IMG/VR virus record: IMGVR_UViG_3300045988_146774
Location: 96,001-160,000 of that record
Length of the DNA stretch: 64,000 nucleotides
DNA from: a virus
Direction: 5' to 3' (one strand)
Within the stretch, counting starts at the first letter, position 1. The number at the start of each line of letters is the position of its first letter. A program made the position numbers and the translations under genes. Below, one piece after another: positions 1-64,000 of this stretch. The notes under the pieces are model-generated. The model was not told where the DNA came from. It saw only the letters and a list, made by a program, of their open reading frames with translations, and did not search any database.

Positions 1-2
1 AT

Positions 3-605
3 TTAAAACGTCTTAATGATTATGAATCAGAAATCGTCTTAGACTTTCAAGGAGTTATTTCAAAACTTTCAGTTAACAATGTTGAAAAGAATACAATAAA
101 AACTGTTGGATATAGATATGCAGAAGAGGGGAGTTCGTATCCTACTAATTTTTCTGTAATTAATGGAGTTACTATATCTTCTACTTCTTCAGAATATATT
201 TTATCTTTTGTTCAAAACACAAGTGATGATACTTTTGGGATTACTGGTTCTGGATCAAGCAAATTAGTTTTGGATAATAACAAGTCTTATAATTTTCAAT
301 TTTATATTAGAGATTCTTTTTCAAATGAAGACCATTATGAGTTAAATATTGAGCAAGGCGTTCCAATTATGTTTATTGGAGACAATAACCAAGTATCAGT
401 TGGAATGATTCCAGATATTACAAGAGATGAAAAATTTCAAGTTGCTACAGATATCCTTGCTACAAATGCGAATGGTGAACTAGTCGGAATTTTGGATTTG
501 ATAAGTAAGATGATTATTCCTAGCGACATTGAACCAGAAGACCAACCAAATGGAGGATTCTGGTTAAAGACAAGTACTATAGGAGAGGAGAATATAGTTG
601 GATAG
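3..605 (+). CDS. phage tail / host-recognition structural protein, C-terminal part (5' end outside window)
   Basis: Frame 3 is open from the window edge to TAG 603-605 (the track starts it at an internal TTG at 270). Lies directly upstream of tail-fibre-associated and lysis genes. No catalytic motif recognised. Confidence 0.55.
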   Translation, partial: LKRLNDYESEIVLDFQGVISKLSVNNVEKNTIKTVGYRYAEEGSSYPTNFSVINGVTISSTSSEYILSFVQNTSDDTFGITGSGSSKLVLDNNKSYNFQFYIRDSFSNEDHYELNIEQGVPIMFIGDNNQVSVGMIPDITRDEKFQVATDILATNANGELVGILDLISKMIIPSDIEPEDQPNGGFWLKTSTIGEENIVG

Positions 606-1485
606 ATATTTAAGATTGCCAAATGGTAAAAAAATAAAATATTATAATTTTGCAATTACTAATGCATTGATTGTAAAATTTATTGACGCAGATATAAAAG
701 AATTAAAATCATTCTTCGGGACGGATATCATTGATTATATTGATATTGTAGATGAAACTGATAACATATTAGAAAATCATAATCTCTATATGAAAAGGAC
801 TTCTATCTTAACAGAGTCATCTTTTATTGTTGAATATGAAGATCGTGTTGTAAAAGAAGCATGGACGGATGAAGACGGAGTTGAGCATCCGGCAGAAACA
901 GAAAAAATATCAAAGGAAATTCCTTGTGATATAACTACTGTTATTTTAGAGAAACCTTCTGTGTCGGAAGAATTAGATAATGTGAAATCAATTGTTGGAA
1001 TTGTAAACCCAAACAATATGACATTGGATGAGTTTAAAGATTATTATAAAACGCAAATTGGGAAAGAATGTACTGCTGCGATTGAAAATGGTGTTGATGT
1101 AGAAACAACGCTTGGTAAGAAACATTTTTCTTATACAATTGAAGATCAAAGCAATGTAAAAGATTTGATTATAACTGCTATTTTTACTGATTTTACTCTT
1201 CCACTTCCGTATCATGCTGATGGCGAATTGTGTACTTTATATCAGCCAAACGACATTCAGAATATCTACATGTCTTTATGTTCAAATAAAACTTATCATA
1301 CAACTTATTGCAATGTTTTAAATGCCATGATTAATGAAGCAAAAGATCTTGTGTCTGTAAAAGCAATTACATATGGCATGGAAATTACAGATGAAAAGTA
1401 TCTTGAAGTAATGACAAAGATTAATGAATCTAAAGATGCATTGCTTGCATATGTTGAAAAGAAATTTAATACAAGTGGTGAATAA
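598..1485 (+). CDS. tail-fibre-associated protein (C-terminal region resembles DUF4376)
   Basis: TTG start at 598 preceded by GGAGAGGAG with a 7-nt spacer; overlaps the upstream stop. 295-aa ORF. Family call is from memory of the motif only. Confidence 0.5.
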   Translation: MDRYLRLPNGKKIKYYNFAITNALIVKFIDADIKELKSFFGTDIIDYIDIVDETDNILENHNLYMKRTSILTESSFIVEYEDRVVKEAWTDEDGVEHPAETEKISKEIPCDITTVILEKPSVSEELDNVKSIVGIVNPNNMTLDEFKDYYKTQIGKECTAAIENGVDVETTLGKKHFSYTIEDQSNVKDLIITAIFTDFTLPLPYHADGELCTLYQPNDIQNIYMSLCSNKTYHTTYCNVLNAMINEAKDLVSVKAITYGMEITDEKYLEVMTKINESKDALLAYVEKKFNTSGE

Positions 1486-1487
1486 AT

Positions 1488-1970
1488 ATGAATAAAATAA
1501 AATATTATTTAAAACGAATTTTTTGTCATGTATTTATATTCTTATTCTCTGGTACGGTTTATTACTTAATGGAAGTTTTATTTAAAGATGCTCATAGTTC
1601 TCATTGGACAATGTTCTTATTAGCTGGATTCTCAGCATTGTTTTTCATTGATGGATTAAATGATTTATTTGGATATGATATGGATTATTTATTGCAATGC
1701 ATTATTTGTGCTACCGCAATAACAATTGGAGAATTATGCGTTGGTTTAATCTGGAATTTTGATTATGGAATATGGGACTATCGTAATATGCCATTAAATT
1801 TTAAAGGGCAAATATGTTTGCCATTTTATTTTTTATGGGTGTTATTATCTGCAATTTTTATTCCTGTGCTGGATTATATCGAATGGAAATGGTTTAACTA
1901 TGAAGTCGATAATCCTCCATATTATAAAATTTTTGGAAAAGTTATATTTAGATTTGGTGGTGATAGATAA
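1488..1970 (+). CDS. polytopic membrane protein (PF06541/DUF1113-like); holin candidate
   Basis: About four hydrophobic helices. YYLMEVLFK and GIWDYRNMPLNFKGQICLPFYFLW resemble the family misnamed 'ABC-transporter type IV'. Position is two genes upstream of the endolysin. Confidence 0.55.
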   Translation: MNKIKYYLKRIFCHVFIFLFSGTVYYLMEVLFKDAHSSHWTMFLLAGFSALFFIDGLNDLFGYDMDYLLQCIICATAITIGELCVGLIWNFDYGIWDYRNMPLNFKGQICLPFYFLWVLLSAIFIPVLDYIEWKWFNYEVDNPPYYKIFGKVIFRFGGDR

Positions 1971-2441
1971 ATGGCAATATTAGCTCAAAAGAAGAGAATA
2001 AAACTTTTGTTTAAAATTGTAACAGGTTATGTAAAATATCTTTTATCATCAGAGTATGTTGTTATGAATGACGATATTGATTTAGAGACAACGATAACTA
2101 ATATTAGAAATGATATAGGTAGTAAATACAAATGGACAAAACTTTGTGAATTAGCTGGTAATAGTGCAACATCTAAAACATTTACAGTAAAAAATTTACG
2201 TAATTATTCTGAAATATTGTTGACATGTGGTCCCGCCGTTGCTTATCAAACGGGTAGAATTTTATCTTCAACAGTTATTCCAATAGCAAATTGGAATTGG
2301 TCAACAAGTGACTATAATAGCGGTGCATTCCAAGCAGTATATGATGGAAAAACATATGTTGCTGGTGTTTCTAGGATGTCTGATACATCCGTAAAATTAT
2401 ATGCAAATACAAAAACAGTTGCTGGTTTATTTGTTCGATAA
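1971..2441 (+). CDS. hypothetical protein of the late/lysis cassette
   Basis: ATG preceded by GGTGGTGA. 156-aa ORF followed by a hairpin terminator. Confidence 0.5.
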   Translation: MAILAQKKRIKLLFKIVTGYVKYLLSSEYVVMNDDIDLETTITNIRNDIGSKYKWTKLCELAGNSATSKTFTVKNLRNYSEILLTCGPAVAYQTGRILSSTVIPIANWNWSTSDYNSGAFQAVYDGKTYVAGVSRMSDTSVKLYANTKTVAGLFVR

Positions 2442-2472
2442 TTACGATAATTATTTTTTTTTTGATCACTCT

Positions 2473-2508
2473 AAGAGTCAAGTTTAAAAGCTTGGCTCTT
2501 TTTATTTT
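2473..2508 (+). terminator. Rho-independent terminator
   Basis: Stem aagagtcaag / cttggctctt (one G.U) with an 8-nt loop, followed by tttattttg. Confidence 0.6.
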
Positions 2509-2540
2509 GCAATTTTTTACAATGAAAGGAGAATTTCATT

Positions 2541-3698
2541 ATGAATATTATTGAGACAAATTTAAAATTTGGGGCAATGACTAACAGAAAATCAACGAGT
2601 AGAATCATTCTGCATCATGCAGAAGCAAGTCATTGTACAGCAGCAGATATTCATCGTTGGCATTTAAATAATGGATGGGCTGGAGCTGGCTATCATTTTC
2701 TTGTAAGGAAAGATGGATCAATTTATAGATTGCGTCCAGAAAATAAAGTTGGCTCTCATGCGAAAGGTGCTAACTCAAATAGTATTGGAATCTGTTTTGA
2801 GGGAGCATACATGACAGAAACCATGCCACGGGCACAGATCAATGCCGGAAAGGAATTAGTGGCTTACTTAAAAAGTAAATATGGAATTTCGAAAGTACAG
2901 AGACATAGTGATGTTTATCCTACAAGTTGCCCAGGAACTAATTTCCCATTTGATGAAATTGCAGGTGCTTCCGGTAAAGTAAATGCGAACGTAATAAAGA
3001 ATAATTCTAATAATAACTCTTCTACTCTTTTAAAGGTTGGAAGTCGTGGAGCTTCTGTACAGGATGTTCAGAAAAAGTTAGTTGCTTTAGGATATAATGT
3101 TGGATCAACTGGAGCCGATGGTATTTTTGGTAATGCCACAAAAAATGCTGTTATTAAGTTCCAAGGCTCTGTTAGAATTTCAAAAGATGGCATCGTTGGT
3201 TCACAAACTCTTGCGAAATTAAATGAAGCATATAATAACAGAAATAAAGGACAGTCTGTTACTTCTACTACTTCTTATACAGGCAAAGATTATGTAAGAA
3301 AAGCTCAGGTACATATGAACAATTTTGCCGGTGCTGGTTTAGCAACTGACGGATTATGGGGAGCAAATAGTAGAAAAGGTCTTGTTAAATGTTTACAGAG
3401 AGCATTGAATAAAGATTATAAATTAAAATTAGGCGAAGATGGAATTAGAGGCAATGCCACTAATAACGCTCTTGGAAACCATTATGTAAAACGTGCTGAG
3501 ACTCAGTATCTTGTAACATTTGTTGAGATTGGATTAATGGCACTTGGATATTACAATAGTTCTGTAGAAGCTCCGGGAGTATTTGGTGGTGGATTAGAGA
3601 CTGCTGTTAGAAACTTCCAGTCAGCTCATGGATTAGTTTGCGATGGTATTGCTGGCAAAGGTACTATCTTAAAGATTCTTGCATGTCTTGGATGCTAA
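2541..3698 (+). CDS. endolysin: N-acetylmuramoyl-L-alanine amidase (Amidase_2/PGRP) with repeated PG_binding_1-like domains
   Basis: ILHHAE...GAGYHFLVRKDG...HSDVYPTSCPGTNFP are amidase_2 Zn-site motifs. About three repeats of the LGY..G.DGIFG..T..AV..FQ type. AAGGAG upstream of the ATG. Confidence 0.9.
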   Translation: MNIIETNLKFGAMTNRKSTSRIILHHAEASHCTAADIHRWHLNNGWAGAGYHFLVRKDGSIYRLRPENKVGSHAKGANSNSIGICFEGAYMTETMPRAQINAGKELVAYLKSKYGISKVQRHSDVYPTSCPGTNFPFDEIAGASGKVNANVIKNNSNNNSSTLLKVGSRGASVQDVQKKLVALGYNVGSTGADGIFGNATKNAVIKFQGSVRISKDGIVGSQTLAKLNEAYNNRNKGQSVTSTTSYTGKDYVRKAQVHMNNFAGAGLATDGLWGANSRKGLVKCLQRALNKDYKLKLGEDGIRGNATNNALGNHYVKRAETQYLVTFVEIGLMALGYYNSSVEAPGVFGGGLETAVRNFQSAHGLVCDGIAGKGTILKILACLGC

Positions 3699-3713
3699 AA
3701 TTAGATATAATTA

Positions 3714-3747
3714 TAGGGAATGGCTTAATCGTCATTCCCTATTTTTT
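3714..3747. terminator. bidirectional terminator between convergent endolysin and integrase
   Basis: Stem tagggaatg / cattcccta with a 10-nt loop, T-run after it on the + strand, A/T-rich before it. Confidence 0.6.
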
Positions 3748-3755
3748 ACGATTTT

Positions 3756-5087
3756 CTATTCAAATATTTCTTTAAGTTTTAAATATGCTTCATACAATTC
3801 TTGATTTTCTTTTGTTACGTTTTTTGGAAGTTTTTCATCTTCTTTTTTATAATCTGCGAGGATAGCTTGAGAAGGAGTCGTCACAGAACTAAGTCCCTCT
3901 TCTGTTGCATGTGTGTAAATGTTTTCTACACTGATGGCATTATGACCCATCATTAATGCGGTATTAATTACATTTGCTCCTTTTGATGAATTGGCAATTG
4001 TATCCATAGTATGTCTAAGAGAATGAATGCTTAATCCTCTCATTCCATTTCTTGTCATATGGACATCTCTGTCTACGCCAAGTTTGTCACAAAGAGTTTT
4101 AAATCCAACTTCTATCGTTTCATGAGTTCTTCTTTTGCCAGTGCTAAATACAGGGTAAAGTAAGTTGTCTGGATTATTTTTACAATAGATTTTCGTTTGT
4201 TCCATCATATATTGAGCACATTCTTTGGCTAAAGAAGACATGATAATAAATCTTGGTTTAGTATTTTTAGGAACCTTTGTATATCTTTCCAATCCTTTTG
4301 TTTTATCATTATCTATATATCTTGTTGCTTGAGATTCTACAACATATATTTTATTATTCTCGAAATCTATGTTGTCATTTCTAAGAGATGAAAATTCTCC
4401 AGATCTCAATCCTGTTTCAAGAATGAACATAACGACTACTGCATATTGCCCCATGTTATTTTTGTATGCATAATAAAATTTTTCGATGTCCTCTGGAGTA
4501 AATACTTCTTTTCTGTTTTTAACTTCTTCGTCTAATTTTTTGTCATATTCATCAATAATTTCTTTTTTTACTCTTGCTTGTTCTGCATAATTTTCTTTCA
4601 GAAGACTTCTATTGACTAACCATTTACAGCATCTTCGTGTTAATTGAATTGGGAAGCTGCAAGTTTTTCTGCTTTTTAATCCTAAAATAGTATCATAATA
4701 ACTTTCAAATTCTACTGCACTCAACATATGAAGTTGATATTTTGCTATTGGGAAATTATCAAAATTTGCCCTCATTGTATTAACATAGGAATGATACGTA
4801 CTTCCAGCAACAGTTGGTTTTACTTCTGTTTCTATATACTCATCCATATACTCACCGAAAGTTTTCTTTTTATCTACTTTGATATCTTTTCCCCTCTCGT
4901 ATTCCTTTTCCCAAGCATCTCTAGCCATTATAGATAATCGTCTTGCTTCTTTTTCTGTCTTGGCTGTTCGTTTAAATCTTTTTGGGTTTGCTGTTTTTGG
5001 ATTAAGATACTTTGCTTGGGTGATACATTCCCAAGAACCATTTTTTAATTGTCTGGTACTTCCTTCTCTGTTATCATTTTTATCCAT
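3756..5087 (-). CDS. int: tyrosine site-specific recombinase (phage integrase)
   Basis: TGLRSGE (box I Arg), HSLRHT (H-x-x-R) and GHNAISVENIYTH (His...Tyr). The ORF is open to 5093, but GGAGGG abuts that ATG, so the ATG at 5087 is the better-spaced start. Confidence 0.9.
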   Translation of the reverse strand: MDKNDNREGSTRQLKNGSWECITQAKYLNPKTANPKRFKRTAKTEKEARRLSIMARDAWEKEYERGKDIKVDKKKTFGEYMDEYIETEVKPTVAGSTYHSYVNTMRANFDNFPIAKYQLHMLSAVEFESYYDTILGLKSRKTCSFPIQLTRRCCKWLVNRSLLKENYAEQARVKKEIIDEYDKKLDEEVKNRKEVFTPEDIEKFYYAYKNNMGQYAVVVMFILETGLRSGEFSSLRNDNIDFENNKIYVVESQATRYIDNDKTKGLERYTKVPKNTKPRFIIMSSLAKECAQYMMEQTKIYCKNNPDNLLYPVFSTGKRRTHETIEVGFKTLCDKLGVDRDVHMTRNGMRGLSIHSLRHTMDTIANSSKGANVINTALMMGHNAISVENIYTHATEEGLSSVTTPSQAILADYKKEDEKLPKNVTKENQELYEAYLKLKEIFE

Positions 5088-5099
5088 TTTCATCCCTCC

Positions 5100-5168
5100 G
5101 ATATCACCATATCACTTTTTGAAAATTTAGTGATATCCTTCGCAAAAAGTGATATCACTTAGTGATAT
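5100..5168. promoter_or_regulatory. cluster of GTGATATC / GATATCAC repeats directly upstream of int (operator or arm-type sites)
   Basis: Copies at 5100-5107, 5109-5115, 5130-5137, the perfect 14-bp palindrome aagtgatatcactt at 5147-5160, and 5162-5168. Two more at 5366-5372 and 5379-5386. Confidence 0.5.
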
Positions 5169-5180
5169 TGGAGTAATTAT

Positions 5181-5246
5181 AAAACACCTCCAAACATATT
5201 TCAATACAGAATTTATTTCTATATTTACTATATTTGGAGGTGTTTT
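5181..5246. repeat. 14-bp perfect inverted repeat (aaaacacctccaaa / tttggaggtgtttt) with a 38-nt spacer
   Basis: Read directly from the sequence, in the int-upstream intergenic region. Confidence 0.6.
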
Positions 5247-5413
5247 GATGTGTTTTATTTGTTTATGTTATACAAGATTAATGACTTATTTGTAGTTTAC
5301 GACTATAAGTACAACCACAGGATTTTCCCGTTTTTACTGCATTCTACAGTTATTTGATTATTATGGTGATATTTATGAGTGATATCTAAAACATTATGAA
5401 ACGACACAAAATG

Positions 5414-5698
5414 TTATATATACACTTCCTTTCCTGCCATTTTCTTCATAAAATTTTGATACGCTTCATAAGTGATATAATATTCTTTCCCGATTTTATT
5501 GCCATATCCCATCTGGAACATCACTTTCAAAATCTTTAAAGCTTTATTACTTTCACATTTATATAAACTCATAATATCACTTTTATTTATAATTTCTAAT
5601 TGATTATGTTTTAATTCTTCTATAGCCGTGTCTTTGTTAAAACATTGTTCAATTAGTTCTTCCTTGGTCATTCTATCATATAATCTTGTATTGTTCAA
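5414..5698 (-). CDS. small DNA-binding protein, possible excisionase/recombination directionality factor (DUF3173-like)
   Basis: TTG at 5698 preceded by GGAGG with a 7-nt spacer (the track extends to 5719). DIMSLYKCESNKALKILKVMFQMGYGNKIGKEYYITYEAYQNFM resembles DUF3173 proteins found next to integrases. Confidence 0.4.
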   Translation of the reverse strand: MNNTRLYDRMTKEELIEQCFNKDTAIEELKHNQLEIINKSDIMSLYKCESNKALKILKVMFQMGYGNKIGKEYYITYEAYQNFMKKMAGKEVYI

Positions 5699-5729
5699 AC
5701 ATATTCCTCCGTAAAACAAAATGCAAATA

Positions 5730-5749
5730 GGGTGATTTTAGTATCACCC
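5730..5749 (-). terminator. terminator downstream of dut
   Basis: gggtgat-N6-atcaccc hairpin. On the - strand it is followed by TATTTGCATTTTGTTTTAC. Confidence 0.55.
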
Positions 5750-5776
5750 AAATTTTTATGTTATTTACTTAATAGT

Positions 5777-6316
5777 TTAGTCTGTAGTACTTCCAAATCC
5801 ACCATTCCTTACGCCATCACAATTATCATCTGCTGTAATTCCATACTGCATAAACACCCCCTGTGCGAATCCTTTCCCGGAAGGAATATTAATTTCTTTA
5901 TCTCCACGATTTACAAGCTTAATCATAATATGCCCTTCATTATCAGAATAAAAATAATCAGAATCTATTAGTGCTAAAGTATTTGACAGCATCATCTGAT
6001 ATTTAAAACCAAGTCCACTTCTAGGCAAAATAAACAATGCATAATCTGGATTCATTTCACAGCGAATACCTGTAGGGATCGTAACTGATTTGCCCGGTTT
6101 GAGCCTAATATTCATAGGGGCAAAGAAATCATAACCGGCTGATCCTGTCGTAGCTCTTTCTGGCAATTCTAATTTATCATAAGCACTTTCAGCGAGATAC
6201 CAATGATTATCTGCACAGTCACTAAAAAACTGATCTTTACTTACTTTGTGGAATTTTGCCACTCTTCTTGCTGTGCTTGTCATGTTTACTTTTTCTGTTG
6301 TTTTTGTATTTTCCAT
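5777..6316 (-). CDS. dut: dUTP diphosphatase (trimeric dUTPase)
   Basis: GSAGYDF, LPRSGLG, IDSDY and RNGGFGST motifs. GGAGG 9 nt upstream of the ATG at 6316. Confidence 0.9.
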   Translation of the reverse strand: MENTKTTEKVNMTSTARRVAKFHKVSKDQFFSDCADNHWYLAESAYDKLELPERATTGSAGYDFFAPMNIRLKPGKSVTIPTGIRCEMNPDYALFILPRSGLGFKYQMMLSNTLALIDSDYFYSDNEGHIMIKLVNRGDKEINIPSGKGFAQGVFMQYGITADDNCDGVRNGGFGSTTD

Positions 6317-6617
6317 ATTTTTTAGCCTCCAAAATTTCTTCTTTTACCATTTCATTAATTACTTCATTTATAACCTTATCGATCTTTTCAACGACTTCGT
6401 TAATACCATATTCTCTGTCATAATATTGGGCATATATATTATTGTCTTTGTCTACTACTTGATAAGACCAGTCGTTATTATCTTCGTCAATTACCATTAA
6501 AAAATAAAACATATCCTTGTAGACATTGCATCTATACGTACCATTTTTGAATCCATTTTTACGAAGTTTTAGTGCAGTAAGATTTTTTGATAATTTATAT
6601 TTTTCTCGTTTAAGCAT
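6237..6617 (-). CDS. hypothetical protein (lysine-rich C-terminal tail overlaps the dut start by 80 nt)
   Basis: 126-aa ORF co-oriented with its neighbours. No motif recognised. Confidence 0.5.
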   Translation of the reverse strand: MLKREKYKLSKNLTALKLRKNGFKNGTYRCNVYKDMFYFLMVIDEDNNDWSYQVVDKDNNIYAQYYDREYGINEVVEKIDKVINEVINEMVKEEILEAKKYGKYKNNRKSKHDKHSKKSGKIPQSK

Positions 6618-7341
6618 TCGGAATCTCCTTCCTCAAATATTTTAAATAATCATTCCAGTGTCCTTCAGAGTGAATAAATTCTTTTCCTTTTAACATCTTT
6701 TTACGCATATAGGTTTTCATGTCAACCCCTCTATACAAACGCTTTTTATTCAATAATTTGATGTAATTTTGAGTCAGTTTTGATAAGGCAAGCAATTTAC
6801 CATCTTCTTTCAAAGGAGCGATTATATCTTCATATTCTCTTAATTCGTCCTTTGGTATGAGGTATTCTATCTTAGGAAGATTCTTAGGGCTGAATGGAGA
6901 AATATCACCACCGGATGTCTTTGGTTTTAATAATGGAATGATTTTATCTGAATTTTTCTCATAAAATTTGAACATGACTTCTGAGTTTGTTTCCAGAATA
7001 TCAAAAATAAATTTTGAGTTTTTGATATCAGAATTGAATTGTTTGTGATCGATTATTTTATATGTAGTACCTTTTCCGGATTTTAAAATAGATACGTTTT
7101 CCGGATTAATATTCTCTGCATATAACTTACGAATAATATTTCTACCTCGTTGAAGAGATGGAATATACGATTGCAAAATTCCTTTACCATAATAAAATAT
7201 TTTATTCCCGAAGCTGCAATCAATATAAACATCTGCATCCTCATACGTATCTTTCAATGTTTTAGGAAAATCATTTGTCACTTTATCAACTTCACATTTC
7301 AGACGGTATTTGCCTTTATATTTTGTTGTAAGGTATCCCAA
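6610..7341 (-). CDS. hypothetical protein
   Basis: 243-aa ORF; 8-nt overlap with the downstream gene. No motif recognised. Confidence 0.6.
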   Translation of the reverse strand: MGYLTTKYKGKYRLKCEVDKVTNDFPKTLKDTYEDADVYIDCSFGNKIFYYGKGILQSYIPSLQRGRNIIRKLYAENINPENVSILKSGKGTTYKIIDHKQFNSDIKNSKFIFDILETNSEVMFKFYEKNSDKIIPLLKPKTSGGDISPFSPKNLPKIEYLIPKDELREYEDIIAPLKEDGKLLALSKLTQNYIKLLNKKRLYRGVDMKTYMRKKMLKGKEFIHSEGHWNDYLKYLRKEIPNA

Positions 7342-7359
7342 TTATTTATCACTTCTTTC

Positions 7360-7638
7360 TTAATCTTCTTCATAGAATCTTTCGTTGCTAACTTTTGGTT
7401 TATCTTTTTCTGCATCAGTTATAAGAGTTAATGCTTCCAATTTATTTGCAAAAAGAATTCTGTCGATATCGGAATAATTGAATAAATATCTTTTCTTTTC
7501 ACGCTTATCCATGCAAGCAAAATAATCTTCGTATAAAGTACAGACTATCATTTCACAAACATTATATATGCCAACATTAGGAAGTATTTGAGCATAATAT
7601 AGGATGTCTTTCTTCTTTATTCCTTGTTCATTTGTCAA
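7360..7638 (-). CDS. hypothetical protein
   Basis: 92-aa co-oriented ORF. Confidence 0.5.
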   Translation of the reverse strand: MTNEQGIKKKDILYYAQILPNVGIYNVCEMIVCTLYEDYFACMDKREKKRYLFNYSDIDRILFANKLEALTLITDAEKDKPKVSNERFYEED

Positions 7639-7665
7639 TTTATTATTCTCTTTTCTTTTATTTTT

Positions 7666-7702
7666 AGGAGTGCTATAGGAAATATAACACTCCTATTTTT
7701 TT
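7666..7702 (+). terminator. hairpin with a T-run only in the + orientation (between nrdG and the next - strand gene)
   Basis: aggagtg-N15-cactcct followed by atttttttacg on the + strand. On the - strand the flank is A-rich. Confidence 0.35.
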
Positions 7703-7719
7703 ACGATTTTAGATGGATC

Positions 7720-8217
7720 TTAATCGCAATATAGAATTATTTTATTCTGTTTTAATGTTTCTGGGATATTGATGACTCTTTGATTTGACGAGCCACGAAA
7801 TTTTAGACTTGGATTTTTTAAAGTTTCATCATAACGTCCATCGACAAGAACATCTACGAAAAGTAAAACTTTAAATTGTTCACTACTTAATGATTCATAT
7901 TGATATCCAGAATATAACCAAATCTTTTTCTCTGGAAATTTATCTTTGATTTCTTTACAGAGTTTACAAATGTCTTGCATATTTTGTTTGGCTAAAGGTT
8001 CTCCACCTAACACACTAAATCGTGAAATATATGGTTTATTTAATAATTCTAATAACTTATTTTTCTTTTCTTCAGTCCATTCTTTACCACCATTAAAATC
8101 CCATGCCTCTGAATTAAAGCATCCTTTGCAATGGATTGGACATCCTTGTACAAAAATGGAGACTCCAATTGCTTCTCCATTCGAAATGTCCATTGATCTG
8201 ATTTGTGCATAATTCAT
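7720..8217 (-). CDS. nrdG: anaerobic ribonucleoside-triphosphate reductase activating protein (radical SAM)
   Basis: GCPIHCKGCFN cluster motif, about 165 aa, immediately downstream of nrdD. Confidence 0.9.
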   Translation of the reverse strand: MNYAQIRSMDISNGEAIGVSIFVQGCPIHCKGCFNSEAWDFNGGKEWTEEKKNKLLELLNKPYISRFSVLGGEPLAKQNMQDICKLCKEIKDKFPEKKIWLYSGYQYESLSSEQFKVLLFVDVLVDGRYDETLKNPSLKFRGSSNQRVINIPETLKQNKIILYCD

Positions 8218-8220
8218 TTT

Positions 8221-10479
8221 TTATTCCTCATATTCCGTATCATCTAAATGATATACTCTGTCATGAATATCCCCATATCTTCCTTGATTTCCGCCATTTT
8301 TTGCAGTGCCGATGTATCCACAAACTCTAAATGCAATATCCATTGTTGTGTTATCTGTATTGCCACAATTCGGGCACTTCCATTTAAGAAGACCGTCTTC
8401 ATCCTCAACCAATGGAATGTCTCCATCGAATCCGCATTTTTCACAATAACAATTTTTTGTATTAATCTCTGCATACATAATATTATTATAAATAAATTTA
8501 ATCACTTCTAAAATTGCCGGAATATTATGCGTCATACTTGGAATCTCTATATATGAAATTGCTCCGCCAGGACTTAACTTCTGGAATTTTGATTCGATTC
8601 TAAGTTTCTCAAAAGCAGTAATTGGTTCAAAGACTGGAATATGATAAGAATTTGTTATATAATTTCTATCCTTGCCATCAATTTTTACAAACACATCTTT
8701 TCCGAATCTATTCTTTAAACTTTTGGCAAATTTATAAGTTGTCGATTCTAATGGTGTCCCATAAATGCTATAATCAATGTTCTCTTCTTCTTTCCATTGA
8801 TTACACTTGTCATTTAGGGCTTGCATAATTTTTAAACCAAATTCTTCTCCTACGCCTTCATCAGAATGAGAATGACCTGTCATAAATTTTACACACTCAT
8901 ATAATCCTGCATATCCAAGTGAAATGGTAGAATATCCATCATAAAGAAGACGACTAATTTTTTCATGTTTTTTCAAACGTGCTAATGCACCATATTGCCA
9001 AAGAATTGGAGCTACATCCGAAGAAGTTCCAAGTAAGCGGTTGTGTCTAGATTTTAATGCTTTATGGCATAACTCAGCTCGTTCGTCAAAAATCTCCCAA
9101 AATTTATTAATATCACCGTCCGAAGATAAAGCAATGTCGGGTAAGGAAATTGTTACAACCCCCTGATTGAAACGTCCATAATATTTATGTTTTGTTTTAT
9201 CAAAGTTTTTTGCATTAGAAATATTGCCAACTTTATCAGAGAACCTATCTACTGTAAGAAAAGATCTGCATCCCATACAAGTGAATACATCGCCTTTTAA
9301 TTCAAGCATAACCTTTTCAGAAATATAATCTGGTACAAGACGTTTTGAAGTGCACTCCGCTGCAAGTTTTGTTAAATACCAATATTTAGATTCTTCTGTA
9401 ATATTATCTTCTTCTAAAACATAAATGAGTTTTGGGAAAGCAGGAGCAATATAAACTCCATCTTCATTTTTAACACCAATCATTCTTTGACGAAGCATTT
9501 CTTCAATTAATAACGCTAAATCTGCTTTTTCTTGTTCGTTTTTTGCCTCGTTTAAATACATGAAAATTGTAATAAATGGGGCTTGTCCATTGGTTGTCAT
9601 TAGTGTGACTAATTGATATTGAATAGTTTGAATACCTTTTTCGATTTCTGAAGTAAGTCGTTCTTTTGTAATCTTATCAATAACATTGTTTAATTCTTCA
9701 CCCTCTAAAAGTGTATCAGCAATATCGCATAATTCATGTTCGACTTCATCACGAATTTTTTTTCTTGAGACATCTACGAATGGTGCTAAATGAGCTAATG
9801 ATATGCTTTGCCCCCCATATTGACTACTTGCAACTTGTGCAATAATTTGAGTCGTAACAGTACAAGCTGTAGATAAACTGTGCGGTTTTTCAATTAATGT
9901 TTCAGAAATAACCGTTCCATTCTGAAGCATATCTTCTAGATTAATTAAATCACAGTTATGTTCTTTCTGCATAAAGTAATCCGCATCATGGAAATGAATA
10001 ATGCCTTCATCATGAGCCTGAACAATCTCTGGTGGAAGAAGATACCTTCTTACAGCATCCGTACTTACAATCCCAGCCATATAATCACGTACAGTTGTAT
10101 TTAAAATTGGATTTTTATTAGCATTTTCATGCATCAAATAATCGTTATTGCCATTGACAAGATCAATTACATCATCGTCTGTTGTATTATTGCTTTCTCT
10201 CTGAAACTCTCTGGTACTTCTATAACCTTCGTAAGCCCTTGCTGTAAGACGTTGCTTTTTTGTAATCAGCTTATCGAATACCATTAATTCAATATCTGAA
10301 ATATCAACGCTTTCTTTTCCTTTGCATTCTTCGTGAATTTCTTTTGCAATGCTTTCTGCAATTTTAGGTTTAATAATTCCAGAACCGTTTTCCATAGCCT
10401 TCATGATTGCATTATAAATTTTTGATTCATCGAATGCTTGCTCGCTACAATCTCTTTTAACTACTAAAAGTTCGCTCAA
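8221..10479 (-). CDS. nrdD: anaerobic ribonucleoside-triphosphate reductase (class III)
   Basis: N-terminal ATP-cone (VVKRDCSEQAFDESKI), C-terminal Zn ribbon (CEKCGF...CPNCG) and glycyl-radical motif RVCGYIG. Confidence 0.95.
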   Translation of the reverse strand: MSELLVVKRDCSEQAFDESKIYNAIMKAMENGSGIIKPKIAESIAKEIHEECKGKESVDISDIELMVFDKLITKKQRLTARAYEGYRSTREFQRESNNTTDDDVIDLVNGNNDYLMHENANKNPILNTTVRDYMAGIVSTDAVRRYLLPPEIVQAHDEGIIHFHDADYFMQKEHNCDLINLEDMLQNGTVISETLIEKPHSLSTACTVTTQIIAQVASSQYGGQSISLAHLAPFVDVSRKKIRDEVEHELCDIADTLLEGEELNNVIDKITKERLTSEIEKGIQTIQYQLVTLMTTNGQAPFITIFMYLNEAKNEQEKADLALLIEEMLRQRMIGVKNEDGVYIAPAFPKLIYVLEEDNITEESKYWYLTKLAAECTSKRLVPDYISEKVMLELKGDVFTCMGCRSFLTVDRFSDKVGNISNAKNFDKTKHKYYGRFNQGVVTISLPDIALSSDGDINKFWEIFDERAELCHKALKSRHNRLLGTSSDVAPILWQYGALARLKKHEKISRLLYDGYSTISLGYAGLYECVKFMTGHSHSDEGVGEEFGLKIMQALNDKCNQWKEEENIDYSIYGTPLESTTYKFAKSLKNRFGKDVFVKIDGKDRNYITNSYHIPVFEPITAFEKLRIESKFQKLSPGGAISYIEIPSMTHNIPAILEVIKFIYNNIMYAEINTKNCYCEKCGFDGDIPLVEDEDGLLKWKCPNCGNTDNTTMDIAFRVCGYIGTAKNGGNQGRYGDIHDRVYHLDDTEYEE

Positions 10480-10482
10480 TCT

Positions 10483-10635
10483 CTATTCCTCCTGTTTCTT
10501 TTCATTCTTTTCTTTTAAATATTTCTCCCAAAGTTCACCTGACTTCTCATCAGATTTTTTTGCAGTATCCATTAATGCATACATAAACATAACTACGCAC
10601 ATAAGAATAACTACACAAAAGATTCCAAATTTCAT
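10483..10635 (-). CDS. small membrane protein (50 aa, below the track cutoff)
   Basis: ATG at 10635 preceded by GGAAGTGAGAAGG. MKFGIFCVVILMCVVMFMYAL is a TM helix, followed by a charged tail. Fills the nrdD-upstream gap. Confidence 0.5.
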   Translation of the reverse strand: MKFGIFCVVILMCVVMFMYALMDTAKKSDEKSGELWEKYLKEKNEKKQEE

Positions 10636-10647
10636 CCTTCTCACTTC

Positions 10648-10845
10648 CTATCTTTTTATATTGCCATCTCCACCATCTTTGCAAATGAGCTTGATATGAG
10701 TGGATAAAGCATCAAAGTAATTTGGCACACGTCTGATTGTGTCAATTACATATTCTCTTCCATTCACTTCAACTGTAATGAATTCATCGTCAAACTTTTT
10801 CAATTCACGTTGAAGTAATCCACATGATGCGACTATATTTATCAC
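10648..10845 (-). CDS. hypothetical protein
   Basis: 65-aa co-oriented ORF. Confidence 0.45.
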   Translation of the reverse strand: MINIVASCGLLQRELKKFDDEFITVEVNGREYVIDTIRRVPNYFDALSTHIKLICKDGGDGNIKR

Positions 10846-10853
10846 CTCTTTTC

Positions 10854-11273
10854 TTAAAAGTATCCTGCAACATGCATCATTACTTTTGTTAATGCGTCTT
10901 TGCCGGTTTCAACCCTGTCAATTTGTTCTATTTTTTGATCATCAATATTTGAATTACTATCTGAAAATGCAATTACAGGAACATTGTTTAAATATGCATA
11001 TAAAATATCATCACTTGTTTCTATATCAATATTGTTTAGATTTACAAGCAAAACATCGGATTGTTTGATTGCCCGAAATCTATACCTCATAACTTCTTTG
11101 TAAGTGTATTGGTTGTCTGAATGATTGCTATAATAAATAACTGGATCAAAAATATTGAATCGATCTTCATAATATAATCCAAACCATTTCTTCACAGTTT
11201 TTCTCCATTTATATGGCATCATGTCATCTTTGTCAGAACCTAAAGCACCAGACAAATAAATTCGTTTCTTCAT
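10854..11273 (-). CDS. nucleoside 2-deoxyribosyltransferase-like protein
   Basis: N-terminal IYLSGAL and IDIETSDDILYAYLNNVPVIAF resemble the Ndt/Nuc_deoxyrib_tr fold motifs. Weak, by eye. Confidence 0.4.
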   Translation of the reverse strand: MKKRIYLSGALGSDKDDMMPYKWRKTVKKWFGLYYEDRFNIFDPVIYYSNHSDNQYTYKEVMRYRFRAIKQSDVLLVNLNNIDIETSDDILYAYLNNVPVIAFSDSNSNIDDQKIEQIDRVETGKDALTKVMMHVAGYF

Positions 11274-11277
11274 TCTT

Positions 11278-11841
11278 TTAGCCCTCTGTTTTATGCGCTT
11301 CTTTAAGATAAGAAATAATTTTGTCTACAACTTCCGGAATCGTATTTCTGTCATTGTTATAAACAATGTGATCAACTTTATCTTCCAGACCTTTGAAATC
11401 TGCTAAGTCTGCTTCAATACGTCTTGCAGCTTCTTCTTTCTTATCTCCACGCTTTTTTAATCTGTTTTTAATTGTTTTGATATTGGAATAAATATAGAAG
11501 GAAGTTATATCTTCCTTGTTAAGATTTTTTAAGATTTGCTCATATCCGCTAGGGTTTAGAATAATAATTGAGTCTGAATTGCTTTCATAATCATCAATTG
11601 CAGAACCGTAAAGCCATGTACCTTCTTTAGTATCATACGATGTATATTCTGCGAAAAAACCCTTTGGTATGAGTGTTTCGAATTCTTCTTTAGTTATAAA
11701 ATGATATGTCTCATCTTGGACTTCGCCTGGTCGCATAGGTCTTGTAGTATATGTAACCAACTTTTTATATCCTTTTTGAATTAGTTGGTTACATACTGTG
11801 TCTTTACCAGAGGAAGTTTTACCTAGTAATACTACGATCAT
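11278..11841 (-). CDS. guanylate kinase-like nucleoside monophosphate kinase
   Basis: P-loop LLGKTSSGKDT plus YTTRPMRPGEVQDETYHFITKEEFE (the GK signature TTRPxRxGE..G..Y.F). Confidence 0.8.
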   Translation of the reverse strand: MIVVLLGKTSSGKDTVCNQLIQKGYKKLVTYTTRPMRPGEVQDETYHFITKEEFETLIPKGFFAEYTSYDTKEGTWLYGSAIDDYESNSDSIIILNPSGYEQILKNLNKEDITSFYIYSNIKTIKNRLKKRGDKKEEAARRIEADLADFKGLEDKVDHIVYNNDRNTIPEVVDKIISYLKEAHKTEG

Positions 11842-12141
11842 CTATTCTCCTTCGTTTTCTCTGACATCTACAATAATATTTTGCTGACCATCTTTTCCTG
11901 TGATATTAACAATGCCATAACACTCAAAATCAACATTGCCATCTTTATCAATAATTACAACATGAGCTGGTTCATTAAAATCATTATTAATTACAAGATT
12001 CTGTACTTCTATAGATTCTTTCTTTTTGCGATTCGTCTCTACGCTAGGTTCTTTCGCACATCCAACGAGTAAATAAGCGATTAAACCAATAATCACACAT
12101 AATACTACGGTGAATAGAGAAGCCCATGCGAAATCCTTCAT
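11842..12141 (-). CDS. putative lipoprotein
   Basis: From the ATG at 12141 the N-terminus is MKDFAWASLFTVVLCVIIGLIAYLLVGC (signal peptide plus lipobox LVGC). The track ORF extends to 12219 without an SD. Confidence 0.5.
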   Translation of the reverse strand: MKDFAWASLFTVVLCVIIGLIAYLLVGCAKEPSVETNRKKKESIEVQNLVINNDFNEPAHVVIIDKDGNVDFECYGIVNITGKDGQQNIIVDVRENEGE

Positions 12142-12178
12142 CTTTTCGATAAAACCCTTGTTTTCTTCTTCAAACATG

Positions 12179-12433
12179 CTATTGTACCCCCACAAACCAC
12201 TTTGAAATGCGTCTTTCATACGAATTTAACGAATTTTCGACCCTCGAAAAAGCCCGCAAAATAGCGGTTTTTTGAAAACACGATAAAATGCCCATGATTG
12301 ACTTTCCGTCAACAATATATCTTCCGACGCAATAATCAATATTTATGTCAGAAAACGTGTTTGAAATGTCTGCAAACTCTTTAATATCGTCTAAAGTCGG
12401 TAATTTGATATTATATTCTCTAATTTGAATCAC
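12179..12433 (-). CDS. HPr-like domain protein (no phosphorylatable His region seen)
   Basis: INIDYCVGRYIVDGKSIMGILS matches the HPr core (..KSIMG..S). GTG start abuts the SD, so the start is uncertain. Confidence 0.4.
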   Translation of the reverse strand: MIQIREYNIKLPTLDDIKEFADISNTFSDINIDYCVGRYIVDGKSIMGILSCFQKTAILRAFSRVENSLNSYERRISKWFVGVQ

Positions 12434-14396
12434 CTCCTAAATATTTTTCAATGAAATCATCTTCAGACAAGATTGGCACTCCTAAATTTTTTGCTTTTTT
12501 ATTTTTGGATGACGTTGATTCCGCATCGTTATTAATAAGTGCCGTCGTTTTTGAGCTGACTGATCCAGCAACCTTACCTCCAAGAGATTCGATTTTCTCC
12601 TTTAGAGCATCACGGTTTTTAAATTTATTTAGTGAGCCAGTGATTACAAATGACATTCCGGATAGGCTTGTACCATTCTTCTTGTTGTTCTGCACATTAA
12701 ACTTAAATTCCTGAGACAATTCCCACATTTCCTCATAATGTTTTTCGAAATAATCATCCAAAGATTTTACAAGTGAATCGTCAATACCAGAGATTCTTTT
12801 GAAATATCTTGCATGATTTACAAGCATAATCTGAATAAACTTACCAATCATTCCGTCACATTCATTAGATATTGCCTTACTTGCTGCCTTACCAACCATA
12901 GGAATAGAAAGGCTGCATAAAAATCTATCAAATGTTGTGTGTCTACTATCTTCAATTGATTTCATGAGCTTATTTACTGATTTCGTTCCGAATCCTTCAA
13001 GAACTGACATCTTTGATTTAAAATCACTAAGATGATAGATATCTTTGATTGAGCTTAACCAACCAAGATTAATGAATTTCTGAATTGTTGCTTTTGATAA
13101 CCCATCGAGATCAAGAGCATTTTTGCTAACCGCATGTGTAAGTTTCCCAAGAAGTTTGCCCTTACAATCTAGATTAGTACAGATAAGAACCTCTGAGTCA
13201 TTCTCTTTTACTATTTTTGTTTCTCCTCCACAAACAGGGCATTTGTCCGGAATGGTAAAATTGCCAGACTTATCAATGCTGTCATGAACTTTTGGAATGA
13301 CCATATTTGATCTGTAGATTCTAATTCTATCGCCAATTCCTAACATCATATCCTTAATGTATGTAATATTATGAAGTGTGGCTCTTGTTGTAATAGCCCC
13401 AGACAAATTCACTGGATCAAAAATCGCAACTGGGTTAATAAGTCCTGTCTTAGAAGTATTCCATTCAATATCTCTAAGGGTTGTCTCAAATAATTCATCT
13501 TCATATTTATATGCTATGGAATGACGGAAGAATGTTTCTGTGCGCCCCATAGACTCTGCAATTTTGTAATCATCGGTAGCCATTACTGCACCATCATAAG
13601 GAATATTGTATTTATCAGCTGCTTCTCTTAAGCTTTCCAACATGTCTGGTAAATTCTCTCTGTCTTCAGAAGAGTTAGAATATGTATACATTGGAACTAT
13701 TTCAAATCCAAGTTCCTCTGCCCTTTTTAAATCTTTAAATACAGATTTATGTTCGAATCCTTTGATCACTCTCCATGCAATGAATCGCATATTCCTCTCA
13801 GCAGCTTCTGCGCTATCGAATAGCTGAAGCGAACCAGACACAAGATTTCTAGGATGCTTGTATTTTTTATCTTCTGGAAGAGGTTCGTTAATTTTTCTGA
13901 AAGAATCCCACCCAATAATTGTCTCTCCATCAATAATTAATTCATCTGTATAAGGAATAGTATGTGGAATATTCTTGATTGTAAGCACGTTTTGGAGGAC
14001 ATTAACACCTCGTACACCATCCCCCCTAGTTTCTGCACCGGTTAATTTACCATTAGAATAGTATAGAGAAGTGGTTAATCCATCACATTTTACAGATAAA
14101 AAACAATTTCTATTTCCTGCGAAATCTCTAAGTTCATCTATACTCTTTGTTTTGTCCAACGAAAGCATTGGGTGATTATGTACAACCTCTTCTAAATCTT
14201 CTGCTACAGTGTATCCAACATTTTGAGTTGGACTGTTATTGTAAATGATACCTGTTTGTTCTTCCAATGCTTTTAAGTCATCGTACATTTTATCCCATTC
14301 GTAATCAGAGATGACTGGTTCAGAATTGTAATATGCCTCAGAAGCTTTGTTAAGAGTATCAATTAAATAATTGATTCTTTTAATATCTTTTGTCAT
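12420..14396 (-). CDS. ligA: NAD+-dependent DNA ligase
   Basis: Adenylation motif SVKCDG, Zn finger CPVCGG...CTNLDCKGK, HhH region, C-terminal BRCT (FVITGSL...LGGKV). Confidence 0.95.
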   Translation of the reverse strand: MTKDIKRINYLIDTLNKASEAYYNSEPVISDYEWDKMYDDLKALEEQTGIIYNNSPTQNVGYTVAEDLEEVVHNHPMLSLDKTKSIDELRDFAGNRNCFLSVKCDGLTTSLYYSNGKLTGAETRGDGVRGVNVLQNVLTIKNIPHTIPYTDELIIDGETIIGWDSFRKINEPLPEDKKYKHPRNLVSGSLQLFDSAEAAERNMRFIAWRVIKGFEHKSVFKDLKRAEELGFEIVPMYTYSNSSEDRENLPDMLESLREAADKYNIPYDGAVMATDDYKIAESMGRTETFFRHSIAYKYEDELFETTLRDIEWNTSKTGLINPVAIFDPVNLSGAITTRATLHNITYIKDMMLGIGDRIRIYRSNMVIPKVHDSIDKSGNFTIPDKCPVCGGETKIVKENDSEVLICTNLDCKGKLLGKLTHAVSKNALDLDGLSKATIQKFINLGWLSSIKDIYHLSDFKSKMSVLEGFGTKSVNKLMKSIEDSRHTTFDRFLCSLSIPMVGKAASKAISNECDGMIGKFIQIMLVNHARYFKRISGIDDSLVKSLDDYFEKHYEEMWELSQEFKFNVQNNKKNGTSLSGMSFVITGSLNKFKNRDALKEKIESLGGKVAGSVSSKTTALINNDAESTSSKNKKAKNLGVPILSEDDFIEKYLGGDSN

Positions 14397-14597
14397 CTAC
14401 TTACTCCTTCCAACAAATTCATTTATATAGATTTTTAATTTTTCATCATCTTCGACAAAGAATGGATCTAATCCCTTGTTTCGAAGAAAACTGAAGAAGT
14501 TATCAAGGAACTGGCACACTCTCATGTCAGGATAATAGATAGAATGCATACATAACAGATGCATATATAATGGTGGTAATCTTTTAGGGTTTCTCAT
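14397..14597 (-). CDS. hypothetical protein
   Basis: 66-aa co-oriented ORF abutting ligA. Confidence 0.45.
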   Translation of the reverse strand: MRNPKRLPPLYMHLLCMHSIYYPDMRVCQFLDNFFSFLRNKGLDPFFVEDDEKLKIYINEFVGRSK

Positions 14598-14868
14598 AGA
14601 TTACACCTCCTTCTGATAATCTTTGTCCACATCGGTCACAATATCTTTGGAATGGAACGTTATGATCAACCACATAATCACATTTAGGACAATGGCGGAA
14701 ACCATTTTTAAATATTTTTCTCATTGGTTTTTCTCGTTCTTCTCTCTTTTTATATTCATCTATCTCTTCTTCTAATCTCCAACATTTATTGCGAAAATAA
14801 GAGAAGTCTCTATGCCATGCTTCATATTCTTCTACTTCACGACCGGTTAATACTAATTGTTTTTGCAT
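14584..14868 (-). CDS. zinc-ribbon protein
   Basis: CPKCDY...CDRCGQ. Overlaps both neighbours. Confidence 0.5.
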   Translation of the reverse strand: MQKQLVLTGREVEEYEAWHRDFSYFRNKCWRLEEEIDEYKKREEREKPMRKIFKNGFRHCPKCDYVVDHNVPFQRYCDRCGQRLSEGGVIYEKP

Positions 14869-15413
14869 ACTGTTCCTCTATATTCTGAAAGTTCCTCCTG
14901 AAATGCTTCTGTTTTTGAGTATCCACATGGGAACATTTCTGGACAAAAACCTCTATAAATACATTCTCTAACCATACAAGAAGCCAACTCTGGTTCTGTT
15001 TTTGCTACATCATCTTTTACTTCTTGCCATGCTTTACGTGTTTCAGGGCTTGCACAATTACATAATCTCTTTCTACTTATATTAATAAGAGCCTGAGCAT
15101 CAGCTTCACAAGCGTGATTTACTGGTGTTCCCTGTGGCGATTCATCTCTATTGACACCGGTTCTATCTGTTCTCTGAGTAGAAACCCAATGTTCAATTCC
15201 AATTTTATGTCTTACAAAATGAACACTTACCCAACTTTTTAAATCTTTCCATCTCCAATAAAACTTCATTCTTCTAATTGGTGAATGTTCAGATAAAATA
15301 AGTCTTCTTTTCCAGTCTGATGTGGGATACTTACCAGTTGTTTTACCAATTGTATTCATTGTAGAATCCTTAATATCCTGCCAATTGTCTTCGTGTTTAA
15401 AAATGTCTATCAA
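14853..15413 (-). CDS. thyX: FAD-dependent thymidylate synthase-like (short ThyX family)
   Basis: SEHSPIR and VRHKIGIEHWVSTQRTDR fit the ThyX RH[RK]-x7-S-x-R signature. 186 aa, which is shorter than cellular ThyX. Confidence 0.6.
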   Translation of the reverse strand: MIDIFKHEDNWQDIKDSTMNTIGKTTGKYPTSDWKRRLILSEHSPIRRMKFYWRWKDLKSWVSVHFVRHKIGIEHWVSTQRTDRTGVNRDESPQGTPVNHACEADAQALINISRKRLCNCASPETRKAWQEVKDDVAKTEPELASCMVRECIYRGFCPEMFPCGYSKTEAFQEELSEYRGTVCKNN

Positions 15414-15611
15414 TTAATCTTCCTCCGCAATAACTTTTTCTTTCACTATTTTTAATAATTTTGTCGCTAACGTTGTTACGCCATCAATGAAGTTTCCAAC
15501 TTCTTTACCGGATACGTTAGATTCAAAGCACCAATCTTCTACGTCCATCATGGTCTCAAAAGCCTTTTTGTAAATTACATTCTCATCAATCTCCATCTGA
15601 ATCCTCCTCAC
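15414..15611 (-). CDS. hypothetical protein
   Basis: 65-aa co-oriented ORF. Confidence 0.45.
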   Translation of the reverse strand: MRRIQMEIDENVIYKKAFETMMDVEDWCFESNVSGKEVGNFIDGVTTLATKLLKIVKEKVIAEED

Positions 15612-15807
15612 TTCCTAAAACTTTGTCATTTGTCCATACTGAAAATCTGCCAATCCAATTGCCTAGCTTATAACTTCCAATCATTGCTAGGATCGTTGTG
15701 GAACATTTATAATAATTTGCAATCCAAAATACAATCATAAGAAATAAAATTGCAAATGTAACAAACATCACCCAGTTTCTTTTCATCCATTTCCCTATAA
15801 GTTTCAT
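15586..15807 (-). CDS. small membrane protein
   Basis: Two hydrophobic helices (WVMFVTFAILFLMIVFWIANYY, TILAMIGSYKLGNWI). Confidence 0.45.
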   Translation of the reverse strand: MKLIGKWMKRNWVMFVTFAILFLMIVFWIANYYKCSTTILAMIGSYKLGNWIGRFSVWTNDKVLGSEEDSDGD

Positions 15808-16025
15808 CTTTTCTTTTCATCCTCCAACTGCGCTGCATATGCCGGTAAGCACATTCTCAATGCCTCATTGTCGATAAAGTCTGGTCTTCTGCAATTCAAA
15901 CTTACATAATTTAAAAAGCCAATTAAAAATGAACCTATGGTACAATCCGGTAGATGTTTTTTCTGAACCTCTAATAAATCATTATAAAACGATTCCATTT
16001 CTTCAAAATTCACTTCTGTTTTCAT
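15804..16025 (-). CDS. hypothetical protein
   Basis: 73-aa ORF with 4-nt overlaps on both sides. Confidence 0.5.
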   Translation of the reverse strand: MKTEVNFEEMESFYNDLLEVQKKHLPDCTIGSFLIGFLNYVSLNCRRPDFIDNEALRMCLPAYAAQLEDEKKR

Positions 16026-16264
16026 ACAAAATCCTCCTTGATAAATTCTTTCTTTACTTCTTCTATTCTCTGTTGGAAATAATCTATCTTCTTCTGTACG
16101 AGACTGTTATATAATTTGATGCATTCTTCTTCGGTATCTGCATATTCTCTTGCTTTTGGAAAAACTTTCTTTGATCTTGACGGAGTTCCATCTTTCTTCA
16201 TTGTTGTAAAATAGCATACCTTATCACCTGTTACATCGTTCCACCCGTCTGTCAGTATTCCCAA
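16022..16264 (-). CDS. hypothetical protein
   Basis: 80-aa ORF; the start codon is TTG in the track. Confidence 0.45.
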   Translation of the reverse strand: MGILTDGWNDVTGDKVCYFTTMKKDGTPSRSKKVFPKAREYADTEEECIKLYNSLVQKKIDYFQQRIEEVKKEFIKEDFV

Positions 16265-16353
16265 TATTGGTTTTATATTGCTCTTTACTATCTTTTTGTT
16301 ATCAAATTCATATGCACAAGCCCAGATTTTATCTCCAGGCTTAAAGTCTCTTG

Positions 16354-16566
16354 TTATCTCTCTGCTTGTATATGTTCCTTTTCAATTGTACTGGTGAATG
16401 ATAATGTTGTTTCACCTTTCTTTATATTTATATTCTCTACATTTCCAAGAATATCTCTTTCTTTAGTTGCTGAAGTCAGCGCAACTTCGTCTACATTATC
16501 TAGCGCAAGAACATTGTTACCATCATTATCTTGAAAGAACAGTGTTCCATTTTTCATTTCGTACAT
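16354..16566 (-). CDS. hypothetical protein
   Basis: ATG preceded by AAAGGAG. 70 aa. Confidence 0.5.
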   Translation of the reverse strand: MYEMKNGTLFFQDNDGNNVLALDNVDEVALTSATKERDILGNVENINIKKGETTLSFTSTIEKEHIQAER

Positions 16567-16903
16567 GCTATCTCCTTTTTAATGACTGACTCTCAATTAC
16601 AAGAGTCAGCCGTTGAAACCAAAATTTCATAATTAGAAGCACGTTCATTTCCGTACTTCATGAGAGCATTCTTGTTCCTCATATGTAGGATTGCGGTATG
16701 TTCTTGAGTATTATATTCTGAATGCACAGTGTCAACTCATACGCTCATCGGTTGACTGAAGTGTTACCAACAGCCTTCACCTTTACCTTTTCACCATCTC
16801 AGGCTTTCAGTTCTTTTCACCGCATTACCGATTCATTAGTTTGATCAAGACTAATGAATGAAAATTCAATTTCACAACTAGATGTTTGCAACCATCTAAT
16901 ATA
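16567..16903 (-). ncRNA. candidate structured non-coding RNA (class unknown)
   Basis: No credible ORF on either strand. Visibly more G+C than the flanks. Stems read in - strand orientation at + coordinates 16880-16897, 16832-16858 (9 bp), 16731-16756, 16660-16682, 16636-16659 (8 bp) and 16586-16609 (8 bp), plus nested ACTGAA/TTCAGT around AGCCT/AGGCT and long-range TGCGGT/ACCGCA. Confidence 0.4.
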
Positions 16904-17056
16904 TTATTCTCTTTGCAAATCACTATTGTCGTTATCGACAGGCTTAAATTCAAAAGGATCTTTTTGTCCTGCTTCAACAGTATTTACGCAAGATCCGGCA
17001 ATAAATCCACATAATACAAATCCTGCTGCAAATATAATTCCTTTAATTTTCTTCAT
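16904..17056 (-). CDS. small secreted peptide or lipoprotein (50 aa, below the track cutoff)
   Basis: ATG at 17056 preceded by GGAGA. MKKIKGIIFAAGFVLCGFIAGSC looks like a signal peptide. Confidence 0.45.
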   Translation of the reverse strand: MKKIKGIIFAAGFVLCGFIAGSCVNTVEAGQKDPFEFKPVDNDNSDLQRE

Positions 17057-17071
17057 AATTGTATCTCCATC

Positions 17072-17434
17072 TTAATTTATAACAGTTCCATTTTTATCAA
17101 AGCTTATTGATATGGATCCATCCATGTTCTTATATCTTGGGATATCTTCTGCCTTAATTACAATTTTCCTTGTTTTTACAAGACAATAATATGCAATAAA
17201 GAATTCATAATTAGATGAATTCGGAACTATTCTATATTCATCTTCTCCAGCTACTTGGATATCAAAGGGAACTTGCCTTCCAAGCTCTCCATCTCTGATT
17301 TCATATACTTGAATTGTATTTAATATGACATCATCTTTATGCAAATCAAAATAACGTCCTTTAAAGTAGTGTCTCATTAACAATCGTGTTATTTCTTTTG
17401 TATTTGTCATTTCTACCTCGTATTCTTCTTGCAA
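17072..17434 (-). CDS. hypothetical protein
   Basis: 120-aa co-oriented ORF. Confidence 0.55.
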   Translation of the reverse strand: MQEEYEVEMTNTKEITRLLMRHYFKGRYFDLHKDDVILNTIQVYEIRDGELGRQVPFDIQVAGEDEYRIVPNSSNYEFFIAYYCLVKTRKIVIKAEDIPRYKNMDGSISISFDKNGTVIN

Positions 17435-17610
17435 TATTTAATAATATTCTCTTTACATTTATCACAAATTCTTGCTTTGTAATTTCTTTGTACTATACAA
17501 GGGTCATCTCCACGGAATCCTAAGCCTTTCATGTCTGAAAAAACTATTGTAATACCATTGTACTTTGAAACTTCTTCTCTACAAATATCACAAACTTCAA
17601 CTACTGCCAT
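17413..17610 (-). CDS. zinc-ribbon protein
   Basis: CDICREE...CDKCKE. Confidence 0.5.
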   Translation of the reverse strand: MAVVEVCDICREEVSKYNGITIVFSDMKGLGFRGDDPCIVQRNYKARICDKCKENIIKYCKKNTR

Positions 17611-17911
17611 TTACAATTTCCTCATATCTTTCGCATCTATTTTGTAATACACTAGAATAATCTTCTAATTCTGATATCTTCTCATTTAGAGTGTCCACTT
17701 TTTCTTGCAATGCATCTACTTCATCTTCGGCATCTCGCAGATAACCGTCAGATTTTTCAAGTTCTTTCTCTAACTCATAATATTCCTCGTCTGTATGAAC
17801 CGGAAGTAATTCTACAATCTTAGCAGCAAGTTCTTTATTATATTCTCCGATAAGGTTCAGGCATTTGTCTAATGTTGAAACTGATTCCCAATTATTGTTT
17901 ATGTAAATCAA
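17597..17911 (-). CDS. coiled-coil protein
   Basis: E/L-rich heptad-like C-terminal half. Confidence 0.5.
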   Translation of the reverse strand: MIYINNNWESVSTLDKCLNLIGEYNKELAAKIVELLPVHTDEEYYELEKELEKSDGYLRDAEDEVDALQEKVDTLNEKISELEDYSSVLQNRCERYEEIVNGSS

Positions 17912-18114
17912 TTAATCACCTCTGGTTCTTTCTCAATTTCTCTGCAAAATTCTAAGTAGTCATCCACCGCATCGTGAAATTTTTCTTCAATTTTTAAACA
18001 ATCATCTGTATGAAAATTTACAAAATCACGTATTCCTTCAATTTTACCGTAGAAAATATTATCTTCTCGATCGAATTCTATCTTTGTCCTATATCCTTTA
18101 TATTCTAAAATCAT
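17908..18114 (-). CDS. HicB-like antitoxin-domain protein (orphan)
   Basis: From the ATG at 18114 (GGAGAAAAATA upstream): MILEYKGYRTKIEFDREDNIFYGKIEGIRDFVNFHTDD...DDYLEFC matches the HicB N-terminal domain pattern. No HicA seen nearby. Confidence 0.5.
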   Translation of the reverse strand: MILEYKGYRTKIEFDREDNIFYGKIEGIRDFVNFHTDDCLKIEEKFHDAVDDYLEFCREIEKEPEVIN

Positions 18115-18144
18115 TATTTTTCTCCAATGAAAGCGCAGTTTCAT

Positions 18145-18366
18145 CTACTCAAAATAGCCACCAAGATACGTTTCGTTGCGCTCATTTAGACTTATTTCAT
18201 TCACTTCAAAATAGTAATCGTATTCCTTTTGCAATTCTTTTAGTGCATCGTATACATGTTCTTCATCAAATACTCCAAACATACTAATCTGAGAACCCCA
18301 TGAATCGTTGTATGTATCTGCACTTATGACATATAATTTCATTCTTCTATTAATCCTTTCTTCCAT
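18145..18366 (-). CDS. hypothetical protein
   Basis: 73-aa co-oriented ORF. Confidence 0.45.
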   Translation of the reverse strand: MEERINRRMKLYVISADTYNDSWGSQISMFGVFDEEHVYDALKELQKEYDYYFEVNEISLNERNETYLGGYFE

Positions 18367-18535
18367 TTAATTTCCTACCACACCACGGGCAGTATTTGAT
18401 ATATTCTCTCTGATGTATAAATTCATCATCATACTCATCCCATTCTGAAGTTTCGATGTCTAAGTAATATTGGTTGTCCAAGGGATCAATGAAAATGCAG
18501 CATTCAGGAGAATTTTCTTCACAGTAATTACACAT
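18350..18535 (-). CDS. zinc-ribbon protein
   Basis: CNYCEE...CPWCGRK. Confidence 0.5.
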   Translation of the reverse strand: MCNYCEENSPECCIFIDPLDNQYYLDIETSEWDEYDDEFIHQREYIKYCPWCGRKLNGRKD

Positions 18536-18544
18536 ATGTATTCT

Positions 18545-18898
18545 CTACTCCTTCTCGCTTACAAGCTTAATCTTATATCCAAGTTTTCTTTCAATTTCTG
18601 AAATAGTCATCTCATGTTCTTTCTTACATATATTTTCATATGTAATCTTGTCATCTACGCATCTCAAATCTCCAAATCCAAGATCTACGAAAGTTCCGTA
18701 AGTTCCATAACCACACATTTCTCTAGATATTTTGATTGCATCCATATTGAACGGTAATTCAAGTTTTGCCTTACATCTATCAACAGAACTTTCTGTTTCG
18801 ATAATCACGGATAAGTTAATATAATATTTATTATCTTCTTCTACAAATTCTATATTTTCTATTTCTTTGATATTTCTATTTAATATTGAAATCTGCAA
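18545..18898 (-). CDS. hypothetical protein
   Basis: 117-aa co-oriented ORF. Confidence 0.55.
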   Translation of the reverse strand: MQISILNRNIKEIENIEFVEEDNKYYINLSVIIETESSVDRCKAKLELPFNMDAIKISREMCGYGTYGTFVDLGFGDLRCVDDKITYENICKKEHEMTISEIERKLGYKIKLVSEKE

Positions 18899-18925
18899 AA
18901 TTCTCGCCTCCTTTGGAAGAATGAT

Positions 18926-19363
18926 TTACTCATTACATGCATATGTATCTCTTACAGACACTTCCTTAATGAATCTTATAATGTCATCTATTGTTTCTTC
19001 GTCCAATAATTTACCGCTTATTGCTTTACTTCCTCCGTATTTGAACATTTTATTTTTGACATAAGAATATTCCATAAGCAATTCTTTTAACCTATCGATG
19101 CTGTTGGTGAATTCGATTTTAATAGATTCTTTTGCATATTGTTTTACTAATTTTTCTACATCTTCTTTAGAAAAATCTACTTTTACGGTTGCGATACATT
19201 GAGGTTCCGCTGTTGGTTGATCTTTAATGCGTTCAATTGCTAATAAAATTCCTTCCAAAATTTCTGGGTTGCGAACTTCTACAATGTTCATTTTCAATTC
19301 TGTCATAAGCTTGTCAGCATCAATCAATCTCATATTATCTATTATCCCTTCATTTTTACACAT
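18926..19363 (-). CDS. hypothetical protein
   Basis: 145-aa co-oriented ORF. Confidence 0.55.
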   Translation of the reverse strand: MCKNEGIIDNMRLIDADKLMTELKMNIVEVRNPEILEGILLAIERIKDQPTAEPQCIATVKVDFSKEDVEKLVKQYAKESIKIEFTNSIDRLKELLMEYSYVKNKMFKYGGSKAISGKLLDEETIDDIIRFIKEVSVRDTYACNE

Positions 19364-19393
19364 CGTTTATTATAGATATTCTCTATTCCTTGA

Positions 19394-20206
19394 TTATTTC
19401 ATTACGTTTTTTAACAACGTGACTCTTGTAAGCAATCCCACTCCTCCAGGCACAGGTGTTACATAACAACAATTACCAAAATAATCTTCAACATCTTTTT
19501 GATCAATATCTCCACATAACTTTCCGTTTTCATCTCTGTTTATACCAACATCTATAATAATAGTGTCGATGCCGAAACAAAATGAATCAAACTTCTTAGG
19601 CTTGCCAATTGCAGAAATAACGATGTCTGACATTTTCATGAAATTCTCCATGTGATATTTTTGTGTCTTACTATTACAACTAATAACTGTTGCACCTTTA
19701 TCAATAAGCATATCTACAAGTGGTTTTCCTACTATCTCGCTTCTTCCTAATACAGTTACTAATTTACCTCTTAGATCAATGTTATTAACTTCAAGCCAGT
19801 CAATAATTCCCTGTGGCGTACATGGATTATAAAGTGAATCTTTTCTAAATCCATCAACATCTTTTTCTGGACTAATAAACTGTTGTAATATTTTTATGTT
19901 GTATTTATCCGGAATAGGAAGTTGAATAATGATTCCATCAACTTCTTTAGAATTGTCTAGACCTTTAATAATTTGACATAAATCTGATTCATCAAGATTT
20001 TCATAATCTGTAATATGAATATGATTAAACTTTATACCAACATATTCACAATCTTTTCTTTTACCTTTTATATAAGAGTTACTTGCTTTATTGTCTCCAA
20101 TCTGAATTACTGTAAGGCAACGCTGTCTTAGTGAGTTTTTGCATAACTCTTTTAGTTCTTCTTTTAGACTGGCTGCATATTCTTTACATGAAATAAATTC
20201 TGTCAT
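19394..20206 (-). CDS. folD: bifunctional 5,10-methylene-tetrahydrofolate dehydrogenase/cyclohydrolase
   Basis: SNSYIKGKRK, GRSEIVGKPL and the signature VTPVPGGVGLLT. 270 aa. Confidence 0.85.
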   Translation of the reverse strand: MTEFISCKEYAASLKEELKELCKNSLRQRCLTVIQIGDNKASNSYIKGKRKDCEYVGIKFNHIHITDYENLDESDLCQIIKGLDNSKEVDGIIIQLPIPDKYNIKILQQFISPEKDVDGFRKDSLYNPCTPQGIIDWLEVNNIDLRGKLVTVLGRSEIVGKPLVDMLIDKGATVISCNSKTQKYHMENFMKMSDIVISAIGKPKKFDSFCFGIDTIIIDVGINRDENGKLCGDIDQKDVEDYFGNCCYVTPVPGGVGLLTRVTLLKNVMK

Positions 20207-20209
20207 TTT

Positions 20210-20368
20210 TTATTCTCCATCGTCGATAAACTCAGTTCGTGAATATCCATTCCAATAATGCTCGTTTCCACAATACTGTTGACACACTATATCGGAATCA
20301 CATACATGGTCACATCTATTACAATTTGGTTCTTCGTCATCGACTGTGTATATTTTTACGTTACTCAT
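20210..20368 (-). CDS. small Cys-rich protein (52 aa, below the track cutoff)
   Basis: ATGA start/stop overlap with the upstream gene. CNRCDHVCDSDIVCQQYC. Its stop overlaps the folD SD. Confidence 0.45.
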   Translation of the reverse strand: MSNVKIYTVDDEEPNCNRCDHVCDSDIVCQQYCGNEHYWNGYSRTEFIDDGE

Positions 20369-20811
20369 TGTTTTTTATTCCCCTTGTAGTGTTGTGGCAA
20401 TGGCATCCAAGCCTTACACTCTCCAAAAATTCTACCCCATCTCCAGATATGTTTATCTCCATAATCTTGTATTCTTTGGACTTTTGTAACTTTTCCAGTT
20501 GCTGTCGTTACTAATACATTCAGAATTTTATTGCCTTTATAATTAAAATCTTCGGGCATTTGACCATCTTTGCAAACGATCCACGGATTATCTTCATCAT
20601 TTTCACACACAATCAGTTCAAAATACTTTTTCTTATAGTCAAGTACAATACCTAAATCATAAGAACTATAACCAATGTGATAAAAATTCTCTCCTACTTC
20701 CTTATATTTAATTTCATAATACGGCTTGTCCCCATGTATGGTTACGATAATGTCAAGACTCGTTACTTTGATTTTATTTATTTTTTCTTCTTTCTCTGAA
20801 CTCTTATCCAT
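20365..20811 (-). CDS. hypothetical protein
   Basis: 148-aa co-oriented ORF. Confidence 0.55.
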   Translation of the reverse strand: MDKSSEKEEKINKIKVTSLDIIVTIHGDKPYYEIKYKEVGENFYHIGYSSYDLGIVLDYKKKYFELIVCENDEDNPWIVCKDGQMPEDFNYKGNKILNVLVTTATGKVTKVQRIQDYGDKHIWRWGRIFGECKAWMPLPQHYKGNKKQ

Positions 20812-20848
20812 TTTTTATCACCTCGCTTGAAATCGACCTTTCTTTATA

Positions 20849-23173
20849 TTATTCTCTGTCTAATAATTCAACTAAGAAAGTATTTTTATTTATAACTCCG
20901 CTTGTTTTTGTTGCGTTGTATAAAGCTGTGTTTTGAGCAACTGTAATACATTCTTTTTCAGCTCTTGTCCACAATGTATAAAGAAGTTCTTTTGTTCTCA
21001 TCATAGGTGGCGTAGTATTATCGAAAGCACCTATAATAATTCGAGCAGAAGATCCTTGGTATTTATGAACGGTAGAAGCATAACCCAATATGACACCATT
21101 AATTAAATCACTGGTGCTAAAAGTCATCGTGTCATGAATCATAGGGATATAAACTTTATGAAAACCATAATCGGTTATTTCTGTTAATATTCCACACCAA
21201 CCATTGAACACTCCAGTCTTGTGTTCGCCCACTACTTTATAATTATTCTTTATACACATTACTTTGTCTCCTTCACGTAATGTATAATTTTTATCTTTAG
21301 ACTGTTTTACAACAATTTCTTTTTTATCTGGACTAGGTGGATTTATATAATTCTGAACGTCAAGATTTAAGTTAAATACGCTAGAATCTCCACGATCTTT
21401 GCATGGACATAAAATTTGTATATCCATAATATTTTTAACTATTTCACTGTCGTATTTTTCTTTAAACCATTTCATAACTTTAGAACGTGTATTTTCTGTT
21501 GTGTCAGAGATATCATAATACATGTCCTGTAATTCACCATGAACTACTTCACCTACGAAATTTTTATCTAATACAGGAATTTGATTTCGAAGCTTTAGCG
21601 AATCAGTAATAATTCCTGATTTTTGTGCCTGTCTATGTACTTTAGTCAATTCTATTGTTGTAATAAAGTTGCTATTATACAAATCAAAAGCAAGATTCAT
21701 ACATCCAATCGAAGGGAGCTGCCCCATATCTCCAAGGATAATCAATTTAGTACCATTTGGAATAGCTTTAAGCAGAGAAAGAAAAATTTCTCCACCTACC
21801 AATGAAATTTCATCAAGAATAATAATGTCATATGTTAATGGGTCATTTTCATTAAAAGCAAAACCATATGGAGGCTTGAATCCAAGAAGTCTATGAATCG
21901 TATATCCTTCTTCTCCTGTTACTTCTTGTAATCTTGCCGAAGCTTTACCTGCCAAAGCAGTTTGTGCAAATGTGTAATTTTTTAATGATTCAAGAATGCC
22001 TGATACCAAAGAACTTTTGCCTGTTCCAGCACCACCTGTAATGAAGCATACTTGCTTATCTAAACCTAATTTGATACCGGCTCTTTGTTCTTCAGTAAAC
22101 GTCCAGCCTTGCTTTATTTCTTGTTGTTTTAAAATTTCTTCCCAATCATCATACTTAAATTTATTTTCTGCTTTCGCAATTCGTTTAAGGTGCTTCGCAA
22201 TTTCTTCTTCTAATCGATAATATTTTGTTAAATACACTCTACGTTGAGATTTAGATTCATTTTCTTCAATTTGAATAATTCCATTATCCTTTAAGCCTTT
22301 AATTGCCTCATTAATATTATTCCCTATAATGTTGTCATTTTCATCTTTATAAACTTCAAGTATATTTTCTTTTCCACCAAACTCTTCAAAAATAAACGAT
22401 GTTAATTCTCCAGAAGTAATGAATGAATTACCTTCTTGAGCTTGTTCATTAAGGATATAGTTGATATAACCTTTAATTCTATCCGGGTCAGTTCTTTTTA
22501 TCCCACCTTTTAGAGCGATATCATCTGCTGTTTTAAATCCAATTCCCTCTACATCAAAACTTAGTTGGTACGGATTATTTTTAACAATTTCAATTACTTT
22601 TTGAGGATTGCTGTACTTTTTCACTAATTTTTGAATAAATTTAGGTGTTAATCCATATTTATCTAATTCAATATACATTTCACAATTATCACGATTTTCT
22701 TCAAAGCGTTCAATTATACAATTAGCAATATAATCTCCGACACCATGTACTTTCTTTAAAGATTCAATATCATGCTCTTTTATTACTTCTAAAGGATTGT
22801 CTAAAACTTTATACATTTCTTTTATCTGTATATCAGAAAGGAACGTCTTTAAAAAAGCTTTTTGATTCTTTACTTTAGATAAATCTAAATTCTTTGCAAA
22901 ATATAATAATTCATATTGCAAGCCACGATCCTGACTGTGAACTTCTTTAGCAATGATAATGTAATCATCAGCATATTCTATCTTTTCTTCATAGTTTCCT
23001 TTGACTACTATAGTTCCCCATGAATCAATATGAGGTTCACCTTCAATAACATCTATAGGATTCCAACTTACAATACCAAAATTGTTTCCACCCTCCCCAA
23101 GTACATCTGGATACTTAGGGAATAAGATACGATTCATTCTTGCTTGTATCTTAATGATATTAGAGTCCGTCAT
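20849..23173 (-). CDS. RecD-like SF1 DNA helicase (HhH plus AAA_30 plus UvrD_C)
   Basis: Walker A ITGGAGTGKS, DEISL (Walker B), STVHKYQGSSA. The ATG at 23173 is preceded by AAAGGA and overlaps the polymerase stop. Confidence 0.85.
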   Translation of the reverse strand: MTDSNIIKIQARMNRILFPKYPDVLGEGGNNFGIVSWNPIDVIEGEPHIDSWGTIVVKGNYEEKIEYADDYIIIAKEVHSQDRGLQYELLYFAKNLDLSKVKNQKAFLKTFLSDIQIKEMYKVLDNPLEVIKEHDIESLKKVHGVGDYIANCIIERFEENRDNCEMYIELDKYGLTPKFIQKLVKKYSNPQKVIEIVKNNPYQLSFDVEGIGFKTADDIALKGGIKRTDPDRIKGYINYILNEQAQEGNSFITSGELTSFIFEEFGGKENILEVYKDENDNIIGNNINEAIKGLKDNGIIQIEENESKSQRRVYLTKYYRLEEEIAKHLKRIAKAENKFKYDDWEEILKQQEIKQGWTFTEEQRAGIKLGLDKQVCFITGGAGTGKSSLVSGILESLKNYTFAQTALAGKASARLQEVTGEEGYTIHRLLGFKPPYGFAFNENDPLTYDIIILDEISLVGGEIFLSLLKAIPNGTKLIILGDMGQLPSIGCMNLAFDLYNSNFITTIELTKVHRQAQKSGIITDSLKLRNQIPVLDKNFVGEVVHGELQDMYYDISDTTENTRSKVMKWFKEKYDSEIVKNIMDIQILCPCKDRGDSSVFNLNLDVQNYINPPSPDKKEIVVKQSKDKNYTLREGDKVMCIKNNYKVVGEHKTGVFNGWCGILTEITDYGFHKVYIPMIHDTMTFSTSDLINGVILGYASTVHKYQGSSARIIIGAFDNTTPPMMRTKELLYTLWTRAEKECITVAQNTALYNATKTSGVINKNTFLVELLDRE

Positions 23174-26100
23174 TTTCACCAATCCTTTCTGATTGAAGCT
23201 TTAATTCACCTTTTTCATTAATATCTGTAATTAACTGCAATGTATGTCTATAAGCAGAATCTGCATATTTCTTTGGAACGAATTGTTCTTCACGCCTATA
23301 ACCGGTTACAAGAAGCTTGTTCCCTCTACCAAACCATGATTTTTCGAGAACCGTTTTTGTTCCATCTTCATTTAATTCAGATATTTGTTTGTCATAAAAA
23401 CTAAATTGACCTTTGTAGAATTTAATTGTCACAACTCCTGAAGGAGTAAGTAGTGTAACCATATGTTTATTTTTATCTTTGTCTAACACTGTTCCGCAAA
23501 TTCTTGTAAGCTTAAAGCGTGGTTTCTCCTGTCCACGATATACATAATATTCAGAAATTTGCGGTTCTTCAGGCAAAGTTGAGAAATCAGATATTAGATA
23601 TTCTTCTTTATTAACATGAGCTAATTCGTGTTCATGATAATAATAACTAAGTGAGTCCATTTCCCATTTGGAAATATTACCTTCGACCTTTTCATTCCAC
23701 TTTGTTACAAAACGATTTTCATTAACTGCTTGTAGCATTTCAGGTTTCTTTAATATATTCTCTTCAAATGATTTCATTAATTTCTTAAATTCACGATCGA
23801 TACTTCCTCTTTTTACTAGAATTCTTCCATCATCAGAATATTTGTAGTCCTTGTCTTCTTGCATGTTGGTTTCAAAATGCTCAAAGAAAAATGGTTCTGC
23901 AAATTGTTGATCAAGTTGATAAAAATAAGTATTTTGTGATTTTCCAGCTTTTTCTTTTAAGAATTTACTTTGAAGGATATATTTCCTAAATTTTACTAAT
24001 CGTAATTCATACTGCTCTTGTTCTTTCGTTAATAAACCCAGTTCATGCAGAACAAAAATTGAGTCAATCTGCAAAGTTTTTAATGGTTTTGATATTTGAC
24101 GAATATAATCCTTCATAATATCTTCTCTTTTTTTATTCTCTAAATGATCAAAAGCACCTGCTTTGATAAGTGTAATTACCGCACTTTCTCCGAATTTATT
24201 CTCTTTCGCAAGTGTTTTATATTTTTCTATTTTTTCAAGGAAATTATTTAGACTTGTATATGGACGATTAGATATAATTGCTTGAGCTTCTGTATCACCA
24301 ATTCCAGAAATTCCTTTTAGACCAAAAAGAATTATATTGTCACGTTCTTCCGGTTTAAAACCAAAACCTGATTCATTAATATCCGGCACTTCAACTGTTG
24401 TTCCTGTATTTTGGAATTTTCCAATCGCTGTTGCAATTTTTCCATAATTCGTAGTTTTTTTGTTGCCTTCTAAGCTACCAGAATCTACAATTAAATTAGC
24501 TGTGTTCCAATATATAATTGGATAACGATAGCATAAATTTAATTCTTGTAGACCTATTAATGAATATGCGAGTGTATGCGATCGATTAAATCCGTACCCT
24601 CGCTGCGTTCTAATAAGAACATTCCACACATAATTTGTTAAATTCTCGTCCAAATGCTTGTCTTTAGCATTCTGAAAGAATTCTTTTTGCAATTGTTCGA
24701 AATCCTGTGGTTTCTTTTTTGCAACAGCTTTTCGTAATTTATCACCCCAAGCAAGTGAAAATCCTCCAATTTTGGGATGCATAGTAAGAAGAATTAAATA
24801 CTCTTGAGCTTCACAAATTCCGCAAGATACACTTAATATATCTTTTAATATTTCTTGATCTTCTGGCTTTACTCCATGCTCATCCATCTCGTTATACCAT
24901 TCTGTTATATTTTTCTTGAAACGAGCATACTTTTCTAAAGGGGATTCCCCTTCGTCATCAGCCATAAGTCTCATAACCGAATTAATGGTAGCAAGATCAT
25001 CGACTGATTCCGGCTTTGTTAAAGCTACCGCTTGAATACCACTTTGTTTCTCCATCTGAAAAAATGACATAATTTCACGATTCCAAAGCATTTTCCACAT
25101 ATCTTTGTTATCACGTTCAAGATTATAAATGCCTATGCAATGTTCGTAGGTTTCTTTTAAAGTGGGATATTTCTTTATTTTTCCATACTCTACCAAAAGA
25201 TTTAAGCATGTATTAATCTTGTCTAATCCTTCAGTAGCAAGTAAATCTACTTTAATAAGTGATACGTCTTCACATTCGTGTAAGTCATATTGAGTAATAA
25301 TTTCTCCAGAATTCGTTTTCATTAAAGCAGTGGTTTTTGTAAAAGGCTCATCTACAATAATTACTCCACCTGCATGAGATCCACATCCATTAACCACGCC
25401 TTCAATCTTTTGAGCAACTTCCCATAATTCCGGATATTTATTCATTTCGTTACGAAACGTAGTATCTGGAGCATAATCCTTATCACCATAATACATTTGC
25501 GTTAAGGTTCGTAATTGTCCTCTATCCGAAATAATCAAAGACGATAAATAAATTGCAATATCATCATTAATTCCCAACCCTCTTGCAGCGGTTTGAATTG
25601 CACTTTTACTTTTTTCAGTATTTAAGGTAAGCACTTTACTTACTCTATCATGCCCATAAGTATCTTTAATTGCATTAATTACTTCATCTCGTTTACTACT
25701 GCATACATCGACATCAATATCAAGAACTGATGCTCTTTCCGGATTAAGGAACCTCCAACTATATGTTTTAGTTTTTTCTCGCAGAGGATTAATTTGTGTG
25801 ATTCCAAGCATATACAGAAGAATGAATCCAACACCTGAGCCTCGACCAGGGCAGACTAAACTTTTCGTCCATGCTATATCAACATAATCTGCAATTTGTA
25901 AAAGATAAGCTGACCAAGGAACTTTCATTTTTTCTGAACTTGTTTTAATAGAATTAAGACACTCCGTAACTGCATCATATGTTTTTTGATTTTGAAATTG
26001 TTTGTCTTTACTAAAGGCATTTAGAAGTCTTGACACCATATGTCTATCAGATGGTTCTTTTGATTCGCTAAAATATTTTAAGAGAGGAACTTTTTCATAA

Positions 26101-27059
26101 TAATCACTATTATTTGGCGGATCTTCCTTGTACAAAGGAATATAAGGAATATGTAATGGCTTACATAAGTCGTAATACTCAACCATATCATAAATTAACA
26201 TCGTATTGTTAATCCCGGTTTCTACTGCTTCATACCCTAAATACATATCCATATATGAATGAATTTCATCTTCTGACATCATATAAGTTGTTGCGTAAAA
26301 AGAATCTACTTCTCGTTCAACATCCTGCGCCTTCAAAAATGCTGAATGCGCTTTTGCATCTTCTTTTTTTAGATAATGAACATCTGTTGTAATGATGTAA
26401 TTAATACCTGTTTTATCTGATATTTCCTTTATATATTTATTTACAAATACTTGTTCTTCACCATGAGAAGGCTGCATTTCTAAAAAGAAATTTTCTTGAC
26501 CAAATAATCGAACCATTTTCTCAATCCATCTAAAGCACATATCATAATATTTTTCTTCTCCGGTATCTTTATAAAGAAGAAGCATTCTTCCCAAAGTTCC
26601 TCCAATACACGCTGTAGATGCTATCAAATGACCTTTATTTTTACTTACCACTTCAATTAAGTTATTATAATATGTAGGAACTCGCATCATTACATTCATG
26701 AAAGAGTTCTTTGTCCATGCAATATTGGACAAAATACATAGCTGTTCAAAGCCAATTCTATCTTTTGCCAGCAAAATAAAATGAGGAAATATTGAAGGCT
26801 TTTCTCCTTCTGGGACATCCTTACACAAATAAATCTCATTCCCATTAATAACTTTAAAATCTTTCCAATCTTCTTCACTCATTTTGCTAGTAATATATTT
26901 ATTAGCTTTAAGTGAAGAAGAGATTGTTTCATGATTTGTGATTGCAACACCTTTATGTCCTAATTCATGAGCATAGTCAATTAATTCAGTTGTTCTAACC
27001 AAAGCGTCTCTGCCCCTGAAATTACTTCGTTCGTCATGACAATGACATGGAACAAACAT
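23160..27059 (-). CDS. dnaE: DNA polymerase III alpha subunit (DnaE-type, SPbeta YorL-like)
   Basis: N-terminal PHP motif (CHCHDERSN ... ITNHE) in an ORF of about 1300 aa. ATG at 27059 downstream of GGAGG. Confidence 0.85.
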   Translation of the reverse strand: MFVPCHCHDERSNFRGRDALVRTTELIDYAHELGHKGVAITNHETISSSLKANKYITSKMSEEDWKDFKVINGNEIYLCKDVPEGEKPSIFPHFILLAKDRIGFEQLCILSNIAWTKNSFMNVMMRVPTYYNNLIEVVSKNKGHLIASTACIGGTLGRMLLLYKDTGEEKYYDMCFRWIEKMVRLFGQENFFLEMQPSHGEEQVFVNKYIKEISDKTGINYIITTDVHYLKKEDAKAHSAFLKAQDVEREVDSFYATTYMMSEDEIHSYMDMYLGYEAVETGINNTMLIYDMVEYYDLCKPLHIPYIPLYKEDPPNNSDYYEKVPLLKYFSESKEPSDRHMVSRLLNAFSKDKQFQNQKTYDAVTECLNSIKTSSEKMKVPWSAYLLQIADYVDIAWTKSLVCPGRGSGVGFILLYMLGITQINPLREKTKTYSWRFLNPERASVLDIDVDVCSSKRDEVINAIKDTYGHDRVSKVLTLNTEKSKSAIQTAARGLGINDDIAIYLSSLIISDRGQLRTLTQMYYGDKDYAPDTTFRNEMNKYPELWEVAQKIEGVVNGCGSHAGGVIIVDEPFTKTTALMKTNSGEIITQYDLHECEDVSLIKVDLLATEGLDKINTCLNLLVEYGKIKKYPTLKETYEHCIGIYNLERDNKDMWKMLWNREIMSFFQMEKQSGIQAVALTKPESVDDLATINSVMRLMADDEGESPLEKYARFKKNITEWYNEMDEHGVKPEDQEILKDILSVSCGICEAQEYLILLTMHPKIGGFSLAWGDKLRKAVAKKKPQDFEQLQKEFFQNAKDKHLDENLTNYVWNVLIRTQRGYGFNRSHTLAYSLIGLQELNLCYRYPIIYWNTANLIVDSGSLEGNKKTTNYGKIATAIGKFQNTGTTVEVPDINESGFGFKPEERDNIILFGLKGISGIGDTEAQAIISNRPYTSLNNFLEKIEKYKTLAKENKFGESAVITLIKAGAFDHLENKKREDIMKDYIRQISKPLKTLQIDSIFVLHELGLLTKEQEQYELRLVKFRKYILQSKFLKEKAGKSQNTYFYQLDQQFAEPFFFEHFETNMQEDKDYKYSDDGRILVKRGSIDREFKKLMKSFEENILKKPEMLQAVNENRFVTKWNEKVEGNISKWEMDSLSYYYHEHELAHVNKEEYLISDFSTLPEEPQISEYYVYRGQEKPRFKLTRICGTVLDKDKNKHMVTLLTPSGVVTIKFYKGQFSFYDKQISELNEDGTKTVLEKSWFGRGNKLLVTGYRREEQFVPKKYADSAYRHTLQLITDINEKGELKLQSERIGENDGL

Positions 27060-27080
27060 CTTCTCCACACCTCCTAGATT

Positions 27081-28922
27081 CTAAAATAGAAAATCATCGT
27101 CTATTTCAAATAACTTATTATTTGTTTCATCAGGTATATATTCTCTGCTTTCATAATATTTAATCTTTACTTGTGGATATTTATTACCATTCCACTCATT
27201 TACTACAAAATTACCAATAATATTTAATTGCAGTTGTTTTTTATTTTCACCAAGAGTATTTCTATCTCTCAAAGTCATGTTTTCCCATTCATCTTTACTG
27301 CAATATTTTTTTACATAATCTATTCCATTGTAAGTAAACTTAATAAAATTCTTATTGTCTCCGTATCCGATAATATCCTTTGCCGGAATATTAATTCCTG
27401 TAATTGCAAATGTCGGCTCTGGAATTCCTTTCCCCCAAATCTGATAAGATTGAGCTACTTTCATTACTGATAAAGGAATCAATTCATCTGCTGATACTTC
27501 ATAATCTACTTGGTGAATTGTAACTAAATCTTCCAATTTAAGTTTAGAATTACATAAAATAATTGCTTTATTGAGTTCTTCCTTTTTCAAAGAAACTCCA
27601 AAAGCATTAGGATGCCCCATGCATTCAAATACACCTGTCTCTTCTAAAAAAGAATTAAAATTGTCAATGGTTCCTTTATCGTATCCTCGTCCTGACCCAC
27701 CATAATAATCTTTATCTTTAGCTCTTAAGATCACAATTGGTCTCCGGTACTTCTCTGCTAATTTATTCGCCACAAGACCTGTAACTGTTTTCTTATCTAC
27801 TATGTCAGTAGCATCAATAATAATTACACTGTTTTTATCTAATTCTTTTTTTTCAATTTCCTCTTCAAGCTTCTTCATAAAAGACCGAACATCTTTGTCT
27901 TGGCGATTTTTTACATTCGAGCATACTCTAGCCATTGTTTGCTGAAGTGTATGAATTTCAATAGGCGGTTTTGGATCAGAGGCATGTTTTCTTCTTGGCT
28001 GATATTCTCTATCTTCTTTTTCTCCACACAACGCCCTAAACAAATCATCTTGCTCCTCTTTTTTACCATATCGAATTGTACCATTTAATTTAGGTGCAAT
28101 TACCCACCCAATACTTTCCAAAGTAAAGCCCAGTTTCATATCATCGGCATTTCTTTTGGCTAATTCTTGAATTAAAAGATTATGAATATTTTCTTCTTTT
28201 AACCCTTCTAAAGCATAATAACGAGTCTCAAAATTCCTCATATCCATAGAATCAGCAATCATACCTAAAGCAACTAAATCTAAATAATAATTACATACTT
28301 CTTCATTAATGCTATAAGTTTGTGCATAAGCAAGACAAAACTTGTGTACAACACCAACACCTGACAAAGTATTGTTAGGATAATATCCATCAGTACAATT
28401 AATCACCGTTGCATATTTTAATACTTCATTGTCAATTTCATGATGGTCAAGAACTAAAATTGGAACATCATATTTTTCTTTAATTGTTTTAAATACTTGA
28501 ATGGATTCACTGCCGGAACCGGCATCCGGAATAATAATCAGACTTAAATGATCTATGTATGGTTCTATATCTTTTAAAATTAGTCCATGTTCCTTTTGAT
28601 AATTTCCAACACAAACAACTTCTGTTTCTGGAGAAATATCTTCAATAAAACCTTTTATATATGCTGCGGATGTATAACCATCCACATCGGGATCTCTTTT
28701 TATTAAAATTGTTTTCCCTAAATTCTGATGTAAAAGTTCAATTCCTTTCTTCATATTTTTAAAAAGAAAGGGGTCGTAAGTATCATTTTTATTTACATGT
28801 AAGAAACCATAAATATCTTCAATCCCAGCTTGCGTAAGAATAGTTTCTAAAAAATCATTCTCTTTATTAAAATTGCATTTATTTAAAGTTTTCCATAAAA
28901 GTTTTTCGTTAATCAAAATCAC
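27081..28922 (-). CDS. DHH-family single-strand exonuclease (RecJ-like, SPbeta YorK-like)
   Basis: DHH motifs DPDVDGYTS, IIPDAGSG, VLDHHE. GTG start in the track. Confidence 0.75.
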   Translation of the reverse strand: MILINEKLLWKTLNKCNFNKENDFLETILTQAGIEDIYGFLHVNKNDTYDPFLFKNMKKGIELLHQNLGKTILIKRDPDVDGYTSAAYIKGFIEDISPETEVVCVGNYQKEHGLILKDIEPYIDHLSLIIIPDAGSGSESIQVFKTIKEKYDVPILVLDHHEIDNEVLKYATVINCTDGYYPNNTLSGVGVVHKFCLAYAQTYSINEEVCNYYLDLVALGMIADSMDMRNFETRYYALEGLKEENIHNLLIQELAKRNADDMKLGFTLESIGWVIAPKLNGTIRYGKKEEQDDLFRALCGEKEDREYQPRRKHASDPKPPIEIHTLQQTMARVCSNVKNRQDKDVRSFMKKLEEEIEKKELDKNSVIIIDATDIVDKKTVTGLVANKLAEKYRRPIVILRAKDKDYYGGSGRGYDKGTIDNFNSFLEETGVFECMGHPNAFGVSLKKEELNKAIILCNSKLKLEDLVTIHQVDYEVSADELIPLSVMKVAQSYQIWGKGIPEPTFAITGINIPAKDIIGYGDNKNFIKFTYNGIDYVKKYCSKDEWENMTLRDRNTLGENKKQLQLNIIGNFVVNEWNGNKYPQVKIKYYESREYIPDETNNKLFEIDDDFLF

Positions 28923-30036
28923 CTTCTCTTTCAGTGCTTACTTCTATCTTGTTTTTCATAATTTCCTCTAATACATCTTTTCCCCTATCGAAAGGAGAAT
29001 CTTTTCTTTGAAGCAACCCGTCAAAATCCCAAAGTATATAAGTTCTACAATAAGCTGTAAATTTATATGCAAGGGAATATAAACGTTTTATATACCTAAG
29101 ATATTTCTTATATTCAATATTATCTTCGTCAGCGTTTTCGAAATCAGAAGGCTCGAAATCTTTATCATAACCAAGCATTACTTCTTCAACTCCAAGGCTT
29201 AGTATCATGTCTCGTTGCCAATTTGAAATATTAAATCCGCAAGTTGCAATTACAAAAGCATCATCCCCATAATAATCATGGGCAAGCATTACACTTTTTT
29301 CAGATTCTACAAGCACTACTTTTTTAATTCTCTGGATACCTTTGACATGCATATTTAAACCATAAAGATTGAAATTTAATGAATGGTTGTACTGTATTCC
29401 CTCTATGATTTCAGGCATATATTTGTTATTCTTGTCTTTTTCTTGTAAACTACGTCTACGAATCCCGATAAGATTCCCAGCAATATCATAATGTGGAATT
29501 ATAATATGTTTCTCAGACTCATACCATCTAATATTAAAAGTCTTCATTGTATCAATTGATATTCCTTCGTCAATCCACCCCTGGTAAAAAACGTCATCCT
29601 CAAAATAGTCCAGAATTTTTCCATTGATGGGTGCTAAGTTCTTTACGGTTTTTTGCATTTTTTTGTTTTTTCGCAAAGAGATATATTTATCAATTTTATT
29701 TATTTCCTGTGTCATTTGAGAGATTTTCGTATTAAAGCCATAACGATTATTTATCCCCAATCGTTTAGCCACGAAAAGAATTGATTCTGAAAAATTACAA
29801 TCTAAGACTTTCATTATTAGATTAAATAATGACATTTTACCGCAGTTTGTATAACAGTAAAATGTTTTGGTATTTCTATAGTAACAGAGTTTGTGACTAT
29901 CACCACCATGACATATGGTATTAAACCATATCTCATTTTCTTTAGCAGCCCCATATTGTTCTGCTCCGAATTCTCGTAGTAACTCCAATATCTGATCTTC
30001 AGTTATTGTTTGGATCAAATAATCTTTGTCAATCAT
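28909..30036 (-). CDS. DNA primase (zinc finger plus Toprim)
   Basis: CHGGDSHKLCYY...YCYTNCG zinc finger. VLVESEKSV and LGYDKDF are Toprim acidic motifs. GGGGTGAG upstream of the ATG. Confidence 0.75.
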   Translation of the reverse strand: MIDKDYLIQTITEDQILELLREFGAEQYGAAKENEIWFNTICHGGDSHKLCYYRNTKTFYCYTNCGKMSLFNLIMKVLDCNFSESILFVAKRLGINNRYGFNTKISQMTQEINKIDKYISLRKNKKMQKTVKNLAPINGKILDYFEDDVFYQGWIDEGISIDTMKTFNIRWYESEKHIIIPHYDIAGNLIGIRRRSLQEKDKNNKYMPEIIEGIQYNHSLNFNLYGLNMHVKGIQRIKKVVLVESEKSVMLAHDYYGDDAFVIATCGFNISNWQRDMILSLGVEEVMLGYDKDFEPSDFENADEDNIEYKKYLRYIKRLYSLAYKFTAYCRTYILWDFDGLLQRKDSPFDRGKDVLEEIMKNKIEVSTEREGDFD

Positions 30037-30047
30037 TAACTCACCCC

Positions 30048-31670
30048 TTAGAAATTGATTTCGTCATTAGAATTATCTGTAATGACTAATTTATCTAAAG
30101 GTTTTCTACTAGCTGTATTTGAAGCAAAGTCTTCATCATTAACATTAATATAAGTTTTCTCAATGTCTTTAATTAATTTATATTCATAATCTGTTACAAA
30201 CAAATCGTGTACTCGCATAGTCGAATACTCGATGTACATCCAAATTTTAATCTTATTCCATTTACCCCCACGATTTTTATAAAGGGAATAAATTAAATTC
30301 GGAGTAGGTTTATTAATCATTTCACGTAAAATTGGTTCTACTTTTTTTAACTCTTTTTCTGTTGGTGGCATTGCAATTAATGCCCCATCAGCTTTATCAA
30401 TAATTGATTTCGCACCTCTTACAATAGTTTGATCACGATTGGCTTCATTCTTGAAATCTCCTGTAACCTGTGTAAAACTATCAATTGAAACATCAAATTT
30501 ACGTGTGAAATTTTTCAACTTCTTTGAAAGATTTGCTAATACTTGATCTTCTCTCACAACCATTTTAGTTTTAGATTCTGCTGCGAATTCACTATTCAAT
30601 TCTACAGTAGCAGCAATATAATCAAACCATACATATTCAATGTCGTGTTCAAGCTTATGAGTTTCTATAATCTCTTCCAAGGTATTGGCATCATATTCTG
30701 GCACATATTCAAACCAAATATTTGCTTCATGTTCTAGAATATCAATTGCTTTATCTACTCTTTCTTCTTCCCCATCTTCATACATATTGAACTCAATATG
30801 ATCCTGTGGAACATCGGCAATATATGCCCAAAGAATCGGGTCGATTTCTTCAAGTAATTCCATCTCAGTTCCTATGTATAATGCCCCATTATGTTTACCA
30901 TTAGGATTCTCACACCATTTATTTAATGACTTATCGTAGTAATATGGAGCGCAAGCATAACCAATATCTGCAATACTCGTCCTGGTTTTTCCAACCCCAG
31001 TTCCAGCAGATTTTACGTTAAATCTTCGTTTTCTAATTCCATGCAAAGCTGTGGTCAGATAAGAACTTGAATATCCGATTCCCCATGCCGTATCTTGTTT
31101 CCATCGTTCTTTTTGTTCATGACCACCCACACCAGCTTTTTTTGAATCACGACCTTCATTATTTAAAAAGGGAGCTATAATTTCAGAATGCATTCTTTTA
31201 AAATGATTAATGATATCTTGAATAGAACTGTTATCCAATTTCTTTCGCTGATTTTCGATAGTTATTGGATCAATTTCATCTGGATCAAAGAATTCTGACA
31301 CGTCTATACCTTTTTCAACATATCGACGCAATAAAGAGAACTTTTTTAATTGCTCATAATAATATTTAAAGTTACAGGAAAGAGCCATTTCATATGCTTT
31401 TTCAATATAAGAAACCCCTTCATTTTTCGTAAAAACTTGATATTGAGTTTCGTAATTAGATAAATAATCATCAATTGCCACTGCATCTATAGATTCTGCT
31501 CCATTTTTGTACAAATTATTTATTGCGCTGAAAATTAACTTATGAAATTTCTCTGGAAAATCGCTCGTAACAATTTTATATTTTCGAATCAATGAAGGAT
31601 CTTGCAACAAACCACCTATTACTTCTCTAATAGCTTGTTTGTTTGTATAACTATTTACTTTCTTCTTCAA
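30048..31670 (-). CDS. dnaB: replicative DNA helicase (DnaB family)
   Basis: DnaB N-domain-like start (IREVIGGLLQDPSL), Walker A GTGVGKT. TTG start with GAGGTG 6 nt upstream. Confidence 0.85.
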   Translation of the reverse strand: MKKKVNSYTNKQAIREVIGGLLQDPSLIRKYKIVTSDFPEKFHKLIFSAINNLYKNGAESIDAVAIDDYLSNYETQYQVFTKNEGVSYIEKAYEMALSCNFKYYYEQLKKFSLLRRYVEKGIDVSEFFDPDEIDPITIENQRKKLDNSSIQDIINHFKRMHSEIIAPFLNNEGRDSKKAGVGGHEQKERWKQDTAWGIGYSSSYLTTALHGIRKRRFNVKSAGTGVGKTRTSIADIGYACAPYYYDKSLNKWCENPNGKHNGALYIGTEMELLEEIDPILWAYIADVPQDHIEFNMYEDGEEERVDKAIDILEHEANIWFEYVPEYDANTLEEIIETHKLEHDIEYVWFDYIAATVELNSEFAAESKTKMVVREDQVLANLSKKLKNFTRKFDVSIDSFTQVTGDFKNEANRDQTIVRGAKSIIDKADGALIAMPPTEKELKKVEPILREMINKPTPNLIYSLYKNRGGKWNKIKIWMYIEYSTMRVHDLFVTDYEYKLIKDIEKTYINVNDEDFASNTASRKPLDKLVITDNSNDEINF

Positions 31671-31680
31671 TTAAGCCACC

Positions 31681-32157
31681 TCATAAATTTCCGATATCTA
31701 TTAGTGCCAAATCTTTGTAAGTCTTCTTTGCTTTTGTTTTTTTTACTTTTATGATTTTTTTATTTTTTTCTTTATAATCTTTGGCACTATCTTTTACAGC
31801 AAGTCTATCAATATAAAATTTTTTGGCTTCTTCATATACAAAAGGAATGATCCCCACTCCCAAAGAATCAGCAGGATCATTGTGTTCTATTTCATAAAAA
31901 TAATGTAAAGTTGTTTTCATCCCCTTATATGAATAATGAAACTGCTCCTTAAAATCTTTTATTTGTTTTACTATCCATCCTGTAGGTGCATCAATTTGAT
32001 AAAGTTCACATATATAAGCAATTAATTGTTTATAATCATCAGCTTCTTTTTGTTTATTTTCATAGCACACAGGACAATAATATCGACCATTAAAAGTGAC
32101 TGTATTTTCTTTATCATTAAATGTTCCACATTCCGGACATTTTACTTTTCTTGCCAT
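31681..32157 (-). CDS. zinc-finger protein of the replication module
   Basis: CPECG...CPVCY. 158 aa. Confidence 0.5.
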   Translation of the reverse strand: MARKVKCPECGTFNDKENTVTFNGRYYCPVCYENKQKEADDYKQLIAYICELYQIDAPTGWIVKQIKDFKEQFHYSYKGMKTTLHYFYEIEHNDPADSLGVGIIPFVYEEAKKFYIDRLAVKDSAKDYKEKNKKIIKVKKTKAKKTYKDLALIDIGNL

Positions 32158-32207
32158 ATTTTACCCTTCTAGTAAAGTGGGAGAAAAATCTCCCACCACT
32201 TTTTTAT

Positions 32208-33227
32208 TTACTCAACAATAATTCCCTGTTCTTTAACAATATCGTTAAGATCATCTAAGATAAGCATAAGCAAATCAATCTGCGTTGCATCACAGTCTCT
32301 AACAAGTTTTCCTTTGCCAAGATAATGATTTGTTACAGACTGATATTTATCCATCATTCCTTGAGCATTAAGAGCTTTCGCAATCTTTCCAATGTTAGTT
32401 ACTGTTTCCTTAAAATCGGCTACGCTACTCTGGTCTTTATAAACTTCAACTGGTTTATCTGAAATAACTGCCCCGTCTTCAGCTTCAAGTTTATCAATAG
32501 CCTGTTCCATATCTGCTCTTAAAGCTTCATATGTAAATGGAATCTTAGCTGACATATACTTATTTCTTGTTCCTGCTTCAAGATACTGATTACCTCTAAG
32601 TGTAAGAACCATCTTATTTGTTCCATCGTCCTGTAATTCATTTGTTGCGAATCCAACAACATCTACAAGTCCTGCAAGAACTTCGAATCCCCTCTTATCA
32701 ACGAGTGGCTGCGTTCTCTCATATTTTTCACCATTCTCTTTAATCTGCTTTGTTTCAGAATGTGCGATAACTACAAGAGTATATCCAGCCTTTACAATTT
32801 CCTGGAAAAACATATTAAATTCTTTTTTTACAGCTTTATAGCCACGCTTAGATTCTGTTTCATCAAGATATTCCACTCCTTCTTTTGCAAGGATATAATC
32901 TTCACACATCATGTAAGCAAGATCTGCTGTATCTACAACAACTGTTTTAAAAGTTGTCTCTGGTTTCTCGCCTTTTTCCACTTTATTAACATCTGAGAGA
33001 AGCTGTTTTTTTACTTTTAAAGCTTCAGACCATTTATTAATTGGCTGTCCATAAACTCCAGAAAGCATGTTCCATCCTTTTTCAAATCCCATAACAAGTG
33101 GTTTTGGGAATTTTACCGCATTAGAAGTTTTTCCTGATTTTCTCGTTCCATAAATCAGAAAACTCTTTCCCGATAAATCTCTACTAATTACGCTTGGTTT
33201 AAGATTAAAAATATCAATATCTGCCAT
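32208..33227 (-). CDS. AAA_24 / Sak4-like RecA-fold ATPase
   Basis: Walker A IYGTRKSGKTS, VVVDTAD (Walker B). GGAGAATATAA upstream of the ATG. Confidence 0.7.
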   Translation of the reverse strand: MADIDIFNLKPSVISRDLSGKSFLIYGTRKSGKTSNAVKFPKPLVMGFEKGWNMLSGVYGQPINKWSEALKVKKQLLSDVNKVEKGEKPETTFKTVVVDTADLAYMMCEDYILAKEGVEYLDETESKRGYKAVKKEFNMFFQEIVKAGYTLVVIAHSETKQIKENGEKYERTQPLVDKRGFEVLAGLVDVVGFATNELQDDGTNKMVLTLRGNQYLEAGTRNKYMSAKIPFTYEALRADMEQAIDKLEAEDGAVISDKPVEVYKDQSSVADFKETVTNIGKIAKALNAQGMMDKYQSVTNHYLGKGKLVRDCDATQIDLLMLILDDLNDIVKEQGIIVE

Positions 33228-33280
33228 TTATATTCTCCTTTTTATTAAAAATTTTTCCTTTTTTAGCGATGGGGAATGCC

Positions 33281-34189
33281 TTAGAATGGCATATCCTCAT
33301 CAGAAATTGGTGCTGCTTTTGTTACAGATTTTGCTGAACTTGAATTTCCTTGATATCCTGCTTCTTTAAGTTCATTAAGTTTTGCTTTTCTTTCGGAGAG
33401 TCCAATTCGAACTGCTTCTTTAGAAAATGCATTATCTTCATCTTCATCAATTGCCGGATCTGCACCAGTAAGAATCATTTCAACATAAGATTTTCCATCT
33501 GTTACTCTCTGTACTCCAATACCACCAGACTTTTTAGGCTTCTCTTCACCTTTATGAAGTGTATATGTAATGAATACTTTTGCTGTCTGCCCAATTTCAT
33601 ATCCATCCTCAAAAGCTTCTCTCAATTCTGCCGGTACAATGATATTCTTCACCGGAATAATATTTCCAAAGAAATCATTCGTCAGAATTGTGACTCTTAA
33701 ACGCCCTGTCTCTTCTTTTTCTTCACCTTTAACTTCTGGTGTAATTGCTGAAATATATCCTTCAATATCCGCCTCGCCCTTGAATTCATCAAAAGGATTA
33801 ATGAAAGAAATACTACAATTTAGTGATTCAATAAGCTTTTCCTCACTATTTACATAATCATTTGTTGCAAAAGCACAAGTGAGATCGACTGCCGTTGCTT
33901 CATCCCAGCCAACTTTAGCTACAGACTGTACTTTCTCAGCCCATTCTTTAGTCGGTGCGTAAGCTTTATTTTCTTTCTTCTGACCGTCTTTAATTCGATA
34001 TTCCTGTACGAATCTTTCAAAAGAACGTTCCATTGCTTTATGCTCACCAAACTGAATCTTTCCACGGATTCTAATGTATGGCGCACCTTTACTCTCGCCA
34101 TTCTTAATCTCTCCAGAATTCATTTCAAATTCTGTTACCTTGCCTCCAAGTACCACTTTGTTCGTCATCTGTCTTACTTTGTCGCTCAT
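33281..34189 (-). CDS. ssb: single-stranded DNA-binding protein (atypical, 302 aa)
   Basis: C-terminal acidic tip ISDEDMPF (compare the canonical SSB DDDIPF). Position in the replication module. TAGGAGG upstream of the ATG. Confidence 0.6.
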   Translation of the reverse strand: MSDKVRQMTNKVVLGGKVTEFEMNSGEIKNGESKGAPYIRIRGKIQFGEHKAMERSFERFVQEYRIKDGQKKENKAYAPTKEWAEKVQSVAKVGWDEATAVDLTCAFATNDYVNSEEKLIESLNCSISFINPFDEFKGEADIEGYISAITPEVKGEEKEETGRLRVTILTNDFFGNIIPVKNIIVPAELREAFEDGYEIGQTAKVFITYTLHKGEEKPKKSGGIGVQRVTDGKSYVEMILTGADPAIDEDEDNAFSKEAVRIGLSERKAKLNELKEAGYQGNSSSAKSVTKAAPISDEDMPF

Positions 34190-34216
34190 TAAGTGTCCTC
34201 CTAGAATTAAAAATTT

Positions 34217-34245
34217 ATTGTAAATATTGTTAATAAAACAATCTA
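34217..34245 (-). promoter_or_regulatory. candidate sigma-70-type promoter of the replication operon
   Basis: On the - strand, -10 TACAAT (34222-34217) lies about 28 nt upstream of the ssb ATG. The -35 is weak (TAGATT). Confidence 0.3.
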
Positions 34246-34396
34246 TTTAAACGCCCAACCGGACGGAACACAGAAATAAATTTATGTAAATTTCTATGTA
34301 AAAGGTGATTTTTGAGTACAAAAACCCAAGGGTATGCCTGTCCACCCATATTTATTCTCTATTCAATTGTTCGAATATTTGGAATTGTGGATTGAA

Positions 34397-34705
34397 TTAA
34401 TCCTTGATTTGTTGAGAACAAATTCTCATTTTATAAGCAAAATGTCTTGCATAAACATCATAAACGTCATCATAAATAGTACAAGATAAATGATAATCGT
34501 CATATAACAATTCTTTTATTTTACGATTCGCCTGAATGCTATTTCCAGGCATTTGTTTTGATTTGAAACGTATTGCTCTGCCGTCATATTTTTCAAATGC
34601 ATTACAATATGTATCCCAATCTTCTACTTCTATAATTCTTGATTGATGATCATAAATTTTACTGTCATTATCGACAATTAGATTCGTTTCGATTACTTCT
34701 ACCAT
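34397..34705 (-). CDS. hypothetical protein
   Basis: 102-aa co-oriented ORF. Confidence 0.5.
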   Translation of the reverse strand: MVEVIETNLIVDNDSKIYDHQSRIIEVEDWDTYCNAFEKYDGRAIRFKSKQMPGNSIQANRKIKELLYDDYHLSCTIYDDVYDVYARHFAYKMRICSQQIKD

Positions 34706-34738
34706 TTTTACCTTTCAAGTCCGAATGAAAGATTAGAT

Positions 34739-35233
34739 TCATCGGTTCTTATCATTTGGTGCTTTATCTGATCTAAAATTGAAGAATCTGTGTTTATACT
34801 TATATTCTCTTTTGTAATCACAAAATTTTTTACGTAATTCATCAAGCTCATCTACACAAGCGCAATATCTATCAAAATCTTTTTCACATTTTTCTTTTGA
34901 TAATTTTGTATTCTCTGTTTCGATATATTTATCTTCAATATAATATGTAAATGAACCATCTGAGTTACGACATCTTTTATGAATTTTTACCAACTTTTTT
35001 ATGTCACACAGAAAAAATTCTTCTCCAACTTTTAGTGGAGGATTGTCAATATTATATTCTCCAATAATTTTTTGACTTAGTACATTATCTTTACAAGAAT
35101 ATCGCATATCATACTTTTTTGGTTTTTTGATATAATGTTCTCTTGAAGAAGTAGTACCATAAATCCAATCATACTTGACATAACTTTCATATATTTCTTC
35201 AACTTCTCGTTGTACAAATATACTTTTTGCCAT
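34739..35233 (-). CDS. hypothetical protein
   Basis: 164-aa co-oriented ORF. Confidence 0.55.
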   Translation of the reverse strand: MAKSIFVQREVEEIYESYVKYDWIYGTTSSREHYIKKPKKYDMRYSCKDNVLSQKIIGEYNIDNPPLKVGEEFFLCDIKKLVKIHKRCRNSDGSFTYYIEDKYIETENTKLSKEKCEKDFDRYCACVDELDELRKKFCDYKREYKYKHRFFNFRSDKAPNDKNR

Positions 35234-35235
35234 TT

Positions 35236-35502
35236 CTATTCTCCTTCATATAATTTCAAAGTTCCATCTGAATTATAAATTGGTGTTATACCAAAAGCAT
35301 TTCCAGATTCTACCATATAATACATTACATTAGTATTTTTATCATAGGCAACAGTCGTGTACCCAGCTTCATAAATATCAACAAGATCAAAATATTTATT
35401 TCCAAGCTTGTTGTTTGTTGGCGTTATGTCTCCATTACCACACCCTGTCATACAAAAACATATTGACAACCCAAGAACAATCGCTGCAATTTTCTTTTTC
35501 AA
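35236..35502 (-). CDS. lipoprotein
   Basis: MKKKIAAIVLGLSICFCMTGC: signal peptide plus lipobox. Confidence 0.65.
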   Translation of the reverse strand: MKKKIAAIVLGLSICFCMTGCGNGDITPTNNKLGNKYFDLVDIYEAGYTTVAYDKNTNVMYYMVESGNAFGITPIYNSDGTLKLYEGE

Positions 35503-35547
35503 AATCTCACCACCTTGTTATTCTCCAATCCAAAATGAAATCTATGT

Positions 35548-35949
35548 TTACTCTACAATCATCCAGTCTTCAGATAGCATATCTGTCTGAGACGGTGTCC
35601 ACGGCACTTTATTTTTAGGCGCATAAGGATTTTCTGTCTGTAATCCAGTAGTGTTGATATATATGAACGAATGCGTCATATAATTGAATGCTTCAATAGT
35701 TGTTCTTGCTGTAACTCTGTCGTATTCTTTCACTTCTTCACTCAGTTCAGAATACGGAATCATATCCGGGTGATCTGTAACTCCCTGTTTTTTCTTTTCT
35801 TCCCACCATGCGTTATGCACTGCTTCTGCAATAGTTTCAAGATTGACTTCTGGCGAATACATTTCCAGATAGATTCCTTTACCATTCCATCCTTTACGTG
35901 CCACTTTCTTACCATCTTTTAATGCTTCAATTGCTTTTCCAAAATTCAT
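35548..35949 (-). CDS. DUF2829 (Tad2-family) protein with an inserted RyR-like domain
   Basis: MNFGKAIEALKDGKKVARKGWNGKG at the N-terminus and WTPSQTDMLSEDWMIVE at the C-terminus are DUF2829 hallmarks. The middle AEAVHNAWWEEKKKQGVTDHPDMIPYSELSEEVKEYDR matches the RyR repeat pattern. Confidence 0.65.
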   Translation of the reverse strand: MNFGKAIEALKDGKKVARKGWNGKGIYLEMYSPEVNLETIAEAVHNAWWEEKKKQGVTDHPDMIPYSELSEEVKEYDRVTARTTIEAFNYMTHSFIYINTTGLQTENPYAPKNKVPWTPSQTDMLSEDWMIVE

Positions 35950-35984
35950 ATTCTATCTCCTCCTAAAATGTCACTTTCATCCGG

Positions 35985-36329
35985 TTATTTATTCTTTGAA
36001 TTCGTCGTTGTTTTAGCATTCTGAATGGATTTCATAAGCTGAAGGTTGTCATTAAGAACTAATGCCATTGCTTGATCTTCTGAGAATCCTGTTTTTACAT
36101 ATGCATCATACATATTTCTTTTATTTTCTGCGACCACTTTATAATAGTCATCGTTTTTCACAAAGTCCTTCATAATCTCAAGCATTTCTTTACATACCAT
36201 ATATACAGTAGGCTTATATTTGTTAATATATTCTTTAATCATATCGTCCAATGAAATATCCTTTGGTTCTTCTGTATCTAATCCCTCTGAAAGCATTTTT
36301 CTAAGTGCCATTTTTGTCATTGCATCCAT
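35985..36329 (-). CDS. hypothetical protein
   Basis: ATG at 36329 preceded by AGGAG (the track's longer TTG-started version overlaps the next small ORF). Confidence 0.5.
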   Translation of the reverse strand: MDAMTKMALRKMLSEGLDTEEPKDISLDDMIKEYINKYKPTVYMVCKEMLEIMKDFVKNDDYYKVVAENKRNMYDAYVKTGFSEDQAMALVLNDNLQLMKSIQNAKTTTNSKNK

Positions 36330-36330
36330 A

Positions 36331-36450
36331 TTATTTATTCTCCTTCTTTTCTTTATCGTGCTTCTTCTTTGCAATCGCAGCTCGATTGGCTCCTAACTGA
36401 TTATCCAGCTTTGCAAAAATACTTTTCATCTTTCCATAATGTGTTCTCAT
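36331..36450 (-). CDS. small basic peptide (39 aa, below the track cutoff)
   Basis: ATG at 36450 preceded by GGAGAATAAAAATT. The stop lies 1 nt before the next ATG. Confidence 0.35.
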   Translation of the reverse strand: MRTHYGKMKSIFAKLDNQLGANRAAIAKKKHDKEKKENK

Positions 36451-36470
36451 AATTTTTATTCTCCTTTTCT

Positions 36471-36881
36471 TTATTTTAAATATGTTTGAATCATATCAAC
36501 GATAATTTTTTCTGGGAAAGTTCTGCATGTAATAATTGTAATAATATTACTAAAAATCATTGAAACTGAACCTATCATTCCTGCTCCAGATAATACCCAT
36601 GTAAGTGTGGCTGCAACATCCCAGTCAGTTATTTCTTCAATTTCGTCATATTTCTTTTTACAAAAAATTCCAATTTTGATTCCAATGCAACTAATAATAA
36701 ATAAGATAATTCCAAAAATTAGCCACATTGTTGCAATTGAGAATTTGTAATTTACACATTTAGCCATTAATTCTTTTAAATATGGCTGTACATTTTTACT
36801 TGACCAATCAATAGCAAGTCCAAACTTATCACATAAATTATCAAGAACTTTAATAATCTGATCTGAAACCATTTCAAGCAC
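36471..36881 (-). CDS. membrane protein
   Basis: Two long hydrophobic segments. Confidence 0.55.
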   Translation of the reverse strand: MLEMVSDQIIKVLDNLCDKFGLAIDWSSKNVQPYLKELMAKCVNYKFSIATMWLIFGIILFIISCIGIKIGIFCKKKYDEIEEITDWDVAATLTWVLSGAGMIGSVSMIFSNIITIITCRTFPEKIIVDMIQTYLK

Positions 36882-36927
36882 CTCTCTTTCTTTTCTTATA
36901 TAATGTATTTAACTCTCTCTGTAGAGA

Positions 36928-37125
36928 TTATTTTTCTAATAGATTCCTGCAATACTTTATTCTCTTTTTTAATTGAGAAATATCGAGATTCATATTATTA
37001 ATTTCATCAGATATCATCTTCTTGTGAAGTTCTTCTTCCAGTTCAGACAGTCTTAGTTCTACTATATCTAAATAATCAATAATAATATCTTGCAGATCTC
37101 TATCTGCGTTAATTGCTTTTGACAC
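36928..37125 (-). CDS. hypothetical coiled-coil protein
   Basis: GTG at 37125 preceded by GGAGG with a 7-nt spacer. Confidence 0.45.
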   Translation of the reverse strand: MSKAINADRDLQDIIIDYLDIVELRLSELEEELHKKMISDEINNMNLDISQLKKRIKYCRNLLEK

Positions 37126-37136
37126 ATATACACCTC

Positions 37137-37313
37137 CTATACAGACCAAATAGCAAAGTACGAATCGTGCTTGTTATATGGCTCTCTGCTGATAATATCC
37201 TTATCTGTATATTCACAATTCTTTACCATTTCTGTAGCAATTTCTTCACTATCCGCTTCGATTTTGCCATGAATCATCTGCTCGTCTTGTTCCATTTGAA
37301 ATTCAAATTTCAT
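37137..37313 (-). CDS. small acidic protein (58 aa, below the track cutoff)
   Basis: ATG at 37313 preceded by GGAGTGAAAAATAAAG. First gene downstream of the tRNA cluster. Confidence 0.45.
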   Translation of the reverse strand: MKFEFQMEQDEQMIHGKIEADSEEIATEMVKNCEYTDKDIISREPYNKHDSYFAIWSV

Positions 37314-37346
37314 CTTTATTTTTCACTCCTTTTTGCTTATTTTTAA

Positions 37347-37412
37347 GTGGTTGTACAGGAATCGAACCCGTTTCTCCTTATATAAGATGTGTTGCCATTA
37401 CACCAACAACCT
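37347..37412 (-). tRNA. tRNA-like gene / probable tRNA pseudogene with a truncated anticodon arm
   Basis: 66 nt. Acceptor AGGTTGT/ACAACCA (A1.A72 mismatch), D arm GTGT-AATGGCA-ACAC, T arm ACGGG-TTCGATT-CCTGT. Only 12 nt (TCTTA-TA-TAAGG) where a 17-nt anticodon arm should be. Confidence 0.35.
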
Positions 37413-37464
37413 TCCGCTTAGAGGTAATTTATGAAAACTATTTTGACAACATATAGTTGCCGAT

Positions 37465-37538
37465 ACGGTTATGCAAGAATCGAACTCGCTACATATCATA
37501 TTTTCACAATGACTGCTCTACCAATGAGCTAATAACCG
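37465..37538 (-). tRNA. tRNA-Phe(GAA)-like with an enlarged anticodon arm
   Basis: Acceptor CGGTTAT/ATAACCG, D arm GCTC-ATTGGTA-GAGC, T arm GCGAG-TTCGATT-CTTGC. The anticodon arm GTCAT-TGTGAAAAT-ATGAT has a 9-nt loop, or a 7-nt GTGAAAA loop closed by a U.U pair. Confidence 0.6.
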
Positions 37539-37657
37539 TACTCTCTGTTCCAAATAATGTGCACTATTGTCTAAAAATATAAAACACCGGAGAATCATAA
37601 TTTAACGACATTTCATATAGCAATCATGGTTTCTCACGCCACTTTTGCTCAGAGAAA

Positions 37658-37682
37658 AGATGGATGGTGGATTCGAACCACC
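37658..37682 (-). pseudogene. orphan tRNA 3' half (T arm plus acceptor strand)
   Basis: GGTGG-TTCGAAT-CCACC followed by ATCCATC. The only complementary 5' acceptor strand (GGTGGGT, two G.U) is 115 nt upstream on the - strand at 37798-37804. Confidence 0.4.
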
Positions 37683-37922
37683 TTTATAAGATTCATTACC
37701 TCAAATGTGCATATTCTCGATAACTTCACTTACAACCACAGCGTTCCTACTCGTACTAGAATCTGTCATGCACAACATAATTCGTTCTGTTGCTGCCACC
37801 CACCAAATTTATAAGCGTACCCATGATTTCGCACATGACTGATTACGCAATGTCTTAAGCGCACTTTTCGCTAACCTTTATTACAGAGTGCTTTGGAAAA
37901 GTGTAAGGTCAAGTATCTCTCA

Positions 37923-37996
37923 TGGAGCGTGCTCGACTTGAACGGGCGATCTTATGCTTATGAGGCACATGCATTAACCAACTATGCTAACGCTCC
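37923..37996 (-). tRNA. tRNA with CAT anticodon (elongator Met, or Ile2 if lysidine-modified)
   Basis: 74-nt cloverleaf: GGAGCGT/ACGCTCC, D arm GCAT-AGTTGGTTA-ATGC, anticodon arm TGTGC-CTCATAA-GCATA, T arm GCCCG-TTCAAGT-CGAGC (one C.A mismatch). G1-C72 is paired, so it is not an initiator. Confidence 0.85.
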
Positions 37997-38088
37997 AGAA
38001 ACTTACAACTTTAAGGTAAGTTGCCAACCTGTTTTTGTGATAAAACATTAAATTTAGAAAGGAGTGTCTGATTGATAATTCAGACAAA

Positions 38089-38161
38089 CTAGGCTGGTGG
38101 GTACCGCCCCCACTGATATATGGGTCAAAGCCATATGTGTTTACTTATTCACCACAGCCCA
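38089..38161 (-). tRNA. tRNA-Gln(TTG) with non-canonical D and T loops
   Basis: 73 nt. TGGGCTG/CAGCCTA (U1-A72, G73), anticodon arm TATGG-CTTTGAC-CCATA, T stem GTGGG/CCCAC. The D loop AATAAGTAAA lacks GG and the T loop is GGCGGTA. Confidence 0.6.
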
Positions 38162-38244
38162 TCGTAATTTACAGTAGTTGCTTCATCTCTATATTCTCTA
38201 TATTGATGCCAATCCCAACCCACTGCTTAATTAATTGGATTTTG

Positions 38245-38275
38245 ATGTGAGAGATTTTATACTCCCCTCTCACAT
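38245..38275. other. 9-bp hairpin in the ORF-free region upstream of the tRNA cluster
   Basis: atgtgagag-N13-ctctcacat. Confidence 0.5.
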
Positions 38276-38755
38276 ATTTAGTATGGAAAAATTTGTATCC
38301 TATGTAATATCATACAGAGGAAACATTATTATTTATAATATATTCACCATTTACCAGCCCAGAGGATAACTCGAAGTCAATTACAACTATACTCTCAACC
38401 TTTTGTCTGGGATTTTGTAAATCTTTATATCTTTTATTTTTACTATTTAAACTTTACATAATCAAAAACTTTGAATCTTAAACTTTGCTCTTTAAGGTTT
38501 ATAACTTTTAGCTTTATGACAGTTTATAGGACTCATGCTGGAGTCTTTTGTTCTGTAATAATTTGGTATTTACTTTAGCATAGTAAGCCATTTGTAAACC
38601 AAAAAAGTATATTCTACCTTTAAAGTTTTTTAGATTTTATGTAGTCAGTTTGTTTAATCTTTTACATCAGAGTAACCGACAAAGCTCAGATGAGTCATAG
38701 TTTCAAGTTTTCAATAAACAATGAATAATTATCTATTTATATATTCTCTAACGAA

Positions 38756-39397
38756 TTAATACTCAACAGTAATTTCTGTTGTTGCATTACTTACGCTAAG
38801 AGCAGCATCAATTCCAGCTTTGAATTTAGAAATTTCGTCTTCTAATTCATCGATCTTATCTTTGATGTGGATCGGATCAATGAGTTCATATGTATGTGCC
38901 TCGATATATGCCTTTCTCGTTCTTTCATATTCTTCAGTATTTGTCTTTCCTTCTTTAGACCCATATATACCAGTTACATATTTCTTAGCATCTTCCGCAA
39001 GTGAATCTCCATTCATCTTATTAATCTTGTTACAAGCTTTTGCGTACTGATCTTTCATTTCCTGTAAAAGAGATTCTTTTAATGTGATTCCATGCTGTTT
39101 CATATAGATAGCTTCCGCAACAGTATATTCTTCAAAGCCATCTTTAAGGTGTGTAACTGCATTTGAGTTTGTGATCGCCCTCTTGATTGCAATTGCTCGT
39201 TTAATCAAATCATTGGATTTATCGTATCCGGAAACGATTGTTTTCTTATATTCATCAATACTAACTCCATCAATCTTCTGGTTCGAATGAATATTCTCTT
39301 TGCAGAACGTAGATAATGCTACCGTATTGTAGATTCTACTGTTAAGAATCTTGAGCTCTGCTAACCCTTTGTGAATAGTCATAGTCTCTTTTGTCAT
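38756..39397 (-). CDS. hypothetical protein
   Basis: 213-aa co-oriented ORF. Last gene before the ORF-free region. Confidence 0.6.
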   Translation of the reverse strand: MTKETMTIHKGLAELKILNSRIYNTVALSTFCKENIHSNQKIDGVSIDEYKKTIVSGYDKSNDLIKRAIAIKRAITNSNAVTHLKDGFEEYTVAEAIYMKQHGITLKESLLQEMKDQYAKACNKINKMNGDSLAEDAKKYVTGIYGSKEGKTNTEEYERTRKAYIEAHTYELIDPIHIKDKIDELEDEISKFKAGIDAALSVSNATTEITVEY

Positions 39398-39458
39398 AAT
39401 AATGTCTCCTTTTCTTACCTTTGATATTTGAATTTTTAACTTTGCACTTATTTATTCT

Positions 39459-39878
39459 CTATTTTTTTAAATCTCTTCTGTACATACTTAGCAATCGAAT
39501 GACAGTTTCGACTAATGTGTATTCGCCTACTTTTTCATAACAATTGCATTCCAGATCAATTGTTTCTACGTATCCATTTTCGTTCATTGTCGTATAATAG
39601 TCACAATCTTCGTCATCAATTACAATCATTAACCTATCTTCTTCATCATCTAAAAGGATATCTCCAATGGATGCAGTTTCTACATATTCTTTAGAAAACA
39701 CTTCCCAATCAATCGCTGTATAATCCGACATTTCGAATACATTTTCTAATTTCCATTCGCATCCTTTCTCTTTGAAATAAATGTACTCACCTTCAATTTT
39801 AAAAAATATTCTTGGATCTAGTTTTCTAAAACATATCTTGCCTTTTTGCATAGCTTTAATTGCTTCCGTAAAATTCAT
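39459..39878 (-). CDS. DUF2829-like protein (second copy, divergent)
   Basis: From the ATG at 39878 (GGAGG 9 nt upstream): MNFTEAIKAMQKGKICFRK ... DWEVF. Confidence 0.5.
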   Translation of the reverse strand: MNFTEAIKAMQKGKICFRKLDPRIFFKIEGEYIYFKEKGCEWKLENVFEMSDYTAIDWEVFSKEYVETASIGDILLDDEEDRLMIVIDDEDCDYYTTMNENGYVETIDLECNCYEKVGEYTLVETVIRLLSMYRRDLKK

Positions 39879-40068
39879 AGTTTTCATCCTCCTCTCTCTT
39901 ATATTCTCCATCTAACAACTCTTCACAATCAGTCAATGCGTTATCATAATATTCATATGTTCTTCCACTTGGCGATAACCATTTATCTGTCTGTGATGAT
40001 TTATGTACTAAATATGGAGATAATTCGTCTAATGACATTTTTCTTATTCTGTCTATTCTTCTTAACAA
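39856..40068 (-). CDS. hypothetical protein
   Basis: 70-aa co-oriented ORF. Confidence 0.45.
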   Translation of the reverse strand: MLRRIDRIRKMSLDELSPYLVHKSSQTDKWLSPSGRTYEYYDNALTDCEELLDGEYKREEDENYEFYGSN

Positions 40069-40072
40069 TTAC

Positions 40073-40312
40073 TTATTCTCCTATTATTAACCTTTTCATA
40101 CACTTGTAAAAACTAATTAAGTATTCATTTTTTATTGAAAAGAATCCTGCACTGGCATAATAACACCAATATATTTTTGTTAATAATTTAATATCATCGT
40201 CTGAATACCCATAAGCTTTCAACGTTAATTTGCCAATACATCCATCTGTTGATATATTATTTTTTCTCTGGAAATATTCAATTAATTCAAGTTTTTCATC
40301 AACAGATTTCAT
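40073..40312 (-). CDS. hypothetical protein
   Basis: ATG at 40312 preceded by AAAGGAGAATACATAATT. Confidence 0.5.
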   Translation of the reverse strand: MKSVDEKLELIEYFQRKNNISTDGCIGKLTLKAYGYSDDDIKLLTKIYWCYYASAGFFSIKNEYLISFYKCMKRLIIGE

Positions 40313-40391
40313 AATTATGTATTCTCCTTTCTTCTTTCTTTTGATTACCACACAGAGTTTTGACGCTCTGCATGATTGGAATTATTTTTAA

Positions 40392-41258
40392 TTATTTGTT
40401 ATCAGTGACAACAGTGCTCGCTCCGGTGGTCGTCACCCATCCGAACTTAAGTCTTGCTTCTGCTTCTTTCATACGAATAAGTTCATCTGTAATAGATGAA
40501 GAAATGACTCTATTTGATTCTGCTTCAGCATTAGCTTTTGTAATCTGAATCTGAGCATCTGTCTCTGCCTGAATCTTTTCTGTCTCTTTCTGTACTTTTA
40601 CTTTCTGCTGTTCTGCTTCTGCCTGCTGTTTTTCCTGTAACGCAGTTACACGATTATCGATTGCAGTTTTTAATTTATCATCTGGGTGAACATCAATAAT
40701 TGAAGCATCAAGAACCTCAATACCGTATTTTTTAGTAAAATCTTTATTCAAATATTTTGTAATATCAGAATTAATCTTAGATCTGTTTCCAGAATAGATA
40801 TCCATCATGGAATAATCAGTTGTTACTTCCGAAATTTTAGATTTAAGAACCGGCTTAATTCTACTTTCTACAATATCGTCTCCATCCATGCCACGGAATT
40901 TCTTATATGTATTCACTACTGTGTCTGGATTGTATCTATAAGACATCTGAAAACTGATTGCAATACTTGCATCATCCGATGTAGCAACTTTGAAAGAATC
41001 ATCATTCTCGCTACCTTCACGTTTATCCTTTGACATTACAAGAATCTCATTACTTGTTGAAAATTCTTTTACTTTTTTAAGTGGCGAAATAAAATGAATT
41101 CCTGGCTGTAATGTTTCTTTCTGTACTCCATCCTTGTAGTTATATACAATTCCTGTTTTACCAGTTTCAATAAGATCGCAAGATTTCACTCCAAAAGCTC
41201 CGCCTACGACTGCTACCGCTACAATTAACCCAACTAATCCTTTTTTTCCTTTTTTCAT
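40392..41258 (-). CDS. SPFH/Band-7 (prohibitin/HflC-like) membrane protein
   Basis: N-terminal TM helix, then GIVYNYKDGVQKETLQPGIHFISPLKKV..., then a long Q/E/A-rich coiled coil. Confidence 0.75.
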   Translation of the reverse strand: MKKGKKGLVGLIVAVAVVGGAFGVKSCDLIETGKTGIVYNYKDGVQKETLQPGIHFISPLKKVKEFSTSNEILVMSKDKREGSENDDSFKVATSDDASIAISFQMSYRYNPDTVVNTYKKFRGMDGDDIVESRIKPVLKSKISEVTTDYSMMDIYSGNRSKINSDITKYLNKDFTKKYGIEVLDASIIDVHPDDKLKTAIDNRVTALQEKQQAEAEQQKVKVQKETEKIQAETDAQIQITKANAEAESNRVISSSITDELIRMKEAEARLKFGWVTTTGASTVVTDNK

Positions 41259-41263
41259 ATAAG

Positions 41264-41416
41264 TTATTCTTCTCCTCGTTTCATTTCTTCCTCTGCTTCT
41301 TTGTTATCTTTGAGCATTTTCAGTCTAATCTTATTTGCAATCATCATTGATACACTACCAACAATTGTCACAATCAAAACTGCTAGAACTGCCCATCCTA
41401 AAAAGATTACCCACAT
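41264..41416 (-). CDS. small membrane protein upstream of the SPFH gene (50 aa, below the track cutoff)
   Basis: ATG at 41416. MWVIFLGWAVLAVLIVTIVGSVSMMI is a TM helix. The stop is 5 nt before the SPFH start. Confidence 0.45.
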   Translation of the reverse strand: MWVIFLGWAVLAVLIVTIVGSVSMMIANKIRLKMLKDNKEAEEEMKRGEE

Positions 41417-41505
41417 ATATATTCTTCACATCCTTTCTATTTGTTTTAGATCATCTATAACAAAGATGAGTCAAAAATAATAATGACCATCTTAGCCATA
41501 CTTAT

Positions 41506-41871
41506 TTATTCTCCATCTATAACCACATTTATCGGATATAAACGGTCTTTACAATACTCAATAAACATATCTGATGGCGCATAATGTCTTAGTTCTTCGA
41601 ATGTCATATTGCCATTTATATAATAATATGAATCAAAATTTGGGTCTTTTTTATTTAATATTCTCGGGAAATGTATAACATTATAACAATCATCCCATAA
41701 AGATACTGCGTCCTCATGAATACTATCGTAAATATTGATTGCTTCTTGGTCGCTCGATGCGAAAATAAATTCTGATTTTCCTAATATTTCATCTCTTGCT
41801 TTAAGAAATGGCAGTAATGCATTTCTTGTATTAAACGATAGTGCAAGCTGAACTCTATAAATTTTCTTCAT
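41506..41871 (-). CDS. hypothetical protein
   Basis: ATG at 41871 preceded by GGAGAATACAAGA. Confidence 0.55.
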   Translation of the reverse strand: MKKIYRVQLALSFNTRNALLPFLKARDEILGKSEFIFASSDQEAINIYDSIHEDAVSLWDDCYNVIHFPRILNKKDPNFDSYYYINGNMTFEELRHYAPSDMFIEYCKDRLYPINVVIDGE

Positions 41872-41936
41872 TCTTGTATTCTCCAAATCTCTAACAAGCT
41901 GTCATTGTTTTCTTCTAAATGTTATAAAATTATTTA

Positions 41937-41990
41937 TTATTTGCTATCTGCTACAACAATGTTTGCTCCCTGTGTAGTCACCTCTCGGTC
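41937..41990 (-). pseudogene. relic 3' end of a second SPFH-like gene
   Basis: About 36 of 52 nt identical to 40391-40442. Translates to EVTTQGANIVVADSK-stop versus WVTTTGASTVVTDNK-stop at the end of the SPFH gene. No upstream ORF. Confidence 0.5.
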
Positions 41991-41998
41991 GCATTTAT

Positions 41999-42217
41999 TT
42001 ATTCTCCATTCTTATAACGAATCACAATAACGGCTATGTCTTCATTTGGATATGAAATATTCAAAATTTTTCCATTAACTGTTTCACAAGCTTTTGTTAC
42101 CCTTTCTACGAATTCAATAAAATCTTCTTTAACCGTTACATAATCGTGAAACCCCATTGTGCCTTCATCTCTTTTATAGCTTTTTCTCTTTGCTACAAAT
42201 TGTTTTATTTCTTTCAT
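41999..42217 (-). CDS. hypothetical protein
   Basis: 72-aa ORF with GAGAGGAG upstream. Confidence 0.5.
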   Translation of the reverse strand: MKEIKQFVAKRKSYKRDEGTMGFHDYVTVKEDFIEFVERVTKACETVNGKILNISYPNEDIAVIVIRYKNGE

Positions 42218-42233
42218 TTATACTCCTCTCATT

Positions 42234-42251
42234 ATGAAATCCCGATTTCAT
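42234..42251 (-). promoter_or_regulatory. 5'-UTR hairpin ATGAAAT-N4-ATTTCAT immediately upstream of the SD
   Basis: Read directly. The same hairpin family occurs at 45995, 59241 and 62637. Confidence 0.45.
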
Positions 42252-42323
42252 TTTGTCTCTATACAGCCTGTTTATTTGCACCAAATCGTACCATTTTCAT
42301 CCTGAATCTAACCAGCTCTCTTA

Positions 42324-42351
42324 ATTGTATGTCTGGATTTACAATATCCAA
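42324..42351 (-). promoter_or_regulatory. candidate promoter (-35 TTGGAT, 16 nt, -10 TACAAT)
   Basis: Read on the - strand in the 182-nt gap downstream of the kinase/HD gene. Confidence 0.45.
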
Positions 42352-42399
42352 AATAAGGTCGTTTTATTGCGCTTAAACCATCTGTATAGACAAGAATAT

Positions 42400-43290
42400 T
42401 TACCTCGCTCTATCACATTCGTTGAAGTTCATAAGTAATTCATACTTATATTCTCCGAACCTTTTCTTCCAACGTTCCTTAATTTTTTCACTTGTCCATT
42501 GGAATGGCATCATATGATAGTTAATTAAAAAACAAACATCCATTACATCTTTACAATATAATTCAGCCATGTTTTCTAACACCAAATACGAGCCAATAGA
42601 ATCATGAGAATAAAAATGTGCCACACAGTTTTCATCAACCGTCTTACAGAATAACTTTCCATAATCATGTAATAATGCAGCAATATTGAACTTTGTTTGA
42701 TATCCAAATCTGCAAAATAATTCATATGTATTTTTGCAATGATTATCTAATGTCATAGTATGATGTGGATTCTGTTGGTCATAATCTTCCATCTGATCAA
42801 ACATGTTAATCTCATTTAATCTATTCTCTTTATGGAATGTATAAATTGTGTATTGGTCGAAACCTTCTTCTGCGAATGGTACTTGAAATTTTCTAATCTG
42901 TTTATCTAACACCCATTCAGGAACAGGATGCTCTCTAAGTAAATTATCTTTCTTACATCGCTCAAATGGTTTTGGAATTACATAAGCAATCTTGCATACA
43001 TCCAAGCCATTAATTTTCATCATAATTGCTCTACGTGCTTTCATTGTAATGTTCGTCGCATCAGCAATTACATTATGTTTATTCTCTAATCCTTTACGGA
43101 TTCTATTATGAAAGATCTTAAACACTTCTTCGTTTTTAGATTGGTCTTCTACTTTTCCGGTTAATTCTTCCCTAATTGCATCTGAAGATACTATAATAGT
43201 ATTCTCTTCTGTTTCTGCAATTTCTTTTGCAATAGTTGACTTGCCACTTCCTGATAAGCCTACCATAATATAAAGCTTTGGCTTATTCAT
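42400..43290 (-). CDS. P-loop polynucleotide-kinase-like domain fused to an HD phosphohydrolase domain (RNA end-healing candidate)
   Basis: ATG at 43290 after AGGAGG. Walker A GLSGSGKST in the N-terminal half; HH...LLHDYGK (HD motif) in the C-terminal half. 8-nt overlap with the RNA ligase stop. Confidence 0.65.
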   Translation of the reverse strand: MNKPKLYIMVGLSGSGKSTIAKEIAETEENTIIVSSDAIREELTGKVEDQSKNEEVFKIFHNRIRKGLENKHNVIADATNITMKARRAIMMKINGLDVCKIAYVIPKPFERCKKDNLLREHPVPEWVLDKQIRKFQVPFAEEGFDQYTIYTFHKENRLNEINMFDQMEDYDQQNPHHTMTLDNHCKNTYELFCRFGYQTKFNIAALLHDYGKLFCKTVDENCVAHFYSHDSIGSYLVLENMAELYCKDVMDVCFLINYHMMPFQWTSEKIKERWKKRFGEYKYELLMNFNECDRAR

Positions 43291-44608
43291 CGTCTTCCTC
43301 CTGTGTAAATACACTAGAATAATTATCTATTCCCATATCTTTCAACCTTTTATAATGTGGAGCTTTTTTATTTCCGCTTTTAATCACATTGATTTTATTT
43401 CCAAAATATAATGACCTACAATACCCTTGATATTCTTTTGGAACATTATCAGCTACCCAAATCATAAAAGCCTTTTTATTATCTAATGGGGCTTTACTAT
43501 AATATTCTCTAACTTGTTTCTCGGTTTTTTTGATATAATCTGTCACAATAGCAGCCACTCTTTTTACATTGTCGTGGTAAGCAATAGGAAGCTTTGAAAG
43601 TAAATCATCATATTTATCATCAGCAATAGAACGAATAATCAAATTAATAGAAGAAAGTTTAGATAACGCTTTATGTATATGCACATAATCGTTATATTTC
43701 ACCTTTGCTTTATAACCATCAATATTGATTACAAATCCTTCCGCTTCATCTGACGATTTATCATCCAACTCATTCATAACTTGATCCAATGTTTTATCAA
43801 AAATATTCGTTGTTGGAATTCCATATATATTTGCTATTGTTATTACTGTATGATATGGTAATTCATTTCCAGTTTTATTAATCCTCATTCCAATTAAATA
43901 TAATCCTTCTTGCTCTTTTTTATATTTAACTACATGAGCATCTTTTAGTGAAATATATTCAAATATAAAAGTAATACCAATGTGTTCTTTCAGCATTTTT
44001 TCATAACCTGGCAATTTCATAATCATTCTATATCCGTCTTGCAATCTCCAAGAATTTTCAGGATTAATTGCTTGACTTCCAGCCATAATAATTTTGTTAT
44101 CATACCATGTTGCTGACTGCATTGAACCATCTAACTTATTTGAGAATTCAATTGTGTATGCCTTTTCAATTCTGCTTTTTATATTCTCTAAACTTGTTTC
44201 TTCAAGTTCGTTAATATTAAAAAATTTACGAAATGGACATAACACAATACTATCTTTGAAAATATCAATTACAATACTTCTACATTCTCTGTAAAACCCA
44301 TTATATCTTTCCCACAAATCCTCCCCGGAGTTTTCTATTTCTCCGTCATAGATATTGCTATATCTACCATATCTTAAAAGAAGAAAATTCTTATATTGAT
44401 TAAGTTCTAAACAAGAAAGTAAATCTTTGTATTCAAAATATTTGTCGGAAAATTCGATGTTAGATAATTCTTCCACCCATCTTTCTAAACAAGTTTGTGA
44501 TTCGTCCGTATAACCCTCTTTATAATCATACGTAACTATTCCGAATCTTTTTTTATATTCATTTTTTATTTCTATAAATTTATTTAATACAGGATTCCAA
44601 CTTATCAT
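43283..44608 (-). CDS. ATP-dependent RNA ligase
   Basis: Nucleotidyltransferase motif I KLDGS (EFSNKLDGSM), FEY (III), EGFVI (IV), KAKVK (V). Confidence 0.75.
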   Translation of the reverse strand: MISWNPVLNKFIEIKNEYKKRFGIVTYDYKEGYTDESQTCLERWVEELSNIEFSDKYFEYKDLLSCLELNQYKNFLLLRYGRYSNIYDGEIENSGEDLWERYNGFYRECRSIVIDIFKDSIVLCPFRKFFNINELEETSLENIKSRIEKAYTIEFSNKLDGSMQSATWYDNKIIMAGSQAINPENSWRLQDGYRMIMKLPGYEKMLKEHIGITFIFEYISLKDAHVVKYKKEQEGLYLIGMRINKTGNELPYHTVITIANIYGIPTTNIFDKTLDQVMNELDDKSSDEAEGFVINIDGYKAKVKYNDYVHIHKALSKLSSINLIIRSIADDKYDDLLSKLPIAYHDNVKRVAAIVTDYIKKTEKQVREYYSKAPLDNKKAFMIWVADNVPKEYQGYCRSLYFGNKINVIKSGNKKAPHYKRLKDMGIDNYSSVFTQEEDDE

Positions 44609-45132
44609 GAGAAATCACCTCTTGTAAAATCATAACCATCCTTATCATGGAAGTATAATGGTTCTCTACTTTCATCTATCCATCTTTTCTCATTGTAAGG
44701 ATCTAATTTATGATACTCTACATGGTCATATGGCATTTTAATATCATAATCATCTTCAGTAGATTCAGTAAAATAATCTTTCCCACCAAAGATTTCATTG
44801 TAGTTTCCTTCAGGAACATACTTCATATAACGTACAGGCTGTTCGTTTCTCCAATTAATAAGCTCTTCTTTTAATTCATCGATAGAAAACTTCTCATTAT
44901 ATTCATCAAAGATTTCAATATCAATCTTATGAAATTCTAAGAATTTAAGCATATCGTCCACTGATTTATAAGCATTTTCATGCCACTCAAATAAAGGTTT
45001 CCATCCACAGCTTCGCTTTCCTATATGTACTTCATATCCAAAATAAGGTAAATCTGTAAGCTCATATTCATTGTCAAAATACTTTGTTACAAGCTCCTTA
45101 TCTTTCATTATCATGTAATAATTTGTTCCCAC
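44605..45132 (-). CDS. hypothetical protein translationally coupled to the RNA ligase
   Basis: 175-aa ORF with a 4-nt overlap with the ligase start. Confidence 0.55.
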   Translation of the reverse strand: MGTNYYMIMKDKELVTKYFDNEYELTDLPYFGYEVHIGKRSCGWKPLFEWHENAYKSVDDMLKFLEFHKIDIEIFDEYNEKFSIDELKEELINWRNEQPVRYMKYVPEGNYNEIFGGKDYFTESTEDDYDIKMPYDHVEYHKLDPYNEKRWIDESREPLYFHDKDGYDFTRGDFS

Positions 45133-45158
45133 ATCACCACCTCCTACCTCTATATTCT

Positions 45159-45881
45159 CTAAACATTATCCCAATGTTTATCCATCTTTTCTAAATTTAC
45201 TTTATATATAATTTCTTTTTCATCATACAAATTATATTCTGTTCTATTCATTAATTCTTCGAATTCTCCTTCGGTGTTTTCAAAATAAATAGACTCATAT
45301 TCATCCAGTAAAGTAGACCATTCATACTTTTCTTTTTTATCTAACTTCTGGAAGCTTTTATCCAATTCCCAAAATCTAAAATATTTTTTGAGTTCATTTT
45401 CTGAATAAGTGCAACAACATTCTCCAAAAATATAAAAGGAAACGAATTTTTTAAGCACACCAATCTTATGCAATGTCTCTAACTCTTCTACTTTTAATCC
45501 GGCAATTGCTCCACTCTTAATACGATCTCCATTAATCACACATCTATAATTATCAGCCAACGCTCTATCGATTCTTTTCTTGTCTTCATCTGGGATATCA
45601 AGCTGATTAATGTCAGAGAAATACACAGCTCTCTTCAATTCTGGATACTTTTCTTCACGTTTTCTTTTAAGAATTTCTTCAAATTTAGATTCTTGTGGAA
45701 GTTCAATTCTATATTTAACTCTGTCCCACAGCCATTTAAACTTTTCATAAGACATGTTCTCCACTTCTTCCGGAGTCAATTTCTCCTCAAGAAGTCTAAT
45801 TTCATTATCAAGATTATGGATATCTTTTTTCAAATCTTCCATCTTATAGAGTTTGTCCATCAAAATATTTAATGTTCCCAT
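45159..45881 (-). CDS. hypothetical protein
   Basis: 240-aa co-oriented ORF. Confidence 0.6.
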   Translation of the reverse strand: MGTLNILMDKLYKMEDLKKDIHNLDNEIRLLEEKLTPEEVENMSYEKFKWLWDRVKYRIELPQESKFEEILKRKREEKYPELKRAVYFSDINQLDIPDEDKKRIDRALADNYRCVINGDRIKSGAIAGLKVEELETLHKIGVLKKFVSFYIFGECCCTYSENELKKYFRFWELDKSFQKLDKKEKYEWSTLLDEYESIYFENTEGEFEELMNRTEYNLYDEKEIIYKVNLEKMDKHWDNV

Positions 45882-45939
45882 TTATTTCACCACCTAACCA
45901 GTTATATTTTTGTCATTTGTATCATCGCACTTATCACAT

Positions 45940-45982
45940 ACTATATATTGTGTTTATTATCATTTAAACAACAATATATAGT
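45940..45982. promoter_or_regulatory. palindromic promoter-like element (copy 1)
   Basis: actatatattgt-N19-acaatatatagt, 12-bp perfect arms. On the - strand: TTGTTG, 16 nt, CACAAT. Confidence 0.45.
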
Positions 45983-45994
45983 TATAATTTTCGA

Positions 45995-46012
45995 ATGAAA
46001 CTCATATTTCAT
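45995..46012 (-). terminator. hairpin ATGAAA-N6-TTTCAT 8 nt after the upstream stop codon
   Basis: Read directly. Followed on the - strand by TCGAAAATTAT. Confidence 0.4.
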
Positions 46013-46019
46013 CACCCTT

Positions 46020-46424
46020 TTAAATCCATAAATGTCGGAACCATTTTGCAAATAATTGCAGTCCTTCACTAATTACAGCTTGTCTTCTCTTTCCTTCAGC
46101 AAGACACGAATTTCTAATTTTGGTTACATATTCGTCATCATACTTAGATTCAGCCCTTATATAATTATATTTAGGATCATCTAACCACCAATCATCCTGG
46201 CTAACCACATATTCAAAAGCAAGAATCATCTTATCTAAAGCTTCATCCCATTTTTCAGGTGTATCCATTTCTTCTATGCCGGGATAGCCAATATTTTCTT
46301 TCTTAAATCTTTTAAGTCTTGGAAGAACAAAATTTGCAATAGTGATATCAAGGCTCCACAAATCACTATATGGAACATACTTGCCATGTTTCTTCAACCA
46401 TTTCTTTCGTTGACGTTTTCTCAT
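46020..46424 (-). CDS. hypothetical protein
   Basis: 134-aa ORF; AAGGAGAATATAACT upstream. Confidence 0.55.
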   Translation of the reverse strand: MRKRQRKKWLKKHGKYVPYSDLWSLDITIANFVLPRLKRFKKENIGYPGIEEMDTPEKWDEALDKMILAFEYVVSQDDWWLDDPKYNYIRAESKYDDEYVTKIRNSCLAEGKRRQAVISEGLQLFAKWFRHLWI

Positions 46425-46437
46425 AGTTATATTCTCC

Positions 46438-46881
46438 TTATTTTAGTTCTCTGAATATAAATTTCTCTCCACATTTTCCGCACTTTATAGTTCCAATAGT
46501 ACCAATAGAACATGGAATAAACTCAAATGTATAACGACCGCCAATTGCTCCGCCAATTCTTTCATTACATTCAATCAGACCGTGAACTTCTCTATCATGC
46601 TTTTCTTTCCAAGTTTCAATAGCTTTCCATTCATCGTCTGTGATTGGGAATCCTCTATTATATTCTCGCTGCATTTTTGCTAATTCAGCTTTCATTTTTT
46701 GAAGTTTCTTGTCTTTATACTGAGAATCTGTAAGCTCTTTGATTTGATTCCGCAAGTTATTAATTGTTCTATTTTTGTCGTCGAATCTATATTGAAGCAT
46801 TTTCATACACTTATCTACCGGTTCTACTTCTACGTATTTTCCATCAATAAATGTTCCATAGCTTAATTTATCTAAATCCAT
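46438..46881 (-). CDS. hypothetical protein with a C-terminal zinc ribbon
   Basis: KCGKCGEKF. Confidence 0.55.
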   Translation of the reverse strand: MDLDKLSYGTFIDGKYVEVEPVDKCMKMLQYRFDDKNRTINNLRNQIKELTDSQYKDKKLQKMKAELAKMQREYNRGFPITDDEWKAIETWKEKHDREVHGLIECNERIGGAIGGRYTFEFIPCSIGTIGTIKCGKCGEKFIFRELK

Positions 46882-46905
46882 ACTGTTTTCACCTCAATTC
46901 TCGAA

Positions 46906-47286
46906 TTATCTAAACACATCAAAAATGATTAATTTATAATCCGGTGCAAATTTATCTTCATCTTCAATTACGCCAATTTCTTGCAGTCTTGAAAATTTTT
47001 CTAATACTTCCTCTTCTATTTCATCGAAATTACGGTCTTCTTCCTCGTCAAAATTATGAATTGAATATTGAATTGAATCTATATGTTCATATTCTCCAGA
47101 CACAGCAAAAATATATCCAAGAAACAACTTATCTTCGTAATCGTCAAACAACTGAATTTCTCTGTTAACTTGATTACAAGTATAATCTTCCCATTCTTTA
47201 GACCATTTCCATTCATCATATTTTTCTGTTTCATGATTTGTAAGGTCATATCCTAAAATTACATATGTCGATTTTTCCATACTCAT
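46906..47286 (-). CDS. hypothetical acidic protein
   Basis: 126-aa co-oriented ORF. Confidence 0.55.
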   Translation of the reverse strand: MSMEKSTYVILGYDLTNHETEKYDEWKWSKEWEDYTCNQVNREIQLFDDYEDKLFLGYIFAVSGEYEHIDSIQYSIHNFDEEEDRNFDEIEEEVLEKFSRLQEIGVIEDEDKFAPDYKLIIFDVFR

Positions 47287-47332
47287 ATTTTTTCACCTCT
47301 CTTGTATATTCTCTGAATGAAATGTTTCTTTC

Positions 47333-48208
47333 TTACGAATTAAAATATTTCACAATTTGATTACCAATCCATCTTCCCATAGGAACGGCAACGGCATTTC
47401 CAATCTGTCTATATGCATCATTCTTTGTCCCACAGAATTCAAACCAATCAGGGAACCCTTGTAATCTCGCATACTCTCTAACTGTATATGGTCTTATTCT
47501 CTTTCCGTCTTTTACAAGCCTTGTTCCTTTATCTTTTGCATAATGTGCTACACAAGTCGGAGATAAATCATCCATATCAGGATCAGATATAATCGGTTTA
47601 TCTCTGTATTTACCATTAATTTTGTTATATACATATTGAGGGATATCTACTTCAGCATCTTTCTCAATAATATCTTTTAATCTTAATGGTTTCTCGTCTG
47701 GATAATCAAAATTAGTAAACGGTTTCTTACTACCAATCAAAATTAATCTTTTTCTTTCTTGTGGCAACCACATATTAGCATTTACAGGACATTCAATTCG
47801 TACATAATAATCCGGAAGTTTTGTTAACGCTTCCATTACCACTTTGAACTTCAACATACCTGGTACGTTCTCTACAACATACATTTCAGGTTGAGCCAAA
47901 GCAATATGTCTAAAGAAATGTAAGAAAAGATCATCCCCAGTTCTTGTTCCACTAATATCTGCTGCCGTAGAATATTTTGTACATGGAAAAGTTCCAATAT
48001 AAACATCTGCGTCTTGCTGATCCAGCACGGTTATTTTTGTAATATCAGCTTCATTTACTTTATGATTAAAATTTTTTCTTAGTGTTTCACAACACTTTTT
48101 ATCAATCTCATATGATTCCAAAATATTGATACCAGCTTCTTGAATTCCAAGATCCATTCCACCAGCACCACTAAAATAACTTTTAGCTGTTATTTCCATA
48201 TTCTCCAA
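47333..48208 (-). CDS. DNA (cytosine-5)-methyltransferase
   Basis: FSGAGG (I), TFPCTKYS (IV), ENVPGM (VI), QERKRL (VIII), GNAVAVPM (X). Confidence 0.9.
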   Translation of the reverse strand: MENMEITAKSYFSGAGGMDLGIQEAGINILESYEIDKKCCETLRKNFNHKVNEADITKITVLDQQDADVYIGTFPCTKYSTAADISGTRTGDDLFLHFFRHIALAQPEMYVVENVPGMLKFKVVMEALTKLPDYYVRIECPVNANMWLPQERKRLILIGSKKPFTNFDYPDEKPLRLKDIIEKDAEVDIPQYVYNKINGKYRDKPIISDPDMDDLSPTCVAHYAKDKGTRLVKDGKRIRPYTVREYARLQGFPDWFEFCGTKNDAYRQIGNAVAVPMGRWIGNQIVKYFNS

Positions 48209-49076
48209 TTCCTTTCAAAATCCATTCAATAACTGGTTCTGTCCATCCATTTCCCATTAGGCTACATCTCTTTGAATACGGAAGATACCGACCATTTACT
48301 TTTACTTTTGTAAAGTTATCTGGCAACCCTTGTAGTCTTTCATATTCAATCTCTGTTAATTTTCTTGGTCTACCATGATCCATAACGGATTTTTCCTGAT
48401 ATCCACCATTCACGCAAGTTAAAGTACAGCACTTAAAATCTGGATTATAAATTCGTCTAAGCATTTCCATCGTATTAACCTTTAACTCTGCACAAACACG
48501 TTTTTTCATATCAATGATTTCAAAATCTTTTTTATAGAAATATTTCTCATTTACATTATTCTCCATTACATCTTTCAAAACTAACGGAGATTCTTCCGGC
48601 AATTCACCAAGAGGAATGTTTGTCCAATAGTATCGTTCTCTCGACTGTGCGCCAAAAATCGCAGAGTCAATAAGTAAAGGGTCTACTCCAATACACTCTG
48701 TCATTGTGTTTAAATCCTCTTCTCTACTCGGTATTACATTTTCAAACATGAAATATTTAGGCTGAATCGCCTTAAGACATTCGATAGCCTTAAAGAAAAT
48801 ACCTGATTTTCCTTCAAGCCCATTATTGACTTCTTTGCTTTCGATTCTACATCTGCTCAAACTTTGACAGCAGGTCGATACCAATAACAAGTCAAATCCT
48901 TTGAATTGATCAAAATCCGCTTCGTATAAATCACCATGATGCACCACAAACGGAAAATGGTACTGAGAAACTGCGATAGCTTCTGGCAGAATCTCATATG
49001 TATGATACTCTTTCACCGGTATACCCAATTGTTGTAATGCGTATAATCCAGTTTCTACTCCTCCACATAAACTCAA
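48183..49076 (-). CDS. DNA (cytosine-5)-methyltransferase, second copy; 5' end apparently frame-disrupted
   Basis: RVLSLCGGVETG (I), ENV (VI), QSRERY (VIII), GNGWTEPV (X). Frame open back to 49122 without an ATG. An ATG at 49111 is one frame off across the A5 run at 49100-49104. Confidence 0.75.
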   Translation of the reverse strand: MSLCGGVETGLYALQQLGIPVKEYHTYEILPEAIAVSQYHFPFVVHHGDLYEADFDQFKGFDLLLVSTCCQSLSRCRIESKEVNNGLEGKSGIFFKAIECLKAIQPKYFMFENVIPSREEDLNTMTECIGVDPLLIDSAIFGAQSRERYYWTNIPLGELPEESPLVLKDVMENNVNEKYFYKKDFEIIDMKKRVCAELKVNTMEMLRRIYNPDFKCCTLTCVNGGYQEKSVMDHGRPRKLTEIEYERLQGLPDNFTKVKVNGRYLPYSKRCSLMGNGWTEPVIEWILKGIGEYGNNS

Positions 49077-49192
49077 TACTCTAAGTCCATCTGTAGAAGT
49101 TTTTCTTTCATTCAGTAGTCATGAATGCTGCATGAAAGAAGCTAACAAATTAACTACATATGGAAGGAAAGTAGAGTAATTCTAGATAACAT

Positions 49193-49204
49193 GCTTACGT
49201 AAGC
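49193..49204. promoter_or_regulatory. perfect 12-bp palindrome gcttacgtaagc upstream of the methyltransferase pair
   Basis: Read directly in the 174-nt gap. Confidence 0.35.
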
Positions 49205-49250
49205 CTTGAAAAATAAGGCAATTGAGCAATATAAATGAAAGAAAAATTTC

Positions 49251-49655
49251 TTAACCTAACAAAGATGCAATATCATCAAGCTCAAGTTCTGTTTTCTTAT
49301 CCTCAGAAAGAAGCTTGTCCAATTTTGCTTCCATCCTTTTAAGATTTGCAATTTCATTTTTCACATTCAATACTTCCATCTTATTTTTTATATCTGAAAT
49401 CCAGTCATCTATACTGTATCCGGATAATTCTAAATCAGAAATTCCAAGATCATCTGATACCATCTTATATGAATGCAATCTTACTAGCATTATTTTTAAA
49501 CTAATCTCATCGAAAGTATTCAAATTGTAGGTTCCACCCAATAATAAAATACAGTTTGTAATAGGCACAAATCTTGTATTTTTGCCGGATAACTCCAACT
49601 TCTTTTTCTCAATCTTTTCTTTTAGTTCTAAGATTCTATCATCGTTCTTATTCAT
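49251..49655 (-). CDS. hypothetical coiled-coil protein
   Basis: The ATG at 49655 overlaps the upstream stop (GATGAATAA). The track's longer version overlaps by 95 nt. Confidence 0.5.
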   Translation of the reverse strand: MNKNDDRILELKEKIEKKKLELSGKNTRFVPITNCILLLGGTYNLNTFDEISLKIMLVRLHSYKMVSDDLGISDLELSGYSIDDWISDIKNKMEVLNVKNEIANLKRMEAKLDKLLSEDKKTELELDDIASLLG

Positions 49656-50862
49656 CTTGTAATTCGTATACCTTTCTATATTTTCTTCCATTTGATAAAT
49701 ATTTTTGAATACATTTTGGTTTGACAATATCGTATACATCATCTAAAGTTACATGCTCAAATATTGTCTTATTGTAACCAACTTTATATCCACTGCAATA
49801 AAAATCTTCTTCATTCTCACTATAAACTTTTACATCATATTTACCAGTATTCTCTCCATAGCACTCATCAGCCAAATATGATTTATACTTTCCATCGTAA
49901 TTGCTAATAAATTTGAAACTATGATAACTTATTCTATCATCGTATTTATGATATCCCAGTTTTAGAAACTGGTCATATGAGATATCAATTATTTCATCTT
50001 TCGTATCATCAATCTGAGAGAAATTAGGACAAGATTTCATTCGATCATAAATTTCAGAATATTTTTCTGTACATTTATCATCAATACATGTAATAAGCTT
50101 GTTCTTAGGAACACTTTTTATCCGTTCGTATCTGTATCCATCTTTATTTACAATGGCAAACCAATACATCTTGCCATACGGAAAATTATTAATATACTTA
50201 TACTTTATTGGATATCTACAACCATAATGATGTATTAATTCTATTGGAATATCTCTGTAATTCTTGCTCTTATAAATTTCTCCGTTTTCTTTCCACTCAT
50301 ATCCTCCTCCATATGTTTCGAATCGCCCCATATAAATCCATTGCTCGTCGTCCTTTGTTAAATACGTAGCTCCAAGAACTAAATCTTTCGCTTTAATACA
50401 TTCATTGTTATGCACAATTTTATTAAATTCTGCTATCTGTTTGTAATCAGGTGACTTTACTGGCATAAGAACTAAATCTTTTCCACTCCATCCATATACA
50501 AATTCACCTTCCAGACCTTTTCCTTTATAGCAATTAGCATTTGCCAAAATATAAAGCAGATTCTCAATTGTGATTTCGAATTCAAATCCCCTAGGGTCGT
50601 ATACTCTACAATACGCCTGTCTATGATCCCAACCAGTAGAATAATCTCCGGCTTTTTTATTCAGTACGAACCCTTCAGTCGGTTCGTTATCGAATTCATC
50701 ATTTGGTATATCTTCATCACGCCAACCATTCCATGATCTTTCTTTGCGAAGAACGCCTTTTTCATCATAATAAATTATGTAAGCAAGTTTACCTGTATAT
50801 GTTCCGGAACGATTTTGATATCCTACGTTTATTCTCTTTGGAATAAATATATTACTTTTCAT
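49648..50862 (-). CDS. hypothetical protein
   Basis: 404-aa ORF. No motif recognised. Confidence 0.65.
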   Translation of the reverse strand: MKSNIFIPKRINVGYQNRSGTYTGKLAYIIYYDEKGVLRKERSWNGWRDEDIPNDEFDNEPTEGFVLNKKAGDYSTGWDHRQAYCRVYDPRGFEFEITIENLLYILANANCYKGKGLEGEFVYGWSGKDLVLMPVKSPDYKQIAEFNKIVHNNECIKAKDLVLGATYLTKDDEQWIYMGRFETYGGGYEWKENGEIYKSKNYRDIPIELIHHYGCRYPIKYKYINNFPYGKMYWFAIVNKDGYRYERIKSVPKNKLITCIDDKCTEKYSEIYDRMKSCPNFSQIDDTKDEIIDISYDQFLKLGYHKYDDRISYHSFKFISNYDGKYKSYLADECYGENTGKYDVKVYSENEEDFYCSGYKVGYNKTIFEHVTLDDVYDIVKPKCIQKYLSNGRKYRKVYELQDE

Positions 50863-50873
50863 TCATTCTCACC

Positions 50874-51086
50874 TCACTTCAACGCATTTAATACATCGCA
50901 AATAAATCCGCCTATGCAACCAACTAGACCAAATACAAAATAATAATGATCAGTTGTTAATGTTATTCCATGTATAAATGGCTGCAATACTCTTATGCAT
51001 ATGTCATCAACATCAAAAAGTGATAATATCCATGCCGATAACAATCCATAAAAAATTCCACCTATCAAGTTCTCACCTCTATTCAA
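50874..51086 (-). CDS. small membrane protein
   Basis: Two hydrophobic helices. Confidence 0.5.
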   Translation of the reverse strand: MNRGENLIGGIFYGLLSAWILSLFDVDDICIRVLQPFIHGITLTTDHYYFVFGLVGCIGGFICDVLNALK

Positions 51087-51132
51087 TTGTTATTATTGGA
51101 AATTTTGAGCGAATTGCTCTAAGATTTTATTC

Positions 51133-51396
51133 TCAACATATAAAAGGATATGTCATAGGTCTATTGTCTTCAACAGAAATTCTATATCTTGATGTGCAAT
51201 AATATATATTTTTATCTTTCGCCAACGATTTAAAATTATTAGCAAATACATCCAATATACTTTCGCACTCTTGACATATATATTTCTTTGTCTTTACCAC
51301 ATTCCCATTGTCTTTGCGTTTTGGTAGATAATACTTCTTTGTTTTTGCTTTATTACCACAAATATCACAATATTCTTTAATCATCTTATATTTCAC
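51133..51396 (-). CDS. zinc-ribbon protein
   Basis: CDICGN...CQECES. Confidence 0.5.
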   Translation of the reverse strand: MKYKMIKEYCDICGNKAKTKKYYLPKRKDNGNVVKTKKYICQECESILDVFANNFKSLAKDKNIYYCTSRYRISVEDNRPMTYPFIC

Positions 51397-51417
51397 CTCC
51401 CATTGAAAGCGGAATTT

Positions 51418-51633
51418 CTACCGCCGATATAAACCAATAAATTCTTTAAAATATTCAATTGCATACCAGTCTTCTTCGTCTAAATCATTTTTAATTTTGA
51501 CGCAATCTGCACCATAGCCAAGAACTGTATACTGTTTATTCTCTGTTAATGCGAATTCTTCAATTGTAATTCTTGCCGTTACTGGTTCGCCAATAGAAAA
51601 ATGTATAATTGTTTTATGCTCTATTCCGTTCAT
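51418..51633 (-). CDS. hypothetical protein
   Basis: 71-aa co-oriented ORF. Confidence 0.5.
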   Translation of the reverse strand: MNGIEHKTIIHFSIGEPVTARITIEEFALTENKQYTVLGYGADCVKIKNDLDEEDWYAIEYFKEFIGLYRR

Positions 51634-51637
51634 GATA

Positions 51638-52054
51638 TTATTCTCCTTCTATTTGCACCTCTACTACTCTTTTCTTTACATCATCCCATGATTCAAGTTT
51701 AAAATCTTCCAGAGAAATTATCCTAGGAAATAACTGTGGATATACAATCATTCGTTTAATATCATTTGAAATATCTTCATCAATCAAACAACCATTTGTT
51801 TTATTTCCCTTACTCGAATCATTTGCGACAATAATTTTCAATCTACTACCATTAGGAAACTCAATAAAAGTTTGATATTGGTTGAATACATATCGAATAT
51901 TTTTTATTGGAAACGAATTATCGAAAATATCATCCAAAATATTTTTAACACAACTTATTTTATCTTTGGATGATACATAAACCGCTGCACGAAAATTATC
52001 CATAACATGACAATATAACAACTGTTTTTCTAACTCGTATTTTAAATTACTCAT
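51638..52054 (-). CDS. hypothetical protein
   Basis: 138-aa co-oriented ORF. Confidence 0.55.
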   Translation of the reverse strand: MSNLKYELEKQLLYCHVMDNFRAAVYVSSKDKISCVKNILDDIFDNSFPIKNIRYVFNQYQTFIEFPNGSRLKIIVANDSSKGNKTNGCLIDEDISNDIKRMIVYPQLFPRIISLEDFKLESWDDVKKRVVEVQIEGE

Positions 52055-52343
52055 CTTCTACCTCCGAAGAAACAGATTTTTCATACGGTATTCCAACATC
52101 CGCATCAATAAAAAGAACAGCAAATTCGTCACAATGTTCTGCACTTCTTTTTATTATATATCCTTTATCTATGAGGATTTTAATTGTTCCATCAGATAAT
52201 CCCTTATACCATTTTCCAACAAATGTAGGATCAACCACACCATATTCGATATGAGTTTTAATTTCGCCAATAATCATTTTTGCAGTATTTCTATCAGAAT
52301 ATTTTTTGTTAAAATATTTCTTCATTTTCTTTGCACTAATCAT
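52047..52343 (-). CDS. hypothetical protein
   Basis: 98-aa co-oriented ORF. Confidence 0.5.
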   Translation of the reverse strand: MISAKKMKKYFNKKYSDRNTAKMIIGEIKTHIEYGVVDPTFVGKWYKGLSDGTIKILIDKGYIIKRSAEHCDEFAVLFIDADVGIPYEKSVSSEVEDE

Positions 52344-52345
52344 TT

Positions 52346-52774
52346 TTACTCACTCCAATCTAACTTTAAACCACATTTAGGACAATACTGTTCTGATATA
52401 GATATAAGTTGTCCATTACCACAGCGAGGGCAATCGCCTTTAATAGCATATGGTTTATCATTAAAATCATACAAAATACGTCTGCGCTTGACCTTTTCTC
52501 CATTTGAATCGTCCAATTCAATTAAATCTCTAAACATTGCGAATCCGCCAACCATTGCATTCATCTCGTCGCAACTGCCATTCATACAAATATCATTAGA
52601 TACATTAGCCACTGCTATTCCACAATTAAAATAAAATTCATTATCATGATCATAAGATTTTAATCTTAACTCCAGATCTTCTATTGGAGTATCTTCGTCT
52701 ACTTTCTTACTTTCTGTAATAATTCTATCTGCTTCTCTGATCATATCATCATAAGACCACTTTGGATTTCCCAT
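52346..52774 (-). CDS. hypothetical protein with a C-terminal zinc ribbon
   Basis: CPRCGN...CPKCG. Confidence 0.55.
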   Translation of the reverse strand: MGNPKWSYDDMIREADRIITESKKVDEDTPIEDLELRLKSYDHDNEFYFNCGIAVANVSNDICMNGSCDEMNAMVGGFAMFRDLIELDDSNGEKVKRRRILYDFNDKPYAIKGDCPRCGNGQLISISEQYCPKCGLKLDWSE

Positions 52775-52803
52775 AATCTATCACCTCCATGAAAGTAATA
52801 TTT

Positions 52804-53196
52804 CTATCTAATTACAACCAACGCATACCAAGTTAATACAATCTGAATAATATGAAATAACTGATCATGAATCAGATTGATATATTTTTTATTTGCTTTG
52901 AAATTATCAATAATACTATGAGCAACCCAATTTGAGACAAAAAATAAGAAATAATCAATTGGGATATTATGACTGCACACATAATTAAATACTGCCGGAA
53001 TCAACATAATCATAAATGTCCAACTAAATGCATGTTCGCACAAAGCCATAATATAATCGTGCGAATATAATTTATCCGGTGAATTCTTTTCCCACCAAGA
53101 TTTTTGTTTAGCTGATGCCAGCCAACCTTGTAAATAATAATCGTCTACAAGATGTAAAAATAACATTCCTAATAGCAAAAATAATTTGAACTCCAT
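52804..53196 (-). CDS. DUF3307-like membrane protein
   Basis: ATG at 53196 after AGGAGATAGGAAT. LHLVDDYYLQ motif and several TM helices. Confidence 0.55.
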   Translation of the reverse strand: MEFKLFLLLGMLFLHLVDDYYLQGWLASAKQKSWWEKNSPDKLYSHDYIMALCEHAFSWTFMIMLIPAVFNYVCSHNIPIDYFLFFVSNWVAHSIIDNFKANKKYINLIHDQLFHIIQIVLTWYALVVIR

Positions 53197-53207
53197 ATTC
53201 CTATCTC

Positions 53208-53636
53208 CTACCAATCATTTCTAAAAACAACATATTCCTTATTCCAATCAATTGTTAAGTCTTTTAAGAATTTGTATACATTTATATAAGCATGTACAGT
53301 ATAATCATCAATCTTTCCAATTGTGATATCATATAGTGTTGTGCTTTTTATTTTATCTTCAATCCATTTTAAGAAATCATCATAAATACTCTTTGGAATA
53401 ATCCTAGATTCACCATTTTCAAGTGGTTTTCTTCTAAAATATTCATCAAAAACATTTTCATCTAACACATCTATACCTATTGATTTTTCATCTTCCGGTA
53501 ATCCATACTCTTCTGGATATTCCCACATATACAAATAATTTTCGTATAGCTCTGAAAAAGAATATGCAACCAATAGATGTTTTACTTTTTCGACTACCTT
53601 CTTTTTTACAATAATTATGCCACCGTCATATCCCAT
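53208..53636 (-). CDS. hypothetical protein
   Basis: 142-aa co-oriented ORF. Confidence 0.55.
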   Translation of the reverse strand: MGYDGGIIIVKKKVVEKVKHLLVAYSFSELYENYLYMWEYPEEYGLPEDEKSIGIDVLDENVFDEYFRRKPLENGESRIIPKSIYDDFLKWIEDKIKSTTLYDITIGKIDDYTVHAYINVYKFLKDLTIDWNKEYVVFRNDW

Positions 53637-53663
53637 GCAAATTCACCTCCATGAAAGCAATAT

Positions 53664-53912
53664 TTAAACGGGCACAGCGACATCGCCATCCCCAAATAAG
53701 CTTACAAAAAGCAAACCATTACGACGAATAATTTCACTTGATAATACATATTTCACATTATCAGTTCCCCTATTATTAAGACTATTATTTATCTTTTTTA
53801 ACGCATCTTCTTTATTTTCTGCTAACACAACTAGCATTTCTGTCCGATTATTAGCTTCCCATTTCCCATTTTTAAATATCTCTCTTTTACAATCGACTGA
53901 ATAAAAATCCAT
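53664..53912 (-). CDS. hypothetical protein
   Basis: 82-aa co-oriented ORF. Confidence 0.5.
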   Translation of the reverse strand: MDFYSVDCKREIFKNGKWEANNRTEMLVVLAENKEDALKKINNSLNNRGTDNVKYVLSSEIIRRNGLLFVSLFGDGDVAVPV

Positions 53913-53920
53913 ATACCCTC

Positions 53921-54346
53921 CTACATATCACAACCGCAAAGACATACGAAACAACTACAGTCCATACATTCTCCATGTCCTGTTTCCATACATTCTCTTG
54001 CATTGCTACATAAATCTTTGTCTTCCGATACTTTTGCTACAAAGTATCCATTATTTTCTAACAATTTAATTGCTTCTTTAATATTATTCTCCATATTATC
54101 ACTCCTTTGATGTGGGCTGATACAACAATCCCATCCGTCTCCACTTTCACAACAACAACCTACAAGAAGTTTATAATTATTGCCACACATGATTCTAGCA
54201 ATTTGATCAAGATACCACACTTTGTTTTCTGGATTTTTATAATGTGCAGATTCCAATAATAAATCTTTAATCGCAATTTCTTTCTTTGTATATTCATATA
54301 TTGTCTTTTTATATGGTGCTACAATCTCTTCACAACTAAATAACAT
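53921..54346 (-). CDS. Cys-rich hypothetical protein
   Basis: CCCESGDGWDCC and CMDCSCFVCLCGC. Confidence 0.55.
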   Translation of the reverse strand: MLFSCEEIVAPYKKTIYEYTKKEIAIKDLLLESAHYKNPENKVWYLDQIARIMCGNNYKLLVGCCCESGDGWDCCISPHQRSDNMENNIKEAIKLLENNGYFVAKVSEDKDLCSNARECMETGHGECMDCSCFVCLCGCDM

Positions 54347-54628
54347 TTAGTCGCCTCCTAATATAATTCTTCTATATTCTTTCCCTGAAATTTTGCCTTG
54401 TTTCATATCAATATATTCTCCAAGATGTTCATCATATAAATCTATATGAGTATCAGATAAATATTCTCTGATTTTTTCAATGGCATCTTTCTTCTCAATA
54501 TGCCATTTACTTTCTTCTACAAGAGTTTCGCCAATCATAAAACAAGCATCATAATATCGTTCTATAATATACACAAGTTGTTCTTTTGAAAGTTTTAATA
54601 AATTTTCTTTGATATATTTACTTGCCAT
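54347..54628 (-). CDS. hypothetical protein
   Basis: 93-aa ORF abutting the downstream gene. Confidence 0.5.
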   Translation of the reverse strand: MASKYIKENLLKLSKEQLVYIIERYYDACFMIGETLVEESKWHIEKKDAIEKIREYLSDTHIDLYDEHLGEYIDMKQGKISGKEYRRIILGGD

Positions 54629-54640
54629 AATTATTCCCTC

Positions 54641-54937
54641 CTAAAACCAACTAAACTCACCGGCAATTAACATCTTCTCAAGATTATGCGCCTGTCGAAT
54701 TTCACGCTCTGTTCCTTCACATTCACCTTTTGTAATCTCATGCACTTCACCATTTGTATGCACAAAAATTCTGCCGAACTCAAACTGGCAAAAATGTGGC
54801 TGCGTAGTATGAATCACTTCTTGCTCCGCATCGATCATCACTCTAGTTTCTGCGTATGTAGTACAAAGATAGGCTGTGTTTTCAAACTCATCAAATCCTA
54901 CCTTGTCCATCCAAATATGTACTTCTCTTTCTGTCAT
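54641..54937 (-). CDS. hypothetical protein
   Basis: 98-aa co-oriented ORF. Confidence 0.5.
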   Translation of the reverse strand: MTEREVHIWMDKVGFDEFENTAYLCTTYAETRVMIDAEQEVIHTTQPHFCQFEFGRIFVHTNGEVHEITKGECEGTEREIRQAHNLEKMLIAGEFSWF

Positions 54938-54954
54938 CTTATACTCTCCCGTTT

Positions 54955-55146
54955 TTATATAATTTTTATTATTTTACATATCACTAAAATGATCATAAAA
55001 GTAAACAACTCGAATATTATTCCACATACAATTGAGATTAGAAATGACTCTACAATACTTCCTCCCTCTAGTATGCAATAAATAAATATAATGAACGCTG
55101 TTGATAGAAATAATAATATGCATAGTTCTAATATAATAAGGTTCAT
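54955..55146 (-). CDS. small membrane protein
   Basis: Almost entirely hydrophobic, 63 aa. Confidence 0.45.
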   Translation of the reverse strand: MNLIILELCILLFLSTAFIIFIYCILEGGSIVESFLISIVCGIIFELFTFMIILVICKIIKII

Positions 55147-55391
55147 CTTTTTCTATCTTTCCAAATCAGTTCTTCGATATGATTCTCTACCGCCTGATAT
55201 GCATCCAGTCTGTTTTCCCATTTAATTATCCTTTTCTTGGCTTTTTCAATAATAAATTGCTCATCGTCTTCAATACATTCTTTTTCTGCTACCACTAAAA
55301 AAGTTTTTTCTTTTTCTAGATTTTCTTCGCATAAGTTGCATTGTTTATCTATCCAATTCAGAAGATCAAACAAATCTTTGTTCTTACTCAT
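55143..55391 (-). CDS. hypothetical protein
   Basis: 82 aa, with 4-nt overlaps on both sides. Confidence 0.5.
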   Translation of the reverse strand: MSKNKDLFDLLNWIDKQCNLCEENLEKEKTFLVVAEKECIEDDEQFIIEKAKKRIIKWENRLDAYQAVENHIEELIWKDRKR

Positions 55392-55861
55392 GCTATTCTC
55401 CCTCTTAATAATTCTGGATTATCGAAAATATTTCCTACAATTTTAATGTCTTCCAAACACGGTAAATATCCAAATTCTGTTCCGTAATTTTCTTTGCCGT
55501 TTGTCGCTTTAAAACCAAGTTCTTCTTTATCCCAAATTATTTGCCATGCGTACTCTTCGCAATCAATCGTAGTACAATGAATAATATCGTTCTCCCAAAT
55601 CATTTCCTTGTTTTTATCTTCAAATCCAACATATTGACAAATTGTATCCGGGTCGATTTCATACTGTAACATTTGATTGGGTAGTTCCCAATCGGTCATT
55701 GTCTCATGTAATATGTAATGATGTACCGGAACTGGTGAACAATCGTCAATTGTACAATGTGTTGTTTCTGCCATTTTGTAATAATAGCCAGTTACCCATT
55801 CTCTAGTTCTAAGCGTCTTTGCTTTTACCATATATCTATTTATATCCATTTCTATCTCCAA
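55388..55861 (-). CDS. YopX-family protein
   Basis: REWVTGYYY and the C-terminal KIVGNIFDNPELL are typical of the SPbeta YopX family. Confidence 0.6.
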   Translation of the reverse strand: MEIEMDINRYMVKAKTLRTREWVTGYYYKMAETTHCTIDDCSPVPVHHYILHETMTDWELPNQMLQYEIDPDTICQYVGFEDKNKEMIWENDIIHCTTIDCEEYAWQIIWDKEELGFKATNGKENYGTEFGYLPCLEDIKIVGNIFDNPELLRGRIA

Positions 55862-55867
55862 ACAAAA

Positions 55868-56032
55868 TTATTCTTCGCTCAAATATTCAGCAGCATCCAT
55901 CATTACTTGTTCGCTACAATGAATTTTCTCTACTGCATAATCAAAATCTTTATATGGACATAATTCACATGAGTTTGCATTGGCACAAATTATTAATGCT
56001 TTTGCAACATCTTTTTTTGATTTATACACCAT
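55868..56032 (-). CDS. small Cys-containing protein (54 aa, below the track cutoff)
   Basis: ATG at 56032 preceded by GGAGGTGAGTAT. Confidence 0.45.
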   Translation of the reverse strand: MVYKSKKDVAKALIICANANSCELCPYKDFDYAVEKIHCSEQVMMDAAEYLSEE

Positions 56033-56058
56033 ATACTCACCTCCAATGAAACACGCAT

Positions 56059-56463
56059 TTAGTCAATTTTCTCTAAAGCATATCTTTTAAACCAATTAGT
56101 AAGTCCATCTTCAAATTTCAATTGATAAGACCACCCGTCTAATGTACCAATTTTAATTACTTTGCCTACCATACCCAAAAGTCTTGGAAACTTGGAACCA
56201 TCTTCGTATTTGTCCTGAAATTGAGAGTCAACTACTACCTTTGCACAGTCACCAATTTCCAACTCACGCTCTAGTTCTTTCTCATGATCTGTTCCAAACC
56301 ATTCACCTGGAAAAATATCTAAAGGTCTTTTCCACCTTTTTATACTTAAAAAAGAATCTTCTTTGTCATAAACTTCTTTATAAAATTGGATATCTTGCTC
56401 TGATGCATTTTTTACTTTTTCTATTTGGCTTTGCAAAAAAGCCAGACTTTCTTTTTTGTTCAT
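56059..56463 (-). CDS. hypothetical protein
   Basis: ATG at 56463 after AGGAGGGGAAT. Confidence 0.55.
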   Translation of the reverse strand: MNKKESLAFLQSQIEKVKNASEQDIQFYKEVYDKEDSFLSIKRWKRPLDIFPGEWFGTDHEKELERELEIGDCAKVVVDSQFQDKYEDGSKFPRLLGMVGKVIKIGTLDGWSYQLKFEDGLTNWFKRYALEKID

Positions 56464-56496
56464 ATTCCCCTCCTGTTGAAACCAACATTTCATTAG

Positions 56497-57006
56497 TTAT
56501 TTATTCTCCAAAACTTCTTTGGGACAATAAATAATTTGTTTACCTGCTTTCTGTGCTTTGCGAATTGTAGACCATACACCGCCTGATTTAATTCCATCCC
56601 AAACTGCAAGTAAAACATCACAATGGTCTACCATGTATTGATCTCTTACATTGTCACATCCTTTATAGAGTTCATCAGCAAGCTCAATCCATTCGTCTGC
56701 AAGAAGTTTAATATCGTTATAATATTTGTGTGAAGAATTGTAATCTTTACAAGGAAGAACGCAGTGTATCCTTAAAGGAATAACATTACCTGCTTTTAAA
56801 AATATTGAAGTCATTCCAAACAGAATATCTGATCCTGTTGCCATTCCACAATATATATCTAATGAATCATCTTCTAACAGTGTTGTCTGTAACATATGTG
56901 TGAGATTGTTTACAATCCATCTTCTTATTTCTTCCCATCTATCGTCTAATTCATCTTCTGGAAGACTTAATCTCTGTGGTCTATGACCAGTCAATGCTAT
57001 TTTCAT
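56497..57006 (-). CDS. DUF1273 / YpsA-like SLOG-superfamily protein
   Basis: From the ATG at 57006 (GGAGAATAGAAAT upstream): MKIALTGHRPQRL..., GMATGSD, VWDG..GG. Confidence 0.6.
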   Translation of the reverse strand: MKIALTGHRPQRLSLPEDELDDRWEEIRRWIVNNLTHMLQTTLLEDDSLDIYCGMATGSDILFGMTSIFLKAGNVIPLRIHCVLPCKDYNSSHKYYNDIKLLADEWIELADELYKGCDNVRDQYMVDHCDVLLAVWDGIKSGGVWSTIRKAQKAGKQIIYCPKEVLENK

Positions 57007-57010
57007 ATTT

Positions 57011-57643
57011 CTATTCTCCAATCCTCCGATATTCCGTATATACATTGTTTTCACAGTAGTACAGATTGTAATCATTCTGTTCAATATACCACCACAATTT
57101 CTGATGTCCTGCTTTTAAATAATCCTTACAATAATCAGTCTCTTGGTAATGATTATCTACCATCTGCCGAAAGCTTAACTCATCAATCTCATCAGAATTA
57201 TGACAATATACCGCTATTCTATTTATTAAATCTTCTGTGAAATTTTCCGTGACTACGAATACGACTCTGATTATTTCACTCATTGAACGTCTAATAGATT
57301 TTAGTTGTTCGAAATCATGCAAATGGTATACTACTCTATCGAAATATGGATATGGAGCATCTTTTACACCAACCATACTTGTATGTAATTCTATTTTTAC
57401 TTTTTTCAAAGTAATATCAAAGAATTTTTTATACCAATCATAATGTTTTTCCAATTCCCATAATGGATCTCCGCCTCCTGATATTGAAACCCAGTTACAA
57501 TTATTCCTACGAATTTCTTTTCCTAGACCATCCAGCCCTTCTATTGTACTTTTCAGAATCTGCAAATTATTATTCTTTACAATACAATATGGACAGGTAT
57601 AATGGCATCCGAAGTTCGTTATTACACTAATATATTTGTCCAT
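57011..57643 (-). CDS. small radical SAM enzyme
   Basis: CHYTCPYC (CxxxCxxC) near the N-terminus and SISGGGDPL. Confidence 0.7.
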   Translation of the reverse strand: MDKYISVITNFGCHYTCPYCIVKNNNLQILKSTIEGLDGLGKEIRRNNCNWVSISGGGDPLWELEKHYDWYKKFFDITLKKVKIELHTSMVGVKDAPYPYFDRVVYHLHDFEQLKSIRRSMSEIIRVVFVVTENFTEDLINRIAVYCHNSDEIDELSFRQMVDNHYQETDYCKDYLKAGHQKLWWYIEQNDYNLYYCENNVYTEYRRIGE

Positions 57644-57671
57644 TTTTTCTCCTCATGAAAGCAACGTTTAG

Positions 57672-57866
57672 TTACTTATTTTTCGTTCTAACATCAATGC
57701 CAAGAACAATAGGCTCATGCTTGTTTACAATAAACTCAATAGTTGGATCTTTCGAATGCCATCCTGCTGCCCTAGCATCGTCTATTAACTCTACGGTTTT
57801 ATATCCTTCTTTTTTTTGCTCTTGTAAAAATTTTATAAGCTTGTTAATATTACAACTGATCGCCAT
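57672..57866 (-). CDS. hypothetical protein
   Basis: ATG at 57866 after GAGGAACTTGGTT. Confidence 0.45.
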   Translation of the reverse strand: MAISCNINKLIKFLQEQKKEGYKTVELIDDARAAGWHSKDPTIEFIVNKHEPIVLGIDVRTKNK

Positions 57867-58131
57867 AACCAAGTTCCTCTTTTAATTTCTGAATACACTG
57901 ATTCGAAGTCAAAACAACTTCTCCCGGAAGCAATACAATACTGCCATCATACTTCGAAATAAATTCTTCTACCTTATTCTTATATTCTCTTAGTTCTCGA
58001 AGCTCTTTAATGGAATCTTTTATATAATCATCCACAGTATCATAAAAAGTAACTCCAGTATCAGTAGATATTGATTCAATATATTCATTTACAGAATTTG
58101 TTTCTTCTTGTGTAGCATCACGCATATACAT
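57850..58131 (-). CDS. hypothetical protein
   Basis: GGAGGG upstream. 93 aa. Confidence 0.5.
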   Translation of the reverse strand: MYMRDATQEETNSVNEYIESISTDTGVTFYDTVDDYIKDSIKELRELREYKNKVEEFISKYDGSIVLLPGEVVLTSNQCIQKLKEELGYGDQL

Positions 58132-58333
58132 TATCTCTTATCCCTCCAAATAGAAATTATCCATAACAACCAATGGAGAATTATCACCAACCCATATTCC
58201 GGATCATTATCTTTACCACTTTCATAATCAAGGTATAACGATGGCAATATTCCAAATTGGTATCTTTATTATGATAAACCGATGTCTTGAATCTTAAATG
58301 CGTCCTTCTTTTTCTTTTCACTGTTTTATTTTC

Positions 58334-58705
58334 CTATCGAAAGTATTGCCATGTAGATTCGAAAATCATATCATATAAATAAGACACAATCATCTGAAAA
58401 CGAACACCTTTCATCCCAGTTAATTCAATATTTTCATTTAAATCATCCATGATATAAAGAATAAAATCATTTATGCCTTTTCTTGTAATAGGAACTTTAT
58501 GACGAATGTGCATATTAATGTAAATTATTAATCCATCCACATTTGTGTTCATAACATTATCGAACGTTTCTATATAGTGTTTATCCGCTGCCTTGTTCAA
58601 TGCTTCCGATTCAGTCATGCCATATGCCGTCTCAAAAATGAAATCCCAAAATTCAGGTTTTACAAATTTCTTTTTTATATCTTTAACCGTAATTTCATCC
58701 AACAT
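58334..58705 (-). CDS. hypothetical protein
   Basis: 123-aa co-oriented ORF. Confidence 0.55.
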   Translation of the reverse strand: MLDEITVKDIKKKFVKPEFWDFIFETAYGMTESEALNKAADKHYIETFDNVMNTNVDGLIIYINMHIRHKVPITRKGINDFILYIMDDLNENIELTGMKGVRFQMIVSYLYDMIFESTWQYFR

Positions 58706-58742
58706 TTATCCTACCTCACTTAAAACTGCCGTTTAGTTACCA

Positions 58743-58958
58743 TTAAAAGATTGGAAATCGCACTTCCACATCATATGGACTAAGACATAACAAATGCCTG
58801 AAAACTCCTAATTCTTTAGTCATTTCTTCTTTCTCTTTATCGTTTAAATCAATAATCTTATTGACCTCGTTTTCTATATCACGACAAAGCATTTCTGCTC
58901 GCCAGAGCGTTCTACTCTCTTCTTCGGTTAATCTAATTGTTTTTTGTTCTACTTTCAT
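58743..58958 (-). CDS. hypothetical protein
   Basis: 71-aa co-oriented ORF. Confidence 0.5.
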   Translation of the reverse strand: MKVEQKTIRLTEEESRTLWRAEMLCRDIENEVNKIIDLNDKEKEEMTKELGVFRHLLCLSPYDVEVRFPIF

Positions 58959-58995
58959 ATATATCTCCTAAAATATTCCATCACTTTTGTAGTCA

Positions 58996-59169
58996 TCAAC
59001 TCAAATATTTTACCGTCAAATACAACAACACTAAAGTTATATATAGAGGACATGCAACATAATAGAATTTATATTCTGCATCTTTTTTCTTTGATATAAT
59101 TTCTGTTAGTCCTTCTATGAAATATATAATAGAAATCCCCATTGCCAAAGCTACTATTTGTTTTTCCAT
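58996..59169 (-). CDS. small membrane protein
   Basis: ATG at 59169 after GGAGAGTAATT. Two TM helices. Confidence 0.45.
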   Translation of the reverse strand: MEKQIVALAMGISIIYFIEGLTEIISKKKDAEYKFYYVACPLYITLVLLYLTVKYLS

Positions 59170-59184
59170 AATTACTCTCCGCAC

Positions 59185-59228
59185 ACTATATATGGTATGT
59201 TACAATGCAGTCACATGCTATATATAGT
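59185..59228. promoter_or_regulatory. palindromic promoter-like element (copy 2)
   Basis: actatatat-N26-atatatagt. On the - strand: TAGCAT, 17 nt, TACCAT. Confidence 0.4.
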
Positions 59229-59240
59229 TATAAATTAACA

Positions 59241-59258
59241 ATGAAATATCGGTTTCAT
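59241..59258 (-). terminator. hairpin ATGAAA-N6-TTTCAT 5 nt after the upstream stop
   Basis: Followed on the - strand by TGTTAATTTAT. Confidence 0.45.
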
Positions 59259-59262
59259 CAAC

Positions 59263-59661
59263 TTAAATAATTCCGAGTGTTTCATCTTCATACCTACACG
59301 CTTTTGCTTTTGTGAACATATCTACATATTCCGACAAATTAAACATTCCAATCGTACATTGAGAAATCATATACATAATTCTTCTATACATAACATCCGC
59401 AAACAATTGGTTATTTTCATTTAACAATACATCCATAAAAAGAAATCTTGCTTTATCTGGATCTCTATTTATAATCTCCAATGTTAATGGTTTTAGAAAC
59501 AAATGCAACGCAAATGGAATATCCATAACAATATCATCGCATCCTAAATAATGTTTATGATAATAAGCATTCATTGCTTCTAGTTCATCACCATATAATT
59601 TCTTATTGTACCAACCTTTACAAATTAGATAGATATCTGTTAATTGTTTATTCTCTGTCAT
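59263..59661 (-). CDS. hypothetical protein
   Basis: ORF open to 59694. The ATG at 59661 has GGAG 11 nt upstream and gives a 14-nt rather than a 47-nt overlap. Confidence 0.5.
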   Translation of the reverse strand: MTENKQLTDIYLICKGWYNKKLYGDELEAMNAYYHKHYLGCDDIVMDIPFALHLFLKPLTLEIINRDPDKARFLFMDVLLNENNQLFADVMYRRIMYMISQCTIGMFNLSEYVDMFTKAKACRYEDETLGII

Positions 59662-59947
59662 CTCTTTTAACTCCAAATAATTCGCATAAATCATTACTCA
59701 TATTTATTATTTTGAAGAATCTATGAGCAATTTCTTCATTCATATGAGCTTCACAGACTGCCTCGGCTGCTTTTGGATGTTCACTACAATCCACAAATTC
59801 TTTGTAATAGTCAACCATATCTTTCCAAATACCAATTGTTTCTCCTGCAATTAAACTTGTCCGTCGGCTTCTATAACATTTCTGCAACTTATCATTTGGC
59901 ATACCACAGAATAAATTTCGTAATACGTGATTTTTAAATATTCCCAT
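59648..59947 (-). CDS. hypothetical protein
   Basis: 99-aa co-oriented ORF. Confidence 0.5.
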   Translation of the reverse strand: MGIFKNHVLRNLFCGMPNDKLQKCYRSRRTSLIAGETIGIWKDMVDYYKEFVDCSEHPKAAEAVCEAHMNEEIAHRFFKIINMSNDLCELFGVKRDDRE

Positions 59948-59949
59948 AC

Positions 59950-60849
59950 TTATTCACCAACCTCCGATACAATTTTCTTAAACATATCATCCACGGAATC
60001 AAGTAAATCATATCTCTTATCAAATGGAGCCGTAGAACTTCTAGCGAATTTACGTTCAACCATATCTATATAATATGTAGAACTTCCGTCGTCTCCTTGA
60101 TAAAATTCATTCCATTCTGAATCAGACAACAATCTCTTCACGTCGAGTTGCTCAATAGCAAGATTATCAAAACTAACAACTTTGAATTTATTCAAAATAT
60201 CCTGTAGATTTTCATATAACCATTGCTGATTTTCTTCTATTTCTTTTCTGTCAGAATCAAAATACTCATTACCTCGTCTCAAATGCTTATAGCCCAAAAT
60301 GAGCATCTTTAAATTATTATTCTCCATAGCTTGTACATCAGATGGTTTCAGAACTCCATTAATTACATGAATTACAATATTGGGATATTTTTTGACCTTT
60401 TTGATAAACTCTTGCGTTGGATTTACAAGAGATACACCTAGTCCATAAATAAGCTTTTCATTAATCATCTTATCTACCAAATCAATATTCTGTTCAAAAT
60501 GCACCTGGTTAAGAGTAATATTTGTGATAACTTTTAAATCTCTGAGCTTTTCTAAGAATGGGATTAAATCAGGATGCTCAAGAACGTTACCTCCTCCGAT
60601 TGCCACTTCTTGATATGGATGAAGTGTCTCGATAAATTTCTCGTTTAAGATATTTCCATGTTTGCCATTTTGTGTAGAACCTTCATGGCAAAACGGACAT
60701 CTCATTGAACAAGAATTGGTAATCTTAATATCCATATTTCTTGCAAAATCAAATTTAAATTCATCATCCTCTGTTTCACAAATGCGAGTACCGTCTGAAA
60801 ATATTTTGTTAATCGTGTTTCCATTCTTGTACATGCCTAATAATTCCAT
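59950..60849 (-). CDS. radical SAM enzyme (299 aa)
   Basis: CSMRCPFC (CxxxCxxC) and IGGGNVLEHPDL. Confidence 0.75.
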   Translation of the reverse strand: MELLGMYKNGNTINKIFSDGTRICETEDDEFKFDFARNMDIKITNSCSMRCPFCHEGSTQNGKHGNILNEKFIETLHPYQEVAIGGGNVLEHPDLIPFLEKLRDLKVITNITLNQVHFEQNIDLVDKMINEKLIYGLGVSLVNPTQEFIKKVKKYPNIVIHVINGVLKPSDVQAMENNNLKMLILGYKHLRRGNEYFDSDRKEIEENQQWLYENLQDILNKFKVVSFDNLAIEQLDVKRLLSDSEWNEFYQGDDGSSTYYIDMVERKFARSSTAPFDKRYDLLDSVDDMFKKIVSEVGE

Positions 60850-60875
60850 TCTAAAAATCCTCCATATTTTAAAAT

Positions 60876-61247
60876 TTAATCATGACCATAATATCCAAAA
60901 GCTACAATTCCTTCACCTTTTGGTGTAGTATAACTTTGTTCAAATGTTTCATACCAATTATCGTTGAAAAATTCTTCTGATGTTTTTATTCTTTCTTCTT
61001 CAAAAATACCATCTACTACTTCTTCGTCATTCCAATCGACATAAGGATACATAAGAGATCCATTCCATGACTTCTTTTCTTGCAGTTCTTTTATTACTTC
61101 TTCTCTTGAAACAAATTTATCCTTGTCTTCCCAATAAAGCAGCTCTCCATTTTCCCATTTTTCATATTCATCAGAACTACACATTGTTAAACTATGTACC
61201 GAACTACTATTCGTTTCAAATACTCCACGTCTAATTTGTTTTTTCAT
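60876..61247 (-). CDS. ETNSSSxH-motif paralogue 3 (123 aa)
   Basis: N-terminus MKKQIRRGVFETNSSSVHSL is shared with the two upstream genes. Confidence 0.6.
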   Translation of the reverse strand: MKKQIRRGVFETNSSSVHSLTMCSSDEYEKWENGELLYWEDKDKFVSREEVIKELQEKKSWNGSLMYPYVDWNDEEVVDGIFEEERIKTSEEFFNDNWYETFEQSYTTPKGEGIVAFGYYGHD

Positions 61248-61250
61248 ATG

Positions 61251-61829
61251 TTAATTTCCTTTCTCATAAATTTCGTATTTGTCAAATTCAGGTTTTAAAT
61301 CACCATATAATGTATAAGTTCCCCAATCTGTTACTTCTTTGCCCTCTGCGATAAACATTTTATCTCTATATGAATCACCATTATCATTTCCTGTAATAAT
61401 AATCGAATTGCCAAAAAGATATCTAAACAACTTGTCTGAATCAGACAATAAATCATCTAACCAAGATTTTAATTCTCCTGCATGATCGATATAATCATAA
61501 CCAATGTCATAATAATAATGTTTTTCCTTACCATATTCATATGATTTAACATTTAATTCTGGGATTGTATATGTGATTTCATACTCATCTAGAATATCTT
61601 TTAATCGAGTAAGTTTTTCATCAGCATATTCTTTGTCCATCGAAAGAATTGCTGTAATCAAATATGAAGCTTTATTATCAAGATCTCCATATTCTTCACA
61701 TTCCCATCCATATTCTCCTGTATGAAAATCAATATGGTCTTTTAGTTCGTACCCATCTTTTGCAATACAAATTGCATGAGTACTGGACGAATTGGTTTCA
61801 TAAACGCTTCTGCGGATTTGTCTTCTCAT
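61251..61829 (-). CDS. ETNSSSxH-motif paralogue 2 (192 aa)
   Basis: MRRQIRRSVYETNSSSTHAI. Also shares G(W/R)...DK..YL with paralogue 1. Confidence 0.6.
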   Translation of the reverse strand: MRRQIRRSVYETNSSSTHAICIAKDGYELKDHIDFHTGEYGWECEEYGDLDNKASYLITAILSMDKEYADEKLTRLKDILDEYEITYTIPELNVKSYEYGKEKHYYYDIGYDYIDHAGELKSWLDDLLSDSDKLFRYLFGNSIIITGNDNGDSYRDKMFIAEGKEVTDWGTYTLYGDLKPEFDKYEIYEKGN

Positions 61830-61845
61830 ATTTATATTTCCTTTC

Positions 61846-62559
61846 TTAATCTACTGGATATTCATAATCGATTGCATCCATATCAATTAATCCTGTGTTT
61901 TTAATATCGTCCCAATAACAATATTCATCCCCATCTTGAATAACTACATATTTTCTATTCGTCAGATATTCTTCCAACGATACATTTTCTTCTTCAAGAA
62001 AACCACTAAGCATGTCTTCATCTACGCATCCTGTATATGGTTTATCAAAATGGAAATATCCATTATCTCCTTCCCAATATTCAATTGTATCAATTCCCCA
62101 ATCTCTTTCTTTTTGTTCAAGCCACTCATTAAGCTCGTCTTCTGTCTTACCATATTCCTGAGCGTATTCACTATCTTTATTTGCCGGATGATCTTTATCT
62201 GCAAACGAATCGGAAATCATAGGAATAACAATCCTTTTAAGACCTGGAACATATTTCAATGCAAGTGATTCAAGTTCTTTATATTTCTCATCATTGTATT
62301 CTCTAACTAACGAGGCACATGCATACAGCCATTTATCATGAAAATTGCCTAATGCTCTAAATGGACTTCTACCAAAATTCATATCATGATCCCAAATATG
62401 CCACTCACAGTCTTTTTCTCCGGTATTTCTGTCATCCCACAAATAGAAATCTTTTAATATCTCTTCCGATGTGTAATGTTCGTCCTTTTTCATAACACAA
62501 AGAGAATGCTGACTGGAAGAATTTGTTTCAAAAACATTTGTTCTAATTTGTCTTTTCAT
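61846..62559 (-). CDS. ETNSSSxH-motif paralogue 1 (237 aa)
   Basis: From the ATG at 62559: MKRQIRTNVFETNSSSQHSL. The track's ATG at 62589 lies within the predicted promoter. Confidence 0.6.
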   Translation of the reverse strand: MKRQIRTNVFETNSSSQHSLCVMKKDEHYTSEEILKDFYLWDDRNTGEKDCEWHIWDHDMNFGRSPFRALGNFHDKWLYACASLVREYNDEKYKELESLALKYVPGLKRIVIPMISDSFADKDHPANKDSEYAQEYGKTEDELNEWLEQKERDWGIDTIEYWEGDNGYFHFDKPYTGCVDEDMLSGFLEEENVSLEEYLTNRKYVVIQDGDEYCYWDDIKNTGLIDMDAIDYEYPVD

Positions 62560-62587
62560 ATTCGTTAATCCTTTCTTTTTGTCACCC

Positions 62588-62625
62588 ATATATTGTATGT
62601 GTCAATTAATCAAAATACAATATAT
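62588..62625. promoter_or_regulatory. palindromic promoter-like element (copy 3)
   Basis: atatattgtat-N16-atacaatatat. TTGTAT, 17 nt, TACAAT reads identically on both strands. Confidence 0.5.
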
Positions 62626-62636
62626 AGTATTCATAA

Positions 62637-62662
62637 ACAGATGAAATTTCGATTTCATCTGT
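62637..62662 (-). terminator. Rho-independent terminator after the Nudix gene
   Basis: 11-bp stem ACAGATGAAAT / ATTTCATCTGT with a 4-nt loop. TTTAT follows on the - strand and TTCTATTCTTT on the + strand. Confidence 0.65.
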
Positions 62663-62674
62663 TTCTATTCTTTG

Positions 62675-63250
62675 CTATTCCCCATATATAATTTCCATTA
62701 GCATAAGAGCTGTTTTCATGCATACTTTTTCTTCTTTTAGAATTCTCTTGATCTCATCTTTACCAGCTAATACGACATTAATCTCTTCTGTTAATTCGTT
62801 TTTGCCTGTACTCACCATTCCAGATATTTCTCCACAAATGATAGAACAACTTTCATCCGTCATTCCGGCTGAGGAATAGAATGCTTTGTTAGAAAATTTT
62901 GTCTTCATTGGTACAAAATCCAATCCGGTTTCTTCTTTCATTTCTCTTATTGCTGTTTCATAAATATCTTCTCCATCATCAACAAGACCAGCCGGAAGTT
63001 CATAAAGATAATCTCCAATTGCATATCTGTATTGTTTAATCAATACGACCTTGCAATCTTCTGTAATTCCAACCATAGCCACCGCATCTGGCTTTTCTTC
63101 ATGATTAATTGCTTTCAGATCATCAACCTGCTTTGCCCTAGAAGCCACTAGATATTCTAATGGCTTCCCTTCTTTATTCTCTGCATGTAATTTATAGAGG
63201 TTTAGAAATTTCTCATCTGTCATCTTCTCCACTGCACTAATCTTACCCAT
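62675..63250 (-). CDS. Nudix hydrolase, ADP-ribose pyrophosphatase-like
   Basis: Nudix box GLVDDGEDIYETAIREMKEETG. N-terminal region is like NudF-type ADPRases. Confidence 0.8.
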   Translation of the reverse strand: MGKISAVEKMTDEKFLNLYKLHAENKEGKPLEYLVASRAKQVDDLKAINHEEKPDAVAMVGITEDCKVVLIKQYRYAIGDYLYELPAGLVDDGEDIYETAIREMKEETGLDFVPMKTKFSNKAFYSSAGMTDESCSIICGEISGMVSTGKNELTEEINVVLAGKDEIKRILKEEKVCMKTALMLMEIIYGE

Positions 63251-63253
63251 AAT

Positions 63254-63991
63254 TTATTCTCCTGTGTATTCATAATGTTCCATCGGTTTCAATTTAAAAA
63301 GATTCTTCTCATGCATCTCATCAATCTTTCTCTTTACATTCTGATCATCGATTTCGCCTGTGCGAATATATTTATCAAGAACTTCATATGAAAAACCAAA
63401 ACTTTCCTCGTCTGTCTTGCCACACAATCCATCGATCGGAGTCTTATTTACAAATTCATCTGGAAGACCAAGTTCTTTTGCAACTGCTCTTACTTCTGTT
63501 TTTGTAAGCATTTCAATCGGAGCAAAAGACCCAAATCCATCGCCTCCATATGTTGCGAATCCGATATGATCTTCACTCAGATTACAGTTGCACGTCGGAA
63601 TACCATTACAACACTGTGCATAAAAGAATAATTCTGACATTCTTACTCTTGCCGGTAAATTAATATTCGCCTGTTCTGTTTCTTCAATACCTTGTTTGGT
63701 ATTTTCTTTTCTAAGAGTATCGACTGTATGTCCAATATTAACGATAGAATATCTAATTCCCAAATAATGAACTAAATTTAAGCTAACATTAATATCCGGC
63801 TGAATATGATAAGGCATTAACACTCCTCGCACCCTATCTTCACCAAGAGCTTTTACACATAATGCTGCTACTGTTGACGAATCGATGCCACCAGAAATAC
63901 CGATAACTGCATTCTGATTTCCGCCTAATTCATCAAAATATTTTTTAATCCACTCAACCAATTCTTCTGTAACTTTCTTAACGTCAAACAT
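63254..63991 (-). CDS. nadE: NH3-dependent NAD+ synthetase
   Basis: PP-loop GISGGIDSS. The ATG at 63991 gives MFDVKKVTEELVEWIKKYF. The ORF runs to the window edge, so the start cannot be confirmed. Confidence 0.8.
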   Translation of the reverse strand: MFDVKKVTEELVEWIKKYFDELGGNQNAVIGISGGIDSSTVAALCVKALGEDRVRGVLMPYHIQPDINVSLNLVHYLGIRYSIVNIGHTVDTLRKENTKQGIEETEQANINLPARVRMSELFFYAQCCNGIPTCNCNLSEDHIGFATYGGDGFGSFAPIEMLTKTEVRAVAKELGLPDEFVNKTPIDGLCGKTDEESFGFSYEVLDKYIRTGEIDDQNVKRKIDEMHEKNLFKLKPMEHYEYTGE

Positions 63992-64000
63992 ATTACACAC

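What the first reader, a model, noticed from the sequence alone, without database searches (positions are those of the whole stretch)
16567..16903. G+C-enriched, hairpin-dense 337-nt ORF-free region: candidate novel structured RNA
This gap lies between a 50-aa secreted-peptide gene (16904-17056) and the next - strand gene (16354-16566), in an otherwise wall-to-wall coding operon. The only ORF in it is a low-complexity + strand artefact. It is visibly richer in G+C than its surroundings, which in AT-rich genomes is a classic signature of structured RNA. Read on the - strand it contains many stems: AGATG/CATCT (16880-16897), a 9-bp TTCATTAGT/ACTAATGAA (16832-16858), ACTGAA/TTCAGT enclosing AGCCT/AGGCT, GTCAAC/GTTGAC (16731-16756), long-range TGCGGT/ACCGCA, ATGAG/CTCAT (16660-16682), an 8-bp GAAGTACG/CGTGCTTC (16636-16659), and an 8-bp CTGACTCT/AGAGTCAG (16586-16609) ending about 15 nt before the SD of the next gene. 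I could not match it to any riboswitch or known phage RNA class from memory. The last hairpin sits at the SD, so it could be a cis-regulatory leader. It could equally be an independent phage ncRNA.
Basis: seen in the sequence. Interest (0 to 1): 0.72.

Follow-up and report, generated by a model that had tools for sequence, protein, structure and literature searches.

The report
New pseudoknotted RNA in gut phages
The gap holds one copy of a roughly 195-base folded RNA, conserved in more than 100 human-gut phage contigs and matching no catalogued RNA family, whose shape is kept by compensating mutations but whose job is unknown.

Summary
The gap 16567-16903 is non-coding and every quoted stem is at its stated coordinates. 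The core is G+C-rich (0.42 against 0.32 for the window) and folds better than shuffles (z = -3.5).

The real feature is narrower than the gap. It is a 195-nt element at 16635-16829 on the - strand, present once in the window. I found about 115 copies in IMG/VR and human-gut metagenome contigs, in two subfamilies. They sit between at least 15 unrelated downstream and about 18 upstream gene contexts. None was found in cultured phages, plasmids or 185,579 species-representative genomes.

A ten-helix fold with one pseudoknot is strongly supported. On 58 distinct sequences, 99.1% of cells form standard pairs, against 35-42% when partners are slid. Twenty of 45 pairs show changes on both sides. G-U pairs place the RNA on the gene strand. 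No reading frame is conserved.

Rfam 15 gives no match. The group I intron model scores 92 bits on the SPbeta bnrdE intron but does not register here.

The RNA is accessory: a 98%-identical relative lacks it. The flanking "genes" are truncated remnants, and the hairpin at the SD belongs to the phage backbone.

Best reading: a new, self-contained structured RNA module of SPbeta-like gut phages. Its function is unknown.

The parts
16635..16829 (-). Conserved structured RNA core (195 nt), the only copy in the window
   Evidence: The covariance model R1 scores 227 bits (E = 8e-70) here and finds nothing else in the window. nhmmer and cmsearch find homologues in about 115 loci. G+C is 0.42.
16819..16824 (-). 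P1 5' strand (UGCGGU); pairs with 16692-16697
   Evidence: Alignment columns 6-11 with 135-140. The C-G pair becomes A-U in 30 of 58 sequences (UGAGGU/ACCUCA). 98.6% of cells pair.
16692..16697 (-). P1 3' strand (ACCGCA)
   Evidence: helix 1.
16785..16811 (-). P2 hairpin: P2a 16809-16811/16785-16787 and P2b 16802-16804/16793-16795, with an A-rich internal loop (GAAA/GAAAA) and loop UGAGAU
   Evidence: All three P2a pairs and one P2b pair change on both sides. Examples: L152 has GUA/UAC and AGC/GCU, L160 has AUC/GAU, L005 has AUC/GAU in P2b. 98-99% of cells pair.
16750..16781 (-). P3 hairpin: P3a 16779-16781/16750-16752 and P3b 16771-16775/16754-16758, with a variable 12-nt loop
   Evidence: 99.4-100% of cells pair, with only one-sided changes such as G-U to A-U. 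This helix is the least tested by covariation.
16741..16746 (-). Pseudoknot helix PK, 5' strand (GAGCGU); pairs with 16664-16669 and crosses P1
   Evidence: Columns 86-91 with 172-177. 99.1% of cells pair. Two pairs change on both sides (L152 GGACGU/AUGUCC) and there are many G-U intermediates. This helix was not part of the CM that made the alignment.
16664..16669 (-). Pseudoknot helix PK, 3' strand (AUGCUC)
   Evidence: helix 6.
16706..16738 (-). P4 (16735-16738/16706-16709) enclosing the P5 hairpin (16727-16729/16718-16720) and the invariant GAAUAUAAU
   Evidence: All four P4 pairs change on both sides (GAGU/ACUC, AGGC/GCCU, UGCC/GGCA). P5 is CUG/CAG in subfamily 1 and CUC/GAG in subfamily 2, with a UUCG loop in L152.
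16676..16690 (-). P6 hairpin (UCCU/AGGA) with a loop of variable length
   Evidence: U-A becomes C-G in 19 of 58 sequences. The distribution cuts across the two subfamilies, so there was more than one event. A 2-nt loop indel breaks the 44-aa ORF frame.
16636..16659 (-). P7 hairpin (GAAGUACG/CGUGCUUC), the 3' end of the element
   Evidence: Six of eight pairs change on both sides and 99.6% of cells pair.
16832..16858 (-). Flanking 9-bp hairpin TTCATTAGT/ACTAATGAA, 7 nt upstream of the core
   Evidence: Present only in part of subfamily 1. In L013 it lies upstream of the Zn-finger ORF rather than next to the RNA. It is not part of the conserved family. Subfamily 2 has an unrelated hairpin (P0) at this position.
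16880..16897 (-). Flanking hairpin AGATG/CATCT
   Evidence: Shared with L001 and L014 as backbone sequence downstream of another gene. It lies outside the RNA family.
16586..16629 (-). Backbone hairpins (16614-16629 UGAAA/UUUCA and 16586-16609, 12 bp) before the SD of the next gene
   Evidence: Homology with L002, which lacks the RNA, resumes at window 16631. L001 and L108 carry compensatory variants of the 12-bp stem. No T-run follows, so it is not terminator-like.
16904..17056 (-). Truncated gene (50 aa), not an intact secreted-peptide gene
   Evidence: The gene is 85 aa in L001 4379-4636 and L002 4376-4633, identical up to ...DLQ. The deletion breakpoint is near window 16912.
16354..16566 (-). 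Truncated gene (70 aa)
   Evidence: The gene is 136 aa in L002 and 143 aa in L001. A second deletion breakpoint lies near window 16375-16378.
16593..16727 (-). 44-aa GTG ORF inside the RNA: chance ORF
   Evidence: The start codon and frame are not conserved, with stops after 2-29 codons in most relatives. Variable columns show no codon periodicity.

Best explanation
Window 16635-16829 (- strand) encodes one copy of a previously uncatalogued structured RNA family of about 195 nt, found in SPbeta-like phages of the human gut.

**Shown.** The transcript strand folds into a closing helix P1 that encloses two bipartite hairpins (P2, P3) and a P4/P5 arm. Hairpins P6 and P7 follow. A six-pair pseudoknot links the P3-P4 junction to the P6-P7 junction. 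The junctions are A-rich and highly conserved.

**Shown.** The element behaves as a discrete cassette with sharp ends. It lies inside same-strand operons in the variable accessory region of these phages, where DNA methyltransferase, NAD synthase and PARG genes sit. Its neighbours differ from phage to phage, and it is dispensable.

**Inferred.** It is co-transcribed with the operon. It acts through its own three-dimensional fold, by binding a protein or small ligand or by catalysing a reaction on itself. It does not act as the dedicated regulator of one particular neighbouring gene. Which of these activities it has is unknown.
For: **Family and boundaries.**
- Exact-pattern scans followed by nhmmer and cmsearch give about 115 copies scoring 173-242 bits, in two subfamilies.
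- Homology starts and stops sharply while the flanks are unrelated.

**Structure.**
- 99.1% of 2548 cells form standard pairs, against 35-42% with slid partners.
- 20 of 45 pairs change on both sides, against 1-6 in slid controls and 8.1 +/- 1.6 in shuffles. No shuffle out of 500 reaches the observed values.
- The independent MAFFT alignment gives 99.0% paired.
- The pseudoknot helix was not in the CM, yet it holds at 99.1% with two pairs changed on both sides.

**Strand.** 11.2% of cells are G-U. The same pairs read on the opposite strand are only 88.5% standard.

**Non-coding.**
- No frame is conserved on either strand, and variable columns by phase are 13/11/13, 5/9/8 and 11/11/9.
- The antisense ORF has no relative among 5.8 billion clustered proteins.

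**Independence from neighbours.**
- At least 15 unrelated downstream protein families and about 18 upstream contexts were found, with no shared Pfam function.
- In about ten subfamily-1 contexts the next 50 nt hold no SD. Instead the RNA is followed by the backbone AT-rich hairpin, in most of them with a T-run, and in several of them a promoter-like stretch comes next.
- Predicted SD pairing has no consistent partner.

**Accessory status.**
- L002 is 98% identical in the flanks but carries about 3 kb of other genes in place of the RNA.
- In L032 an IS element replaced the 3' half.

**Conservation pattern.** Unpaired columns vary less than paired ones (0.54 against 0.69 variable), as expected for a tertiary fold.

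**No known family.**
Against: - There is no transcript evidence, and no promoter or terminator of its own is evident.
- In subfamily 2 an SD begins 7-12 nt after the element in nearly every context examined, and all 15 loci carrying the MTDLLDLF gene also carry the RNA. This fits a portable 5' leader equally well.
- All copies are at least about 80% alike and fall into two main clades. Many counted compensatory cells therefore descend from few events.
- Helix P3 is supported only by invariance and one-sided changes.
- The alignment A3 was fitted to the model's structure, though not to the pseudoknot.
- No partner protein, ligand or substrate is identified, so the mechanism remains inference.
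Confidence: 0.55

Rival explanations
1. It is a portable cis-acting 5' leader, such as a riboswitch, a protein-binding leader, or a stabiliser or translation enhancer. On this view it controls whichever gene lies immediately downstream, and recombination at its ends swaps that gene.
For: - The orientation always matches the downstream gene.
- In subfamily 2 an SD starts 7-12 nt after P7 in nearly every context examined, across at least ten unrelated genes.
- Three subfamily-1 contexts have an SD 14 nt after the element.
- All 15 loci with the MTDLLDLF gene carry the RNA.
- The pyrimidine-rich 3' strand of P7 (CUCUU/CUUCU) is complementary to SD sequences (read).
- Conserved junctions and a pseudoknot are typical of aptamers.
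Against: - The downstream genes share no function.
- No expression platform is conserved. The SD's predicted partner differs between contexts and its pairing probability ranges from 0.1 to 1.0.
- In the window the SD-proximal hairpin is backbone that exists without the RNA.
- In about ten subfamily-1 contexts the next 50 nt hold no SD. The RNA is followed by the backbone hairpin, in most with a T-run, and in several a promoter-like stretch comes next.
- No known riboswitch class matches.
Confidence: 0.25
2. It is a ribozyme carried as a selfish or processing element. It could be a degenerate group-I-like core, or a new self-cleaving class that cuts the polycistronic mRNA at its borders.
For: - The helix order P1(5')-P2-P3-PK(5')-P4/5-P1(3')-P6-PK(3')-P7 resembles the group I order P3-[P4-P6]-P7-[P7.1/7.2]-P3'-P8-P7'-P9. 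That comparison rests on my recollection of group I architecture.
- Short resemblances exist to the group I consensus printed. AAUGCGGUGAAAA resembles AAUUGCGGgAAA, and AUAAGGAUGCUC resembles gAAGAUAUAGUC.
- SPbeta-like phages do carry group I introns.
- The element has a sporadic, cassette-like distribution and lies between cistrons.
- A putative homing endonuclease, judged from its C-terminal sequence motif only, sits next to it in L083.
Against: - RF00028 does not report the RNA even at E <= 10 on 261-271 nt, yet it scores 92.4 bits on the 216-nt SPbeta bnrdE intron.
- Model R1 finds nothing in the SPbeta intron region.
- No P1 or internal guide is conserved, and there is no conserved G at the 3' border.
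- The element does not interrupt any ORF.
- The P4/P5 equivalents would be only 3 bp each.
- No hammerhead, twister, pistol, hatchet or HDV-like match was found.
Confidence: 0.12
3. It is not an RNA. It is either a DNA-level element (recombination or attachment site, origin, operator cluster, or miniature IS200/IS605 derivative) or sequence debris left by the deletions that truncated both flanking genes.
For: - Both flanking genes are deletion-truncated.
- The element marks mosaic junctions.
- An invariant TATAAT lies inside it, with a TTGACA-like hexamer in subfamily 1.
- An IS605-type TnpB element abuts it in L012/L032.
Against: - Debris would not be conserved in about 115 loci with 20 pairs changed on both sides.
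- Pairing is strand-asymmetric: 99.1% standard on the gene strand against 88.5% on the other, with 11% G-U. That points to RNA.
- The -35-like hexamer and its spacing are not conserved in subfamily 2.
- None of 49 related TnpB loci except L032 contains any part of the element, and the IS ends are unrelated to it.
- There is one copy per window and no terminal repeats.
Confidence: 0.05

Closest known systems
Orphan structured ncRNAs of bacteria and phages (raiA motif, about 200 nt; GOLLD, ROOL, HEARO/IscB omega-RNA)
   Same: These are multi-helix, pseudoknot-containing RNAs with highly conserved junctions. They were found by comparative genomics, are often carried by phages or prophages, and had no known function when discovered. 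(From my knowledge of the Breaker and Weinberg motif papers.)
   Different: There is no sequence or structure match to any of them in Rfam 15. This RNA is smaller than GOLLD and ROOL. It has no associated nuclease gene, unlike HEARO. It has no fixed neighbour gene, unlike raiA.
Group I intron catalytic core (Rfam RF00028), for example the SPbeta bnrdE intron
   Same: Size is similar (about 200 nt). Both have a pseudoknot formed by two long-range helices with hairpins inserted between them, and both have A-rich junctions. Both occur in SPbeta-type phages.
   Different: It fails the family model, whereas the control intron scores 92 bits. It lacks a conserved P1 or guide sequence and a terminal G. 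It lies between genes, not within one.
Riboswitch aptamers
   Same: Both have a compact conserved fold with a pseudoknot, are encoded on the gene strand, and often lie just upstream of an SD.
   Different: The downstream genes are functionally unrelated. No terminator or SD-sequestering helix is conserved. Some copies have no downstream gene nearby.
PeSL 'mobile regulatory cassettes' of T4-type phages (Arbiol, Comeau and Krisch 2010, from memory)
   Same: Both are conserved non-coding cassettes that lie at the borders of shuffled accessory genes in hyperplastic regions of large phages.
   Different: PeSLs are short promoter-plus-stem-loop units repeated many times per genome. This element is a single-copy, 195-nt, pseudoknotted RNA with covariation.
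Bulk catalogues of candidate structured RNAs from IMG/VR (Fremin, Bhatt and Kyrpides 2023, PMC10690425)
   Same: The data source (IMG/VR, human gut) and the evidence type (covariation in intergenic regions) are the same. That study reports 8495 novel candidates, four of them typically upstream of DNA N-6-adenine methyltransferase genes.
   Different: Those candidates average 67 nt and are unnamed. Their tables were not available to me, so I could not check whether parts of this motif are listed. None has entered Rfam 15.

Membership tests
Any Rfam 15 family (4227 models) | Covariance-model score at or above the family's gathering threshold | tested here: not met
   The whole window at gathering threshold gives only two tRNAs. 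Permissive scans (E <= 10) of 16400-17100, of 16610-16870 and of a subfamily-2 copy give only chance-level hits of 18 bits or less to eukaryotic snoRNA, miRNA and lncRNA models.
Group I intron (RF00028) | Match to the catalytic-core model | tested here: not met
   No hit was reported at E <= 10. As a positive control, the SPbeta bnrdE intron scores 92.4 bits (E = 7e-23) with the same tool. The reverse search with R1 on that region found 0 hits.
Group I intron (RF00028) | P1 helix with a U-G pair at the 5' splice site, and a conserved terminal G at the 3' splice site | tested here: not met
   Conservation begins at (A/U)AAUG directly before P1 and ends at the last pair of P7. The 5' flanks are of at least three unrelated kinds, and the first G after P7 is at variable positions.
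Group I intron (RF00028) | Interrupts a gene whose reading frame is restored by excision | tested here: not met
   The upstream ORFs end with stop codons 0-100 nt before the element. The downstream ORFs have their own SD and start codon. There are at least 15 unrelated downstream families.
Group I intron (RF00028) | P3/P7 pseudoknot with a P4-P6 domain between them | tested here: inconclusive
   A comparable helix order exists. However, the P4/P5 equivalents are 3 bp each, and the mapping rests on my recollection of group I architecture.
Riboswitch | Conserved aptamer coupled to a conserved expression platform (terminator/antiterminator or SD-sequestering helix) | tested here: not met
   The aptamer-like core is conserved, but no platform is. 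No terminator-like site is found in the window. The AT-rich hairpin after subfamily-1 copies also exists in L002 without the RNA. SD pairing partners are inconsistent.
Riboswitch | Downstream genes belong to one pathway or transport function | tested here: not met
   The downstream families are unrelated small proteins. Only a Zn-ribbon and an RNA polymerase alpha-CTD-like domain are recognisable.
Riboswitch | Binds a small-molecule ligand | not testable with these tools
   This needs in-line probing or ITC.
IS200/IS605 miniature element (PATE) or TnpB omega-RNA | Shares its ends or scaffold with a full-length IS carrying tnpA/tnpB | tested here: not met
   A profile search of 49 TnpB loci finds the element only in L032, and there only its 5' half, outside the IS borders (2922-4219). 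The IS 3' end is unrelated.
Small protein gene | Conserved start, frame and length, and third-position bias of substitutions | tested here: not met
   The sense 44-aa ORF has its start or frame lost in most copies. The antisense stop-free stretch varies from 30 to 60 aa without a conserved start. There is no codon periodicity and no protein relative.
Intrinsic terminator or simple REP-like hairpin cluster | G+C-rich stem followed by a T-run, or repeated copies in the genome | tested here: not met
   There are 0 terminator-like sites in 16300-17200 and a single copy in 64 kb. Long-range helices and a pseudoknot are present.

The most novel reading that the evidence does not exclude
The RNA is the founding member of a new functional class. 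One possibility is a new ribozyme that processes or caps phage operon transcripts at its own borders. Another is an RNA decoy or aptamer that phages carry in their anti-defence gene region to bind a host immune protein or signalling nucleotide. Either would add a mid-sized (about 200 nt) catalytic or ligand-binding fold from the human gut virome to the short list of natural ones.
Probability: 0.2. Interest if true: 0.85.

Novelty: categorically new. Interest (0 to 1): 0.66.

Why it matters
Natural RNAs of this size, with a pseudoknot, conserved junctions and this much covariation, have usually turned out to be ribozymes, riboswitches or scaffolds of RNA-protein machines. HEARO, for example, became the IscB guide RNA.

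This one is abundant in human-gut phage contigs but absent from every cultured phage, plasmid and reference genome searched. It sits among DNA methyltransferase, NAD synthase and PARG genes, the kind of region where phages keep counter-defence functions.

It is short enough for direct biochemistry and cryo-EM. A well-defined alignment, structure and covariance model now exist, so its function can be tested directly. It can also be submitted to Rfam so that gut-virome annotation stops leaving it as an unexplained gap.

Tried and rejected
- **Known RNA family.** Five Rfam scans, including permissive ones on both subfamilies and one positive control, gave no match.
- **Cultured relatives.** blastn and megablast of the region, of 14 kb around it and of the most divergent copy found nothing in 50,697 phage genomes. 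The core found nothing in 72,556 plasmids. Two pattern scans of 185,579 species genomes gave 0 hits.
- **Coding.** The sense 44-aa ORF and the antisense low-complexity ORF were both rejected.
- **Miniature IS605 element or TnpB guide RNA.** The idea came from the TnpB gene abutting the half-element in L012. The IS turned out to be an unrelated insertion shared with about 40 other loci that lack the RNA.
- **Group I intron.** Rejected as a member.
They pair in 92.5% of cells and break in 15-19 sequences, which is inferior to P2/P3/P4.
- **Internal sigma-70 promoter around the invariant TATAAT.** The -35-like hexamer and spacing are not conserved in subfamily 2, and helices span it.
- **Conserved SD-sequestering helix.** None found.
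- **Obligate protein partner next to the RNA.** The Zn-finger ORF occurs only in 35 subfamily-1 loci. It is absent from the window and from subfamily 2.
- **Empty sites with both flanks conserved.** All 15 loci with the chosen downstream gene carried the RNA, so no clean empty site was obtained.
- **Literature.** Sequence strings and topic searches found no description. The IMG/VR candidate catalogue could not be checked because its tables are not held.
Full report
**1. What is in the window**

The region 16567-16903 lies in a long run of - strand genes. Pfam hits on the surrounding large ORFs identify the window as a phage replication and nucleotide-metabolism module. They include a DnaE-type polymerase, a RecD2-like helicase, NAD-dependent ligase, NrdD, ThyX, FolD, RecJ, DnaB, an RNA ligase and an integrase. 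The polymerase is 39% identical over its full length to YorL of Bacillus phage SPbeta. The window is therefore an SPbeta-like phage. Its metagenome relatives come from human-gut assemblies.

The gap holds only short ORFs. Its G+C is 0.371. The central 195 nt reach 0.421, against a window mean of 0.319. Only 0.2% of equal-sized windows match that value. The - strand folds 3.5 sd better than dinucleotide shuffles. The + strand also folds well (z = -4.25), so fold energy alone does not choose a strand.

**2. The flanks are scars and the gap is composite**

Two IMG/VR contigs are about 98% identical to the window on both sides.

- In them the '50-aa secreted peptide' is an 85-aa protein, and the 70-aa gene is a 136-143-aa protein.
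- The window has lost about 1.25 kb (four small genes) at about 16912, and another 0.9-1.2 kb at about 16376.
- Relative L001 keeps the central part of the gap, with a 72-aa Zn-finger ORF in front of it.
- Relative L002 lacks window 16632-16912 altogether. It carries about 3 kb of other genes there, including a radical-SAM protein. Homology resumes at 16631.

It follows that the two hairpins nearest the next gene's SD (16614-16629 and 16586-16609) are phage backbone, not part of the conserved element. The element itself is dispensable.

**3. A discrete, widespread element**

Four exact-pattern scans of IMG/VR and one of the metagenome collection were taken from different parts of the core. Profile and covariance-model searches followed. 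Together they recovered about 115 copies in contigs of up to about 500 kb, many of them 90-216 kb.

- Conservation starts at (A/U)AAUG(C/A)GG and stops at the last pair of the 3' hairpin.
- The sequence on either side is unrelated between contexts.
- There are two subfamilies. Subfamily 1 includes the window. Subfamily 2 carries an additional 5' hairpin (P0), and an SD follows 7-12 nt after the element in nearly every context examined.
- The window has a single copy: 227 bits at 16635-16829, with nothing else above noise.
- No copy was found in 50,697 cultured phage genomes, 72,556 plasmids or 185,579 species-representative genomes.

**4. It is a structured RNA on the gene strand**

RNAalifold on an independent MAFFT alignment of 46 distinct copies proposed most helices. 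I added the closing helix P1 and the small hairpin P5. I also wrote the long-range helix 86-91/172-177 as a pseudoknot, because it crosses P1.

| Measure | MAFFT alignment A2 | CM alignment A3, 58 distinct copies |
|---|---|---|
| Cells forming standard pairs | 99.0% | 99.1% |
| Same, with 3' partners slid 1-3 columns | 35-41% | 35-42% |
| Pairs with a change on both sides | 10 | 20 of 45 |
| Same, slid controls | 2-6 | 1-6 |
| Same, shuffles | 7.2 +/- 1.0 | 8.1 +/- 1.6 |
| Shuffles reaching the observed values | 0-2 of 500 on four of five measures | 0 of 500 |

- Several changes are independent events. The P6 U-A/C-G split cuts across the subfamilies. L005, L152 and L160 each carry private compensatory changes in P2, P4, P7 and the pseudoknot.
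- The pseudoknot was not part of the model that produced A3, so its 99.1% pairing and two doubly changed pairs are not an artefact of model fitting.
- P3 is invariant or changes on one side only, so it is the least tested helix.
- G-U pairs make up 11.2% of cells. Read on the opposite strand, only 88.5% of cells would pair. The RNA is therefore on the - strand, the same strand as the genes.
- Unpaired columns are more conserved than paired ones. That pattern is expected for a tertiary fold with functional junctions.

**5. It is not coding**

- All three - strand frames carry stops, apart from a 44-aa GTG ORF.
- That ORF's start and frame are lost in most copies, partly through a 2-nt indel in the P6 loop.
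- The antisense stop-free stretch arises because the antisense strand is pyrimidine-rich. It has no conserved start, and no relative among the protein clusters searched.
- Variable columns show no three-base periodicity.

**6.

- P1 (TGCGGT/ACCGCA) and P7 (GAAGTACG/CGTGCTTC) are right.
- The nested ACTGAA/TTCAGT plus AGCCT/AGGCT, and GTCAAC/GTTGAC, do form in the window's own minimum-energy fold. They break in 15-19 of 46 relatives. The P2, P3 and P4 pairings that use the same bases hold in 98-100% of cells.
- They could still be an alternative conformer. I have no evidence for or against that.

**7. What it is not**

- *Known RNA families.* Rfam 15 gives nothing at gathering thresholds or at E <= 10 on either subfamily.
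- *Group I intron.* The helix order loosely resembles a group I core, and SPbeta phages carry such introns, so I ran a control. The same tool scores the 216-nt SPbeta bnrdE intron at 92.4 bits. My model finds nothing in that region. The element also lacks a conserved P1 or guide, lacks a terminal G, and interrupts no gene. Membership is rejected. A distant ribozyme-like mechanism is not excluded.
- *IS605-type element.* A TnpB element abuts a half-copy in L012/L032. That IS is shared with about 40 loci that lack the RNA, and its ends are unrelated.

**8. Context and likely mode of action**

Across 115 loci the commonest neighbours are:

| Neighbour | Loci |
|---|---|
| D12 Dam methyltransferase | 48 |
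| N6/N4 methyltransferase | 30 |
| Radical-SAM protein | 26 |
| NAD synthase | 21 |
| PAPS-reductase-like protein | 16 |

PAPS-reductase-like proteins form two clusters, and the 16 loci are those of one of them. A microbial-type PARG and the DNA ligase also recur. This corresponds to the variable yor-yos region of SPbeta.

The genes immediately downstream fall into at least 15 unrelated families of small proteins. The upstream contexts number about 18.

- *For a portable 5' leader.* The SD spacing in subfamily 2 is tight, and all 15 loci with one particular downstream gene carry the RNA.
- *Against it.* No expression platform is conserved. The predicted SD partners are inconsistent. In about ten subfamily-1 contexts the next 50 nt hold no SD. 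There the RNA is followed by the backbone hairpin, in most with a T-run, and in several a promoter-like stretch comes next. In the window the SD-proximal hairpin is backbone.

On balance I favour a self-contained RNA that works through its own fold, as a protein or ligand binder or as a ribozyme. I put that at 0.55, the portable cis-leader at 0.25, the ribozyme or selfish-element reading at 0.12, and non-RNA explanations at 0.05.

What is shown: the element's existence, borders, strand, fold, non-coding nature, accessory status and lack of any catalogued relative. What is inferred: that it is transcribed as part of the operon, and how it acts.

**9. Novelty**

The element belongs to no family in Rfam 15. 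I found no description in the literature searched. A bulk catalogue of 8495 unnamed IMG/VR candidates exists (PMC10690425), and I could not inspect its tables. Fragments of this motif may therefore already be listed there anonymously.

As a defined RNA class with a specified pseudoknotted architecture, it is new. Its size and complexity put it among the minority of orphan RNAs that are worth experimental work.

Noticed in passing
window 16904-17056 and 16354-16566 (- strand): Both genes flanking the gap are 3'-truncated versions of longer genes in 98%-identical relatives: 85 aa for the first, 136-143 aa for the second. This phage has lost about 1.25 kb and about 0.9-1.2 kb at two breakpoints (about 16912 and about 16376).
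   Followed up: yes
L012 1-580 / L032 2922-4219: An IS200/IS605-type element encoding TnpB (MLKAYKYRIYPN...) sits where the 3' half of the RNA should be. Its left end carries the hairpin ATGGGTTCGCAATCCCAT. The same IS, 79-83% identical in the seven closest contigs compared, occurs in other gut-phage contigs; about 40 related TnpB loci were found in all.
   Followed up: partly
L084, L141, L103, L098, L137, L154, L092, L143, L096, L164, L148 and L173, about 15-70 nt upstream of the subfamily-2 RNA: A perfect 12-14-bp AT-rich palindrome (ACTATATATAGTGT ... ACACTATATATAGT) is followed by TAATATTTTTAC. L154 shows symmetric changes (AGCGT/ACGCT). It could be an operator overlapping a promoter-like TTTATA-N18-TATAGT, or a weak bidirectional terminator.
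   Followed up: no
subfamily-2 loci, for example L084 about 3790-3829: Subfamily 2 has an extra conserved 5' block, CAUAGAUUU-CUUCUGC-UCUA-GCAGAG-AAUAUAUAAA. It forms a hairpin (P0) with a conserved U-G pair. L112 carries one compensatory change (CCG/CGG). The window has an unrelated 9-bp hairpin (16832-16858) at the equivalent place.
   Followed up: partly
L001 5830-6048 and 34 other subfamily-1 loci: A 62-84-aa Zn-ribbon-like ORF (CPMCGKPM...CCNLFCRRY) ends 0-7 nt before the RNA in 35 loci. Two other Cys-rich small ORFs take its place in other loci. None is present in the window or in subfamily 2. A possible but non-obligate partner.
   Followed up: partly
+/-5 kb around the RNA in 115 loci: The neighbourhood is rich in DNA methyltransferases (D12 and N6/N4), NAD synthase, a microbial-type PARG, radical-SAM and PAPS-reductase-like genes. 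It looks like a counter-defence and DNA-modification accessory region, equivalent to the yor-yos region of SPbeta.
   Followed up: partly
window 37464-38161 (- strand): Three phage tRNA genes: Phe-GAA, Met-CAT and Gln-TTG. The Gln gene is found by ARAGORN only.
   Followed up: no
window 3756-5093 (- strand): A tyrosine-type integrase (Pfam Phage_integrase), so the phage is probably temperate. Even so, no copy of the RNA was found in 185,579 reference genomes.
   Followed up: no
L083, ORF ending 41 nt upstream of the RNA: A 253-aa protein ends in ...KQKTAGGYIWRYADE. This resembles the DNA-binding tail of free-standing phage homing endonucleases. The call rests on motif recognition only and was not tested against Pfam.
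   Followed up: no
L083, L114 and L126, the gene immediately downstream of the RNA: A 63-aa protein consisting only of an RNA polymerase alpha-subunit C-terminal domain (Pfam RNA_pol_A_CTD, E = 5e-11).
   Followed up: no

What the first reader, a model, noticed from the sequence alone, without database searches (positions are those of the whole stretch)
59950..62559. Radical SAM gene followed by three tandem paralogues sharing an invariant ETNSSSxH N-terminal motif
On the - strand, downstream of the palindromic promoter at about 62.6 kb, lie three consecutive genes of 237, 192 and 123 aa. They begin M(K/R)(K/R)QIR(T/R)xV(F/Y)ETNSSSxH(S/A). The two larger ones also share G(W/R)...(D/H)DK..YL. 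They are followed after 26 nt by a 299-aa radical SAM enzyme (CSMRCPFC, GGGNVLEHPDL). The conserved Glu, Asn, Ser-Ser-Ser and His look like an active site or metal site, but I cannot assign them to any family from memory. The block lies immediately downstream of the Nudix/NadE genes. A triplicated unknown enzyme family plus a radical SAM partner is a reasonable candidate for an undescribed nucleotide- or nucleic-acid-modifying or counter-defence system.
Basis: seen in the sequence. Interest (0 to 1): 0.7.

Follow-up and report, generated by a model that had tools for sequence, protein, structure and literature searches.

The report
Phage radical SAM enzyme with tagged partners
Three neighbouring phage genes share only an invariant 25-residue N-terminal tag and sit beside an orphan radical SAM enzyme, a tag-plus-enzyme pairing repeated in very different phages that is probably an undescribed protein-modification system.

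Summary
Three adjacent minus-strand genes of 237, 192 and 123 aa each start M[KR]xQIRxxV[FY]ETNSSSxH. A 299-aa radical SAM (rSAM) gene follows 26 nt downstream. The three proteins share only this N-terminal tag of about 25 residues; with the tag removed they show no significant similarity to each other.

The tag and this rSAM subfamily travel together. They are adjacent in 76 of 79 viral-contig loci and 65 of 76 genome or MAG loci, and in Lak megaphages, Microcystis phage Ma-LMM01 and Rhodothermus phage RM378. Each locus carries 1 to 9 tagged genes. No third gene is conserved, and no single body type is universal.

The tagged proteins match no Pfam, NCBIfam, PADLOC or PDB sequence family. A confident AlphaFold model of the 192-aa protein (pLDDT 94) has no Foldseek neighbour in the PDB. 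The rSAM has a single cluster motif and no SPASM domain. Its nearest structural neighbours, all weak, are peptide-modifying rSAMs.

Best reading, confidence about 0.4: the rSAM recognises the tag and probably modifies it post-translationally. The chemistry and the biological role are unknown. The Nudix/NadE neighbourhood is not conserved. I found no published description.

The parts
62635..62664 (.). Perfect hairpin with a 13-bp stem between the Nudix gene and the first tagged gene. It is probably a terminator or attenuator of the upstream unit.
61846..62559 (-). Tagged protein 1 (237 aa, pI 4.4). It carries the N-terminal tag MKRQIRTNVFETNSSSQHSLCV and a body of the '237 type'. Only a weak helix-level resemblance to the 192-aa protein remains.
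62485..62559 (-). Tag-coding segment of gene 1 (residues 1-25).
61251..61829 (-). Tagged protein 2 (192 aa, pI 4.6), the 'KGN type'. It has the tag plus a globular body. Invariant residues are Y56, D115, K190 and the C-terminal N192; H116 and TGNDN146-150 are at least 90% conserved. The AlphaFold model has pLDDT 94 and no neighbour in the PDB.
61755..61829 (-). Tag-coding segment of gene 2 (residues 1-25).
60876..61247 (-). Tagged protein 3 (123 aa, pI 4.5), the 'short type'. It has the tag, then DEYxKWxNGEL, a variable acidic linker and a C-terminal YTTPxGExVVAFGYYGHD.
61173..61247 (-). Tag-coding segment of gene 3 (residues 1-25).
59950..60849 (-). Orphan radical SAM enzyme (299 aa). It has one CX3CX2C motif and a GGGN SAM-binding motif, with only three conserved Cys. 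A three-stranded N-terminal beta-meander precedes the core. Further conserved motifs are SFDNLA and GDDG.
60688..60711 (-). Codons for the cluster-binding motif C47-S-M-R-C51-P-F-C54.

Best explanation
This is a self-contained two-family phage module. It has one single-cluster radical SAM enzyme and a variable set of acidic proteins, three here and 1 to 9 elsewhere. What these proteins share is a portable N-terminal tag of about 25 residues: [IV]-R-x-x-[VT]-F-E-T-N-S-S-S-x-H-[SA]-[IL], followed by one beta-strand.

The tag is the element that links these proteins to the enzyme. Most likely the rSAM binds the flexible N-terminal tail and uses the 5'-deoxyadenosyl radical to modify a residue in the invariant N-S-S(-S)-x-H core. 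In this way one enzyme would mature several different proteins.

Shown: the anatomy, the tag-rSAM linkage, the autonomy of the tag, and the absence of any known family or fold. Inferred: physical recognition of the tag by the rSAM, the modification itself, its chemistry (for example Ser oxidation or a cross-link), and the role of the matured proteins in infection.
For: 1. Linkage.
- The rSAM is adjacent to tagged genes in 76 of 79 IMG/VR loci and 65 of 76 genome or MAG loci.
- In the phage collection the two families hit the same records: 15 Lak megaphage and 9 Microcystis phage records.
- Rhodothermus phage RM378 carries a divergent pair.

2. Only these two families are shared. Across 38 locus groups, defined by rSAM identity below 65%, each of the two families is present in 37. 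The next real gene family reaches 5 groups.

3. The tag, not a body, is the constant.
- After tag removal the bodies fall into 20 BLAST clusters.
- hhalign between the two main types aligns only columns 1-28 (E 1e-20).
- The three window proteins are unrelated once the tag is removed.
- 15 of 145 rSAM loci have no KGN-type protein at all.
- In 14 genome loci found through the tag alone, 13 have the rSAM next door.

4. Tag conservation is extreme and acts on the peptide. R at -5, and N, S, S, S are 100% conserved and H is 99% over 309 unique ORFs. The N-S-S part was required by the selection pattern. Synonymous sites vary.

5. The tag is the least confident part of a very confident model. pLDDT is 65 for residues 1-10 and 80 for residues 11-20, against 95-99 elsewhere. 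This is expected of a tail that docks on a partner.

6. The array pattern fits a maturase with many substrates: one enzyme gene beside 1 to 9 tagged genes, with a conserved leader-like part and divergent remainder.

7. The best rSAM structural neighbours are peptide or protein modifiers: SuiB, SkfB, EpeE and PqqE.

8. The rSAM is not the RNR activase. NrdD and NrdG lie elsewhere in the window.

9. The one clear locus with no rSAM within 7 kb (L109) has 3 of 5 tags degenerate.
Against: - No complex model or biochemical data exist. Binding and modification are inferred only.
- The rSAM lacks the RRE and the SPASM or twitch auxiliary clusters usual in peptide-modifying rSAMs and in anSME. Only three Cys are conserved, and there are no such Pfam or NCBIfam hits.
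- The structural neighbours are weak (E 6e-3 to 5e-2, TM about 0.4), on a mediocre model (pLDDT 71, C-terminal 50 residues unreliable).
- The KGN-type body has its own invariant or near-invariant polar residues (Y56, D115, H116, GNDN, K190, C-terminal N192). It is therefore more than a passive substrate and could use the tag in a composite site.
- The tag sits at a fixed distance from Met1, as beta1-loop motifs of enzymes do.
- The RM378 rSAM lacks the N-terminal beta-meander, so that element cannot be the universal tag receptor.
- The degenerate-tag statistic rests mainly on one locus.
Confidence: 0.4

Rival explanations
1. The tagged proteins are enzymes or ligand-binding proteins. The Ser/Thr-rich T-N-S-S-S loop would bind a phosphate or metal. 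It would work with D115/H116, GNDN and the C-terminal K-x-N on the small-molecule or nucleotide substrate or product of the rSAM. On this reading the module is a short biosynthetic or modification pathway.
For: The KGN-type has many invariant polar residues outside the tag and a compact, confidently predicted fold. It evolves about as slowly as the rSAM (64-83% against 67-75% identity). The tag sits at a fixed distance from the N-terminus, like beta1-loop motifs. In the window, nucleotide-metabolism genes lie nearby.
Against: The other body types lack D115/H116, GNDN and K-x-N, and share only the tag. Fifteen rSAM loci have no KGN-type protein. Short-type bodies are mostly variable acidic linkers. 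Up to nine 'enzymes' of one family in a single phage locus is hard to explain. The tag is the low-confidence part of the model. The Nudix/NadE context is not conserved. There is no fold match to any phosphate-binding fold.
Confidence: 0.2
2. The tag is a docking or assembly peptide that is not chemically modified. It would recruit different accessory subunits or adaptors to the rSAM, or assemble the tagged proteins into a hetero-oligomer. The rSAM would then act on some third substrate such as DNA, RNA or a host protein.
For: The co-occurrence and tag-autonomy evidence is the same as for the best explanation. The canonical loci carry one KGN-type plus one short-type protein (99 of 145 loci), which looks like a fixed subunit set. 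The tail has low pLDDT.
Against: Pure docking rarely needs an invariant E-T-N-S-S-S-x-H with 100% N, S, S. That degree of conservation is typical of reactive or catalytic residues. Paralogue number varies from 1 to 9.
Confidence: 0.15
3. The tag acts independently of the rSAM. It could be a self-processing site, for example N|S or S|S cleavage giving an N-terminal nucleophile or a pyruvoyl group. Or it could be a capsid-targeting or prohead-protease signal, as in T4 internal proteins (cleavage after V-F-E).
For: Ser-Ser and Asn-Ser bonds are classic self-cleavage sites, and h-x-E is the T4 prohead protease motif (my own knowledge, not tested here). The genes form tandem arrays of divergent proteins sharing an N-terminal peptide.
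Against: This does not explain the near-obligate adjacency to one rSAM subfamily in unrelated phages. No protease or capsid gene is linked. The invariant residues after the putative cleavage site would not be needed for targeting.
Confidence: 0.07
4. The rSAM is a glycyl-radical-type activase and the tagged proteins are small radical-bearing proteins. The candidate site is the Gly in the short type's C-terminal VAFGYYG.
For: JGI names some members 'organic radical activating enzyme'. There are weak NrdG and PflA NCBIfam hits. The short type ends in a conserved h-A-F-G-Y-x-G.
Against: The NCBIfam scores are far below cutoff (27 against 131; 12.8 against 232), and Fer4_12 is below threshold. The Gly motif is missing from the other body types and is not part of the shared tag. 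Loci without the short type exist. There is no R-V-x-G-[YF] signature.
Confidence: 0.05

Closest known systems
RiPP-type radical SAM maturases with arrays of precursor genes (SuiB/streptide, SkfB, EpeE, PqqE)
   Same: A single rSAM gene sits next to one to several small genes. These share a strongly conserved N-terminal part and differ elsewhere. These enzymes are also the best rSAM structural neighbours of the model.
   Different: There is no RRE/PqqD domain and no SPASM or twitch auxiliary cluster. The 'precursors' are proteins of 100-320 aa, and the one body modelled (KGN-type) is confidently folded. The conserved part itself contains the likely reactive residues. The module is found mainly on phage and phage-like contigs.
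Anaerobic sulfatase-maturing enzyme (AtsB/anSME) acting on Ser-type sulfatases
   Same: The concept matches: an rSAM acts on a Ser in a short invariant motif of a folded protein to create a functional group.
   Different: The motif is not S-x-P-x-R. The partner fold has no match to the alkaline-phosphatase superfamily. The rSAM lacks the two auxiliary clusters.
Glycyl radical enzyme activases (PflA, NrdG)
   Same: These are small single-cluster rSAMs that act on a partner protein. Some database names point to this family.
   Different: Scores fall far below the family thresholds. There is no glycyl-radical motif in the shared tag. The phage has a separate NrdD/NrdG pair.
PHROG families phrog_28997 (unknown function) and phrog_16999 ('Fe-S oxidoreductase')
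   Same: The 192-aa protein and the rSAM are members by sequence (E 2e-19 and 5e-38). Ma-LMM01 gp128 and RM378 p108 carry the 'Fe-S oxidoreductase' label.
   Different: These are clusters without a known function. The tag-rSAM pairing, the tag's autonomy and the other body types are not captured by them. The 237-aa protein has no PHROG hit, and the 123-aa protein matches phrog_28997 over residues 3-26 only.
T4 internal proteins with a capsid-targeting sequence
   Same: Both are tandem, rapidly diverging phage proteins that share only a short N-terminal peptide.
   Different: The T4 proteins have no rSAM partner. Here no link to a prohead protease or capsid genes was seen. The comparison rests on my own knowledge of T4.

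Membership tests
Radical SAM superfamily (the 299-aa protein) | CX3CX2C cluster motif near the N-terminus of the core | tested here: met
   C47-x3-C51-x2-C54 is invariant in 16 diverse homologues.
Radical SAM superfamily (the 299-aa protein) | Pfam PF04055 match above the gathering score | tested here: met
   32.3 bits against a cutoff of 29.5, E 1.3e-7.
Radical SAM superfamily (the 299-aa protein) | Partial TIM-barrel core fold resembling solved rSAM enzymes | tested here: inconclusive
   The model has pLDDT 71. Foldseek finds SuiB, SkfB, EpeE, SpeY and QueE with probability 0.85-1.0 but E 6e-3 to 3e-2 and TM about 0.4.
SPASM/twitch rSAM peptide maturases and anSME | C-terminal Cys-rich domain binding one or two auxiliary [4Fe-4S] clusters | tested here: not met
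   Only the three cluster Cys are conserved. The window protein has four Cys in all. There is no SPASM hit in Pfam or NCBIfam above cutoff.
RiPP maturases with an RRE | PqqD-like RiPP recognition element | tested here: not met
   There is no PqqD/RRE hit. The N-terminal extension is only about 35 residues, three beta-strands, and is absent in RM378.
Glycyl radical enzyme activases (NrdG/PflA) | Family model above the curated cutoff | tested here: not met
   NrdG2 scores 27 bits against 131, and PFLA 12.8 against 232. Fer4_12 scores 15.3 against 22. The true NrdG is at 7720-8217.
Viperin / QueE / MoaA | Family model above the curated cutoff | tested here: not met
   Viperin scores 14.5 against 180, QueE 13.1 against 300, and MoaA 26.6 against 231. 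The PADLOC pVip hit is only 19 bits.
Any Pfam, NCBIfam, PADLOC or PDB family (the three tagged proteins) | Significant sequence match | tested here: not met
   There are no hits for the window proteins, for the 124 KGN-type members of alignment A4, or for 10 divergent members. PDB profile searches of alignments A2 and A4 have best E values of 0.04 and 0.16.
Any solved protein fold (the 192-aa KGN-type) | Foldseek match to a PDB chain | tested here: not met
phrog_28997 (unknown function) | Profile match | tested here: met
   The 192-aa protein matches at E 1.9e-19. The 123-aa protein matches over the tag only, E 1e-3. The 237-aa protein has no hit.
Tag-rSAM module as defined here | N-terminal h-R-x-x-h-F-E-T-N-S-S-S-x-H within the first 20 or so residues, with an rSAM of the SFDNLA/GDDG subfamily within a few kb | tested here: met
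   The window meets it. So do 141 of 155 fetched loci.

The most novel reading that the evidence does not exclude
Large phages carry a previously unknown protein-tagging system. A portable 25-residue N-terminal tag directs otherwise unrelated acidic proteins to one minimal, single-cluster rSAM. That enzyme installs a new post-translational modification on the N-S-S-S-x-H core. The tagged proteins, including one with a fold not seen in the PDB, would be diversifying infection effectors such as counter-defence or host-takeover factors. This would explain arrays of up to nine copies.
Probability: 0.3. Interest if true: 0.85.

Novelty: new variant of a known kind. Interest (0 to 1): 0.72.

Why it matters
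Radical SAM enzymes that act on proteins are few, and each has revealed new chemistry, such as glycyl radicals, formylglycine and RiPP cross-links. This module is a compact, abundant and mostly phage-borne candidate for another such reaction. The profile search found 4119 clusters at 50% identity for the tagged proteins and about 7000 clusters at 90% identity for the enzyme.

It occurs in gut phages with close relatives in Blautia assemblies, in Lak megaphages, in the cultured Ma-LMM01-Microcystis system and in a thermophilic phage, so it can be tested directly. The tag gives a simple sequence rule for finding all putative substrates in a genome. One partner has a confidently predicted fold with no solved relative. 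The function, once known, would annotate thousands of 'hypothetical' phage genes.

Tried and rejected
- Near-identical DNA search of the block against GenBank phages: no match.
- Sequence-family searches of the tagged proteins (Pfam, NCBIfam, PADLOC, PDB sequence profiles): nothing.
- Structure searches with the 192-aa model (Foldseek against PDB and BFVD): no informative neighbour.
- SGNH-hydrolase, flavodoxin, HAD, Toprim and alkaline-phosphatase-like readings of the T-N-S-S-S, D-H and G-N-D-N motifs. I considered these from memory. I rejected them because motif order or predicted secondary structure does not fit and Foldseek found none of these common folds.
- RNR activase role for the rSAM: rejected, because NrdG and NrdD lie elsewhere in the window.
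- Search for rSAM domain fusions: the only long forms are an intein with LAGLIDADG insertion (L130) and upstream-extended ORFs.
- Search for a conserved third partner: none found. A NifS-like gene is present in only 24 of 161 loci.
- DNA-repeat explanation of the tag: rejected.
- Expression class in Ma-LMM01: the transcriptome paper does not mention gp128-130.
- Literature searches for the motif or the module: nothing found.
- The profile search of the rSAM alignment did not add diversity. As a result the rSAM model is only moderate.
Full report
**1. What is in the sequence**

On the minus strand, four tightly packed genes follow a hairpin with a 13-bp stem at 62635-62664.
- 61846-62559 encodes 237 aa. 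It starts at the ATG preceded by AAAGGA; an in-frame upstream ATG would give 247 aa.
- 61251-61829 encodes 192 aa.
- 60876-61247 encodes 123 aa.
- 59950-60849 encodes 299 aa and starts 26 nt after the previous gene.

The first three begin MKRQIRTNVFETNSSSQHS, MRRQIRRSVYETNSSSTHA and MKKQIRRGVFETNSSSVHS. In a six-frame scan of the whole window the motif occurs only at these three places.

Each gene has its own GAAAGGA ribosome-binding site. The three tag-coding stretches use different synonymous codons, so selection acts on the peptide and not on a DNA repeat.

The fourth gene is a radical SAM (rSAM) protein. It scores 32.3 bits on PF04055 against a cutoff of 29.5, and carries CSMRCPFC and GGGN. 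NUDIX and NAD-synthase genes lie upstream.

**2. The three genes share a tag, not a whole protein**

With the first 25 residues removed, the three window proteins have no significant pairwise similarity (E 0.06 and 0.9).

I collected 309 unique tagged ORFs from 161 related loci. With the tag removed, their bodies fall into 20 BLAST clusters. Two clusters dominate.
- The 'KGN type' includes the window's 192-aa protein: 155 sequences in 127 loci. The 237-aa type is weakly linked to this cluster.
- The 'short type' includes the window's 123-aa protein: 110 sequences in 104 loci. It has a variable acidic linker and a C-terminal YTTPxGExVVAFGxYGxD.

A profile-profile comparison of these two types aligns only columns 1-28 (E 1e-20).

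Over all 309 ORFs the tag reads [IV]-R-x-x-[VT]-F-E-T-N-S-S-S-x-H-[SA]-[IL]. R at -5, and N, S, S, S are 100% conserved, F 96%, T 97% and H 99%. The selection pattern required the N-S-S core, but an HMM search that did not require it found only eight real deviants among about 360 tags. Most of these were at the third Ser.

All three window proteins are acidic, with pI about 4.5.

**3. The tag and one rSAM subfamily travel together**

- In close metagenomic relatives the order is 191 aa, 237 aa, 97 aa, then the rSAM.
- In the GenBank phage collection the 192-aa protein and the rSAM hit the same records: 15 Lak megaphage and 9 Microcystis phage records.
- Lak-A2 has the rSAM followed by five tagged genes.
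- Ma-LMM01 has gp130 (tagged), gp129 (unrelated) and gp128 (rSAM).
- Rhodothermus phage RM378 has a divergent pair. p108 is the rSAM (66 bits to the family profile). p106 reads MKAFIRFGLSTNSSSSHS...GWE...GGNDN (34 bits to the KGN profile).
- In IMG/VR, 76 of 79 loci found through the tagged protein have the rSAM directly adjacent.
- In one-genome-per-species prokaryotic assemblies, mostly MAG contigs that look phage-like, 65 of 76 loci do. Many of the rest are truncated contigs.
- Copy number of tagged genes ranges from 1 to 9 (L158).

I clustered all ORFs of these loci. Across 38 locus groups (rSAM identity below 65%), the tagged family and the rSAM are each present in 37. Nothing else real exceeds 5 groups.

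No body type is universal. Of 145 loci with the rSAM, 99 have KGN plus short, 14 have KGN only, and 15 have only other bodies. In 14 loci found through the tag alone, 13 have the rSAM next door. The conserved relationship is therefore between the tag and the rSAM.

The Nudix/NadE neighbourhood is not conserved. It is absent even from a second contig that carries the identical rSAM, and from more distant relatives.

**4. What the parts resemble**

*Tagged proteins.* They have no hit in Pfam, NCBIfam or PADLOC, nor in profile searches of PDB sequences. Only phrog_28997, of unknown function, matches.

The family is large. There are 4119 clusters at 50% identity with E no greater than 1e-3, and 1106 with E no greater than 1e-10.

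In a 124-sequence alignment, the KGN type has these invariant residues: R6, E11, N13, S14-16, H18, Y56, D115, K190 and the C-terminal residue N192. H116 and T146-G-N-D-N150 are nearly invariant.

AlphaFold2 gives a very confident model, with pLDDT 94.4 and pTM 0.89. The tail is the weak part: residues 1-10 average 65 and residues 11-20 average 80, and the first strand begins at residue 16.

Foldseek finds no PDB neighbour (best E 0.28, TM no more than 0.21). In BFVD it finds only an uncharacterised homologue.

*The rSAM.* It has about 7000 relatives at 90% clustering. Only three Cys are conserved, so it has no auxiliary cluster. A conserved N-terminal beta-meander precedes the core, and further conserved motifs are SFDNLA and GDDG.

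It falls far below the thresholds for NrdG, PflA, MoaA, QueE and viperin. Its model is moderate (pLDDT 71). The best rSAM neighbours are SuiB, SkfB, EpeE, SpeY, PqqE and QueE, all weak.

The window has a genuine NrdD/NrdG pair at 7720-10479, so this rSAM is not the ribonucleotide reductase activase.

In one relative (L130) an intein with a LAGLIDADG endonuclease sits just before the GGGN motif of the rSAM.

**5. Most likely mechanism**

The simplest account of sections 2 to 4 is that the tag is the handle through which diverse proteins meet the rSAM. The invariant N-S-S(-S)-x-H core is then the site the enzyme acts on. This would be a protein-maturation system with one enzyme and several substrates.

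It resembles three known cases in logic: RiPP maturases with precursor arrays, anSME acting on Ser-type sulfatases, and glycyl-radical activases. It is a member of none of them, because the defining features were tested and not met (no RRE, no SPASM or twitch domain, sub-threshold family scores, no Gly motif in the tag).

I put this explanation at about 0.4. The steps that are shown are the anatomy, the linkage, the tag's autonomy and the absence of known relatives. The steps that are inferred are binding, modification, the chemistry and the biological role.

**6. Rivals**

- The tagged proteins are enzymes or ligand binders that use T-N-S-S-S as a phosphate or metal loop in a pathway with the rSAM (0.2). 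The KGN type's own invariant polar residues and its slow evolution favour this. The unrelated bodies and the loci without a KGN type count against it.
- The tag is a docking or assembly peptide that is not modified (0.15).
- The tag works independently of the rSAM, through self-cleavage or capsid targeting (0.07). This does not explain the linkage.
- The system is a glycyl-radical type using the short type's C-terminal Gly (0.05). That motif is not part of the shared tag.

One anecdote favours dependence of the tag on the rSAM. Locus L109 has five tagged genes, no rSAM within 7 kb on either side, and three degenerate tags (ETNSSTQH, ETNSSHEH, ETSSSSED). Overall, deviants number 3 of 334 in loci with the rSAM against 5 of 30 in loci without it (Fisher p 1.3e-4). 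The events are not independent, and some of the contigs are truncated.

**7. Novelty and limits**

Full-text searches for the motif, for phage rSAM systems and for Ma-LMM01 found no description. That library is incomplete, so this is not proof that none exists.

I file the module as a new variant of a known kind: an rSAM with protein partners. The more novel reading is a portable PTM tag on diversifying phage effectors, one of which has an unseen fold. I give that about 0.3.

Limits of this analysis:
- I could not inspect model coordinates.
- I could not run complex prediction.
- I could not search AlphaFold DB.
- Locus sampling is biased towards relatives of the 192-aa protein.
- Many 'genome' loci are MAG contigs of uncertain origin.

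**8. Context of the window**

The window looks like part of a large phage, with GC about 31% and almost all genes on one strand. The 100%-identical rSAM also occurs on a 174-kb contig.

It carries replication and nucleotide-metabolism genes: DNA polymerase, helicases, RecJ-like exonuclease, NAD-dependent ligase, NrdDG and dUTPase. It also has three tRNA genes, an integrase and an endolysin.

rSAM relatives at about 73% identity are recorded in Blautia assemblies.

Noticed in passing
window 57011-57643 (-) and 56497-57084 (-): A second small rSAM-like protein (210 aa, CHYTCPYC; phrog_17662 at E 2e-72, function unknown; Pfam Radical_SAM below threshold). It is directly followed by a SLOG/YpsA-like protein just under the Pfam cutoff (27.2 against 27.7 bits). 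This may be another orphan rSAM pair. A SLOG-like ORF also lies downstream of the module in relative L045.
   Followed up: partly
window 7720-10479 (-): An anaerobic ribonucleotide reductase NrdD (752 aa, phrog_487 at E 4e-190) with its activase NrdG (165 aa, Fer4_12 at E 2e-46). With these the window encodes three rSAM-type proteins.
   Followed up: yes
window 3756-5093 (-), 2541-3698 (+), 37464-38161 (-): An integrase (phrog_1), an endolysin/amidase, and three tRNA genes (Phe, Met, Gln). The integrase suggests that this roughly 170-kb phage may be temperate. rSAM relatives at 73% identity are recorded in Blautia wexlerae and Blautia massiliensis assemblies.
   Followed up: partly
L130 3629-5704: The rSAM of this relative is interrupted by an intein with a LAGLIDADG homing endonuclease, inserted immediately before the GGGN SAM-binding motif. 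In L134 a homing-endonuclease-like ORF is fused or adjacent upstream of the rSAM.
   Followed up: partly
L055-L085 (21 loci), L127, L136, L153: A NifS/IscS-like cysteine desulfurase gene lies within a few kb of the module in 24 of 161 loci, and directly after the tagged gene in L136. It may supply sulfur for the Fe-S cluster. It is not present in the window.
   Followed up: partly
L109 4773-7594: Five tandem tagged genes with no rSAM within about 7 kb on either side. Three of the tags are degenerate (ETNSSTQH, ETNSSHEH, ETSSSSED). This may be decay after loss of the rSAM, or the rSAM may lie elsewhere on the contig.
   Followed up: partly
L158 399-11713: The largest array seen: nine tagged genes, a family rSAM (346 aa) and a second, divergent rSAM (316 aa, family-profile E 2e-4), on a Prevotella MAG contig.
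   Followed up: no
L162 3998-5813 (Rhodothermus phage RM378 p108, p107, p106): A thermophilic, divergent version of the module. The rSAM lacks the N-terminal beta-meander. A 70-aa membrane-like ORF follows, and then a 256-aa protein whose tag has Ser in place of the 'invariant' Glu (LSTNSSSSHS).
   Followed up: partly
L010 8587-9315 compared with window 61846-62559: Mosaic evolution within the module. The 237-aa type is 83% identical between the window and L010, while the neighbouring 192-aa type (66%) and the rSAM (73%) are less similar. Gene order also differs between relatives: 192-237-short in L001 against 237-192-short in the window.
   Followed up: no
window 62635-62664: A perfect inverted repeat with 13-bp arms and a 4-nt loop lies just after the Nudix stop codon and 75 nt before the first tagged gene. 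It is terminator-like on the plus-strand scan but has only a weak T tail on the coding strand.
   Followed up: partly

What the first reader, a model, noticed from the sequence alone, without database searches (positions are those of the whole stretch)
62675..64000. Phage-encoded NAD module: ADP-ribose pyrophosphatase-type Nudix plus NAD+ synthetase NadE at the window edge
A Nudix box (GLVDDGEDIYETAIREMKEETG) with an ADPRase-like N-terminus lies directly downstream of a PP-loop NadE (GISGGIDSS). NAD+ depletion is the killing mechanism of several defence systems (Thoeris, DSR, SIR2-containing systems), and phages are known to carry NAD+ reconstitution pathways (NARP1, NARP2) and NadV/NatV-type salvage genes. 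NadE plus a Nudix ADPRase is not either of those described gene pairs. More pathway genes may lie just beyond position 64000. Combined with the Tad2-family genes, this suggests a multi-layer response to NAD-targeting immunity.
Basis: partly seen in the sequence, partly recalled or inferred. Interest (0 to 1): 0.62.

Follow-up and report, generated by a model that had tools for sequence, protein, structure and literature searches.

The report
Phage nicotinamide-to-NAD salvage operon with Nudix
The two flagged genes are the tail end of a five-enzyme operon in a 172-kb gut phage, copied from its Lachnospiraceae-type hosts, that should turn nicotinamide back into the cofactor NAD+ and break down ADP-ribose; this is a plausible but untested way to keep NAD+ up during infection, and similar phage clusters have already been reported.

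Summary
Observation confirmed. On the minus strand, NadE (63254-63991) is followed after 3 nt by an ADP-ribose-pyrophosphatase-type Nudix (62675-63250).

The predicted extension past the window edge is also real. The same tightly packed operon continues upstream with PncB, a stand-alone NadR-type adenylyltransferase and a PncA nicotinamidase. Together these give the full Preiss-Handler route from nicotinamide to NAD+.

The four NAD genes copy a chromosomal operon of Lachnospiraceae. Butyrivibrio has nrtR-pncA-AT-pncB-nadE in the same order, and phage PncB is 74-83% identical to the bacterial proteins. The phage lacks the NrtR repressor.

The Nudix is a gene of the phage backbone. In related gut phages it stands alone or closes NAD modules of three architectures: pncA-AT-pncB-nadE, pncB-nadE, and pncA-pncB-nadD-nadE.

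The phage also encodes NAD-consuming LigA and Tpt1, plus one Tad2-like/RyR protein. It has no Prs/Adps and no NadV, so the module is neither NARP1, NARP2 nor NARP3.

Phage Preiss-Handler clusters were already described computationally (Li et al. 2024), and this scan has met them in other genomes. None has been tested.

Verdict: a real, intact module and a new variant of a known kind. A counter-defence role is plausible but unproven. Moderate interest.

The parts
62635..62664 (.). 13-bp perfect palindromic hairpin directly after the Nudix stop. It marks the likely 3' end of the operon. An 85-nt gap separates it from the next gene.
   Evidence: Terminator-like scan and sequence reading.
62675..63250 (-). 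Nudix hydrolase of the ADP-ribose/ADP-sugar pyrophosphatase type, 191 aa, the last gene of the operon. Nudix box G88-L110 with E103, E106 and E107. An invariant SSAGMTDE motif lies at 126-133.
63254..63991 (-). NadE, a single-domain (NH3-dependent type) NAD+ synthetase, 245 aa, with PP-loop S33-GGIDS.
   Evidence: TIGR00552 166 bits, above cut-off. Pfam NAD_synthase 1.4e-48. PDB 2e18 1.2e-36. PHROG NAD synthetase.
63993..64000 (-). The last 8 bases of PncB (stop codon region). The rest of the operon runs off the window edge. Below, window-equivalent coordinates equal G000 coordinate minus 96000, which equals L002 coordinate plus 61000.
- PncB, nicotinate phosphoribosyltransferase, 409 aa: 63993-65222.
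- Stand-alone NadR-type adenylyltransferase, 170 aa, H14-KGH and I140-SGTEIR motifs, no kinase domain, the only CTP_transf_like gene in the genome: 65238-65750.
- PncA-type nicotinamidase, 170 aa, D9/K95/C121 triad and D50/H52/H69 metal site: 65754-66266.
- 91-aa ORF of unknown function, overlapping the PncA start: 66266-66541.
- 57-aa hydrophobic ORF with a strong ribosome-binding site: 66528-66701.
- Upstream boundary, the motif ACAATATATGG overlapping a hairpin: 66722-66755.
All lie on the minus strand.
   Evidence: - PncB: NF003704 470.7 bits and TIGR01514 406.6 bits, both above cut-off. 74-83% identity to Lachnospiraceae PncB.
- Adenylyltransferase.
- PncA.
- Small ORFs.
- Motif: 5 hits in L002 against 0.47 expected, 0 of 200 shuffles. 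Sequence.
- Gene junctions.

Best explanation
The flagged pair is the 3' end of one transcription unit. Its order is small ORF, 91-aa ORF, pncA, NadR-type adenylyltransferase, pncB, nadE, Nudix.

The four NAD genes are a host-derived Preiss-Handler salvage operon of the Lachnospiraceae type, stripped of its ADP-ribose-sensing NrtR repressor and placed under phage control.

Proposed reactions during infection:
- PncA deamidates nicotinamide to nicotinate.
- PncB joins nicotinate to host PRPP to give NaMN.
- The adenylyltransferase makes NaAD.
- NadE amidates NaAD to NAD+.
- The terminal Nudix cleaves ADP-ribose, the other product of NAD+ breakdown, to AMP and ribose-5-phosphate. The host can convert ribose-5-phosphate back to PRPP.

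The net effect is to keep NAD+ available when it is consumed by the phage's own LigA and Tpt1, or destroyed by NADase defence effectors (Thoeris, SIR2, DSR types).

Shown here: gene identities, intact catalytic motifs, operon packing, host origin, and conservation of the arrangement.

Inferred: every enzymatic activity, the substrate of the adenylyltransferase and of the Nudix, and the benefit to the phage.
For: Gene identities:
- PncB and NadE score above curated equivalog cut-offs.
- The PncA catalytic triad and metal site are conserved.
- The adenylyltransferase has HxGH and ISxTxxR motifs.
- The Nudix has a full Nudix box and an ADPRase fold.

Operon structure:
- Gaps between genes are -1 to 15 nt, with ribosome-binding sites.
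- Hairpins and a recurrent motif sit at both ends.

Host origin:
- Butyrivibrio chromosomes carry the same gene order: nrtR-pncA-AT-pncB-nadE and AT-pncB-nadE.
- PncB nests among Lachnospiraceae sequences.
- Module GC is 30-36% and GC3 is 15-28%, matching the phage's 32% GC. This argues for an established gene set, not fresh contamination.

Conservation:
- The five-gene operon is present in L004, L005 and L145.
- Orthologous Nudix genes close pncB-nadE modules in about 16 IMG/VR contigs.
- They also close pncA-pncB-nadD-nadE modules.
- A NadD-type enzyme occupies the adenylyltransferase slot in that third group. This suggests the NadR-type enzyme does the NaMN step here.

Context in the same phage:
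- It encodes NAD-dependent LigA, Tpt1 and a Tad2-like/RyR protein.
- NAD+ reconstitution is a proven phage counter-defence in other systems: NARP1/2 (10.1101/2024.02.11.579819) and NARP3 (PMC13464706).
Against: - No activity, expression or phenotype data exist.
- NadR-type adenylyltransferases are, from my own knowledge, NMN-preferring. The hosts keep a canonical NadD elsewhere. The NaMN step may therefore depend on the host or run in a different order.
- The phage has no PRPP synthetase, so it depends on host PRPP.
- The route costs about four ATP over four steps. It may be too slow to outrun an activated NADase.
- The Nudix occurs without NAD genes in close relatives (L006, L007, L147) and in a 98%-complete genome lacking PncB.
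- The same four-gene operon occurs without the Nudix in another large phage (L137). The link between Nudix and module could therefore reflect inherited gene order or an insertion hot spot.
- The Nudix has Ala where ADPRases usually have the signature Pro (SAG instead of SPG). It also falls below all NCBIfam equivalog cut-offs.
Confidence: 0.6

Rival explanations
1. Plain auxiliary metabolic operon. The phage copies its host's niacin salvage operon without the repressor, only to raise NAD+ supply for its own NAD-consuming replication and repair enzymes (LigA, Tpt1) and for host fermentation. It has no specific link to NAD-depleting immunity.
For: - LigA and Tpt1 are encoded by the same phage.
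- The operon is a straight copy of a housekeeping host operon.
- It sits in the replication and nucleotide-metabolism arm, with NrdD and LigA.
- Li et al. 2024 read such clusters mainly as NAD supply.
- A NadR-type NMN adenylyltransferase could directly recycle the NMN released by LigA (inference).
Against: - The phage also carries a Tad2-like/RyR protein. Members of those families neutralise Thoeris signals.
- The pathway starts from nicotinamide and is joined to an ADP-ribose hydrolase. These are exactly the two products of NADase effectors.
- The module is accessory, present or absent among close relatives. That pattern is typical of counter-defence genes but does not prove a counter-defence role.
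Confidence: 0.3
2. The Nudix is an independent backbone gene that is co-transcribed with the NAD module only by position. Its real job would be something other than feeding NAD salvage. Possibilities include destroying ADPR-derived immune signals or ADP-ribosylation by-products, acting as a general ADP-sugar or dinucleotide 'housecleaning' enzyme, or limiting NAD(H)/NaAD levels.
For: - Orthologues stand alone in L006, L007, L147/L148 and in group 4.
- Among G000, L004 and L005, the Nudix is 86-93% identical while the four NAD genes are 97-99% identical, which indicates separate histories.
- L145 has an extra gene between nadE and the Nudix.
- L137 has the operon without a Nudix.
- The region upstream of the Nudix is hypervariable and holds a TnpB in L007.
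- ADPRase-fold enzymes have broad specificities, for example NUDT5, the B. methanolicus activator and an NDP-sugar hydrolase.
Against: - The Nudix is the immediate 3' neighbour of nadE in three different module architectures.
- Group-4 relatives keep an adenylyltransferase 3 kb away.
- ADPRase-NMNAT coupling is an established theme (NadM-Nudix, KVP40 NatV).
- As of May 2026 the RyDEP authors state that no enzyme that degrades 2'/3'cADPR was known before RyDEP.
Confidence: 0.3
3. Francisella-type order of steps. NadE would act as an NMN synthetase (NaMN to NMN), and the NadR-type enzyme would then adenylate NMN to NAD+, so that NaAD is never made.
For: - The adenylyltransferase belongs to the NadR NMNAT family.
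- In Francisella, replacement of NadD by an NMN-using adenylyltransferase goes with a NadE turned NMN synthetase (PMC3376133).
- Francisella NadE (3fiu) is among the closer solved relatives, 79 bits.
- The hosts keep NadD elsewhere, yet still place this adenylyltransferase between pncA and pncB.
Against: - The phage NadE is closer to the P. horikoshii and C. jejuni NAD synthetases (130 and 107 bits) than to the Francisella enzyme.
- M. jannaschii single-domain NadE and archaeal NadM work through NaAD.
- In the sister group, the adenylyltransferase slot holds a NadD-type enzyme.
- I could not read the specificity determinants, because the Sorci 2009 paper is not held.
Confidence: 0.15
4. Passenger DNA or an assembly/binning artefact. 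On this reading the NAD genes are bacterial sequence wrongly joined to a phage contig, or a recent non-functional capture.
For: PncB is up to 83% identical to bacterial PncB.
Against: - The operon lies inside a 171,896-bp record with terminal repeats.
- It recurs at the same place in independent assemblies.
- All five ORFs are intact, with conserved catalytic residues.
- GC and GC3 match the phage, not a typical Lachnospiraceae genome.
- The other proteins are only 32-59% identical to the bacterial ones.
Confidence: 0.02

Closest known systems
Preiss-Handler gene clusters of gut 'NAD-jumbo phages' (pncB-nadD-nadE, e.g. Kuafu_71; Li et al. 2024, PMC11662467)
   Same: Both are phage-encoded, clustered Preiss-Handler enzymes in animal or human gut phages. 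Both are read as NAD+ supply or possible counter-defence, both were found computationally, and neither has been tested.
   Different: - This phage is 172 kb, not a jumbo phage, and its genes are of Lachnospiraceae type rather than from Bacteroidota phages.
- The operon includes pncA, so it starts from nicotinamide.
- It uses a stand-alone NadR-type adenylyltransferase instead of NadD.
- It ends in an ADPRase-type Nudix. That paper does not mention Nudix.
Chromosomal nrtR-pncA-AT-pncB-nadE operons of Butyrivibrio and other Lachnospiraceae (loci L055, L053, L058, L141)
   Same: The gene families and gene order are the same. Identities are PncB 72-77%, PncA 49%, NadE 46-47% and adenylyltransferase 32-54%.
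   Different: - The phage copy lacks the NrtR repressor.
- It has two small ORFs of unknown function at its head and a catalytic Nudix at its tail.
- Its base composition has converged on that of the phage.
NARP2 of Vibrio phage KVP40 (NadV + NatV, an NMNAT-Nudix fusion)
   Same: Both rebuild NAD+ from nicotinamide, and both pair an adenylyltransferase with an ADPRase-type Nudix.
   Different: - NARP2 is the two-step amidated route through NMN. Here it is the four-step deamidated route.
- G000 has no NadV or NAMPT.
- The Nudix is a separate gene. It is closer to stand-alone NudF/NUDT5-type enzymes than to NadM-Nudix.
NARP1 (Adps + Namat) and NARP3 (PnuC + NadR-like Bas30_86)
   Same: All have the goal of restoring NAD+ in the infected cell. 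The adenylyltransferase shares the NadR NMNAT fold with Bas30_86. The PDB chain 9x6f, labelled nicotinamide-nucleotide adenylyltransferase, matched at E 8e-4. Its identity with Bas30_86 is my assumption.
   Different: - There is no Prs-like Adps.
- There is no second NAPRTase-family gene.
- The adenylyltransferase has no kinase domain.
- PnuC was not searched for.
Stand-alone ADP-ribose / ADP-sugar pyrophosphatases (B. methanolicus Nudix/ACT 8wv3, human NUDT5, Mtb Rv1700, E. coli NudF)
   Same: Both have the two-domain fold over the full length, a complete Nudix box and a conserved xGxxDE segment after it.
   Different: - Sequence identity in the fold-search alignments is only 20-24%.
- Ala128 replaces the signature Pro.
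- The substrate is unknown.

Membership tests
Nudix hydrolase superfamily | Nudix box GX5EX7REUXEEXGU with the catalytic glutamates | tested here: met
   G88-L110 fits the pattern, with R102, E103, E106 and E107. Pfam NUDIX scores 50 bits against a cut-off of 21.
ADP-ribose pyrophosphatase subfamily (NudF/YffH/NUDT5 type) | Two-domain architecture: an N-terminal beta-sheet dimerisation domain plus the Nudix fold | tested here: met
   The AlphaFold model has pLDDT 83. All Foldseek top-50 hits are ADPR/ADP-sugar pyrophosphatases, with TM up to 0.80 over about 200 columns.
ADP-ribose pyrophosphatase subfamily (NudF/YffH/NUDT5 type) | Score above curated family cut-offs (NudE, ADPRase, TIGR00052) | tested here: not met
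   Scores are 47.5 against 169, 41.3 against 248, and 39 against 79.6 bits. These are still the best-scoring families.
ADP-ribose pyrophosphatase subfamily (NudF/YffH/NUDT5 type) | Signature proline about 15-16 residues after the Nudix box (Dunn et al. 1999, recalled from memory) | tested here: not met
   The aligned segment reads SSAGMTDE, where the Bacillus enzyme has TSPGFADE. Ala128 is invariant in 19 phage homologues.
ADP-ribose pyrophosphatase subfamily (NudF/YffH/NUDT5 type) | Hydrolysis of ADP-ribose to AMP plus ribose-5-phosphate | not testable with these tools
   This needs an enzyme assay.
NH3-dependent NAD+ synthetase (NadE, single-domain) | PP-loop SGGxDS, a score above the equivalog-domain cut-off, and no glutaminase domain | tested here: met
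   S33-GGIDS is present. TIGR00552 scores 166.2 against 63.65. The protein is 245 aa and aligns end to end with 250-aa enzymes.
NH3-dependent NAD+ synthetase (NadE, single-domain) | Substrate is NaAD rather than NaMN | not testable with these tools
   Both specificities exist in this family (PMC3376133). The paper with the determinants is not held.
Nicotinate phosphoribosyltransferase (PncB) | Score above curated cut-offs, with both NAPRTase domains | tested here: met
   NF003704 scores 470.7 against 379, and TIGR01514 scores 406.6 against 269.6. Pfam finds NAPRTase_N plus NAPRTase.
Nicotinamidase (PncA) | Asp-Lys-Cys catalytic triad plus the Asp/His/His metal site of nicotinamidases | tested here: met
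   The alignment to P. horikoshii PncA 1im5 gives D9, C121 and D50/H52/H69. K95 aligns with the family lysine in the 3eef alignment. Reference residue numbers are from my own knowledge.
Nicotinamidase (PncA) | Score above the NCBIfam equivalog cut-off | tested here: not met
   PRK11609 scores 35.9 against 174 bits. Only the Pfam Isochorismatase domain passes.
NadR-type NMN adenylyltransferase | HxGH and ISxTxxR motifs, with closest relatives being NadR NMNAT domains | tested here: met
   H14-KGH and I140-SGTEIR are present. L. lactis NadR 6gye matches at 1.2e-19 over residues 15-179. The PHROG hit is NMNAT.
NadR-type NMN adenylyltransferase | Fused ribosylnicotinamide kinase domain (full NadR) | tested here: not met
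   The protein is 170 aa and covers only the first half of TIGR01526, scoring 66.5 against 341 bits.
NARP1 | Prs-like Adps plus NAMPT-like Namat | tested here: not met
   G000 has no Pribosyltran_N match. Its only NAPRTase-family gene is a bona fide PncB.
NARP2 | NadV (NAMPT) plus NatV (NMNAT-Nudix fusion) | tested here: not met
   There is no second NAPRTase/NAMPT-family gene. The adenylyltransferase and the Nudix are separate genes, with two genes between them.
Phage Preiss-Handler cluster (NAD-jumbo phage type) | pncB, an NaMN adenylyltransferase and nadE clustered in a phage genome | tested here: inconclusive
   All three gene classes are adjacent. However, the adenylyltransferase is NadR-type, not NadD, and its use of NaMN is unproven. 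The genome is below the 200-kb jumbo threshold.

The most novel reading that the evidence does not exclude
The Nudix-terminated Preiss-Handler operon may be a fourth, dedicated phage NAD+ reconstitution pathway. On this reading it recycles both products of NADase defence effectors using only canonical enzymes:
- nicotinamide passes through PncA, PncB, the adenylyltransferase and NadE;
- ADP-ribose passes through the Nudix to ribose-5-phosphate, and then through host Prs to PRPP.

It would protect gut Lachnospiraceae phages from Thoeris, SIR2 and DSR-type immunity. The Nudix would be an obligatory partner, which would explain why it closes three different module architectures. A further twist that the evidence does not exclude is a Francisella-like order of steps, with NadE acting as an NMN synthetase.
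Probability: 0.3. Interest if true: 0.6.

Novelty: new variant of a known kind. Interest (0 to 1): 0.42.

Why it matters
NAD+ depletion is one of the most common outcomes of bacterial anti-phage immunity. Three phage NAD+-restoring pathways have been proven so far, and all use the amidated or ADPR-based routes.

The deamidated four-step route has only been noted in genome surveys. Showing that it also works as a counter-defence would:
- add a pathway type;
- show that phages can simply appropriate a host housekeeping operon minus its repressor;
- explain a widespread accessory module in abundant human and animal gut phages of Lachnospiraceae.

This locus is a compact, intact candidate for that test. 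It comes with natural controls: close relatives with the Nudix only, with pncB-nadE only, or with a NadD-type enzyme in place of the NadR-type one.

It also bears on gut niacin/NAD economy, because the hosts are major butyrate producers.

Tried and rejected
- **GenBank phages (INPHARED).** There is no close relative. Only 14 records hold any PncB, and the Nudix hits are 29-48% identical, mostly below 37%. The human-faecal fragment MT835946 carries pncB-nadE only.
- **NARP1, NARP2 and NARP3 membership.** Rejected, because G000 has no Prs/Adps, no NadV and no kinase domain.
- **MutT, RppH or NudC-type function for the Nudix.** Rejected as the leading reading. Those families score 1e-3 to 1e-5 against 1e-10 to 1e-12 for ADPRases, and every fold hit is an ADPRase.
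- **Macro domain in G000.** None found.
- **Independent acquisition of the module next to the Nudix.** IQ-TREE (C20) placed phage PncBs in two clades among Lachnospiraceae, forcing at least 2 changes. FastTree, with two more phage groups added, recovered a single phage clade with support 0.90, and the NadE tree was unresolved. I therefore do not claim independent acquisitions.
- **Host identification through a 580-kb contig that carries a Nudix-only relative.** The flank beyond the integrase is still phage-like, and the record is not held for genome searches. The host is inferred only from PncB affinity.
- **Specificity determinants of NMN synthetase versus NAD synthetase.** The key paper (PMC2651253) is not held.
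- **Sigma-70-type promoter scan.** It found fewer sites than in shuffles and was not informative.
- **Report form.** They are now described under the clipped PncB part.
Full report
**1. What is in the sequence**

The window is G000:96001-160000 of a 171,896-bp virus record with direct terminal repeats. Two ORFs lie on the minus strand at its right edge.

The first, 63254-63991, is a 245-aa single-domain NAD+ synthetase.
- TIGR00552 scores 166 bits against a cut-off of 64, and Pfam NAD_synthase gives 1.4e-48.
- The PP-loop is S33-GGIDS.
- The closest solved relatives are the roughly 250-aa NH3-dependent enzymes of P. horikoshii, C. jejuni and F. tularensis.

Three nucleotides after its stop begins a 191-aa Nudix protein, 62675-63250, with a complete Nudix box at G88-L110.
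- Its best family and PDB hits are all ADP-ribose pyrophosphatases.
- An AlphaFold model built on 19 phage homologues has pLDDT 83.
- The model superposes over its whole length on two-domain ADPR/ADP-sugar pyrophosphatases. TM is 0.80 to NUDT5, and all 50 best hits are of this type.

**2. The unit is larger than the finding**

I read the rest of the genome. On the same strand, directly upstream and beyond base 64000, lie three more enzymes. Window-equivalent coordinates are G000 coordinate minus 96000.
- PncB, 409 aa, 63993-65222, scores above the cut-off of two curated models.
- A 170-aa stand-alone adenylyltransferase, 65238-65750, is closest to the NMNAT domain of L. lactis NadR. It has HxGH and ISxTxxR motifs and no kinase domain.
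- A 170-aa isochorismatase-fold protein, 65754-66266, aligns with P. horikoshii nicotinamidase. The Asp/Lys/Cys triad and the Asp/His/His metal site are conserved.

Gene junctions are -1 to 15 nt, with ribosome-binding sites. Two small ORFs of unknown function (57 aa, hydrophobic; 91 aa) head the unit.

A hairpin follows the Nudix. The motif ACAATATATGG sits just upstream of this unit and of both neighbouring units. It gives 5 hits in 14.9 kb against 0.47 expected.

Taken together, the enzymes are the full Preiss-Handler route from nicotinamide: PncA, PncB, an adenylyltransferase and NadE, plus an ADP-ribose hydrolase.

**3. Where the genes came from**

PncB is 74-83% identical to PncB of Lachnospiraceae and related Clostridia. 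Among 80 bacterial loci, 60 have pncA directly upstream and 26 have nadE downstream.

Butyrivibrio chromosomes carry nrtR-pncA-AT-pncB-nadE in exactly the phage order.
- NrtR was confirmed by its Nudix and winged-helix domains.
- A Butyrivibrio MAG has AT-pncB-nadE, with an adenylyltransferase 54% identical to the phage one.
- These bacteria also keep a canonical NadD elsewhere.

The phage copy lacks NrtR. Its GC (30-36%) and GC3 (15-28%) match the 32% GC phage genome. I conclude that it is an established, host-derived operon that has lost its ADP-ribose-responsive repressor.

**4. The Nudix and the module in related phages**

- IMG/VR and public assemblies hold the same five-gene operon in L004, L005 and L145. 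Among the IMG/VR relatives L004 and L005, the four NAD genes are 97-99% identical to G000, while the Nudix is only 86-93% identical.
- Orthologous Nudix genes stand alone in L006 (80%), L007 (61%; a 98%-complete 177-kb genome without PncB), L147/L148 (82%) and a 46% group. The 46% group has a cytidylyltransferase-like gene 3 kb away.
- In about 16 contigs with a 57-60% Nudix, the module is pncB-nadE-Nudix. An adenylyltransferase-like gene and, in two of the five contigs searched, an isochorismatase-family gene lie elsewhere on the contig. A macro-domain gene lies 1.7 kb downstream.
- In a third group with a 66% Nudix, whose protein was seen on 53 contigs or more, the module is pncA-pncB-nadD-nadE-Nudix with a NadD-type (GSFNPITNAH) enzyme.
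- A 223-kb phage-like contig has pncA-AT-pncB-nadE without the Nudix, next to a PARP-domain gene.

The Nudix is thus a backbone gene that closes NAD modules of three architectures.

Whether the modules were gained once and rearranged, or several times, is unresolved. IQ-TREE forces at least two origins of phage PncB. FastTree with more phage taxa gives one phage clade at support 0.90.

The region upstream of the Nudix is hypervariable and holds a TnpB in L007. An insertion hot spot is therefore a live alternative to functional coupling.

**5. Mechanism**

Shown here: gene identities, intact motifs, packing, origin and conservation.

Inferred:
- Nicotinamide goes to nicotinate (PncA).
- Nicotinate plus host PRPP gives NaMN (PncB). 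The phage has no Prs.
- NaMN goes to NaAD (adenylyltransferase) and then to NAD+ (NadE). The ammonia released by PncA balances the ammonia used by NadE.
- The Nudix turns ADP-ribose into AMP and ribose-5-phosphate, which host Prs can return to PRPP.

The weak link is the adenylyltransferase. NadR-type enzymes are NMN-preferring (my knowledge), and it is the only such gene in G000. Three possibilities remain:
- it also takes NaMN, which is supported by the NadD-type enzyme in the same slot of the sister group;
- host NadD does that step;
- the order is Francisella-like, with NadE as NMN synthetase.

**6. What the module is for**

The same phage encodes several NAD-related proteins.
- NAD-dependent DNA ligase at 12420-14396.
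- Tpt1/KptA at G000 4627-5118. Both enzymes consume NAD+.
- One Tad2-like protein with an inserted RyR domain at 35548-35949. Members of both families bind or cleave Thoeris cADPR signals.

The module starts from the two products of NADase effectors, and it is accessory among close relatives. These facts fit a counter-defence role, but they do not exclude plain NAD supply. I give about 0.6 to NAD+ maintenance that includes a defence-relevant benefit, and 0.3 to supply only.

**7. Comparison with what is known**

- NARP1, NARP2 and NARP3 membership fails on defining genes.
- The 2022 survey of viral NAD-ADPr systems covers NadV, NadM, NadR and Nudix, but has no NadE, PncA or PncB.
- Li et al. 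2024 reported pncB-nadD-nadE clusters, and phage pncA, in gut jumbo phages. They did so computationally and without mentioning a Nudix.
- PHROGs already holds phage NAD synthetase and NMNAT families, and an unannotated family that matches this PncA.
- Earlier notes of this scan report similar operons in other gut and rumen phages. I did not re-test those.

I therefore class this as a new variant of a known kind. The new points are:
- the NadR-type adenylyltransferase in the NadD slot;
- the direct copy of a Butyrivibrio-type operon without NrtR;
- the conserved terminal ADPRase across three architectures.

**8. Limits**

There are no expression or activity data. The host is inferred only from gene affinity.

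Noticed in passing
window 35548-35949 (-): A 133-aa protein in which a Tad2-like domain (PF11195, 75 bits) is interrupted by a RyR domain (PF02026, 31 bits, above cut-off). Both families include phage proteins that sequester or cleave Thoeris cADPR signals. It is the only Tad2-like gene in the genome at E<=0.001.
   Followed up: partly
window 12420-14396 (-) and 8221-10479 (-): An NAD-dependent DNA ligase (LigA, 658 aa, with adenylation, OB, Zn-finger and BRCT domains) and an anaerobic ribonucleotide reductase NrdD. The ligase consumes NAD+ stoichiometrically and releases NMN.
   Followed up: partly
G000 4627-5118 (-), outside the window (locus L136): Tpt1/KptA RNA 2'-phosphotransferase (PF01885, 157 bits). 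This is another NAD+-consuming enzyme of the same phage.
   Followed up: partly
window 59950-62589 (-); L119 5770-6645: Directly downstream of the Nudix lie three paralogues with an ETNSSSxH N-terminus and then a radical SAM gene. In the 46%-identity Nudix group, a gene with a sub-threshold radical SAM match (23.3 vs 29.5 bits) and a CxxxCxxC motif sits immediately upstream of the Nudix. The Nudix and radical SAM neighbourhood may therefore be conserved.
   Followed up: no
window 62586-62596 (-); L002 5745-5755 and 6791-6801 (-): The motif ACAATATATGG recurs 10-45 nt upstream of the first start codon of three successive minus-strand units, next to hairpins. It is a candidate phage-specific promoter or boundary element.
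   Followed up: partly
L137 (ENA ERZ27268250 k141_121951, 223-kb contig): A different, larger phage-like contig carries pncA-AT(64%)-pncB(84%)-nadE(58%) in the same order but without the Nudix. A PARP-catalytic-domain protein lies 3.5 kb downstream, and an adenylosuccinate synthase lies upstream.
   Followed up: no
L100 9313-9789 (+) and relatives: Phages with the pncB-nadE-Nudix module carry a macro-domain protein (PF01661, 30 bits) 1.7 kb downstream of the Nudix. G000 has no macro domain.
   Followed up: partly
L007 4265-5374 (+): An IS605-family TnpB (OrfB_IS605 plus Cas12f1-like TNB) is inserted in the variable region upstream of the Nudix in a 177-kb relative.
   Followed up: no
L014 (CAKVCR010000001.1, labelled uncultured Odoribacter sp. 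MAG): This 77-kb contig has phage-like genes (a large methylase/helicase, an HNH-like protein, a 387-aa protein whose near-identical homologue in L100 matches GmrSD_N) and the pncB-nadE-Nudix module. It clusters with IMG/VR phage contigs, so it is probably a phage contig mis-binned into a Bacteroidota MAG.
   Followed up: no
G000 2115-2663, 49126-49641, 99900-100505; L002 13831-14767: There are three tyrosine-recombinase-like genes in the genome, and a PemK-like/HTH pair near the right end. It is unclear whether the phage is temperate.
   Followed up: no
L145 5733-6008 (+): In one close relative, an extra 91-aa gene of unknown function sits between nadE and the Nudix.
   Followed up: no
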